Of a stretch of 45,476 nt of DNA, positions 1-45,476 are shown piece by piece. Position numbers and translations under genes: made by a program. The stretch is from Piedraia hortae CBS 480.64 (lineage: Eukaryota): positions 62,001-107,476 of the forward strand of contig MU006007.1 of assembly GCA_010093745.1 (NCBI GenBank), in the 5' to 3' direction. Under the pieces are notes generated by a model. That model saw only the letters and a list, made by a program, of their open reading frames with translations, did not search any database and was not told the origin of the DNA. The stretch's first letter is position 1. Every line of letters begins with the position of its first letter.

Positions 1-690
1 ACAAGCCTCTGACCCTCCACGAACTCCCAGCTGCCGGAGCAGAATGCCAAGTCGAAGTCTTTTCTGACGATGATGACGCCCATGCCATCTTCGAACCAGT
101 TGCAAGTCGCCATATCAAACCCATCCCAACCATTTTCCGCATGTCCGACTTGGCCATCTCTCCCGACGAAAAAAGTCTCGTCGTTGCCACTTTAGACAAT
201 CGCATCATCGTCTACGATCTTGCCACCAGACGAAAGACGAACACAATAGACATGCAAACGCTCGTCACCTCGCTATCGTTCTCTCCATCGGGCCATATGC
301 TCCTAGTCGGCATGACAGGCGGAGCCATTGCCACGATGGACCCCATAACCGGAGAAGCTATCCAATCCTTTAGCGGCGCAACGCACGGAAACAACATCAT
401 CCGTACCTCGTTTGGCGGCGCCGATGGCGCTACGTTTGTGATTTCTGCGTCGCTGGATTCGTCGATCAGAGTCTGGAGGACTCTGACGGGGCAGGATGTT
501 ATCGTCCTCGATGGGGCACATGGTCAGTCTGCTATCAATGCGGCGGTTTGGGCCCCAGATGGGAAGGCGATTGTGTCTGGTGGGGATGACGGGAAGATTA
601 TTATGTGAGTACTAAATCGTTTTTGTGGTTATTCTATGCTGATTTTGGGACAGATGGATAAGTGCTCGGGATGCGGGGGTTGCGGGCTGA
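1..690 (+). CDS. WD40-repeat protein, GID7/WDR26-like (5'-truncated by window edge)
   Basis: WD repeats (SLSFSPSG, ISASLDSSIRVW, INAAVWAPDGKAIVSGGDDGKIIIW). IIRTSFGGA..FVIS resembles the WDR26/Gid7 C-terminal repeats. Intron 605-653 (GTGAGT..GCTGAT..CAG) restores the final WD Trp; stop TGA 688-690. Confidence 0.75.
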
Positions 691-1768
691 CATGCGATAT
701 AAGTACATGGACTGGGGGGGGTTTATAGGCATGAATGATTTTTTTTATTTATTTTTTTTTTTTTTTCTGACTGCTCTTTGATCTTGGTGTGTCTGTGGCA
801 GGCGTTCCACTGGTTTTCGCTCTTTCGTATCGACACTGTCATGACCGCCCATGTTTTAATAAATGTATGTACCTACCCTCTAATATACGAGTTTAATCTG
901 TACTCGCTGAAATCCTATAGGATTGATTTGCTCATCTATAGCATACTCTTTCATCCAACCCTTTTATCCTGGCGGTATGAACTACTACTACATATAATCT
1001 GGTTAAACAAAAACAAACGAATCAAAAACCTTCTCAAGCAACGCAGAAGATACCCCACAGCGAAATGGTGAGATAACCAACACATGGCCGTATTGCATCC
1101 TCCACGAGTACCATCTGCGGGAACGGATATCCGTCGGTAAATACCCACTGTAGTTCCCAGTTTCAGGACGGACTCTTAATGATAAGTTCTTTATTCCCGA
1201 CCTAGCTCCTATATAGGTCCATGCGGGAAGCTCTGATAGTTGGTGAGGGTAAAACCTCGCCGCACAAAAACCCCTCACGCCATTGCGTGGAGGCACCTGC
1301 CACAGTGCCACTTTGGCCGTTGTCGTCCTCGGTGCAGGTCGGAGGACGGACTCTTGGGACGAGATTCAAATTCACGCTGCGTGAAAGTTGTGAGGGTATG
1401 GAGCTGCAATGCACTGGGGTATGGGGGAGGGTTTAAATCTCGTTGGGGATTTATTGATTCCACGGATTTATATAACTGGAATGGCAAGTGCTGGGTGGGA
1501 ATATGCGAAAAAGGTTCACAAGGGTCGTGGAATATAAGTTTCTGGGACACCTGGACGGATGTAAAGAATGAGGCTCTTGGGTGTCCCTCTGTAGTGTGGC
1601 AAGACAACGCTTGGCATCGCACAGACTCTCCTTTTTCACACATCACGGAGATCCCGTCTAACGCCGCGGGCATAAGCTCTTTAGGAGCAACAACCCACAC
1701 ACATGGACGTTAAACGAGTCACTAAGAAACACTCTGCGTGAATCTGAGACACAGGCACATGCACAAAT

Positions 1769-4133
1769 TCATCCCCCTCCCCCTCCCCCACACTCCCTCT
1801 CAAACCCCTCAAACATCCCCAGCGCCATGATCGGAAAAATAAACTTGTAGTTCGGATACGAAATCATGCTGTATTCGCGTTAGCAACCCTACTACGCTCC
1901 TGCCCAACCAACCATACCAGCTTTTATTAAACACCCCCTCAATACCCTCCTGGACCCACTCGCCATTCGGCCTCTGACGCTCACGGATAAGACCCACAGC
2001 TTTCCGCAGGGGTTTTAGGTCGGGATATTTCGCTTCAATCAGAGCAATTACCGCCCACGCAGTTTGCACGACCTGGCTCCCGCCGGGGTGGGGGGTGTAC
2101 GTTCCCGTTTCACAGGAGCGGTAGGATTCGCCCCAGCCTCCGTCGGGGTTTTGGTGGGAGAGGAGGAATGTGCAGCCTTTTTGGATTGCGGATTTGTCGG
2201 AGGGGGTTTGGGGAAGGGTGGAGAGGGTGTGGAGGGAAAACATGGTGGCGTAAGTGAAACAAATGCCCCAGGAGCCGTACCATGATCCGTCGGGGCGTTG
2301 GGAAGAGAGGATGTATCGCTTTGCGTTGGCGAGAAATTTGTGGACTTCTTTGGGGCGGTAGGCTGGGTAGAGAGAGTTGAAGAGGTGGAGGGCTGTTGCG
2401 CATGCTGTGGTGCATTCGGGGTAGTCGTATTCGACCATTATACGTCCAAAGACTTCGGCGGCGTTGAGGACTTCGAGGTATTCGCTGCCGCGTTGGGGTT
2501 CGTATGAGCAGCATCCGCCGGATTGCGGGTTTTGCATTGTGAGGATCACGTCGACGGCCCATTGGAGCCGATGGAGAGGGATGACTTCTGGGAAGAGGGG
2601 CTTGGAGGGGTTTGCTGGGGATGGTAGTGTTTGCAAGAGTAGCACTGATTTCAATGCTTCCGCTGTGCAGTCCGACACCGTGTAGCCTTGAGTACGCGTG
2701 CTGAAACCCCATGCTCCGCGTCGTGGATGCCGATACCCTGCCGTCGAGCAGGTGCGTGGCGTGGGAGGCTCCGAGTATGCTGATGACTCCACGTAGCCTG
2801 CTGGATGCTCGAGAATTTGCTGCGATGCGAGGAAGTGCAGCGCTTTCAATGCGACTGGCTGGTATTCCGGCTTCGTGACGAGGCCGGAGGACACCATTGC
2901 TTGGATAGCAAACGCTGTATCCCAGTTCTGGACCCCATTCGTTCCGTTCATCATCATCCCGTCTTTGCTGAGCCAGAGGTAGTCTTGCAGCCGTTCACGA
3001 TGTCGTTTGACCGAGTAGGAATCAGGCCCTTCGGTGATGTAGCAGGCCAGAGTGTTCATCGGTGCATTCACAGGTGCAAGATCGGCATAATCCGTGTTGG
3101 CGTCTTCCATCTGAATCAACTTCCACACCCACTCCTCAGCCCGTCGGACGAGCCATCCAGATCGAAGATAAGGAACCCAGATCCACACGAGAAAGGCGTT
3201 GATCAGGTTGAGAATCCATGATTTGGGATGGTAGTTGTCTCGAGAACCGATGGCATTGCGATACTTGGCCCATGCAATATCCTCGTGCGGCGAAGTAAAA
3301 AGCTCCCTGCGCAATTCACGGATCAAGGGGTCCGAATCGGCTCTAGGATATGACCAACGCTTCGACCAAATGTAACCCATGGGTAAAAACACCTGACGCA
3401 TGTGTATCCACCAACGCCAAGGAGCAATGGGCATCCAATCAGGCAGGAGCCATAATTCTGGCGGCACAGGATTCACTACGTCCCAGTCCATCACCCCGAG
3501 CACTGAAAGCCAGAACTTGGCCCAATGCGGACCGTTCAGTGCACTTCCCAGGCTGTACAGTGTGCTCCTAACTTGCTTCATGCGAGCATCCTCGGCATCC
3601 ACGCCGAGTAAACGAAGAGCAGTATAGTTCATGGCAGTGCCGAAAACTGAAGAATCACCCTCGACATGCAATCCCCAGCCGCCGTCCCCGCCTTTCTTGT
3701 CCCCAACGTTCTGCATATTGAAGAGATAGCGGATAATTTCCGTCTGTTCAGGCTGTGACAATGGCATGTTGGTTACATACAGCGTGATGATGAGCCCTGG
3801 CAAGAGAAACATGGGCCCGCCATACTCGCACGCCCAGTTGCCCGGTTCAAGCTGCAGCTGTGAAAAGAATTTGAGTCCATTGTCAGCAGATTCCAGAGGT
3901 GTTTGAGCTGGTTTCAAGTTGGGTAGTCCCTGAATATGCGTGAGAATTTTTTTTTTTTTTTTTCACTACTACAGCAAGGAACATACAGTGTCTAGTCCTA
4001 GGAAATATTTATCAGCTGTCGTGGCCGGCCATTGTCGCAATTCGGCTTCCGAGGTGAGATAATGCCAGGTCTGTCTGCCATCATCGTCTTTTAGCCGCCA
4101 GCGAGTATGGTCGGTTTTCGGATCCGAGGCCAT
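1769..4133 (-). CDS. ERG7: Lanosterol synthase (oxidosqualene cyclase), ~752 aa
   Basis: Exons 4133-3987, 3929-1918, 1868-1769. Catalytic SDCTAE motif; QW repeats (QRPDGSW, QNPDGGW, QRPNGEW); YGGPMF; spliced C-terminus FNKSCMISYPNYKFIFP. Confidence 0.95.
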
Positions 4134-4845
4134 TGGGGTGGTAGAAGTTGGTTGCGGGGATTGCGATATCTCGACGCGCATGTCAACACGACTGTTCACG
4201 GACGAACCATCGACCTGTCAATTCACCGTTGTTCCTGACAGCTTTTGACAGCAGATGGACCCAAATTTCTATATACAGAACTAGCAAGATCTGTAGCCTG
4301 TGACAATCTACTCGTTGCAACAAGCCTGATTGGCCTCTCGATGCACTCAGTTGCTGTGGTACAGACGTCAGTGGGTTTGATAGGCTGGCAGATGATAGGT
4401 GTACCCGTCTGCCAGCTGGCGGATTGCAGAGAGGAAGCCGCGGTGATGGCTGTCCAATGCAACTTCCGTTCCTCTCCGTCATCTCACGTGGCGCTTTTTA
4501 TGCACGACGCTGCGCTAGAGCAGCAGGAGCAGGGTCCTCGGTTCCGCGCTAACACCGCCCGAAATACTGCTTACACACTTTTTTCCCCTCTTATTACGCT
4601 CTGCAACGAGCACCCCGTTGTCTGCCAAGACAACAATATTGGAGCCGCTTTACAGGCCGTCTATTGCCGTTGTTGGGGTGTCTGTGCCTGTGGTAGCCGC
4701 TGCCACACCGCCCTCAACTCTACCTCTTGTCCAGGGCATTCGTGCATCTTTCAAAATTTCTCCACGCTCACTGCATCTCCCGTGTCTTACTGCAAACCCC
4801 CCCTTTAGCGGCGTGTGGAGTTTGGAATTACTTCTTTGTGCAATC

Positions 4846-7206
4846 ATGGCATCGTCAACCTCAGGCCCTTCCTTTCCGGGCGCCAGTGCCCCCTTCACCT
4901 CGACACATGGCGGATCGTCCACCATGACTTCCACCGCCTTTCCTACTGACCGTTCCGTCACGTCTCAACCCCCATTGAACTCCGCTGCCAACGGTTACGC
5001 TTTTGAAAAGTTTTGCGTCATGCACATTGCCACGACCTGCGATGAGCACGGCATGTACGTAACCAGAGACAGTGCCGAGGTCATCGAGATTGGATGGGTG
5101 GTGGTCAATGCCAAAGACCCAGCACTGCCCGAGGTATGTGGCATGCATGCTTTGCAAGGTGTGCTGCGCTAACTCTGTGTCGCAGCTGCACCATCAATCG
5201 GTATTGGTCAAGCCTGAGAGCACCCCAATCACTCCGCTTTGCACGTCCCTTACCACCCTAACGTTGGAGAATGTCCGCAATGCCGGCACCTTTCGGGACG
5301 CTATTCAAACGTTTGATTCCTTTGCCAAGGAGCATCTTATTTCTAAAGACTCTGCGTCGGGCGACCCGCCAACGTTTGCGTTTGTGACGCTTACACCTTG
5401 GGATCTAAAAGTGCAGCTTCCTCGCGAGGCTCGAGACAAGGGAGTGGTGCTACCAGCGTATTTGCAACACCCAGTTATGTTTGGCCTGCGCTCCGAATAC
5501 CAAACATATCAGAAATATCATCCGGAAACCCTGGGTTTCAGTGCGTCTAACCTGTCTTCGATTTGTGCCGGACTCGAGGTGGAAGAAGTGAGGTCTTCTG
5601 GAAAGGTAACGGGAGGCCTTCCGTTTCATCTTCAAGCCCTTGCCCCCTCGTCGCCCAGGCGGGCTTTGGATGAGGCTCAAACCTTGACTCGCTGCCTGCG
5701 TTCGCTCATTCAAAAGTCGCGGCCAACTGCAAACAGCCAGGGAACTCCAGAAGTGCTGAGTCGACCGCTGGATGCACGCAGCGATGTTCGGGCCTTTTTG
5801 AACGAACGATCGAAAGTGCTGCATCTGAGTGGCCTACCTCATGATACGACACAGAGTGAACTCGAGAGTTGGTTTACTCAATATGGCGGACGTCCAATTG
5901 CTTTCTGGACTCTCAGGACCCCGGAGGGTGGGAAGCCCAGCGGAAGTGGGTTCGTTGTTTTCGGCAGTCACGAAGAGGTCAGTAGATCTGGGCCCTGCCA
6001 CCGCCTTTCTGCCCTCCCGTCGTGCAAACGCTCGTGTCCGTCGACATCGTTTGACGTCATGCATGCTACCGTACACCATGTCACCCCAACCTTTAACCCC
6101 CCTTCCCCCTTCCTTGGATCGTTCAGCCCATTTGGTTTGTCATGGCTGCTGACATGGAACTCCAGGCCGCCGAGTCTCTTGGCATGAACGGGCGTGCTCT
6201 CAACGACCGAGCCATTGAGGTTTCCCCAAGCTCGTCACGGGTATGTATCTCCCTCTCGCTGCAAAATTGTGGCAGCTTATGGATCAGGTACTCGATCGTG
6301 CTGCGAATTCGCAGCCAATAGGTGCACCACCTCTCCTTACACCGTTTCCGCCTTCGAAGAATCGGCCGCGTCCTGGTGACTGGACCTGCCCAAGCTGTGG
6401 ATTTTCAAATTTCCAACGGCGTACGGCTTGTTTCCGTTGCAGCTATCCGGCGATGGGTGGCGGGCCGGATCCGTATGGTAACGGTTACGGCATGCCCCCA
6501 CAGGCCTTTGGTGGACCAGGTTACAATGCCGGTATGATGGGCGGGCCGCACATGCACAACCCCAGCTTTGGTAAGTGTCAGTCAATCTGATTTTGAGATA
6601 ACTGACGTGTCAGGAATGGGTGGTATGGGATCGAGCGGGCGTGGAGGCGTTGTGCCTTTCCGCGCTGGCGACTGGAAGTGTGGCAGTGAGAATTGTGGCT
6701 ACCACAATTTTGCTAAGAACATTACTTGTCTGCGGTGCGGCGCTTCACGCAACAGTGCCGCCGTGGTTGCCGAAGGAGGAATGTCGAGTTTCCCAGGAAG
6801 CTCATTTGGAACCCCTTCGGGCATGAGCCCAATGGCATCTAGCGGATATGGATCAATGGCTCCAGGAGGCAACGGTTACGACGGAAACGGTTTGGGTGGA
6901 GGGTATTCTGCACAGTCGTTCAACTCGCCTTCGTTCGGCATGCTTAATGGGCTTGGCGGACAACCTTATGGACCTGGTGCTTATTCACCTATGCCATCGC
7001 ACGGCGGGTTTGACAGCCGAGCGGAGCAGGCGTTTCACCACGGCGGGTCTTTGTCGGGCTCGATTGGACAATATCCCACCGGAGTGTACGGGGCTCCTTT
7101 TGAAGGCAGTGCCGACCCATTTTCCATGTTGAGTGGCAGCATGGCACATATGGCGCTGGGTGGTGAGCGCGAAACACGCGTTTCCAGCGGCGGCAGACCA
7201 CAGTGA
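4846..7206 (+). CDS. NRP1: Nrp1-like RNA-binding protein (RNase H-like N-terminal domain, RRM, two RanBP2-type zinc fingers), ~676 aa
   Basis: Exons 4846-5133, 5186-5977, 6166-6240, 6288-6570, 6614-7206 join in frame. HIATTCDEHGMYVTRDSAEVIEIGW; RRM (LSGLPHDTTQSEL, GSGFVVF); RPGDWTCPSCGFSNFQRRTACFRC and RAGDWKCGSENCGYHNFAKNITCLRC. Confidence 0.85.
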
Positions 7207-7577
7207 GGTTTCCAACGTCGATTTTCTGCTAAACACTGTGCATACGGGTGGACATACGGGGCATGGGCTGGGCAGGTAGTTAAGCGAGGCGTAGGAAGAG
7301 GTTTGATAGTGAGGGGGTCGTTTAGGTAGAATGTCCTAGTTTGTAGTTCCAACCTATACAGCCAGAGATTGCAGCGGCAAATGATCATTCTTATTAGTCC
7401 TGTATGCCCATGCAAATTTTGAGCTCGCTGGGGCCGTTAGCTTAGTTGGTTGGAGACTGCTCAACTGATATATAGTGCCACGTCAAAGCCAAGGTGGGGC
7501 GACGCTAAACTAGACGTCCAGTATTGTTCACACTGTGATGGGCAGATGAACACGGATGGATTAATAATGTACATGAC

Positions 7578-8465
7578 CTAAGTAGTAGAAGTCTGATTAC
7601 CTCGCCTTGTCGTCGGTTCAGCGTCCTTTTCGCGGTTAATTTTCTCTACCATTTGCTCGATCGCATCAGGAGGGAGCATCTCTACCGGTTTGCCGCCCGG
7701 AGACATGACCGCAATCTCAATATTCTTCGCACCCGTCTGCACCACTTCCAGAAGAGACTTTATCGTAAGCTCTATAGTAGCCTCACGATCCATTCCATCG
7801 CGATGATTACGCTCAAGAAACTCTCTCACCGTCTTAGACGACCTTCCAATCGCATTCGCTTTCCTATACACCAAACCCGTCCGTCAGCTCTCTAACCCCC
7901 CAACCTCTGTCAAAAAAACAAGAAAAAAAACAACTTACCAAGCACTATACGTCCCCGACGGCTCCGTCTGATAAAGCCTAGGTTCTGAGCGCCCAGGATC
8001 AAAACCCACAATCAACGTCGAAATTCCAAACGGCCTTACACCTCCAGACTGAGTATACTGCTGCTGCACTCCCGCGACATATTTCGTAAGGTACTCAATC
8101 GTGACTGGATCCTCAACCGTCAAACGATGCGACTGGGCCTCAACGCGCGCATAGTCGACCAGAATCCGCGCATCAGCGTTCAGACCTGCGAACGCGAGAC
8201 AGACGTGGCTGTCTACCATGGAGATTTTGGAGGGTGTGATTCTTGTGTCTTGGAGTTTCATGGCGGATCGCTTCTCGCATCCCAGGACTACTACGGATTC
8301 GCCTTTGACTGCTACCGCGCATGTGCCGCGCTTAACTGCTTCCAGGGCATATTCGACTTGGAAGAGGTGGCCATCCGGGGAGAAGACTAGTGGGTTAGAT
8401 TGAGTGATTGGTTGGGGGGAGGATCAGAACGTACCGGAGAGAGCGCGATCGTAGCCGCTCGCCAT
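7578..8465 (-). CDS. PRE6: 20S proteasome subunit alpha-4, ~254 aa
   Basis: Exons 8465-8435, 8386-7939, 7863-7578. [24 protein letters not shown] alpha-subunit signature; [43 protein letters not shown]. Confidence 0.95.
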
Positions 8466-9736
8466 GTTGGATTGCTTGGCTGGCTTTAGAGGTTGGAGGT
8501 CGTTTTGGAAGGGTCGGGCCGGGCCGGAGTGTGGAGAAAGTTGCGCCTCGCTTTGGGGTCAGGGAATTTAGGAGGTCTTTGTGGATGGAGTGATTGTTGC
8601 CTCATTAGATGTGTAGACCAACGAATGTAAAGATGGGAAGAAGACGAATTCTGGGAACCAGATAAGCCCAGTGGAGACTTTCCTACCAGGAAGCCAGCGG
8701 GTGGTTTTGATGTCGATAGACACTCTCAACCTGTTCTCAAGCAACACTTTATCTCCCACGATACTGACAAGCCTCTTGAAGACATAGTCCTGCGATACTC
8801 TTCAATTCTGTTAATTTCGATCTCCTTTGCACCATATTCTCCCTGTCAAGAGCCTGTAACCATCAGCGCGCCGAAAGGTGGTATAGTGTCCCAGTTTACC
8901 CCTCTTCTCATCGGCCTTTGACAGTCAAGCTCAATCGCAAGACAAATGAATGCCCCCCACCAAACCCTGGGACAGGCCCTTTAACCCTACAGACCGCAGA
9001 CACCGCTGCAGGGCCTATAAACCTGCGAGAATCAAATACAGCCAACCAGATCAACCTCTGTTCTGATCTCCAAACCTACAGCGGCGATGAAGATGTCATG
9101 GTGTTGAAACTTATCTTCAACGAGGTTAGTTCATGTGCAAACGTCTTTTGAGCTGCTTCGTTATATTACTCCGTGTCTTGAGAACGCTAGCTTAGGCGGG
9201 CTTGAAGAGTTTTGAAGTGATTGAAGCAGCGAAATAACGACGTAAGAAAAGAATACCAATCACAGAATGCCGTGAGCCAGATTTTCCAGGTAAGTATCTG
9301 ATACCGCGACCGCACCACAAACTGAAGTGTGATACCTCCTCCCGATTTCACCCGGCAGACTCATGAAACAAGATCCACATCTATCCGTCTCCCGATGACC
9401 TTCTACCCACCTTATCACCAACCATACTTTACCCATCCCCACGTGCATCTCCAACCATCCCAACAAATACCACACACATAAATCCCATTAATCAACCAGG
9501 CACATAGCACATCCACATGCATGCATGCATGCACTTACCAACCAACCCCCATCATCAAAACAAAAACCTCGCATAAGTGGCGAACACATGAACGTCACAT
9601 CTCAATGACGCACTCTATGACGCATTTCTATATGAGGGGGTAAAGATGGACCGTGCCTGCTTGCCTGCCTGCCTACCTTCCATCCACCCACCCACCCTTC
9701 ACCCTTTTCCCTCCTCCCCTCACACATAATCCAACA

Positions 9737-10064
9737 ATGTCCTCAGCAGAAGCTCAAGCAGTCTACTCGCACCGGGATAACCAAGCCGTGCAAATACCCG
9801 AGGCGAGTTCAAATTTCGCGGAACGGTATGATCTCGCACACTGCGATCCTGAAGAAGCGAGGAGTTCTTATCAGAGGTTTGTGTTACCTTTTCCGTGTGT
9901 GATTTTTGGGGGGTTGTTTGAGGAGGGGTATTTGTGTTTTTTTTTCAATAGTTCTGATTTGTAAAAGGTTGATGCATGAACATACGAAACAGCAGTTTGA
10001 TTCGGCGATAGGGGACTCGGAGGAGGGGAAAGAGAAAGAGGGTTCGGGGGTTTCGACTTCGTGA
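9737..10064 (+). CDS. Small uncharacterised protein, ~78 aa
   Basis: Good start context (CCAACAATG). Intron 9877-9967 (GTTTGT..CTGAT..AAG) gives MSSAEAQAVYSHRDNQ...EARSSYQRLMHEHTKQQFDSAIGDSEEGKEKEGSGVSTS*. Confidence 0.65.
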
Positions 10065-10353
10065 GTTAACGGGTGGGATGTTGGTGTTTGTTTTCGGGGT
10101 GACGGATTTGCGATCGTTTCAGCCTATACGTATTGTTGATGGTGGGATGAAAAGTGGGTGATTTGTCTGTCTGCAGTGAGCTTGTTGATCGACAGTTCTC
10201 ATACGGATTTATTGAATTTACTTTGAACTGGAGAGTATGTCAGTTGCGAAAGTGTAACTGTACTACTCTGCCTAACCGCATGTTCCGTTTAACCCGCTGA
10301 TGCCACAACAATGCCGCTCTTAAAGCACAACAAAACATAAACTTGCAAAGACA

Positions 10354-11001
10354 TTAACCCCATGGCTGGACAAACCGCAAAGGGCCACTACCGGAGCGCT
10401 CAGCAGCTCTGGCTATAACAGCACCAACACTCTCATCAACGTCCTCGACGGTACCACCGGCCTCAACGATGACCATATCCTCGCCTTCGTCCTCGTGTCG
10501 TCTGAGTTCGTCAAACTGAATCCTGACCTGTTCCTGGAAGATGTCTCTCTCGAAGCGCTCAAAGCCAAATCCCTTTCTTCTGGCAGCCTCTTCGGCGCCC
10601 AAGTCGAGGAAGACACACACATCCGGACGCGGAAGGCCGACCTCAGCATGGCGACTGGCAGCGAGACCTAGACCCTGAGCAGCAGCATAAGCGCAACCAC
10701 TGTAGTAGTACCGATCCAGGATAACCGTCGTTCCTTCCTCAATGAGCTTCACAATCTTATCCGCCATCTCCCAGCGATTTGCCGTGAAGAGCAGCTGCAG
10801 CACGCGCGGGTGCAGATCCTCCTTGCTGGTGAGGTACTCATCAATGAGTTTGCCAATGGGCGTGGTCCGCTCTGGGAAGCTGATGATCTTAACTTCTTGG
10901 CCAGCGGAGCGGATACGGGCCGCTACGCGCGAACACTGCGTTGACTTGCCCGATCGGTCTAGTCCTTCAAACGCTATCAGATAGCCTCGTTGAGTTGGCA
11001 T
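10354..11001 (-). CDS. CDC8: Thymidylate kinase
   Basis: RGYLIAFEGLDRSGKSTQ P-loop, FPERTTPIG, LLFTANRWE, LDRYYYSG, GLPRPD, ERFE; ATG at 11001. Confidence 0.95.
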   Translation of the reverse strand: MPTQRGYLIAFEGLDRSGKSTQCSRVAARIRSAGQEVKIISFPERTTPIGKLIDEYLTSKEDLHPRVLQLLFTANRWEMADKIVKLIEEGTTVILDRYYYSGCAYAAAQGLGLAASRHAEVGLPRPDVCVFLDLGAEEAARRKGFGFERFERDIFQEQVRIQFDELRRHEDEGEDMVIVEAGGTVEDVDESVGAVIARAAERSGSGPLRFVQPWG

Positions 11002-11105
11002 CGTGTTACAAACGTAATGGAGATGAAAGCAGTTTGACGTCTCTCGGGAGCGGTCCGGTCCGGATGACATGCACAACCACCAAAAACCCAAGAATTTCCC
11101 TGAGC

Positions 11106-12314
11106 ATGGAGGAAATGTTCACCACCAAAGCCACCGCCGGCGTAGCCCGCACAGGAAGCCTCAGTCTACACAGCAAACCCCCCATCTCAACACCACACTG
11201 GTTCGCGCTCAGCTCCCGCGGCGTAATCCCGCATCTCACACCCACCCTCCTCTCCACCGAGACAAGCACAGGAGGAATCTACCTCGCCTACGAAGACTTT
11301 ATCGAAAAACCCACCCCACCCATCCTCGCCTCACCCGGCGGAATCCGACGCTTCACCTCCCTCCCCGACGAAGTGATCCTCCTCCTCGGCGCAAGACGTT
11401 CCCCCCCCGTCGCCGCCCCAGCCGCCAACTCAAACACCGACACGCGCGTATCGGTAAGCACATCCGTTGGCTTCCGCGCGCTCGAAGCGGAGGCATACAT
11501 CCGCGCCACGCCCATTCTCACTCCCGATCTCGCCGTGGCGTTGGAAGATATCCCCTACTCCCGCCCCCTAGGTCGCAAGCGCCTCGACAAAGCAATCTCC
11601 CGCCAAACCGTCTGGTTACGCGCCCATGTCGCTGCAAAGCAGCCACTCATCGCACCTGTCCTACCCGTCCCGTGTGGGGATCAGCTTCCATACCTCGACT
11701 CCATCGCCGAACATCCCAACATCGTGGGCCTGGCAATTTACAACGAAACCTCGCTACGTGACATCCCGCAGAAACTGGCCCACCTCCCCCGAGTAGGGCT
11801 GACCGCTCCGCGCACCCCCCACGAACTTCTCACCCAAATCGCCGCAGGCATGGATATCTGCACTCTACCCTTCGTGAACGAAGCGACCGACGCGGGGATC
11901 GCGTTGACATTCCACCTCCCCGCCCTTACCGAACAGGGCCAGAGACCATTAGGTCTGGATTTGTGGCTATCCACCTACGAAACCGACACGGCGGCGCTGG
12001 TGGAGGGATGTGACTGCTACGCGTGCAGGAACCATCATAGGGCGTATATCCGCCATTTGCTCAACGCGAGGGAGATGCTCGCTTGGACGTTGCTGCAGAT
12101 GCATAATCATCGGGTTGTGGATGGGTTTTTCGAGGGGGTTAGGGACGCGATTGCATCGGGGGAGTTGGAGGGGAGGAGGGAGAGGTTAAAAGAGGTCTAC
12201 GAGGGTTCAATGCCGGAGATTACGGGCCAGGGGCCTAGGAGGAGGGGGTATCAGTTTAAGAGCGAGGGGCCGGGGGAAGAGAAAAAAAATTCTTCTCCGT
12301 GGATGGGATTATGA
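11106..12314 (+). CDS. Queuine tRNA-ribosyltransferase accessory subunit (QTRT2/QTRTD1-like)
   Basis: ARTGSL..ISTPHW..SSRGVIPHLTP; Zn site CDCYACRNHHRAYIRHLLNAREMLAWTLLQMHN; lacks the catalytic DSGG motif of QTRT1. Start could also be 11115. Confidence 0.85.
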   Translation: MEEMFTTKATAGVARTGSLSLHSKPPISTPHWFALSSRGVIPHLTPTLLSTETSTGGIYLAYEDFIEKPTPPILASPGGIRRFTSLPDEVILLLGARRSPPVAAPAANSNTDTRVSVSTSVGFRALEAEAYIRATPILTPDLAVALEDIPYSRPLGRKRLDKAISRQTVWLRAHVAAKQPLIAPVLPVPCGDQLPYLDSIAEHPNIVGLAIYNETSLRDIPQKLAHLPRVGLTAPRTPHELLTQIAAGMDICTLPFVNEATDAGIALTFHLPALTEQGQRPLGLDLWLSTYETDTAALVEGCDCYACRNHHRAYIRHLLNAREMLAWTLLQMHNHRVVDGFFEGVRDAIASGELEGRRERLKEVYEGSMPEITGQGPRRRGYQFKSEGPGEEKKNSSPWMGL

Positions 12315-12320
12315 AATTGT

Positions 12321-13508
12321 CTACAGCTCGTCTCGAATGGGGGTGGGATGGATGCCTGTTTCGAGGAAACTGATTGCGGCGTTGAAATCGTCGGCGTTGA
12401 TCCAGTCGACCCCCGCTTCGGTTAGGGTCGACCAGGCTGAGTCGTCGACGTTCCAGAATCGTACCATTAAATCCTTCTCGTGGGCGGAGGCAACGACACG
12501 GTGGAGTTCTGCTTTGTGCTCGGATGAGAGTGGGAGCAGTTCGCCGAACATTTTCTTGTAGTTTCCTGATGTTGATAGGGAGACTAGACCGTGATTCTCG
12601 TCCTGGGCGAATGAAGGGAGGTCGAGTATAGGCACGTCGTAGAAAATTTCGCGGCCGTCCTTCCACGATAGGATGGATTTGTAGGGCACGCGGCCGGTTG
12701 CGATGACGGTGATGGCGCGGTAGACTATTTTGGTTCCGTTGAAGGAGGTCAGGTAGCCTCGTTGGTGCAGTGGATGTAGTTCTTCCCGTAGGGCGTCAAA
12801 GGTCTCGGGACCGGTGGATTTGAAGTCAATGACGAGGTAGACTGTTTCTTCCTTGCTGCGTTCGTGCTTCTTTTGGGCCTTTAAGACGTTTTTGTCTGGT
12901 AACTGTCCCAGTGTGTTTGTCTTGGTCTTTTCTTCGTCGCTGCTGCTGCTGCTGCTGCTGTCGCGTCTGTGCATTGCGGTCTTTGCTTTGTCGGCCAGGT
13001 TATGCGTGGCGGAGTGGTGAGCAGCGACGTCTTGATGAGCTGGAGCGTCCACCTTGCCGGCAGCAGGGACATCCGACTGAACAGGAACAGCAACATCCAC
13101 CTTACCAGCAGCAGGACCATCCCCCTCCCCAACAGTCTGACCAGCAGCATACACCCCAGCCGTCTCATCCCCCTCCACATACCCCTTCCTAGACGGATAA
13201 ACCCACCCACCCCCCCTCTCCAACACCTCGACCAACGGATCGACATACATGACCTTTAGCGTGCACTTCTTCGAAAGTGACCACTTCGAGTGTCCAACGA
13301 GTAAATCCTTTCCTGACAACCAAATGTCAGCCTCGATGCTCCGCGCGCCGGCGGCAAGGGCAGAGTAGAGCGGGATCTCGCGCGTGTAGTCATTATGCGA
13401 GTGGATTTGGCGCGCGACTTTGGAGATTTTGGGAATCGTCCCCGGCTTCGGGCTCGCGGGGCCTTCGGTTAGAGAGAGAGAGGTTGTGAGTTGGTGGAGG
13501 ATGTTCAT
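12321..13508 (-). CDS. Aim6-like PLC-like phosphodiesterase
   Basis: HSHNDY..PLYSAL..GARSIEADIWL..LLVGH, MYVDPL, LVIDFK, VRFW, GVDWINADD. Internal low-complexity insertion. Confidence 0.8.
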   Translation of the reverse strand: MNILHQLTTSLSLTEGPASPKPGTIPKISKVARQIHSHNDYTREIPLYSALAAGARSIEADIWLSGKDLLVGHSKWSLSKKCTLKVMYVDPLVEVLERGGGWVYPSRKGYVEGDETAGVYAAGQTVGEGDGPAAGKVDVAVPVQSDVPAAGKVDAPAHQDVAAHHSATHNLADKAKTAMHRRDSSSSSSSDEEKTKTNTLGQLPDKNVLKAQKKHERSKEETVYLVIDFKSTGPETFDALREELHPLHQRGYLTSFNGTKIVYRAITVIATGRVPYKSILSWKDGREIFYDVPILDLPSFAQDENHGLVSLSTSGNYKKMFGELLPLSSEHKAELHRVVASAHEKDLMVRFWNVDDSAWSTLTEAGVDWINADDFNAAISFLETGIHPTPIRDEL

Positions 13509-13735
13509 CTTTGTTTTTGAGAGGTGGAGGTGGTACAGGGTGGGGTATGGAGAGGGGGTTTGAGGGGTAAAGAGCCCCGCAGTGGGGTAGGTGGGGTGAT
13601 GTCATATTGCGAAGACGTCATCGCGGAAAAAGTGACAGTCCACAAAGCGACTCTACTAGCAGAGTACAGTGCAGAGCGTCCTACCACGATACAAAACAAA
13701 CCAAAAAATTCCCACAACGAAGTGTTCTGATAGTA

Positions 13736-14632
13736 ATGTCCACAATCTCCACAATCCCAAAAATCCTACTCGTCCTCTCCGGAAAGGGCGGCGTGGGCAA
13801 ATCATCAGTTGCTTCACAACTCGCCCTGACGCTCTACCTTCAGGGCCATACCGTGGGACTTTTGGATCTCGATTTAACGGGTCCTTCGATCCCACGAATC
13901 TTCGGACTCGAGGAAGCGAAAATCACGACGGATGATGCGGGGAAGTGGAGGCCTGTAGTTGTCTCTGGGGGGGAAACTGAGGGGGGAGATCACGGGGTTT
14001 CACGCAAAGGGACTCTCAATGGAGTTCACAAAGAACCCCCCGAAGGATTCTCCCCAAACACACCCAAAGTTCTTCCAAAACTACAGATAACCTCCCTAGC
14101 CCACCTCCTCCCTACCCGCTCGTCCGCCATAATCTGGCGCGGCCCCAAGAAATCCGCAATGATCAAACAATTCCTCACCGATGTCTCCTGGTCTTTGGAT
14201 ACCAAGTACCTCATAATCGACACACCCCCTGGCACAGGCGACGAACATATCTCCCTTCTCGAAAACCTCCAAATCCTAAGAAACAGACTTCAAGGCGTCT
14301 CTGCTGTGGTGGTAACAACCCCGCAGGAAGTGAGTATAATGGATGTCAAAAAGGAGATTAATTTCTGTAAGATGGCTGGGTTGGAGATTGGGGGTGTGGT
14401 TGAGAATATGAGTGGTTTTATCTGTCCGAATTGTGAGGAGTGTGAGGATTTGTTTGACAAGGGTGGGGGGGAGAGGTTAGCGGGGGAGGTGGGGTGTAAC
14501 TTTTTGGGGAGGGTGCCGGTTGAGGTTGAGTGGGGGGTTTTGACGGAGGAGGGGGGTGTAGTGGATGGGTTTAAAAAGTTGAGGTTGAGGAGGGTGTTTG
14601 AGGAGGTTGTGGGACGGTTGGGAATGGAATAG
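13736..14632 (+). CDS. CFD1: Cytosolic Fe-S cluster assembly factor Cfd1 (Mrp/NBP35 family P-loop NTPase)
   Basis: VLSGKGGVGKSSV, LDLDLTGPSIP, IIWRGPKK, IDTPPGTGDEH, VTTPQ, VENMSGFICPNC. No N-terminal 4-Cys extension of Nbp35. Confidence 0.9.
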   Translation: MSTISTIPKILLVLSGKGGVGKSSVASQLALTLYLQGHTVGLLDLDLTGPSIPRIFGLEEAKITTDDAGKWRPVVVSGGETEGGDHGVSRKGTLNGVHKEPPEGFSPNTPKVLPKLQITSLAHLLPTRSSAIIWRGPKKSAMIKQFLTDVSWSLDTKYLIIDTPPGTGDEHISLLENLQILRNRLQGVSAVVVTTPQEVSIMDVKKEINFCKMAGLEIGGVVENMSGFICPNCEECEDLFDKGGGERLAGEVGCNFLGRVPVEVEWGVLTEEGGVVDGFKKLRLRRVFEEVVGRLGME

Positions 14633-14770
14633 AGATGGAGTGGGGGGTGGGGGAGGTGGGGAAATATGTATGATGGGAGAGTGGGTTTAGGTTTAAAGTG
14701 CGACAAGCACAACATTTTCTTCTATTCTGCCAGTTCTTCATTCTAACCACCTAAACACTGTATCCCCAAC

Positions 14771-17704
14771 TCACAACTTCGCACTCTCCCCCTCAAACTC
14801 CTCAACGGGTGTTACCGGAACAACAGCCCTACTCAACCCCATCCTCGCCTTGAAACCCCTGGGACTCTCAACCCTCTCAAACCCCGCGAAGCATCCCTCC
14901 TCCTCCTCCAGGCCCTCCTTCGCCTGCAACGCAACAACCAACCTCCCCCTCGCACCCAAAACCTCCTCCCTCCAAAAATCCCTCACATCCTGCAGTCCCA
15001 ACTCCCCAACCCCCTCAACATCATGTCTCACAAGCCCAAACTCAAACTTCTCGGAGGCAATATGTCCCCAAAGGCGTTGATTCTCCTCCCTCAAATTCCT
15101 CAATCTCTCAAGTAGCTTAACCCTATACCCCTCCCTCATTCCCGCAAACGTCTCCTCGCCCAACTCCCCAAGAAACCCCCCAAAACTCCCCAGAAAAGCC
15201 TCCACCCTCTGACAGAGGAACGCACACGACCGTTCACTCTGCACGACAAACCTAATTCCTGCAATCGTCTTCCCAAAAACCGCGCCAGAGAGGACAACGT
15301 ATCCCAACTGCTCCTTCGTCCTCAGGGTGTCGAATGCGGGCTCTTTGAGCATCTGCGCTGTCAGCAGCACCAGGGCTCGCTTGCGGGGGGGGATGTTACA
15401 TCCAAAAAAGAGGGTGTACGAGATGCAGTTGTTGATATTCTCCCTGTCGGCCAGGAGGCGGGTGTAGACGTGGTTTCCGACCACGTCGATGGAGCGGAGG
15501 GGGGGCCATTGTGCTGGTGGGTAAGGGTGTGGTTGCAAGCCGTCCTCGACGGTGCGGGAGAGGAGGAGGGCCTCGCGCGCAGTGAGGTTACCGTGCGCGA
15601 GGATTTCGATGTGGAGTTGTTCCAAGAGCTGGGGGGTGAAGAGGCGGAGGGTTGACGGGGTGACATGGGGCAGTTCGGAGAGGTAATCCTCGTTTGTCCA
15701 GGTTCGTTCGATTAGGAGGGAGCGGGTATATGTGTTGAGTTGATGGTAAGGTTCTTGGAAGAAGAAGTTTTTGGTGCTGCGAAGGAGGCGTTCTAGGATC
15801 ACGGTGAAGCGGTCTTCGCGGATAGTGAGGTTTCTCATGGAGTGGATGACTTTTGTGAGGAGGACGGGGATCTTGTCGTTGTACCCGCCGATTTCGATTT
15901 GGAGGCCTTTACTGCTCGTGTGGTAGAGGGTGTATTCCAACCCCGCCACGTCGGCGTCGTAGGAGTAGGTGGATAGACTGTCTGTTACGAGTTCGCAGTA
16001 GAGGTCTGTAAGGATGGAGGTGAAGGGGGTTGTGTCTGTTAATGGGCTGCGGAGGCAAATGTTGATGATTGCTTTGGGGACCCAGAATTGGTCGTCTTTT
16101 TTGTGCCAGACTCGGATGTTGGTTTCGTTGCGGATGAGGGTGGGGGCTTCGGCGGGGGTTGCGACTTCTCTTTTTTCTACATCGAGACGTTGAGGGATGA
16201 ATTCGTTGGGAGCCGGGAGGTGAAGGTCCGCTGGACGAGAACCCTTCATTGCGTCTTCTAGCTGGGACATGAATTCGTCGGAGATCTTCTCGCATCTGTA
16301 CTCGGTTCCGTACCATTTTTCTCTGGAATTTGTCGGCAGGTCTTTGTGTCGTACGTATAGACGGAGTTTAGACGGCACGATGCACTCCATTCCGCGGGTG
16401 ATGAGCTCTGGGTCGAAACGACGAAGGACGCTCCCTCCACTCAACAGCCACTCTCGCGGATAAGGCTTCTGCATCACCTCCGCCAGCATGCCAACCGTGG
16501 CAGATGCCTGAATCTTCTGCTTGAACTTGAACTGGATCTCGCTCAACTTCTTCAGCTCCTCCGCTATCCATTCCTGAGGCGGCTTCTCATTCAACATGCC
16601 TATGTATTGGAAAAAAGCCTTGACAACCTGCCTCCACTCCTTCATCCCCATATCCGTGAGGCTGATATAGGTGAAAAACATGCCCGTGCCGGGACACAAG
16701 TCTGATGCATGGCAGGCGAGTTCGCTCGCCCAGCCCTTTTCCTTCAAGTAAGCGAGCAGACTGCCCGGTCCTTCGTGTCCAACAAGATGAGAAATATAAT
16801 GTCCCGGCTGGCTCTCGTACAGGTTCTCCTGATCGATGAATTCAAACTGGAACCTCAAATCCTGCTTGTCCATGATAGGCTTCACGTTAACAACAGTAGG
16901 CACCTCATCCTTGTCATAGATGAGCATATTATCCCACCTCAACTTCGGCAAGTTCTTATTCTTCACATTAGAAAAGAGCTCTTCCGTCCACTTCTGCAGC
17001 TCATCCAGACTCTCCCTACCCAACACAGCCAATTTCATCCTATTAGCCGAATAATGCGTCTGGTAGAAGTTAATAAACTCATCCCGGATGACCACACCCC
17101 GACTGATGGGCTCATCATGCAGGACGTGATAATTCCCCGTCCCAAACTTATGCAGCGGATGCTGCTTGCTCGAAAGGCTCCTATCAAGCTGGTTCATCCT
17201 CCACCTATCAACCTGTAGATTCTTCTTATTTTCCGAATCAACCGCTCTCAGCTCGCGATCCAGCGTATCCTCCAAAAACAACGGCTCGATAAAAAACTGC
17301 GCGAACCTGTCAAGGGCACCATAAAACGGCGAGCCCTGCTCCGCCGATGTCGCGTTTACTTCAAAGAAGAAGTTTGTCGAGCACATTGAGGTCCCGGCGT
17401 TGGAGTATCCGCCGTTCTGCTGCAGGTATTGGTCGTAGCTGTTCTCGACGGGGAACTTTTTTGTTCCCATGAAGAGCGCGTGTTCGACCGCGTGCGCCAT
17501 GCCAGGCATATCGTCTGGGTCACTGGCACTGCCTACGCCGACGCTCATGGCCGCCGCCGCAGAGTCGGTTTCCGCATCATGGACGAGCAGGACTTCCATC
17601 TCGTTCGGCAGACGGATAACACGGTACTTGCGGTTGTCCAACAGAGGCTTCTCCAGCACGTTGGCGAGACATTCTACCTGTTTGGGGCCGACGTCGCGCT
17701 GCAT
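14771..17704 (-). CDS. STE23: M16A insulysin / a-factor-processing metalloprotease (Ste23/IDE), 977 aa
   Basis: Inverted zincin HAVEH..FMGTKKFP..GGYSNA, RELRAVDSE, GHEGPGSL, FDTLRTKEQLGYVV; C-terminal AKL. Confidence 0.9.
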   Translation of the reverse strand: MQRDVGPKQVECLANVLEKPLLDNRKYRVIRLPNEMEVLLVHDAETDSAAAAMSVGVGSASDPDDMPGMAHAVEHALFMGTKKFPVENSYDQYLQQNGGYSNAGTSMCSTNFFFEVNATSAEQGSPFYGALDRFAQFFIEPLFLEDTLDRELRAVDSENKKNLQVDRWRMNQLDRSLSSKQHPLHKFGTGNYHVLHDEPISRGVVIRDEFINFYQTHYSANRMKLAVLGRESLDELQKWTEELFSNVKNKNLPKLRWDNMLIYDKDEVPTVVNVKPIMDKQDLRFQFEFIDQENLYESQPGHYISHLVGHEGPGSLLAYLKEKGWASELACHASDLCPGTGMFFTYISLTDMGMKEWRQVVKAFFQYIGMLNEKPPQEWIAEELKKLSEIQFKFKQKIQASATVGMLAEVMQKPYPREWLLSGGSVLRRFDPELITRGMECIVPSKLRLYVRHKDLPTNSREKWYGTEYRCEKISDEFMSQLEDAMKGSRPADLHLPAPNEFIPQRLDVEKREVATPAEAPTLIRNETNIRVWHKKDDQFWVPKAIINICLRSPLTDTTPFTSILTDLYCELVTDSLSTYSYDADVAGLEYTLYHTSSKGLQIEIGGYNDKIPVLLTKVIHSMRNLTIREDRFTVILERLLRSTKNFFFQEPYHQLNTYTRSLLIERTWTNEDYLSELPHVTPSTLRLFTPQLLEQLHIEILAHGNLTAREALLLSRTVEDGLQPHPYPPAQWPPLRSIDVVGNHVYTRLLADRENINNCISYTLFFGCNIPPRKRALVLLTAQMLKEPAFDTLRTKEQLGYVVLSGAVFGKTIAGIRFVVQSERSCAFLCQRVEAFLGSFGGFLGELGEETFAGMREGYRVKLLERLRNLREENQRLWGHIASEKFEFGLVRHDVEGVGELGLQDVRDFWREEVLGARGRLVVALQAKEGLEEEEGCFAGFERVESPRGFKARMGLSRAVVPVTPVEEFEGESAKL

Positions 17705-17738
17705 AATGCTGCAGTTTAAAGGTTAGGCTGCAGCTGCC

Positions 17739-17778
17739 GGGGGGGGGGAGGGGGGGGGAAGGGGGAAGGAGAGGGAGG
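17739..17778 (+). other. G-run cluster (potential G-quadruplex) 35 bp upstream of STE23
   Basis: G10-A-G9-AA-G5-AAGGAGA-G3 on the + strand. Confidence 0.5.
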
Positions 17779-17958
17779 TTTTGTAGGAGGAAGTCTGGCG
17801 TGCGTCACTGCTATTGGTTGGGTGGAATCACCGAAGGGAGGGAATTGTGGCTTCCTATAGGCTGTGTATAACGATACATGTAGGTACCCTTGTTCCGGTA
17901 CCAGAAAGGGAAGGTACTAGTGAAAAATTTGCGTAAAAGGGGTATCTCTACAAACGCT

Positions 17959-19071
17959 TTATCTAAAGATCCGTCTGCCACGCGTGCGAGGAGCAGTGTT
18001 TTGTTTACCACCGAGACTTAGACCAGTAAACCCGACAGTTCCGCCCCCGGGACCGCCACACCGCTTTTTATACCGCCGCAGAGCTTCGCGAAGGTGGTCT
18101 GGTAGCAGCGGACCGCAGTGCTGTTCCTCGATATCCTTTGAGAGGTCCTTAATAGGTGCATCCTCTTCCCCTGCTTCATCTGAACGTTTCTGCTTCTTAG
18201 TTCCAGGCTCATCAGCGTGCGCTTCCTCCCACCTCTCGCTGGCACGCTTCAGCCGGTTATACGCCGGGTTCTCTGATCCATCAGCCCTCTTGGGCTCCAC
18301 AGCAAGTCTCTCCAGCTGCACCGTCTTTGCATCTTCGATAATTTGCGCGGCAAACGCCTTAGTAAAGGACGTCATAGCCATAACCACCGAACCAGGCACG
18401 CTCTGGCCAAGCACCTGATTCACGAGCCGCCGCAAGTCGTTCTTGTTAAGCTTAGCTTGACCGTAACTCGTATACCGCTCTCGATGATCATCACATCGCG
18501 CGCCCAAGTAAAACGTATTCTTCCGCATCTTGTACTCTTCCATCTCCTCGTTTGTCATCTGCCCTCCCTCATAAATCGGTACACGCTTCCCCTTGGCGTC
18601 CGTCTCGCCAACTTCGTCATCTTCATCATCATCATCCTGCCCGTCCTCTTCTTGCCCGGCCTTGGCCTTCCCACCATCGTCAACCACGCTCCCTGGCCTC
18701 GTGCCCGCATTCTTAGCCGGTCGGCCTCTAGGTCGTCCTGGTTTGCGTTTCTTCTTTCCGCCGACAACGCCCACCTCCTCTACGCCCGCCGGCCCACTAA
18801 TCGTCGATTGAACCTCGATATCCGAGCCGAGATCATCGTCCCCTCCCTCATCCAACCACCCAACAGCCGGGGAAAACTGTCGCTCAGATGCATCCGACGG
18901 GGGGAAGGAGGTCTGGCGGAGGGGGTGGGAGAACGAACTAGCCGTCGTGATGGACGGCTTGCGCGGTACGTGTGCTGCGGCTTTGGCATTAGGCAGCGAG
19001 AGACCTGTACGCTGACGCGGTAGAGCCAACGAGGGGATAGATGTAGGGGTGGACGGTGGGGGCGACGCCAT
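17959..19071 (-). CDS. TAF11: TFIID subunit 11 (histone fold) with AT-hook-like motif
   Basis: RERYTSY..KLNKNDLRRLVNQVLGQSVP..TKAFAAQIIEDA and GPLLPDHLREALRRY; N-terminal HPLRQTSFPP; KPGRPRGRP. Confidence 0.85.
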   Translation of the reverse strand: MASPPPSTPTSIPSLALPRQRTGLSLPNAKAAAHVPRKPSITTASSFSHPLRQTSFPPSDASERQFSPAVGWLDEGGDDDLGSDIEVQSTISGPAGVEEVGVVGGKKKRKPGRPRGRPAKNAGTRPGSVVDDGGKAKAGQEEDGQDDDDEDDEVGETDAKGKRVPIYEGGQMTNEEMEEYKMRKNTFYLGARCDDHRERYTSYGQAKLNKNDLRRLVNQVLGQSVPGSVVMAMTSFTKAFAAQIIEDAKTVQLERLAVEPKRADGSENPAYNRLKRASERWEEAHADEPGTKKQKRSDEAGEEDAPIKDLSKDIEEQHCGPLLPDHLREALRRYKKRCGGPGGGTVGFTGLSLGGKQNTAPRTRGRRIFR

Positions 19072-19218
19072 TATCTGCCTGCCGACTTGTTTGCGCAATC
19101 AAGCAAAAAGACGAAGCTCACACAATGTCACATGTCACATGTCACATCGCGTTACCGCGATGACGTAACAGACGGGAAAAAAAAAGGTTGCTATGCTAGT
19201 GTCACAGCAGCAGCCAAA

Positions 19219-19812
19219 ATGAAGGCGCTCTCAGGCGACGCCTTCTACGACCACAACAACACCGGTCCTCGGGCAAGTTATAGCATCCCCGATGGCGGGA
19301 CATTTAGCATATACAGCGAGACGCTCATTCGGGCCCCTCCGCAGGCCGTCTACGATGCTATTCTCGATATCCAGAACTGGAAGGGATGGAACTCTTTTGT
19401 ATATGATGTTCAGATAAATGCCCATCCAAATGCACACGATGCGAACTTGAGGATGCGCGATGGCGTTAACATGACGTTTTTTACGCAGCTTAATGCTAAT
19501 GAGAAGTCCAAATCGAAGGAGACTTGCACTTGGGTTGATGGAGTGCAGACGAGAAAGGATGGTAAACAGCCGTTTGTGACGCGTATTAGATGGGATTTGC
19601 ATAATGCTGGCGCTATGATTCCCTCTTTCGTTCTGCGCGCTCAGCGGACAAACGAGATTGAGGAGCTGGAAGACAGCACGACAATGTACCGTACCTGGGA
19701 GACGTTTGGGGGTCTGGCTGCCGCTGTTGTCAAGTGGAAGTATGAACAGGATCTAAAGGATCGGTTCGATGATTGGTGCAGAGACTTGAAGAAGCATGTG
19801 GAGAAAGAGTGA
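19219..19812 (+). CDS. SRPBCC/START-like (polyketide cyclase/dehydrase family) protein
   Basis: ETLIRAPPQAVYDAILDIQNWKGWNSFV N-terminal pattern; YRTWETFGGLAA..DLKDRFDDWCRDLKKHVE C-terminal helix. Confidence 0.7.
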   Translation: MKALSGDAFYDHNNTGPRASYSIPDGGTFSIYSETLIRAPPQAVYDAILDIQNWKGWNSFVYDVQINAHPNAHDANLRMRDGVNMTFFTQLNANEKSKSKETCTWVDGVQTRKDGKQPFVTRIRWDLHNAGAMIPSFVLRAQRTNEIEELEDSTTMYRTWETFGGLAAAVVKWKYEQDLKDRFDDWCRDLKKHVEKE

Positions 19813-19918
19813 CGTTGTAATGGCAATTAGGAACCTACTGTTAATAACACACCTAGACTGGAAAAGTGACATAGGATGAATCCACGGAACAAACGTAATA
19901 CGTACGGACTACGCTCTT

Positions 19919-21131
19919 CTAATTTTCATGCAACACAGCAGGGAACTGCTTGCTTCCCGCTTCAGGCTTGCCGCTCTCTGCCTTGACATGACCCAGTCCC
20001 TGCTTCTTGTACGCAGTCGCATAAGGATTAAGACGCAGCATAACCTGCATGTTGCGCAGTGGATTCTTCTTCTGAACGACCGTACGCTTAGTAACCGCAC
20101 CAGCCTTGACAGGACGCAGAACGCTTTGCACTTCTGAGCTGTTGATAAGCTTGGCAATATCAGCCTGCGAGACCAGGTTGGACGGGAGCAGGTAGTCCTT
20201 CTTTAGCTCGCTGGCCTCGCTAGTGCTGCCGTAGATTTTGTCGAGAGCCGCAAAAGCAGCCGAAGACCAGATGATGAAGCGGCCGAGGTGACCACCGGGC
20301 GCGAGCTGCAGCAAGTTCAGGGCGTATACGGGGCAGGTCTCAACGCCGGGGATGTTGCGGAAGGCATATACCAGCTCCTTGCCATCCTCCTCGGGATCGT
20401 ACACGACCAAGGGGCCGCGACGTTGCGTATGGCGCCTGCCCCTCATCTTTCCCTTGCCCGCACGCACCTTGCGCGTAGTCTTGACTTTGGCAAGTTCGGG
20501 TCCAGCACCCACAGCCTCGAGCAATGAGATAGCCTTTTGCGTCTTGGCAATCGAGCCCTTGGCGAAAGCCTGGGAAGAGACGACAAGGGGCACCTCAGGC
20601 ACCTCGTTGATGCGGTGGCCACGAGCCATGAGAAGAGCAGCCGACGAGGAAGCCGCGATGGCGGAGCAAGTCGCAAAACGCTTCTGGTTGAGGTTGATCT
20701 TCTGATGCCACTTGCGCCAGACCTTGGTCGGCGCGAACATGCGTCCAGAGCGACACTGGTTACCGAACGCTGCCTGTCCAGCACGATGCGTACCACCACC
20801 AGACACACGGGGGATACGTGCAACGGCACGACCTAGCTTTGTAAGTGCATGTTCGAGCCCTCTCCTTTTCATGAAAACATACCGGTGCCCCAGGACTCGG
20901 CGCTGGTCTGGTGACCGGCCTTTTCGCTTACGGCATAGGGCTGGCGCTTGTTCTTTGCCATTCCCGTGTGCACCGCCCTGTCGAGGGTCAGTACCTTTGC
21001 TGGCCATTCTGTCAAATATCGTACTGAACAATGTCCGGGCGGATTGGGGCGTTGAACACCCTGGGGAGCGGGGTGCTGTCTTTGCCAGGCTTGCCATCGG
21101 CTCCGTGGATGGTGACAGTAGGTCGCGACAT
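19919..21131 (-). CDS. RPL4: 60S ribosomal protein L4 (uL4), ~371 aa
   Basis: Exons 21131-21025, 20977-20883, 20832-19919. [59 protein letters not shown]. Confidence 0.97.
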
Positions 21132-21314
21132 GTTGGGCGTTGGAGTCGTGGTCGTGCTGCAGAATTGCGGTGCGGGTTTGCCAAGACTTGGCCCCGATCA
21201 GCTTGCGGAACGGTTCCGCGCTACCACTTCACATGGAGGAGTCCTTGTCAAGAGACTGATATTATTATTGATGGCATTAGCTAATTGCAATATCCAGTTC
21301 TCTTCAAAGACCTT

Positions 21315-22539
21315 TTAAGTGCCACCTTTCTTTCCCATTAAGCTAAACTCATATCTCGCCTCAAGCACATACTGCTCATCTCCTGGACCGTAAATCTGCT
21401 TGCGACCCCATTCGGGATGGTTAATACCATCGATCCAATCCTGCACTTCCATGACTATGCAACCATGATCTTTCACCACGCGTGGCCTCGAGGAATCTTG
21501 GAAAAAGCCCTGCGTCTCCTTTAACGCTAAGCCGCCTTGCAAATTATTGCAAGTGTACACTTGGAAAGCGCCTTGATTTGTTGAGACCTCGACCTTGATC
21601 CCCGAGTAGGGGCTTGATAGAATCGCATCTGGGGTGGGTTTTTGGGGTGGAGGACGGTTGAAGATGTAGCAATTGTCATATCCCGTGCACCCCGATCCGC
21701 ATTGTCCCGCAAGTGCAGGATTGGAGAAGTTGGCGCCCAAACGCTTGGGAGATGACCACCAGTCGTGTAGACCGCCAGCTTCGTTGTGGAGGATATTTCC
21801 TGTTGGTATCAGAATCGAATCGACTTCTGTGCGGAGACCTGCGAATGGAAGATGCAAGGTGTGGTCCAGGGCAAGAGGGGTGTCGGGGTTCTGGAAGCCA
21901 TCGAGGTTCCAGTAGGTGTGAGAGCTGAGCATGAGGGGGGTTTTCTTGGTCAATGCCGCTGCTGTCATGCGAAGGTGCCATTGGTAAGGTGTGACGAAAT
22001 ACGTTACGTTGGCGACGACTTCGCCCGGAAATCCCTCCTTGCCATCGGGGTCGGTAAGACTAAAGGTTATCGAATCTTGACTGTATGCCACCACAGTCCA
22101 ATTTCGATAATCCCAGCCGTCTCTCCCACCGTGTAGCGTATCCTTCCCATTTTCGTTGAGATCGGTATGATATTCCACTCCGTCTATCTTGAACGTTCCA
22201 TTCTTGATCCTATAAAGTCAGCATAATCACCTCCACACAACGTAGCGAAACTAACCGATTAGCATACCGTCCCGGCACGCCGTTCAAATGAGGATGAAAA
22301 GCCGATTCGGAGTAGAAAGACGCATTATCATATCCCAAAACAACATCTCTTTCAACACCATGAACGTCGCGGATGAAGAGATTTGTTAAACTCGCACCAT
22401 ATGGAATGAACTGCGCTCGAATGCCTTGGCTTACGAGTTCGTATTTCCCGCTGGGCAAGGGGCCTTTAGAATCCAACGCAGCGGTCTGCGTCAATAGGAT
22501 AGCTGCTGTAACCGCACTCGCCCACATTTTGGTAGACAT
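21315..22539 (-). CDS. Secreted aldose 1-epimerase (galactose mutarotase-like), ~392 aa
   Basis: Signal-like N-terminus. Intron 22255-22210 gives GRYANRIKNG; TLHGG..GWD, GFPGEV, HTYWNLDG, YDNC, QVYTCN. Confidence 0.88.
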
Positions 22540-23945
22540 TGGATGCAGAACCAGAGTGCAGCGACATGCTGAGATGACGCCTCGTAAACAATATACCAGC
22601 CACTAAGCTCCCGACTAGTGCGCCAAGTGCTGCTATACAGTGGTCACGTGGGCATTTTGCGAGTGCAATATTTAAGCGTGTAGACGGTCTGCATGGTCCG
22701 TGTTTGCTTCAGGGATGATTGAAGTCATGCGCCGGCGTCAAAGCGGGCGGTCAGACACTGCTGCACGACGAATGCATGGATAAGAACGAGATTGTTTTCG
22801 GTGTGAAATGAACAACTTGGCCGCTCCGAGGTTGAAGGGTTACATTGGGTTGGTCATTAACTGCATCGTCTAGATGGTATCAGTGGTTCGGCGTAAAATC
22901 CAGTGACCTGCTGATGACCAGTTCCCAGGCCTGGCTGCAAGAACTATTGTGTTTGTTCAAGCAGCCTGACATGAGTCTAGAGCACAAATACCTATTGTAT
23001 AATTGATAGTGGGCAATGATTTGTGTTCAACGTGCAAAGAGGAGGAGCATCTTTCGGACAAAAATGACCATCGCATGGCAACGATTTCAATACTACATCG
23101 ACAGCCTCTAAACACTGCTTCTCACTCCTTTAGAGCCCGATATGAGTAGGCGTTGAATGAAGCAATGGAAACAACACCTAGCCTCTGGTACAAGATCTCA
23201 CGCGGAGTGCGAAAATTTTGTCCATTGCAAAGCGACAAAGTCTTCCAATGCCCAGAGGAGTAGGCAGATTTCATCACTGTGTGAGAAGGCCATCCGTCCA
23301 TGGTTCCAAATCGTGCCATCGCCTGTACTCCACTGAGCCGCTACTGGCCTCACGACAATCGACAACCGGAGATTCCAGTCGCCCTCAGCTCGTCGTTCAT
23401 CCAGCCGTTCTTGCTGACAGCAAAGTAGGTCTCGTGACTCTTGGCGTCAAACTCTTCGTTCTGAGACGGCATTAAAGTCCAATAGTGTTCTTTGCATCGC
23501 TCCCAGCACGGCTGACGTTAATCCACACGACATTTGATTGGCTAGAGACGGGCCGAGGCGCAATCTTATTAGGCGCCAGCGACAACCACACAAAGCGACA
23601 GAGTGCAACTTGGGCGTGTCCATTGGAGTGATGGTTTCATAACCGCTGCTTAGCGAGTCTCTAATGATTGGCGCGTAGAATATGCCTTTACACTCCTTGC
23701 TACAATGGCGCCAGGGGAGCTAAACGAAAGTACGGCTGACATCTAAGCGAATATAAGGCCGCCCATTTCCAAGGTGAGTCATTGTTCCAGTTTTTGAAAC
23801 GCGTTGTTGTGAGTTCATGGTTGGCAAAGACAGTCACCAACGCCGTGTTGTCACCAACAGTCTCTTCCACACACTCTCTTTAAACACTCTTTGAACGCTC
23901 CCTTCAATCCACACTCGTTTTCCGACCGCAGACTTTCCTTTAATC

Positions 23946-25160
23946 ATGTACGCCAAAACTGTGTTTGTTCTGAGCCTTGCGCTCCAGGCTTACGGCCACA
24001 TTGGCGTGGCCACTCCCAAGATCATCCCCGGCTCGGGCGGAATCAACGGTCTCAACCCTCTTGATGCCTCCGGGTCCGACTTTCCGTGCCACGGTATCGC
24101 CTTGCCTACGACCGGAGGCTTGCCGATGGCTGCCGGGTCGTCTCAGCTCCTTTCCTTCAACCTTGGTGGCGGAGCAAGGACTGCCGTCCACGGTGGTGGC
24201 TCTTGCCAGATCTCCATTACTTATGAGACTGACCCAGCCAAGCAAAAGGATCCCAAGAACTGGTTCGTCATCTACTCGGTCGAAGGCGGCTGTCCCTCCA
24301 ACTCGCATCTCAACCTTGATGGCGTATACAACGGACCGCAGGGTACTTATACTGGTGCCTTGAGTTGTTCTGACCCGAGATCCAATGGGGTTGATTGTGT
24401 CAATGACTTCAACTTTACCATCCCCCATGGCGTCAAATCTGGTCACGCCATCATGAGCTGGACTTGGTTCAACACGGTTGGCAACCGCGAAATGTACCAG
24501 AACTGCATCAACGCCGAGCTGACCGGTGGAGACGGAAGCGAAATGGACAAATTTCCCACAATGTTTGTTGGGAATCTTGCTGAGATCAATACCTGCCCGA
24601 CTACAATCTTTTTTGACTTGGAGTTCCCCTTCCCCGGTGAGTACGCTACTAAGAAGAAGCCCTCTGGTATTGCAGGCAGCACGGCCAGCGTCTATCCCAT
24701 GGCCAAGCCGACTGGAGCGGGGTGTGACGGCAACGGCGCTCCTCACGGCGGCTATGTGGCGCCAGCGCCTTCTTCCAGCGGTGCTCAGGAGTCAGCTTCT
24801 GCTTCTCCGGATGTTTACTCGTCTGCATCTCCGGCTGCGTATCCCTCGGCTTCTGCTTCTCCGGTTGGCTACTCTGGCGTTGCCTCTCCTGTGCAGACCA
24901 GTGCAGCCACGGCGGCTCCTACTTCAACTGCCGCCGCTTCGACTCTGCAGACGCTTGCCAGCCCTTCTCCGTCTGTTAATTCTAGCCCGGACGGCAAATG
25001 TGCCCTAGGCTTGGTCCCTTGCACAGGTGAGCATATAGTGTGCATTGATGACAAGTCTTTTGGGTTCTGTTATGATGGCTGTGCCGTCAAGCAGCCGATT
25101 GCGCCTGGCACTGCCTGCCGTGATGGAAAAATTCAGGGGATCTTTGGACGTCACGTTTAG
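23946..25160 (+). CDS. AA11-type lytic polysaccharide monooxygenase with Ser/Ala/Pro linker and C-terminal Cys-rich (X278-like) module
   Basis: 17-aa signal then His1 (CAC 23997); PLDASGSDFPC, AVHGGGSCQISITY, SWTWFN..GNREMYQNC; C-terminal C-x5-C..FGFC..GC..APGTAC. Confidence 0.85.
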   Translation: MYAKTVFVLSLALQAYGHIGVATPKIIPGSGGINGLNPLDASGSDFPCHGIALPTTGGLPMAAGSSQLLSFNLGGGARTAVHGGGSCQISITYETDPAKQKDPKNWFVIYSVEGGCPSNSHLNLDGVYNGPQGTYTGALSCSDPRSNGVDCVNDFNFTIPHGVKSGHAIMSWTWFNTVGNREMYQNCINAELTGGDGSEMDKFPTMFVGNLAEINTCPTTIFFDLEFPFPGEYATKKKPSGIAGSTASVYPMAKPTGAGCDGNGAPHGGYVAPAPSSSGAQESASASPDVYSSASPAAYPSASASPVGYSGVASPVQTSAATAAPTSTAAASTLQTLASPSPSVNSSPDGKCALGLVPCTGEHIVCIDDKSFGFCYDGCAVKQPIAPGTACRDGKIQGIFGRHV

Positions 25161-25439
25161 GTGTGATGGGTTAAGAATTGATGCAGCCTAATGGAATTGA
25201 TGGTCCTAATGAAACTATACAATTGTGAGGGTAGAGCGAGTATTATGCAGGCATGAAATCGTTTATCCTTTTTTGATTCGAGATGTGTTTGTCCTAAAAA
25301 TTGTCCACCGTCTGATGCCCAACGCCAAACGCCCAAGTTGATGCATGCACACAGCCTCATCCTGACGGAGCTGTATTTACCATGGCAACCAAAGGTTGGG
25401 ATAATTCTAGTAGATAAAGATGCCCAAGTTCAATCAGAT

Positions 25440-25665
25440 ACGCGTCTACGTGCGTGTCAAACCAGTTGCCGGGTCGTCGGCAACGACGATCAGGTTCATG
25501 GCGCTTACAAATCCAAGCAAAACATCGGATTACGGTCGAGTCAAAAAGTTCCGAGACAACCTGTACCTAGGCGCGCGTCTCCTGTCTCTTTAGACGTCTC
25601 CACAATCCCAACGCGTGTCCAGCGCGACCCCGCATGTAAACGCGCACCGACGCGACGCGGACGCG
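25440..25665 (+). promoter_or_regulatory. MCB (ACGCG/ACGCGT) element cluster
   Basis: ACGCG at 25440, 25611, 25640, 25650, 25655, 25661 and CGCGT at 25574, upstream of ATG 25821. Confidence 0.65.
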
Positions 25666-25820
25666 ACAGTCCGTGCGCAGCGCGGCGCAATGTGTGCATA
25701 TTACTTGCCTTGCCTGCCCCTCCCTCGCTTGTCTATCCTTTCCCACCCCAATCTCTCACTTTTATACGATCGACGTCTTTTTGTGTTATTTGTGACCGGT
25801 TTGCTTTATTGTCTGTGACG

Positions 25821-26892
25821 ATGGTAACCACCCAATCGATGCCGCGTGTGCCGTTTGCGACTCTCGGTTCCTCGCGCCTTGGCCGTCTGTCGAGTGTGAA
25901 AAATTGCCAGAATGGTACATCTTTCCCATGTCTTTGCAAAAACGTTTGCTGATGAACATGTATCTACAGGTGAAGTTTTGAAAGCTTCAACGGGGAAAGC
26001 GGGTCTTGGGAAAGCTTCACTCAAGACGCCCGTGAATACCACCAAACTTGCGCCTGTCAACCCTGCTGTTGATTCGCTCAAGTCTTCGGGCAAACGCTCT
26101 TTTGATTTCTCCATTTTCGAAGATGTCGACAGCGAGAACCTTGACCCTGAGACTGTAGCCTCGCCCGCGAAAAAGAGCAAGATAACCAGCTCGGCGTTCA
26201 CATTCTCTCTCTCTTCCAACAGCAACACCAGCAACACCATGGCTCCCCCACCCGTCCCAAAGCGTATCTTGACACCCATGTCTCCACGCAAGCCGTCAAC
26301 GGCACCTGCTGGACGCTCACCAAAGGGCAGCCGCCGCCTCTCCAAGGGCATCAAAAGCATCAACCCCCCTTTCGGCATCCAGGACACCTCCTTGCCATTC
26401 TCTCTCGACGAAGCCCTCCGCGGTGCTCTTGACCCCCGTCCCGCTCCAGGGACCGCTTCCGCTGAACCCGCCCCAACCACCAAACCATCATACTCCATCC
26501 CCGAAAAGGAGCCCATGTCCAAAAGCCTGATCTTTGAAATCTACCAAGACTCTCCCAGCGAGGAAGCCGCGAACCTAATGGAGCATGGCACCCTAACTCT
26601 CGACCTGTCCGACGACCAAGGATCCAAAATCGGCCTCGGAAAGGAAAATACTCCTCCACCTGACTATGATGCTGTTCGTGCCTCGCAACCCCATGTCCCA
26701 GCCCCGCGTCGTCACCGTGCCCCTCTCAGTCCGGAGGTTATGGACGATGGACAGAGGACACCGCTGGGCGAGCTGGATGTTCCATCTTCTGGGGACGATG
26801 AGCTTGAGCCTGAGGGTAAGAAGGTGGATGCTATTGAGACGAAGGAGAAGAAGTTGGAAACGGTGGAGGAGTTTACGATTTGGGAGGATTGA
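25821..26892 (+). CDS. Disordered cell-cycle-type protein with ABBA/KEN/D-box motifs (putative Acm1-like APC/C inhibitor), ~338 aa
   Basis: Exons 25821-25914 and 25970-26892 (intron GTACAT..GCTGAT..CAG). Motifs RVPFATL, FSIFED, FEIYQD, GKEN, RTPLGEL, FTIWED; multiple S/T-P sites. The gene model is solid; the function is inferred. Confidence 0.7.
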
Positions 26893-28169
26893 TGGAAACA
26901 GATGTGGGATTTTTGGGAGGATTACGCGAGGGTGATGTTCTATGGCTTTTTCGGATTTATGCCTTTTATGCGTTGTAGGATCTTATGAATCAGACTAGGG
27001 TATTGTAGGTTTTCAGAGTAGTTTTTGTATTTGGGAATCAGTTTCGAGCAAAGACTTTGTCAATTCGTAAAAAAAAAACTCTTGCCACTCGGGGGAAGGG
27101 ACAAATAAAGAAATGACTACCCCGAAGACGGGTGAAATTACTACCATGCATGATGAGTGATTCTTGCTGCTTTCGACAATCTATGCCACGACATCCACCG
27201 CTACTGCTCAAGGTGGCCTATCAGGACCAGAAAGCGCTGGGTCACCTTCAGGAAACCTTTATCACCGGTGATCCTCTTCCGCCTAGGGGCTGGATCCAAA
27301 GACATGGAATGGGTACCTATCTTGGGTTTTGGCAAACAGTATTATCAGCTTCTACTGCCGAGTTATTGCCGGCGACTTTCAGTCATCGGGTGACGAAAAC
27401 GAAAACACCAAAGACGTATGAGTTAGCGCACCACATGACAGGAGCTTGAAGAGCTCGCAGAACATGGAAACCAGCCATCCGGAGCTGGTGGCCTTGCAAT
27501 GATACAGTGCGAACTCGAGGCGGACGAGTTTGCATCACTGGTCATTTCCTTTTTTCCGCACTCAATTCCATCTTTGAGTCAAGGCAAACCTGGAAGAAAG
27601 CAGTCCAGGTCAGCCCATTGACATCCGCCTTCATCTAGGTCGTACAACTTCTCACTTGCATCCACGCGGTGGAGCAGGGCGGCGGACAAGTCCTGAAGCA
27701 CGTCGAGGACATATGCGGGAAGTTTATGCGCCAAGGGCCCATGGGTCATGTCTTGAGGTACCGTCTGTAGCCTCTGGCGTGTTCAGAACAGTGAGATAAG
27801 CTCGCTTGAGGTGTCATGAAACCCCGAGGAGACAATTGTCCACTTTGGAGACATGGAGCTGCCGCCCACGAACATCAACAAACTCATTGCGTCTGAGATT
27901 GCTGAGGCTCGGGACGTTCTGTGGAGAAAACTTCTTATCGGCTTCCCCGGAGACGTAGGGCTTCTGGTTTGGCATGGGAGGAAACTGCTAATGTCACTGT
28001 ACGTTGATGGTCGATGCCAGTTACTGTATTGCAAAGAAATAGTGACAGTCAAACGAATAAAACACATGAAAAGTATTTTCAAGTGCTAAGCAATCATGTC
28101 ACAGTGCAGAGCGCGAGCATCATATTTCAGGCCCACACGGAGTCACCGCTCGCCCTTGTGAGATCTATC

Positions 28170-28852
28170 TTACAAATGTGCATGTCCTCTGTCATTTTGG
28201 TCTGAACCGGCGAGATAGCCAGAGCACTCGTAGCAATGTATCGCCACGAACCTTTGTCCTCCTCTGTCTAGCGCCTTGAACGGCTTGTTGCCAACGTCGA
28301 TGGCTTTGGTTGCCCACCGAGTCAGAACGCCAATGAGAGCATTGATGAAATTCGCTTGTTCGGGTGGAAGGCCATGGTGTTCTTCGTTAATGATGACGGC
28401 CCGCCAAGGCAAACCGCCAATGCAGACATCATTGAGGTCGGTCTTTTCGGGTTGTAGAAGCTGGGAGAAGATTAGTAAAATAGTTAGGGAGATTATGAGA
28501 GCATCCTCACCTGCCTGGATTCCTAAGGACCCCCCACAGCTTTGACTGATGATTCGGACCTTACCGTATTCCCAGTCGACACCGGCCAGCTCCCTGGAAT
28601 TTTTCAAAATATCGCGGGGGAACCAGCTGGAGCAGTAATTGTCGCCGGGGAAAGCCAAGTCTTTGCAAAGCTAGACTAATGGTGAACTCTTGGTCAAATA
28701 AAGTAATAGTCACACTCACATTGGTCCCATAGAGCTTCCAATTGCTTCTCTCCTCAATCGGCAGGCCTTGCAGTGTTGTGATGCCGAGCGGTGGGGTGAA
28801 AGTAGTCCAAGAGGAAAAAGTGACAGATATGGGGCGCCGAAATTTACCTCAT
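28170..28852 (-). pseudogene. Probable decayed multi-exon gene (possibly secreted)
   Basis: Intron-like 28719-28671 (GTGAGT..TAG) joins ..GLPIEERSNWKLYGTN in frame to LCKDLAFPGDNYCSSW... A second intron-like segment lies at 28510-28461 (GTGAGG..CTAAT..CAG). The nearest ATG is followed by a stop. Confidence 0.35.
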
Positions 28853-29654
28853 AGATGTTTTCAGGGGAAAGGAAGAGAGTCTTCAAATGGGCTAATGCTC
28901 TATTTCATGGATTAAGCTGCATGAGTGATAATTGTTGAGCTATACGCATTGCGCTGAGCCCACAGGGCGAGCGAAGGTTGGCACTAACCTTGGGAATGAC
29001 AACTAGAAGGGAACGTGCCACGGCAAAATTTGAAGTGCGTTACAACGCATCATCATCAACATTGGTTAGATTACCGAGTGAGAAATACACATAATTGTAG
29101 ATACTACTTTGCAGGATCATCTGGTCCAAGTGGTGAAACTCGCGTCCCCGTCGAGAGCTTCCATTGAGAGGTTATATCAGATTTTTCTAGAAACAAGGAG
29201 CTGGGTAAATGCATGAGGGGAAAGTGTCCCTTCGCAGGCAAAGCTTTTGTGTGTGGCTGCTCTTGTGACATCATTGCCGAGTAGATTTCACAGTTTCTTT
29301 CCTAGATGAAAGGTATGAAGGAGTGGTATGTGGGTGCCAATGAGAGGGGATGGGGGGAGGAGATTATCTGGGCATCATTCCGAAAATTTTGCGACTATGG
29401 GGAAACTATGAATGCTTTCACGAAGTCTTGCCACTCGTATCTCTAGGACGGGGCCAGCTCAGCTTCCGTCAACTGCTCACCCTACACCTCCTCTTTTATA
29501 GCACAGAAGAAGGGAGTGATGTGTGTGTGCATCCAACGCGGGAGTTTCGTAGATTGGAGTGCAATCACAATATCATTCCAATCCCGTCGGTATTGTTTGG
29601 TATAGTCGATGAAAATGGGCAAGAAAGGGTTTGTGTTCAAAAAACACGGGCAGA

Positions 29655-29798
29655 TGTTATGCAGATCGCCGCGGAGCGATCTGCACGTGGTGACTCACAC
29701 CCCTGATCAGGGTTCGAGCACTTAAGAATTTTCTCGTGTAGCTCTAGATACGCGTATATATGGACACACCTGCGAGGTGCCGCTGCTTATTAGAACAG
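29655..29798. repeat. Dispersed repeat, copy 1 (paired with 45137-45280)
   Basis: Manual ungapped alignment over 144 bp, about 22 mismatches (~85% identity), same orientation. Confidence 0.85.
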
Positions 29799-31925
29799 CG
29801 GACTTTCTTGCTTCTTTTCTCCGGAGTCAGAAACGGGAACGTGGGAGTGAACTCTATGCATCATCTAGCCGGAAGAAAGGCTGACTTTTCTTCGGATAAT
29901 CTTACCCCGTGAGAAAGATTGGCAAGAAGCTTGAGGACGGGAAAGGCGAACTCTAACACTGAACTTAAACCTTGCAGATGAATAATATCACAACCACATA
30001 TTCGATTTACCAAAAACAATGTGAAGTTGATTACCGGATCTTCAGCTATCTTTTAAACCGCTTAAAATCTTTTGATGATGCAGTATGAAACTTCAGGGGC
30101 TGTTTAGCCTTCCCGTTCTCCAATCCAGACTTTCTTCTGCCGTTGTGGATCAGATCGAGTCATGATAAGCAAGGGGTCAAGCTATGAGCTGTTACGGTGC
30201 TCAGAGGAAAAGGTTCAATAAGTCCCAACAACGAGGGCAATCCAAACTGCTATCTACTGGGAAACTAGGATACTATGAACCAATCCAGCGCCATCCCTTC
30301 GCGAGTGGTAGCAAGCGTAGCTATGAATAACTAGCAGGGCGCGTCAGTGTATCAAATTCCCTGTGCGCTTAGGTGGCGCGGGTCGTCCAGCGCACACACA
30401 GCCTCGACGTAACGTGAGCATCCAATTACTAAGCAGTCATGATCAGCGCAACACAATGTGAAACGCTATTTGAGTAAAGTGTGCTGCGAAGCCAATACGC
30501 CAAACATGATGATCACTGGAAATTCGAACGCACAGTTAGTCATTTCGTGCAGCACCTATGCAACTCCACTAAGATTGATTTTAGCATAATTTGGCACAAA
30601 CCCACCGAAACCTGAAACATGAACAGCCTAAAAGCGAGCCAAATATAACATCAAATCAAGCAGTTTCGAATGGTTTAGTTTACAACTATGTACGATGGTT
30701 GTGTGTAGTGCTATCCAAGCTTAAATTCCTGCACGAAAGCGTGCACGCAGTGGCAAAAACTCCTAGACCAGATCCAGCACATAAGATCCAACCCCATGAG
30801 AAAACATAAAGTCGAGTATCGCTATCGACCTATCCATCCTCCAGCCACGCTTCATCCCTGAACCTCGTTCAACGCTTCTTCAAAGACTCCATGCTCCACA
30901 TGCCCGAGTCTCGCTGGGTTGCATCGCCCATAACGCAATCCACAGGCTCCATGAAAACTTCTCTCCTCAATTTATTTCCCAGTAGAAGTCAGATCCTCCA
31001 AACCCCACCCTCGAAAACCCCAATGGTCTGGAAATCAAAAGGGAAGGAATTCCTGTGAACATCCTTCCACGTTCAATAAAATGTCCCTCACAAGGGCCGA
31101 CCGACTTGGCTCCTGCAGAGCAATCGACAGGCGTCCATTCAATCCCACAGAGAGAGGCAGATATTCCAGCCCCTGCGTCGACCTCGTTGGACTGACTTAT
31201 CAGCGCCCCGGCAAATCAGGCTTATCAGCGGTTAGAACACCGGTTTTGGGGGTGGTTGCTTTAGTAACAGCAATTCATGTGGAGCTGCTCGCATTCTTCT
31301 TGGCTAGTAGCTTGGTTATACCGTGCCCGCTGAGGGTTTCGCCCATTTCGCGGCCGAGCGCACCAGTATGAGGACTCATCAACAAAACCTCCATCAACAT
31401 GACGGAACATACAGTGTGCAGTATCCCATAAAATTTTACAATATCCGGAATGACGAGGCTACTCTCTCAGCAAATTCAACTATCAAAGTCTCAAGGTGCG
31501 ATCTGATCTCCGGACCAGGCACTGGAATCGTGATTGGGAGTTGAAGTGAAACGTCCAGATATCTGCCAGCTCGTCCCCAGGATAAGAACAGGCCATCGTT
31601 GTCAAACTGGATTATTATGGGAGTGATGTTGATATATATTTCCGGCATGCGGGGAATGCGTGCTCGCACGGATCTTTTGGGGTGTGGTTAGTTCAACCAA
31701 CCACGCCCCAAAAAGTAGAAACAAGTTGTTTTCCTTTTTGAGTGGGAAGGGATATATTATTGCGAGAGAGATAATTGGCGTTCGCTTTTGCCACGATGAT
31801 ATAGAGATTCCGGGCTCTTTCTCGGAAAGACGAATTCTGATTGGCTAAACCTGGAAATAGCGGGGACAATAAAGTCGATTGAATGCACGCTTTGTGGGGA
31901 GTTTTGGACCTGGCTGTGTGTGTGC

Positions 31926-32070
31926 ATGTATGTATGTATGTATGTATGTATGTATGTATGTATGTATGTATGTATGTATGTATGTATGTATGTNNNNNNN
32001 NNNATGTATGTATGTATGTATGTATGTATGTATGTATGTATGTATGTATGTATGTATGTATGTATGTATG
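31926..32070. repeat. (ATGT)n tetranucleotide microsatellite spanning a 10-N assembly gap (31994-32003)
   Basis: Directly visible. Confidence 0.98.
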
Positions 32071-33918
32071 TGTGTTTGAATGGTTTGTTTCGGGCTTGCT
32101 CCCTTGGCATTGTTCCCTTGAGCTTCTCAGAGCTTAAACCCCTTCGTTTCAAAATATTCTCGCATTTTATAGGGATCATTCGCGTCAGACGCTGTAAACC
32201 AGATTCTGAACGCGACGACTGTGTGAGCGACGTGCACGAAAGAGTAGTAGTTAATGCAAGAAGGAAAGGCAGAAAAAATCCTCGGCCGCCAAGCTGTCCA
32301 CCGCGGGAGCGTCCGCACATACCCCACATACCCCACAGAATCCACGGTCCTCTTTCTATGAGTGGGTCGACGTAAGGGCCCCATCTGGGATTGTGCGGAG
32401 GAACATTGCCTTTTTTATATGAGTTTGTACACTTGCGCCTGACAACTTTCTTGAATGGTTTGTGTGAGTACAACTTTTCTGTGCATGAAGAGAACTTGTT
32501 AGTCAGCAATGCTGCTATCAAGTTTGCACATAAGGTTTCTCATGTACAATGGCTTCGTTTGTCTGTGGAACTTTCCCGAGTGGAAAATGGCTTGTGCGTG
32601 GAGTGTGTTTCAAGCGTGTAAACTTTTGTTTGAATGGAAAATTGGACATGTCAACCCGTGAGCTTTATAGGGCTTTATCCTCGAATTAAGCTTTTGGAGC
32701 TGTCATTGAGGCACAAAGGAAAATGTGTCAACGCAAAATGTACTTCTTGCACTCCCAGGCGTAGCTATGATCGGGAATTTTCGGTCTCAATCTGTCCCGC
32801 CTGTAAAGCGATGCCACCAAATAGCTGTTGTCAACATCACTCGCTCGATTCTTAGTGTTAGAACGGGAACCGCTGATCTTGATGAAATGCGGAAGCTGTG
32901 AATTCGTTCCAAAATGACGGCGGAACAGTGGAAAGAACGAATATGTTATCATGTATCCTGCAAATGTGGGGATCTTCACCTTCGAGACAGAAAGATTTAC
33001 TTCAGCAGGCTCGGTACTGTATTTGCAACTTGCGGGGATCGCGTGATACTAAACGTTGGACTATAAGTGTGTGCCATAAAGTCACGATCTGGCCTAATGA
33101 CTCGTCTGATCAAGCCGAGCAGCAGTCGTATGAATCTGCTTGCAGCTGGCCCAAAAGCCGTCCTCAGAAAACATCAAAGATCATGTGGTACTGTCAATTT
33201 CTTCCTCCAGAATCGTTCGAATAGGCCATGCTCTCCAGTGAGCTCGGAAACAGCCTTCTCTAGGCCTCATTTCAACAAATCCATTACCACACTGAGATCC
33301 TTGGAATGGTAGATTCCGCTGCTTCCATATTACCTCTCCCATTTGTTCGTATACGCAACCTCTCTCCATATACCTGACCTTGAGCGTTTGATTCGCCAGC
33401 CTTCATAACAAAAGCGAACTGCGTAGAGGCTAGCCCCCCTTTTTCGTAAGCAACAAATTGCTGCTCTTTCAAAATGCTTCCAGTTTCCTTATCTGGGCGG
33501 ACAGGCACTTGGACCACCAAGACTGATCAAAGGGGGTTATTCTTGCACTCGGTCCAAACATTGTAATGTATGCAAAGTCTTGTTTACACGAGGATTTGTA
33601 AGTCGTGGGTAAGGCGATGTGGAAGGTGATCTTGGGGATTGGAAAATTGCAACTTCACGTGATATTCTTGCAGACTGCTTATGTGGACTTTTCTCGATGG
33701 ATGAGGGGTGTGCGACCATTCGTCCTCTGCATCTCCACATGCAAACGAGTCAAAGCTGCCCTGATTCATAACATGAAAGATCGAGTACGTCCCACGGCTA
33801 CTTCACCCCAACCCACACCGAACAGAATCGCACAAACCTGCATCCGAATAGTACACTCTCAGCCGAAACGCTTCTTGCTTTTCAAACGGGTATCTAAACA
33901 TCTACACACACTCTCCCC

Positions 33919-35177
33919 TCAACCCACCAAATCCGCCACATTGATTGGCATCTCATCAATCTGCGTCGCATAGTATAGCTCGATATCCCTCAGAATCCGC
34001 ACATCATCCTCCGTCACAAAATTCACAGCTACACCCTTCCGCCCAAACCGCCCCGAGCGACCTATACGATGGATATAATTCTCCCGATTAGACGGCAAGT
34101 CGTAGTTGATAACGAGTGAAACCTGCTGGACATCAATCCCTCTAGCCCAGACGTCCGTAGAGATGAGGACACGCGAGTTTCCCTGTCGGAACTGATTCAT
34201 GATTTCATCTCGTTCTTTCTGTGGCATTTCGCCGTGCATGCTGGATACGGTGAAATTTGCTTCGCGCATTTTTTCAGTTAACCAGTCGACTTTGCGTCTT
34301 GTATTGCAGAAGATGACGGCTTGGGTGACGGTTAGAGTGTCGTATAGATCGCAGACGGTGTCGAATTTCCATTCTTCTTTTTCGACGGAAATGAAGTATT
34401 GTTTTAGGCCTTCTAGGGTTAGTTCGTCGCGTTTGACGAGGATGCGGACGGGGTCGGTCATAAATTTTGTGGTCATGTCGAGGACGTCGTAGGGCAGTGT
34501 GGCGGAGACGACGACGACTTGGGTGGCGGGCGGGAGGTAGCGGTATACGTTGTAGATTTGCTCGCGGAACCCCCGGTTGAGGAGCTCGTCGGCCTCGTCC
34601 AAGACCAGCATTTTGATGTTGCGCGTTCGTAGATTTCGTCGTCGGATCATGTCTGCGACGCGGCCGGGAGTGCCGGAAACGACGTGCTGTCCGTGGTCGA
34701 GCTTGCGGATGTCTTCGCCCACGTTTGTGCCGCCGATGCAGGCGTGGCATTGGACGTTCATGTAGTCGCCTAATGCGAGGATGACGGATTGGATCTGAGT
34801 AGCCAGTTCGCGGGTCGGGGAAAGGACAAGGGCCTGCGTCTCGCGAACGGCGGTATCGATAACTTGTAATATGCTGATGCTGAATGTCGCCGTTTTGCCA
34901 GTTCCCGACTGCGCCTGGGCGATGGTATCTCGCCCCTTGCAAATCTGAACGATGGCACGCGACTGTACCGCCGACGGAGATTCGTAGCCGTACGCGTAGA
35001 CGCCGCGGAGGAGGTTTTCCTTTAAATGCATCGCTTGGGGGGTCAGTCGGCTATGATCTCGCCATGGAAGATGGAAAAAAACTCACCCTCAAACGTCGGC
35101 GCAACTTGGACCTCATTGGAAGTCTCAAACTCCATGCGCGAGTCATCCTCGCGGTCTATACCATCAAGATCTGCCAT
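33919..35177 (-). CDS. FAL1: DEAD-box helicase eIF4A-III/Fal1, ~401 aa
   Basis: Exons 35177-35087 and 35033-33919. [57 protein letters not shown]. Confidence 0.95.
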
Positions 35178-35298
35178 GGTGACTGTCGCGTGTTGCGGAG
35201 AAGACGTTGCAGCGGGCGGAAAGATTCCGTCGCAGCTGACTCGCGGGGCAGACCCTTGCGCACCAATCACAAACCTCCGTCTTTCTGCTGCGACGACA

Positions 35299-36768
35299 AT
35301 GCTGTACGAAGACCTGCGCTACATCCATGAGGACGTTGAGCGGCTGGAGCAGGCCATTACCGACTGGGTGCGCGAAGATCCGAAGCGCGTCCGCCGACGG
35401 CTGGTGCGCGACCATGCGATAGCGCGTCTCCTCGACCGCGTCCAGGCGCAGTCGGCCAAGGGATTGCAGTATTACAACGAGCAGCAGCATGCGCTCGCCC
35501 AAGAGGTCCAGTCGCTGAGCGTCGGTGACTCGTTTGCTGAGTTCTACAGGCAAGTCGCTCCCATCAAAGACTTCAACCGCCGATACCCCAACGAACCCGT
35601 CGAGAACCTCGAAACGGCCTACAATTTCTACCGTGAGCCTGAATTTGCGCAGCAGGTTGAGGCCATGTTCACGGGCGAAGAGTCTTTTGGTCGCTACCTT
35701 GATCTGACCATTCTACATGAGGAGTATCTCAACCTTCCCGGCGTCAAGGGCATCCGGAAGCTGACTTATCTGCAATATCTGGACGCCTTTGACGTCTTCG
35801 TGCGGCCACAGTGTCCGGTCACGCGGGAGACCAAGATGACGGAGCCATACTTTGCCTACGTCAACGGTCTGGCCACCTACCTGGAGGGCTTCTACAGGAA
35901 GACGCGGCCGTTGGAGGACACCGACAAAGTCATCCGCATGTTCGATCAAGAGTTTGACGAGCTCTGGGAAAAGGATGCAGTGCCCGGGTGGGAGAAGAAG
36001 GTGGCGACAGAGACTGAAGGCTCCGGACAAGGCATATGGTGCGCTCCCTGTGGAAAGGAATTCAGCAACGAGAACGTATATACCTCACATCTAAAAGGCA
36101 AAAAGCATATCAGAAACGCACAGCAGTCGGGCGAGAATGCCGCTGCGGCTCTCTTGGGGTCCGGGAAGCGGCTAAAAGAACGAGTAGTTGCCGAGCGCGA
36201 ACACCGTGTTCGTAAGCTCTCAGCCGCAATGCCAACGCAGCGCGAAGACACAAGGGTCAATGTGGAGCGGAAGGCAGGCATGACGGACAGAGAAAGACAA
36301 CAAGAGCTGGAAGCGTTGTACAATGAAGACGACGAGTCTGGAGAGGAGCCAGAAGCTGAGGAGGAAGACGGCGAAGAAAAGATTTACAACCCACTCAAAC
36401 TACCGCTGTCCTGGGACGGTAAGCCAATACCATTTTGGCTGTACAAGCTTCACGGTCTTGGGAACGAGTTTCCGTGCGAGATATGCGGAAACTACGTCTA
36501 CATGGGCCGAAGGGCGTTCGAAAAGCACTTTTCTGAGCCAAGACACATATACGGGTTGAAGTGTTTGGGCATCACCCAGACTAGCGTGTTCAGGGAGATC
36601 ACCGGAATCGAAGAAGCGGCGAGGTTGTGGGAAAAGGTCAAGAAGGACAAGATTGCCGAAGCTGCGAGGAAGCAGGGCGGTGATGCGGTAGAGGAGATGG
36701 AGGATGCACAGGGAAACGTGATGCCCAAGAAGGTGTACATGGACCTGAAGAAGGCTCACATGCTGTAG
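35299..36768 (+). CDS. PRP9: U2 snRNP splicing factor SF3a subunit 3 (Prp9/SF3a60)
   Basis: MLYEDLRYIHEDVERLEQA, FTGEESFGRYLDL, Zn finger CAPC..HLKGKKH, YNPLKLPLSWDGKPIPFWLYKLHGL, CEICGN..FEKHF..RH. Confidence 0.93.
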   Translation: MLYEDLRYIHEDVERLEQAITDWVREDPKRVRRRLVRDHAIARLLDRVQAQSAKGLQYYNEQQHALAQEVQSLSVGDSFAEFYRQVAPIKDFNRRYPNEPVENLETAYNFYREPEFAQQVEAMFTGEESFGRYLDLTILHEEYLNLPGVKGIRKLTYLQYLDAFDVFVRPQCPVTRETKMTEPYFAYVNGLATYLEGFYRKTRPLEDTDKVIRMFDQEFDELWEKDAVPGWEKKVATETEGSGQGIWCAPCGKEFSNENVYTSHLKGKKHIRNAQQSGENAAAALLGSGKRLKERVVAEREHRVRKLSAAMPTQREDTRVNVERKAGMTDRERQQELEALYNEDDESGEEPEAEEEDGEEKIYNPLKLPLSWDGKPIPFWLYKLHGLGNEFPCEICGNYVYMGRRAFEKHFSEPRHIYGLKCLGITQTSVFREITGIEEAARLWEKVKKDKIAEAARKQGGDAVEEMEDAQGNVMPKKVYMDLKKAHML

Positions 36769-36832
36769 GCTGTGACATTTCACATGGCGGGGGTGTTAGT
36801 TGGTGGGGCTTGGCAGACACACCGTCAAAACA

Positions 36833-38722
36833 ATGACAGCCAAGGATTGGGCTGAGACCGCCAAGGCGCTGGAGGTGGCAGACGTCAAGAAGCTGCAGCA
36901 GCCGTTGGCCGAATTAGATAATCACCTGACCCTTCGTTCGTACATTGCCGGTTATGAATGTAGTGATGCAGACTTGACCGTATGGAAGACTCTGCGCTCC
37001 AACCGCGTCGCCTACGGGTACATCAAGGGCGGTGCCTTGACAAACGTATTGCGCTGGTTCAATTTTATTGCCGAAACCGAGGCGCCGCAAGTGGAAGCGG
37101 CCAAGCCAAAGGAAACTGCCGACGCGGGCGGGAGCTACGATATCGGGCTGGAAGGGACCGAGAATGGCGTCGTAACGAGGTTTCCTCCGGAGCCGTCGGG
37201 CTATCTCCATATCGGCCATGCGAAGGCTGCTTTGCTAAACGACTACTTCGCCCACGAGAAGTTCAAGGGAAAGATGATTGTGCGCTTCGACGATACCAAT
37301 CCCGCAAAGGAAAAGGCAGAGTATCAGGATGCCATCCTCGAGGACTGTTCATTACTGGGAATCAAACCAGACAAAGTTACCTATACCAGCGACTACTTCC
37401 AGAACTTGTACGACCGATGTGTGCAGATGATCAAGGACGGAAACGCCTATGCAGACAACACTCCGTCTGAGCAGCTCCGGAGCGAGCGTGAGAAGAAGAT
37501 TGAAAGCGCCCACCGGAATGCCTCTCCCGAAGAAAGTCTGAAGCATTTCGAGGAAATGAAGTCGGGGTCCGAGGAAGGCACGAAATGGTACATCCGAGCC
37601 AAGATCGACATGTCCAGCAACAACGGTGCCATGCGGGATCCTGTAATCTACCGCTGTAGTCCACTGCCTCACCACCGCACAGGCGACACGTGGAAGATTT
37701 ATCCCACGTACGACTTTGCCTGTCCCATTGTGGACTCGGACGAAGGCATTACCCACGCGTTGAGAACAACAGAATACAACGACCGAGATGCACAGTATCA
37801 GTGGATCCTGAAGACGCTAAAGCTTCGTCATGTCTACAACTGGAACTTCTCCCGCATGAACTTCATCCGCACCGTCCTGTCCAAGCGAAAGCTGACCAAG
37901 ATTGTAGACGAGGGCGTCGTTTGGGGCTGGGACGATCCTCGCATGCCCACTGTACGAGGCATCCGGCGTCATGGAATGACAATCCCAGCGCTCCGCGAGT
38001 TCTGCATCAAACAGGGTCCCAGCAAGAACATCAACATGATGGACTGGACCTCGTTCTGGGCCACCAACAAAAAATACATTGACCAAGTAGCCGCCCGCTA
38101 CACGGCCATCGTAAAAGCAGACTGCGTCAAATGCACCGTCCTCGGGGCACCAGCCGTTGCACGAATCGAAGAAAAAGACCTCCACGCAAAGTACAACCTC
38201 GGCAAGAAGAAGGTCGTCTTCAGCAGAGACATCATCATCGACCAGGCCGATGCCCAATCCTTCGCCGACGAAGAAGAAATCACCTTGATGAACTGGGGCA
38301 ACGCAATTGTCAAGAAAAAAACCTATTCCCTAAACCCCATCAACGCCATCGCCTCCGCAACAGGTGCAGATACCCGTACCGTGACCGCTCTCGAACTCGA
38401 GCTCCACCTCCAAGGCGACGTCAAGAAGACTTCCAAAAAGATCACCTGGCTAAGCGAGGACCAGCACCTCGTACCCCTAATCATGTACGATTTCGACTAC
38501 CTCATCACCAAAGACAAGCCCGAACCCGACGACAAACTGGAAGAGATCCTCAACCGCAAAACCGAAACCAAAACCGAAGCGTGGGCGGATAGTAACGTCG
38601 CCGGGCTCAAAGAAGACGATATCGTCCAGTTCGACCGTAAGGGGTTCTTCCGAATCGACAAAGCCTTACATCACGGCGAAAGTGTGATAGCATTTCAAAT
38701 CCCCACTGGTCGGAAAATGTAA
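36833..38722 (+). CDS. GUS1: Cytosolic glutamyl-tRNA synthetase
   Basis: GST-like N-terminus (LDNHLTLRSY), VVTRFPPEPSGYLHIGHAK, RFDDTNP, YPTYDFACP, VLSKRKL, GWDDPR, IVQFDRKGFF. Confidence 0.95.
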   Translation: MTAKDWAETAKALEVADVKKLQQPLAELDNHLTLRSYIAGYECSDADLTVWKTLRSNRVAYGYIKGGALTNVLRWFNFIAETEAPQVEAAKPKETADAGGSYDIGLEGTENGVVTRFPPEPSGYLHIGHAKAALLNDYFAHEKFKGKMIVRFDDTNPAKEKAEYQDAILEDCSLLGIKPDKVTYTSDYFQNLYDRCVQMIKDGNAYADNTPSEQLRSEREKKIESAHRNASPEESLKHFEEMKSGSEEGTKWYIRAKIDMSSNNGAMRDPVIYRCSPLPHHRTGDTWKIYPTYDFACPIVDSDEGITHALRTTEYNDRDAQYQWILKTLKLRHVYNWNFSRMNFIRTVLSKRKLTKIVDEGVVWGWDDPRMPTVRGIRRHGMTIPALREFCIKQGPSKNINMMDWTSFWATNKKYIDQVAARYTAIVKADCVKCTVLGAPAVARIEEKDLHAKYNLGKKKVVFSRDIIIDQADAQSFADEEEITLMNWGNAIVKKKTYSLNPINAIASATGADTRTVTALELELHLQGDVKKTSKKITWLSEDQHLVPLIMYDFDYLITKDKPEPDDKLEEILNRKTETKTEAWADSNVAGLKEDDIVQFDRKGFFRIDKALHHGESVIAFQIPTGRKM

Positions 38723-38726
38723 TAGG

Positions 38727-39494
38727 TTACGTGGTTCCTTTTAAGATAGAGAGACATTCTTTCTCTGCCCCCATTTTTTTGTAAAGTCCCAATACTTTCA
38801 GTGAATGCTCCCTCCTCAACTCAACTGCTAGATCGAGGAGGATCGTCTTCCGGAGTTTGTCAACCCTGCTCTGCATCTTCTCCAACAGGGGATGGGAGCC
38901 TACATGTGTCCGTAGGGCAATGATCTCCTCGTATAAACGAACGTGTCTCTCCAAAACCTCCTGCTCGTCATCATCATCGCTATCCCCCTCCTGCTCTTGA
39001 TCATCTTCTTCGCTCAAACCCAACCGCCCCTCCAACTCTGAAACCAACCTCGCAAATTCAAGTATCCCCCTCCCACGCGCAACCTCCCTCCTCATCTCCC
39101 TCTTCTGCACAATCAACTCCGCGATCTCCCGCGCTTGGGAGTTTACCTCGTCTCTCACGCCGGCTACCTCCCTTTGGAAAGCAAGCAAACCCACACGAAG
39201 CATCCCTACCTGCTCCCCGCCCCCTTTAAGCGACCCGCCAAGCGCGAGGAATTCCTCGTAGTGGCTGTTTACGAGGTCGAGGAGTTCCTGGGAGAGGAAT
39301 TGGTTGCGCGTGCGGAGTTCGTGGCGGAGGTCTTCGAGAGTGCGGTGGCGGTTGGAACTTAGGAAAGGGGGAGAGGAGAGGTATGCTGACGCGGAGAAGG
39401 TTGGCGGGCAGAAGGGGGTACGTGGGAGGGTGGGGGGGAAGGGGAGGGAGGAGGTTGAGGAAGGGGAGCTGGGGTGAGATGTTGGTGAGGACAT
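38727..39494 (-). CDS. COG2: Conserved oligomeric Golgi complex subunit 2 (short fungal form)
   Basis: LPFPPTLPR..FSASAYLS..NRHRTLEDLRHELR..ELLDLVNSHYEEFLALG..LRVGLLAF, followed by coiled coil. Confidence 0.8.
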   Translation of the reverse strand: MSSPTSHPSSPSSTSSLPFPPTLPRTPFCPPTFSASAYLSSPPFLSSNRHRTLEDLRHELRTRNQFLSQELLDLVNSHYEEFLALGGSLKGGGEQVGMLRVGLLAFQREVAGVRDEVNSQAREIAELIVQKREMRREVARGRGILEFARLVSELEGRLGLSEEDDQEQEGDSDDDDEQEVLERHVRLYEEIIALRTHVGSHPLLEKMQSRVDKLRKTILLDLAVELRREHSLKVLGLYKKMGAEKECLSILKGTT

Positions 39495-39584
39495 GGTGGG
39501 TGTTGTGTTGGTTCGATGTGGTGGGTACTTGGGGTGGATGGGGTGAGGTGGGGAAAGTGTAATACATTAGCGTAGACGTGATTT

Positions 39585-39790
39585 GGAGGTATAGACATGT
39601 ACTTAATCCTAGCATGGACAGAATATCGAGGGTGGACATGCGATTAACCTGAGCTTGAATGCAGCGAGCACATGAACATGTACTTGATCCCATGCTGAAC
39701 ATGATATCGAGCATGAACAGGTACTTTACTCCACCACGGACACACTAACGAGCATAGACACGTACCCACATCCATAACATGTACCCCTTG
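39585..39790. repeat. Degenerate ~41-bp minisatellite (about 5 units)
   Basis: Core RACAYGTACTT-like motif at 39594, 39635, 39675, 39716, 39757, most copies preceded by CGAG(CAT). Confidence 0.6.
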
Positions 39791-42700
39791 TAAACTACAC
39801 CGTCCCAATTCGGACAAAACTAAACCATGCTGACCTAAACTGATCGAGGACATGTATTTCAACTCGAATTTATTAAAGTTCCACTTTTGACCATTTAATT
39901 TCCTCTTTCGGGTTGCGGTCAGAGGAGACCGAAGGAAAGGACGGAGAATGAAAGGAGTCGGCCGCGTGGGGTGCAACCCCGCGCCGTCTAACGCCTAGGG
40001 TCCGGGCATAAGCTCATTGGGAGCTATGACCCATCCATAGACGTAAAATGGAAAACAAACATAATTTCCTCTTTCGGACATACTTTGATCGAGTCAACGT
40101 GTACTTTGGTTCGCGAGTGGAGGAATCATCACTTTCTGATCGTTTTTTCCTATTTGAGATGGGTTGGGCTGGAGGGGCGGTGATGTCATTCGACGCGACC
40201 CCACCTCGATAGTCGGCCGGCCGGAGGAATACAGACGATGCTCTCTACACATTGTTCCTGCGGTGTCATAGCCCTATCACGTCCACTGTATCAGTGCGAT
40301 ACCTAACGATGGACTACTCTTTGAGAAGGGATGGGCGCTACGCCGGCGCAGAGTTAGTAGGGCCGGAAGCGTCGAAGGCGATGGGGAGGAAGACGACCGG
40401 ATGAAGATGGAGGAAGATTGCTGGTTGCGGCTCTGGAGGGGCAAACTATGCCCATAGAGCTAGACTTTCAGACCGTACGCCGTGAAAGGGAGGCCGAGAG
40501 GAGCAGATAGCTGTAAGAGTCGACCGGCTGAGCATGGCCCGGCACAAGCAGGAAAGGGGTAGTACCTGTGATTTATACGTCACCAAAGATCGACAAGGAA
40601 GCAATGACATATACATCTTATAGCGAGAAAAGTAGCACGACACCAAGCACCCTGGCTCTATCATACAGTACTTAAACTTGAAAGCAAATACGTGTCCGTC
40701 CGCCCATTGAACACGGTGGGAACAACGATATGAAGATTTGTCCCGATAGCATTTTTTAGCAGCGCAGAATCGAAGAAGACCCATTGCATGCCCTTGCCAC
40801 GTATGCCCATGGGTGTGTTCGTCTCCCAAGTCCTCATGACTTGAAGGAAGCTGTTTGGGGTCTGGCATGTCGTTGAGGATGTGGCCCACGATCAATTCTT
40901 GGCCGGTTAAGTCGCGCTTCTTCCATCAGCAGTGCCAAACGAACTCTGCCCAACACGGGTCTTCTCCAAACCAGATATATTCTTGTCTTAGGCCCTCGGC
41001 GAGGTTCATCGGCAGCTGGATTTGCACAATCCAGGTTTGCAAACTGCTACCCCCCTTTGCAGCATCCCGGTGATTATTTTCCACCACGGCGTGCTCAAGT
41101 GTCCAGTAGCTGGCCGGGCAACTTCCATTGAAGCCCCCGCCGCAGCGATGGAAGAAGTAGTCGACGTTTTACATGGCCGTTCGAAAGGAAGAGGGGCTCA
41201 CCTTCCGCGCTCTGGTCATCGACGCATACCATTCTACGGTATAGCGTCTTACAATCAGGGATTTGCGGTGGCGAGCCATCCAAGACTTTGCACGTGGCCA
41301 GCGTGGCAGTCTTCTCGGGCATTCCAGACTTGGTCGGCCAGGTTTAGCTTTTTGCGCTGCCAGGCTCAGAAGACGATTAAGCAGGTATCTTCGCTAAAGG
41401 TGCGGACCTAAAACAGCCCTCCAGAGTTCTTCCGCGCCTGTGTGGTGGTTTGTTAGCTCTTTGATCAAGGTCTTGGTGAAGCAAGCTTGCAGTGAGCTTT
41501 ATGTGGTTTCTGTCACCGATGTCGCCTCCAGGACTTCTGTGCGGTGTTGCTACTTTCCCGACATACCAGTGACCCAAGATGTGGAGCTGATCGTTGTCCA
41601 TCGCGACCCTTGACCCAGTGGCGCCTATACATTGCCTCCTCGGGTTGCACTTCTTCAACATGGCGATGGCTTGCTTGGATCTATTGCGCATGGCGTATGC
41701 GATGGCTGTACTCACTGCCACATCGTACCATGGACATTCAAGCCATCGAGAGCACCATAAAGAAGACGCTGATCTAAAGCAGAAAGAATTTTAATAAAGC
41801 GCTTGCCCCTCCGGGCGGGTGCTCTTACTTTATGCAAAGAAAATTTGTTTGTTTTATGCGACCGCGGGGTAAGGGTGTGCCAAGACGGGACCATCCGGAG
41901 CTATCAGCCTGACCCACTCTGGCGTGATGTCGACATTATCGAGGAACACCCGGTTCTGTCGAAATTCCTGCTGCCATGGCCGGATTCACTTTAGGAATGC
42001 CCAATGTCATCACGTAGAGGTAGACTTGAAAGTGTTGTCTTGTTCCAATGAATTGTTTGCTACGAAATGTCGAACAATACATTGGACACACATGACGTAA
42101 CTCGACTGCCATTGGCCTCTCTCCATGCTTGACCACCAATTCTGTCGGCATCAAATCTTACATGGATAGACCCTAGACTTCTTCGTCACTGCCCCGGAAA
42201 GCAGCAGACTGTCCAAGCGGCGAGACAAACAAATCCACCCTCCACCGATCCTTCAGCCTTTTTAGGAAACCTCCACCTTTGAGTGTGAGAATAGCGAGTG
42301 CGGGAAAGAGAAGAAGATGAGAATGAAATCCTATCCAAGAACGAGCCGTACGCTAGCTAGCTGGCATATGGAATATGCATGCCATCGTTCGATGGCGAAT
42401 CCTCTGACTTGAAGATCGCCACCATGTCTGGTCCCGCGAGTCTTCTTTCCAAAGTACGGGTGCATTCTGGCATCCTAGTGCAGCAAGCCTATCACCAGGA
42501 ACTGGCTGGCTTCGTCGTACGATCGCAACCTGATGCCATCTTGCGTGATGGCTCGACGGCCTATCCATTGTGCGGGAGCTCCGTACTGAATGAACAGAGA
42601 TAGGTATCCAATTGGGCGAAGGGATGCGAATGATGATTCCTAATCCGCAGCCCAACTCAGCTTACGAATGGCTTGTTTGTTGTATGGCGGCCCTTTGAGG

Positions 42701-45136
42701 TAAGAGTGCAGATGGGCAGCCCCTCATGTGATTGGTGTGTTGTGCCGGTTTGTTTCACATATAGAGTTCGCTGTTGTCGATCTCCGAGAGGGATATTAAA
42801 AACGGCTTGGGTCGTGCCCTTCTTACCAATTCCTGAACAATTAACTCGTGTGACGGACGCCAATTACAGATCGGATTTTTTCTGCGTGTCGGATCTGGAG
42901 CCTTGTCTTTCTTTACGGTTCACGTAAGAACTCAAGTTGATGATTACTCTCCCCACAGATTTTTTTTCTCCCGCGTACTGCTGCATGTTCGATCAAATAA
43001 CCCACAGAGCTATGCGCAAATTCATGATCTGAGCTCATCGGGCTCCTGTCAAACGTGACAATTTTCGTGCGATCGGCCACCTTGGCAAGCCGCAAGATAG
43101 ATCCTGATTGTTTATTGGGCGTCCAATGGATGTAAAAGCTGAGTGCGGCCTGAAGTTGTGTTAACCAGACGGGTTGAGAATGACTCAGTAAGCTTCATGC
43201 CGGTCGACAGAGTTTTGACAGTGACACAGCTCAGTCCATGTGGCTGTTCAGAATCCCAATCGTCTTTTAGCTGTGCTCGTTTCGGTCTTTCCATAGACTT
43301 TCAATTTGATTGCTCCGTATTTTGCTTGCCTTGTTGAGTCTTGTGGTAAGATTGTCGTGATCTAATCGAGAGTCTGCCCTGAGCCTGTGTCCGCTGCTCT
43401 TTATGAGGGGACTTTCTGACGAGGGTTGAGGAGTGGACGGATCTGCAGACGAAGTGGTGAAGAAGTAGTTAGGGTACAATGCGAGTACGGCCGAGCAGCA
43501 GGCAACGTGAGGGCTTGAGACGGGCTTGAAGTTCGTCGCAATTGGAGCAGGGAGAAAAGTGGAGACAAACCTTGACAAATCGTGCAGTCCCAAGCTTGGC
43601 ACTGCAGCCAGCCTACTGGCCACAGCTCCGATAAGTCTGGAAAAGAGTGTCCAGCAGTGCGCTAGTTGTAATCTGCCGCAGGCAGAAGCGGGCGCTGTGC
43701 ACCCATTGCTGCCCAGCATCTCGAGATCAACGCCCAGCGAAGAGGAGTATTTACTACTGTCGGAAGGATGTAGCACCCACCATGACCAGAACCATAGATA
43801 GAAGTCGAAACTTCTCAGTGTTTAAACCTCTATAGAGGAAGTTTTCCCTGAGACGGGTCATTGTCTCGTTCATGCTTAAGGGCATGGCTCGCTGACGTTG
43901 TCCTGGCGAATGCGGTTAGACTGAGGTAGTGTAGAGAAGGTTTCGAACCTCACCTCACATAGAGATAGACATCTAGCACGGTGAGCCCTGTGTCAGATGA
44001 GTTAGATCGGTGGTAGTTAGAACGCCTGAGGCTTCGCAGGGTTTTCTGTATCATAGAGAAGTTTCCCCTGTGACGAGATCACGTCATCGCGTGGTCTCGG
44101 CAAATGCGGTCTGGCCAACTGTGGGTCTGTGGAAGACGTTGCGTTAGCTCTTAGCACGTAGAGACGTACACAATTACACACACCTTTTGACCCAGACCTC
44201 ACGTCTTAACATCTACATTTACCTTTTGGTCAGAGTTGAGTGAACACATTTGTCGTTGATATACGTTCCGCTTTAGTCCTCGGAGGTTAACCCCTCCGAC
44301 AAAGGCCGTTCTGGATGCACTCGCGAAGAGCATTGCCAAAGAGATCGTCAATACAACGTCACAGTCGACGATGGTGTCAACTATGGGCATCCATAAACAG
44401 CAAGCAAACTAAGGGACAAGACTACCAACCCAGCGAACTTTCTTGCAAGCCCCAGCCGAGACCCTAACTTAAGACTGGAAAACGAGGCGCTGCGATACAG
44501 CCATCACCACGAAAACACCAACCGCAAAAGTAGCGAGGCAGAGCAGAAATGCCACCCTCCTGTTCGTACACACGCACGGCTACATTCCTTGGGATCGGCC
44601 TCCTCAGCCTCATTGCCGCATCCGCTCTGACAGTAGAGCTCGAAAAGATGGGCATTTCGTCTGGATATCGACCCAGGAAAGCCGTTGAGTGAGAAGTGAT
44701 TGCCTCACCAGCACAAACAGGATACAAACAGCCTCGTCCAGAATTACCACAGAAAGATCCTCTCATTGTTTTAAATGCCTGTAATCATCTATGACCCCCA
44801 TGGACTTCCCTCCAGTCATCTCGCAATGTTTCTTTGTCCACTGATTCTAGCCCTAACATTAATGTGAGAGTTCAACAGCTCAGAAGAGGTTCACAACACA
44901 AAGCAGCGCATTGTCGACGATATGGGGATCCAGTCTGGGGAAATCGCGGTCCGTTCCGACCCCACCCGAAATGTGGGGGCAATTACATCTCGCTCAAAAA
45001 AGATCCCCTCACTGGATGTCTTAAGTGGGAGGTTGTTCACTTAGACCCAGAAGCGTGCTTAATGATGGTTGCGACTAAGTAAAACCTATTGCTGGGCGAA
45101 GTTTATAGGCCTACACGATAGACAAATGGGCGTAAC

Positions 45137-45280
45137 TGTTGTGCAGGTCTCCACGGAGCGATCCGCAGGTGATGACCCACATCCCTGACCAGGGTTCGAG
45201 TACCCAGAACTTTTCTTGTGTAGCTCTAGATACGCGTATGTATTGACACACTTGTGAGGTGCCGCTGCTTTTTAGAACAG
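45137..45280. repeat. Dispersed repeat, copy 2 (paired with 29655-29798)
   Basis: Same alignment as copy 1; lies inside the minus-strand ORF 45111-45431. Confidence 0.85.
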
Positions 45281-45476
45281 TAACGTTATTTTTCACATCA
45301 GTTTGGTAGACTCTTTCTTCAGACAAGTAAACGTGAACAACGAAACACTCACAAACGGGCGTAACCACTGTTGTGAATATGCGGTATATTACGCGCATTA
45401 TTAGTAACCGTCGCTCGGCTCTCGACTTCACGCGTCAACTAGTTTTCCGTAGAGATTTGTATGCAGGTACACATCT

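What the first reader, a model, noticed from the sequence alone, without database searches (positions are those of the whole stretch)
25440..26892. Hypothetical gene looks like an MBF-driven Acm1-type APC/C pseudosubstrate inhibitor
Seen: a low-complexity 338-aa protein with an ordered ABBA-like motif FEIYQDSPSEE (26533), KEN box (26641) and D-box RTPLGEL (26755). It also has an N-terminal D-box-like RVPFATL, two more ABBA-like motifs (FSIFED 26107, terminal FTIWED), many CDK-type sites (SPAK, TPMSPRK, SPK) and seven ACGCG cores in the promoter. Known: budding-yeast Acm1 inhibits APC/C-Cdh1 through an A-motif/KEN/D-box array in that same order and is a CDK-regulated G1/S gene. Inference: this is a sequence-diverged Pezizomycotina Acm1/Mes1 analogue that standard annotation would leave unnamed.
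Basis: partly seen in the sequence, partly recalled or inferred. Interest (0 to 1): 0.8.

Follow-up and report, generated by a model that had tools for sequence, protein, structure and literature searches.

The report
Acm1-like APC/C-binding protein of moulds
An unnamed, mostly disordered protein found throughout filamentous ascomycetes keeps, nearly unchanged, the same row of short docking motifs that budding yeast Acm1 uses to block the cell-division ubiquitin ligase APC/C-Cdh1, so it is a good but untested candidate for the missing interphase APC/C brake of these fungi.

Summary
The gene (exon 25821-25914, 55-nt intron, exon 25970-26892) encodes the 338-aa "hypothetical protein" of Piedraia hortae. 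A transcript-like contig shows it spliced and polyadenylated. All motif coordinates are right.

The family has over 1000 Pezizomycotina members and no Pfam match. Its best-kept residues are the motifs:
- KENxxP in 146 of 146 non-redundant sequences.
- RxxLxx[LIVM] after the KEN box in 143 of 146.
- The central ABBA motif F-[DE]-I-[HY]-E-D at about 98% per position.
- A confidently predicted helix directly behind the ABBA motif, as in the Acm1-Cdh1 crystal structure.
- An N-terminal D-box-like motif, an xEN box and an invariant SP site.

FSIFED is lineage-specific (5 of 146).

The promoter holds seven MCB cores in 500 nt against 0.86 expected. Orthologous promoters also carry clusters (28 of 41 with three or more).

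No sequence homology to Acm1 or securin was found. Binding and inhibition could not be tested, because no Cdh1 or separase sequence was available.

Best reading, at 0.45: an Acm1-like, G1/S-expressed pseudosubstrate inhibitor of APC/C-Cdh1. The main rival is a multi-degron APC/C substrate with another function. Securin is unlikely but not excluded.

The parts
25440..25665 (.). Promoter cluster of seven MCB cores (ACGCG/CGCGT) at 25440 (ACGCGT), 25574, 25611 (ACGCGT), 25640, 25650, 25655, 25661; 156-381 nt upstream of the ATG
   Evidence: Orthologous upstream regions carry clusters too.
25821..25914 (+). Exon 1 (Met1 to first base of Gly32)
   Evidence: The N-terminus matches orthologues. Splice joint seen.
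25915..25969 (+). Intron, 55 nt, GTACAT...CTGAT...ACAG
   Evidence: A contig of run X1 skips 55 nt with GT..AG ends.
25970..26892 (+). Exon 2 with stop codon TGA at 26890-26892
   Evidence: 100% identity to the 338-aa record P0003.
25845..25865 (+). N-terminal D-box-like motif RVPFATL (aa 9-15); family consensus R-x-P-F-x-x-[LIV]. Followed by the R-L..L..KNxQN segment, predicted helix 17-26
   Evidence: Phe at position 4 in 68 of the 70 sequences that have the motif within the first 45 aa.
26107..26124 (+). FSIFED (aa 78-83), ABBA-like but lineage-specific
   Evidence: An ABBA-like motif within 12 aa upstream of the xEN box occurs in only 5 of 146.
26128..26148 (+). xEN box DSENLDP (aa 85-91), KEN-like with Ser for Lys
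   Evidence: D85, E87, N88, D90 and P91 are kept in at least 90% of 122 sequences. [DE].EN..P in 126 of 146. Acm1's NEN occupies the KEN receptor (He 2013).
26272..26325 (+). Cluster of CDK-type sites TPMSPRK...APAGRSPK (aa 133-150); G146, S148 and P149 kept in at least 90%
   Evidence: AGRSP in 112 of 146.
26389..26427 (+). Conserved LPFSLDEALRGAL segment (aa 172-184), predicted helix 177-185, partner unknown
   Evidence: mean frequency of the commonest residue 0.75.
26533..26550 (+). Central ABBA motif FEIYQD (aa 220-225); family F-[DE]-I-[HY]-E-D
   Evidence: F 121, I 119, H/Y 120, E 102 and D/E 122, each of 122.
26554..26598 (+). Predicted amphipathic helix PSEEAANLMEHGTLT (aa 227-241) directly behind the ABBA motif
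   Evidence: helix 227-241, block pLDDT 89 and 85, the only part of the model above 80. Conservation.
26638..26658 (+). KEN box GKENTPP (aa 255-261)
   Evidence: K256, E257, N258 and P261 are invariant in 122 sequences. KEN..P in 146 of 146 and 365 of 365.
26755..26775 (+). D box RTPLGEL (aa 294-300)
   Evidence: L297 is invariant and R294 is kept in at least 90%. R..L..[LIVM] after KEN in 143 of 146.
26872..26889 (+). C-terminal FTIWED (aa 333-338); family [ILVF]-x-[ILV]-W-E-[DS]
   Evidence: 108 of 146, with Trp in 87 of these.
27052..27052 (+). Likely poly(A) site, giving a 3' UTR of about 160 nt
   Evidence: one contig ends here with 22 unmatched A.

Best explanation
The gene encodes a nuclear, intrinsically disordered regulator that docks on the WD40 propeller of an APC/C coactivator, most likely Cdh1. 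It would use three sites at once: the central ABBA motif with its adjacent helix, the invariant KEN box, and the D box about 38 residues further on. Occupying all three degron receptors, it would act as a pseudosubstrate that keeps APC/C-Cdh1 off from S phase to mitosis, as Acm1 does in budding yeast.

Transcription would be switched on at G1/S through the MCB cluster. CDK phosphorylation of the conserved SP sites would stabilise or localise the protein. The N-terminal D-box-like and xEN motifs would hand it to APC/C-Cdc20 for destruction in anaphase.

Shown here: the gene is real and spliced; the motifs, their order and their spacing are conserved; the helix is predicted with confidence; MCB clusters are conserved.

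Inferred: every interaction, the choice of Cdh1 over Cdc20, inhibition as opposed to degradation, and the timing of expression.
For: 1. The most conserved residues of the family are degron residues.
- KENxxP is invariant (146 of 146).
- D-box L297 is invariant and R294 is kept in at least 90%.
- ABBA F-x-I-[HY]-E-D is kept in 115-122 of 122 per position, apart from E at position 5 (102 of 122). This fits the published consensus Fx[ILV][FY]x[DE] (passages of PMC5717348).

2. The order ABBA, KEN, D box is kept in 314 of 365 sequences, with ABBA-to-KEN spacing of 36-47 residues. In Acm1 the A motif starts at F61 and the KEN box ends just before S102/P103 (He 2013).

3. AlphaFold2 predicts a helix at 227-241 directly behind the ABBA motif. 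It is the only part of the model with pLDDT above 80. In the Acm1-Cdh1 crystal structure the A motif is followed by an alpha helix that packs on blade 3.

4. Position 5 of the ABBA motif is Glu in 102 of 122. Acm1's E65 at that position contacts the Cdh1-specific K333.

5. The family has an N-terminal D-box-like motif and an xEN box. Acm1 has the N-terminal DB1, used by Cdc20, and an NEN sequence that binds the KEN receptor.

6. SP sites are conserved. An RRxSxP motif, which I recall as 14-3-3 mode-1-like, occurs in 37 of 146 but not in P. hortae.

7. MCB cluster: 7 cores in 500 nt against 0.86 expected. Orthologous promoters average 3.0 cores, against 1.24 in the gene body and 0.72 far upstream; 28 of 41 have three or more. 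MCB is enriched upstream of G1-phase genes in all ascomycetes examined (PMC526180).

8. Sub-threshold Pfam matches to PF16500, the cyclin-A APC/C-binding region, fall on the ABBA stretch in 5 of 50 members. PF16500 also matched 2 of 20 members, where the matched stretch was not listed.
Against: - No binding or inhibition evidence of any kind. No complex prediction could be run, because no genome is held and no Cdh1 sequence was available.
- Substrates such as cyclin A and Clb5 also combine ABBA, KEN and D box. The motif set therefore does not separate an inhibitor from a substrate.
- No sequence homology to Acm1: the family profile and the aa 215-307 segment found nothing relevant among PDB chains at E up to 10.
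- Several strongly conserved segments have no counterpart in Acm1 and point to a further partner: APAGRSPK, LPFSLDAAL, DFYxEG and the C-terminal IWE[DS].
- The P. hortae protein itself departs from the family at W218 (Leu) and at ABBA position 5 (Gln). It also lacks the RRxSxP site.
- The N-terminal D-box-like motif has Phe, not Leu, at position 4.
- Three of 41 orthologous promoters have no MCB core.
Confidence: 0.45

Rival explanations
1. A multi-degron APC/C substrate, not an inhibitor. The ABBA, KEN and D-box motifs only set the time of its destruction. Its real job lies in the other conserved segments (APAGRSPK, LPFSLDAAL, the helix with the LDxSxD patch, DFYxEG, the IWE[DS] tail), which bind an unknown S/M-phase partner.
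For: - Known substrates such as cyclin A and Clb5 carry the same three motif types.
- Four or five conserved segments are not degrons. Their mean frequency of the commonest residue is 0.73-0.75, as high as for the ABBA-plus-helix block.
- Lys residues lie near the KEN box.
Against: - The ABBA motif with an adjacent conserved helix, and Glu at position 5, match the inhibitor Acm1 in detail.
- No Pfam, PDB or Atlas lead to any effector function.
Confidence: 0.33
2. It is the securin of Pezizomycotina. The N-terminal D-box-like and xEN motifs would be the degrons. The acidic patch around FEIYEDTPEEE...LMEHST would be a pseudosubstrate for separase. The C-terminal hydrophobic motifs would run along separase.
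For: - Size, disorder, SP sites and a G1/S-type promoter fit fungal securins in general. Apart from the disorder, the securin side of this comparison is recalled.
- E-I-x-x-x-x-P resembles the human EIEKFFP motif (PMC6858450).
- The nearest named cluster in the ESM Atlas is an Ascomycota cluster in which 55% of members carry PF04856 Securin. Its score is 0.78 and 0.77, below the 0.9 bar, so it is a lead only.
Against: - None of 70 family members matches PF04856, even at E up to 10.
- The Securin-labelled Atlas cluster is equally distant from a Dothideomycete and a Sordariales member, so it is another family.
[quoted passage not shown] Here the canonical KEN and D box lie in the last third.
- No Glu of the patch is invariant: E at 224 in 102, at 230 in 93 and at 236 in 80 of 122, with Gln at 236 in Sordariomycetes.
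- The kept positions F, I, H/Y and D fit ABBA, not ExxR.
Confidence: 0.1
3. The motifs are unrelated to the APC/C. Short linear motifs in a disordered protein would be conserved for another reader. For example, the LTLDLSSDDE stretch might be a SUMO-interaction motif with CK2 sites (a comparison from my own recall).
For: - Each motif is short.
- LD[IL]S[SD]D is kept in 116-119 of 122 at L242, D243, S245 and D247. It resembles acidic SUMO-interaction motifs, which is recalled and not tested.
Against: Three different degron types are all invariant or nearly so. They keep a fixed order, and the KEN box has the favoured downstream prolines. This is hard to get by chance.
Confidence: 0.07

Closest known systems
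Acm1 (APC/C-Cdh1 modulator 1) of Saccharomyces cerevisiae; Acm1-Cdh1 structure PDB 4BH6 (He et al. 2013, PMC3690534, passages read)
   Same: - Disordered protein.
- N-terminal D box.
- A/ABBA motif followed by a helix, then a KEN box and then a D box.
- An xEN sequence as a second KEN-site ligand.
- CDK sites.
- Acm1 protein appears at G1/S; here an MCB promoter points the same way.
- Glu at ABBA position 5.
   Different: - No detectable sequence homology.
- 338-450 aa against 209 aa (the Acm1 length is recalled).
- KEN-to-D-box distance of about 36-38 residues against about 20.
- Extra conserved segments: APAGRSPK, LPFSLDAAL, DFYxEG and the IWE[DS] tail.
- Function untested.
Mes1 of Schizosaccharomyces pombe (meiotic APC/C pseudosubstrate and competitive substrate; PMC6534075, passages read)
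   Same: A small disordered protein that acts through degron-WD40 contacts and can be an inhibitor of one coactivator and a substrate of another.
   Different: - Mes1 is meiosis-specific and much shorter (recalled).
- The passages read say only that it acts through degron-WD40 contacts; no ABBA-helix module is described there.
- No homology was tested, because no sequence was available.
C-terminal degron cassette of BubR1/Mad3 in the mitotic checkpoint complex (PMC5717348, passages read)
   Same: Several D boxes, KEN boxes and ABBA motifs in one disordered stretch that block the degron receptors of coactivators. This family likewise has two D-box-type, two or three (K)EN-type and up to three ABBA-type motifs.
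   Different: No match to any TPR, GLEBS or kinase Pfam family (no Pfam match at all in 70 members). The target of BubR1 is Cdc20.
Securin: PF04856, and the Chaetomium securin of Lin et al. 2016 and Cromer et al. 2019
   Same: A disordered, degron-bearing cell-cycle protein of similar size, with an acidic conserved patch.
   Different: - No PF04856 match in 0 of 70 members.
- The canonical degrons are C-terminal.
- No invariant Glu in the patch.
- Identity with the published Chaetomium securin could not be checked.
N-terminal APC/C-binding region of cyclin A / Clb5 (Pfam PF16500)
   Same: ABBA plus D box plus KEN in a disordered region. There are weak sub-threshold PF16500 matches, which fall on the ABBA stretch where the stretch was listed (5 of 50; 2 of 20 without positions).
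   Different: - No match to any cyclin-box Pfam family (no Pfam match at all in 70 members).
- All matches are below Pfam's threshold (best E 0.1; 13.8 bits against a cut-off of 24).

Membership tests
Acm1 family | Detectable sequence homology to Acm1 | tested here: not met
   The family profile against all PDB chain sequences gave 2 chance-level hits (E 0.57 and 1.3), neither of them Acm1. The aa 215-307 segment gave 0 hits at E up to 10. The test assumes that the 4BH6 Acm1 chain is in that copy.
Acm1 family | A/ABBA motif Fx[ILV][FY]x[DE] N-terminal to the KEN box | tested here: met
   FEIYQD at aa 220-225. In 122 sequences: F 121, I 119, H/Y 120 and D/E 122.
Acm1 family | Alpha helix directly behind the A motif (Acm1 residues up to 80) | tested here: met
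   AlphaFold2 predicts a helix at 227-241 with block pLDDT of 89 and 85. This is a prediction only.
Acm1 family | Pseudosubstrate KEN box followed by a D box (DB3) | tested here: met
   KEN..P in 146 of 146 and R..L..[LIVM] after it in 143 of 146. The order is kept in 314 of 365. Only the presence of the motifs is shown, not pseudosubstrate behaviour.
Acm1 family | N-terminal D box (DB1) for Cdc20-dependent destruction | tested here: inconclusive
   R-x-P-F-x-x-[LIV] is present in 19 of 20 members of alignment A1 and within the first 45 aa in 70 of 146, where many sequences are N-terminally cut. Position 4 is Phe, which is not canonical.
Acm1 family | CDK phosphorylation sites and a phospho-dependent 14-3-3 site | tested here: inconclusive
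   S148-P149 is kept in at least 90%. RR.S.P occurs in 37 of 146 and is absent in P. hortae. Phosphorylation is not testable here.
Acm1 family | Appearance at G1/S and loss in late mitosis | not testable with these tools
   Only promoter evidence is available: 7 MCB cores, conserved in orthologues.
Acm1 family | Binds the Cdh1 WD40 domain and inhibits APC/C-Cdh1 without being ubiquitinated | not testable with these tools
   No genome is held, no coactivator sequence was available, and the records behind the loci are not held.
Securin (PF04856 / Pezizomycotina securin) | Match to Pfam PF04856 | tested here: not met
   0 of 20 and 0 of 50 members at E up to 10. The exon-2 protein gave 0 families.
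Securin (PF04856 / Pezizomycotina securin) | [quoted passage not shown] | tested here: not met
   The canonical KEN is at aa 256 and the D box at aa 294 of 338. The N-terminus has only a D-box-like RxPF motif and an xEN box.
Securin (PF04856 / Pezizomycotina securin) | Conserved patch with an invariant pseudosubstrate Glu | tested here: not met
   E at 224 in 102 of 122, at 230 in 93 of 122 and at 236 in 80 of 122, with Gln at 236 in Sordariomycetes.
Securin (PF04856 / Pezizomycotina securin) | Same family as Chaetomium globosum XP_001225358.1 / C. thermophilum securin | not testable with these tools
   No tool fetches a protein by accession. Lin et al. 2016 is not held. The supplements of Cromer 2019 and Rosen 2019 hold no such sequence.
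Sororin / Sor1 | C-terminal Sororin domain with conserved F..VD.Y residues (PMC11148194) | not tested
   The C-terminal [ILV]-W-E-[DS] motif does not show that pattern by eye. No profile of the Sororin domain was available.

The most novel reading that the evidence does not exclude
This family is the interphase APC/C-Cdh1 inhibitor of filamentous ascomycetes, the counterpart of yeast Acm1 and animal Emi1. It may be the fast-evolved orthologue of Acm1, which would place ABBA-helix-KEN-D-box pseudosubstrate inhibition in the common ancestor of Saccharomycotina and Pezizomycotina. With two D-box-type, two or three (K)EN-type and up to three ABBA-type motifs, it could clamp two coactivator molecules at once, as BubR1 does.
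Probability: 0.4. Interest if true: 0.8.

Novelty: new variant of a known kind. Interest (0 to 1): 0.62.

Why it matters
Dedicated interphase inhibitors of APC/C-Cdh1 are described for budding yeast (Acm1) and for animals (Emi1). I also recall Rca1 in animals and UVI4/OSD1 in plants. My nine searches of the held library found no such factor described for filamentous ascomycetes and no paper on this family. One search was poorly framed and shows little.

If the reading is right, a protein found in over 1000 Pezizomycotina records, including many plant and human pathogens and the models Aspergillus and Neurospora, gets a function. The question of how multinucleate hyphae keep Cdh1 off between S phase and mitosis becomes directly testable with a handful of point mutants. 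It would also show that this kind of inhibitor can be found by conserved motif order where sequence searches fail.

The widespread label 'thymidylate kinase' on these proteins should be corrected in any case.

Tried and rejected
- Pfam scans: the exon-2 protein, 20 members and 50 members gave no family above threshold.
- PDB sequence searches: the family profile and aa 215-307 gave nothing relevant.
- ESM Atlas: only unnamed family clusters, plus a Securin-labelled cluster at 0.78 and 0.77. That is below the bar and a lead only.
- Own genome: not held. The metagenome records behind five long loci are not held either. No Cdh1, Cdc20 or separase sequence could therefore be obtained, and complex prediction was not used.
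- Window neighbours are housekeeping genes: oxidosqualene/squalene cyclase, TGT, NUBPL-type ATPase, M16 peptidase, TAF, L4, aldose epimerase, DEAD helicase, SF3a60, Glu/Gln-tRNA synthetase and COG2. No partner lies in the window.
- Lin et al. 2016 could not be read. What I say of it comes from citing papers and from recall of its abstract.
- Supplements of Cromer 2019 and Rosen 2019 hold no Chaetomium securin sequence.
- Earlier notes of this scan: none by sequence or by the words securin/Acm1.
- RNA runs: no RNA holder listed. The single holder X1 is labelled RNA by guess. Its depth says nothing about expression level.
- Sororin/Sor1, the Whi5/Nrm1 co-repressors, shugoshin and Sic1-type CDK inhibitors were considered. 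They were dropped for lack of any Pfam match or of their defining motifs. For Sororin this was by eye only.
- A separase-site reading of [DE]xxR at the D-box arginine, and of EDTP as ExxP, was considered and dropped because these acidic positions vary.
Full report
**The gene.** The region holds a two-exon gene on the + strand: ATG at 25821, exon 1 to 25914, a 55-nt intron (25915-25969, GTACAT...CTGAT...ACAG), and exon 2 from 25970 to the TGA at 26890-26892. The product has 338 aa. It is identical to the database record 'hypothetical protein K470DRAFT_278427 [Piedraia hortae CBS 480.64]' (P0003).

One public run holds the locus. It is labelled RNA only by guess. One of its contigs joins 25913/25914 to 25969/25970, skipping exactly 55 nt with GT..AG ends. 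Another ends at 27052 with 22 unmatched A. That is what a spliced, polyadenylated mRNA gives, so the gene model is right and the gene is very probably expressed. The same contig runs on unbroken from upstream of 25200, so the transcription start cannot be read from it.

**The observation.**
- RVPFATL, aa 9-15
- FSIFED, aa 78-83 (26107)
- FEIYQD, aa 220-225 (26533)
- KEN, aa 256 (26641)
- RTPLGEL, aa 294-300 (26755)
- FTIWED, aa 333-338
- SPAK, TPMSPRK and SPK

I add DSENLDP (aa 85-91), a KEN-like 'xEN' box.

The protein is mostly disordered. The ESM Atlas model has mean pLDDT 0.45. An AlphaFold2 model built on 122 sequences has mean pLDDT 53.8.

**The family.**
- A first search gave 110 relatives.
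- A profile search of 1.84 billion representatives gave 662 proteins at E up to 0.001, of which 316 were at or below 1e-30.
- A search with a Diaporthe member gave 1089 proteins.

Named members come from Dothideomycetes, Eurotiomycetes, Sordariomycetes, Lecanoromycetes and Xylonomycetes. I saw no named member outside Pezizomycotina except one record labelled Quercus suber (P0068), probably a fungal contaminant.

None of 70 members has any Pfam family above threshold. Sources call the proteins hypothetical, or wrongly 'thymidylate kinase' (for example P0398, Metarhizium majus).

**Conservation.** Counts in that non-redundant set:

| Feature | Count of 146 |
|---|---|
| KEN..P | 146 |
| R..L..[LIVM] after the KEN box | 143 |
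| xEN box | 126 |
| Central ABBA regex | 113 |
| AGRSP | 112 |
| C-terminal [ILV]-W/F/Y-E-[DS] | 108 |

In a MAFFT alignment of 122 sequences (A2) the only invariant residues of the whole protein are K256, E257, N258, P261 and L297. Kept in at least 90% are D85, E87, N88, D90, P91, G146, S148, P149, W218, F220, I222, D225, L242, D243, S245, D247 and R294.

Column counts for the ABBA motif, of 122: F 121; D/E 97; I 119; H 78 plus Y 42; E 102; D 115 plus E 7. This is the published consensus Fx[ILV][FY]x[DE] (PMC5717348 and PMC6534075, passages). From recall, His is also allowed at position 4.

The order ABBA, KEN, D box holds in 314 of 365 sequences of 300 aa or more, with ABBA-to-KEN spacing of 36-47 residues.

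Segment means of the commonest-residue frequency:

| Segment | Mean frequency |
|---|---|
| KEN block | 0.88 |
| ABBA plus helix | 0.73 |
| D-box block | 0.64 |
| The two linkers 185-216 and 262-288 | 0.25 |
| Stretch 32-72 | 0.12 |

So the motifs are selected features, not chance words.
- An ABBA-like motif next to the xEN box (FSIFED) occurs in only 5 of 146.
- The terminal motif is conserved, but as [ILV]-W-E-[DS], not as a canonical ABBA motif.

The P. hortae protein is itself slightly atypical, with Leu for the near-invariant W218 and Gln for Glu at ABBA position 5.

**A helix behind the ABBA motif.** The AlphaFold2 model has one confident element, a helix at 227-241 (PSEEAANLMEHGTLT). 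Its 10-residue blocks have pLDDT 89 and 85, and all other blocks are below 80. These residues are strongly conserved (N233 103, H237 108, L242 119 and D243 119, of 122).

He et al. 2013 (PMC3690534, passages) describe the Acm1-Cdh1 crystal structure as follows:
- The A motif (residues 61-70) lies in the groove between blades 2 and 3.
- Next comes an NEN sequence that occupies a KEN receptor.
- Then the KEN box (before S102/P103), and then D box 3 (R119).
- Acm1 also has an N-terminal D box used by Cdc20, CDK sites and a 14-3-3 site, and it appears at G1/S.
- E65 at ABBA position 5 contacts the Cdh1-specific K333.

The family here matches this plan point by point: an N-terminal D-box-like motif, an xEN box, ABBA with Glu at position 5, a helix, KEN, a D box and SP sites. 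In 37 of 146 sequences it also has an RRxSxP motif, which I recall as 14-3-3-like.

**The promoter.** The 500 nt before the ATG hold seven merged ACGCG/CGCGT cores, two of them full ACGCGT. The window-wide rate is 0.86 per 500 nt (Poisson 3e-5). Five cores lie within 60 nt from 25611, and the 12 best sliding windows shown all lie here. The window as a whole is not enriched.

I tested conservation on 80 orthologous metagenome loci:
- I left out 13 whose match began far inside the protein.
- Of the other 67, 55 had 500 nt of upstream sequence.
- 41 remained after removing near-identical upstream regions. One of them, L002, has only an estimated start.

| Region | Mean cores | With 3 or more cores |
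|---|---|---|
| -500..-1 | 3.0 | 28 of 41 |
| Gene body | 1.24 | 7 of 41 |
| -1500..-1000 | 0.72 | 2 of 29 |

Three of the 41 upstream regions have no core.

Gasch et al. 2004 found MCB enriched upstream of G1-phase genes in all ascomycetes they examined (PMC526180, passages). G1/S transcription is therefore a reasonable inference, but it was not measured.

**The securin rival.** Cromer et al. 2019 (PMC6690013, passages) name a Chaetomium globosum securin (XP_001225358.1) with homologues across Pezizomycotina. They describe it as having N-terminal KEN and D boxes and a patch with an invariant Glu. Rosen et al. 2019 (PMC6858450, passages) say the human pseudosubstrate EIEKFFP was recognised by homology to the C. 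thermophilum securin of Lin et al. 2016. I could not read that paper.

Points against this family being that securin:
- 0 of 70 members match Pfam Securin PF04856, even at E up to 10.
- The ESM Atlas holds a separate Ascomycota cluster in which 55% of members carry PF04856. It is equally distant from a Dothideomycete and a Sordariales member of this family (0.78 and 0.77).
- The canonical KEN and D box lie in the last third of the protein.
- No Glu of the patch is invariant, and E236 is Gln in Sordariomycetes.

I could not fetch XP_001225358.1, so the rival stays open at about 0.1.

**What I could not do.** No genome is held for this window. The window's neighbours are housekeeping genes. The records behind the loci are not held. 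I therefore had no Cdh1, Cdc20 or separase sequence and ran no complex prediction. Binding, inhibition and timing remain untested.

**Verdict.** The family very probably docks on an APC/C coactivator through ABBA, KEN and D box, and its plan is that of Acm1. Whether it inhibits (0.45) or is only a well-recognised substrate with another job (0.33) is open. It is not a demonstrable member of the Acm1 family by sequence, but it may work like Acm1. Nine searches of the held library found no paper on this family. One search was poorly framed and shows little.

Noticed in passing
P0398, P0004, P0008 and many others: Many members of this family are labelled 'Thymidylate kinase' in UniRef, and one NCBI record is labelled so (Metarhizium majus, 'thymidylate kinase, partial'). 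No kinase domain is present: there was no Pfam match in 70 members. The name looks like a propagated annotation error.
   Followed up: partly
window 25691-25820: An upstream ATG at 25691 opens a 43-codon reading frame that stops at TGA 25818-25820, directly before the main ATG. It would be a uORF if transcription starts upstream of it. I read this from the sequence. The transcription start is unknown.
   Followed up: no
window 25200-25913 and upstream: The transcript-like contig that carries the splice joint extends unbroken through the whole intergenic region and a further 328 nt upstream of 25200, into the 3' end of the neighbouring gene. This could mean read-through from the upstream gene, overlapping UTRs or an assembly merge.
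   Followed up: no
window 25257-25952: The reading frame of exon 1 is open for 564 nt upstream of the ATG. Orthologues start at the position of ATG 25821, so this is probably chance.
   Followed up: partly
window 23946-25160 (+): The upstream neighbour encodes a 404-aa protein with a hydrophobic, signal-peptide-like N-terminus read by eye, a Ser/Ala/Pro-rich linker and a Cys-rich tail. It has no Pfam family at E up to 0.001.
   Followed up: no
P0004, P0008, P0014, P0061: Some orthologues carry a third module at the extreme C-terminus: an ABBA-like stretch followed by [DN]ENT.P. It occurs in 8 of 146 non-redundant sequences. The P. hortae protein ends before it.
   Followed up: partly
P0247: In Pseudocercospora musae the family member is annotated as part of an 832-aa protein with a ceramidase-related Pfam domain (PF15508). 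This is probably a merged gene model.
   Followed up: no
P0068: A family member is filed under Quercus suber. Every other named member is a Pezizomycotina fungus, so this is probably fungal contamination of the oak assembly.
   Followed up: no
window 11442-12145: A second, looser group of ACGCG cores (eight matches in about 700 nt) lies inside the queuine tRNA-ribosyltransferase-like ORF.
   Followed up: no
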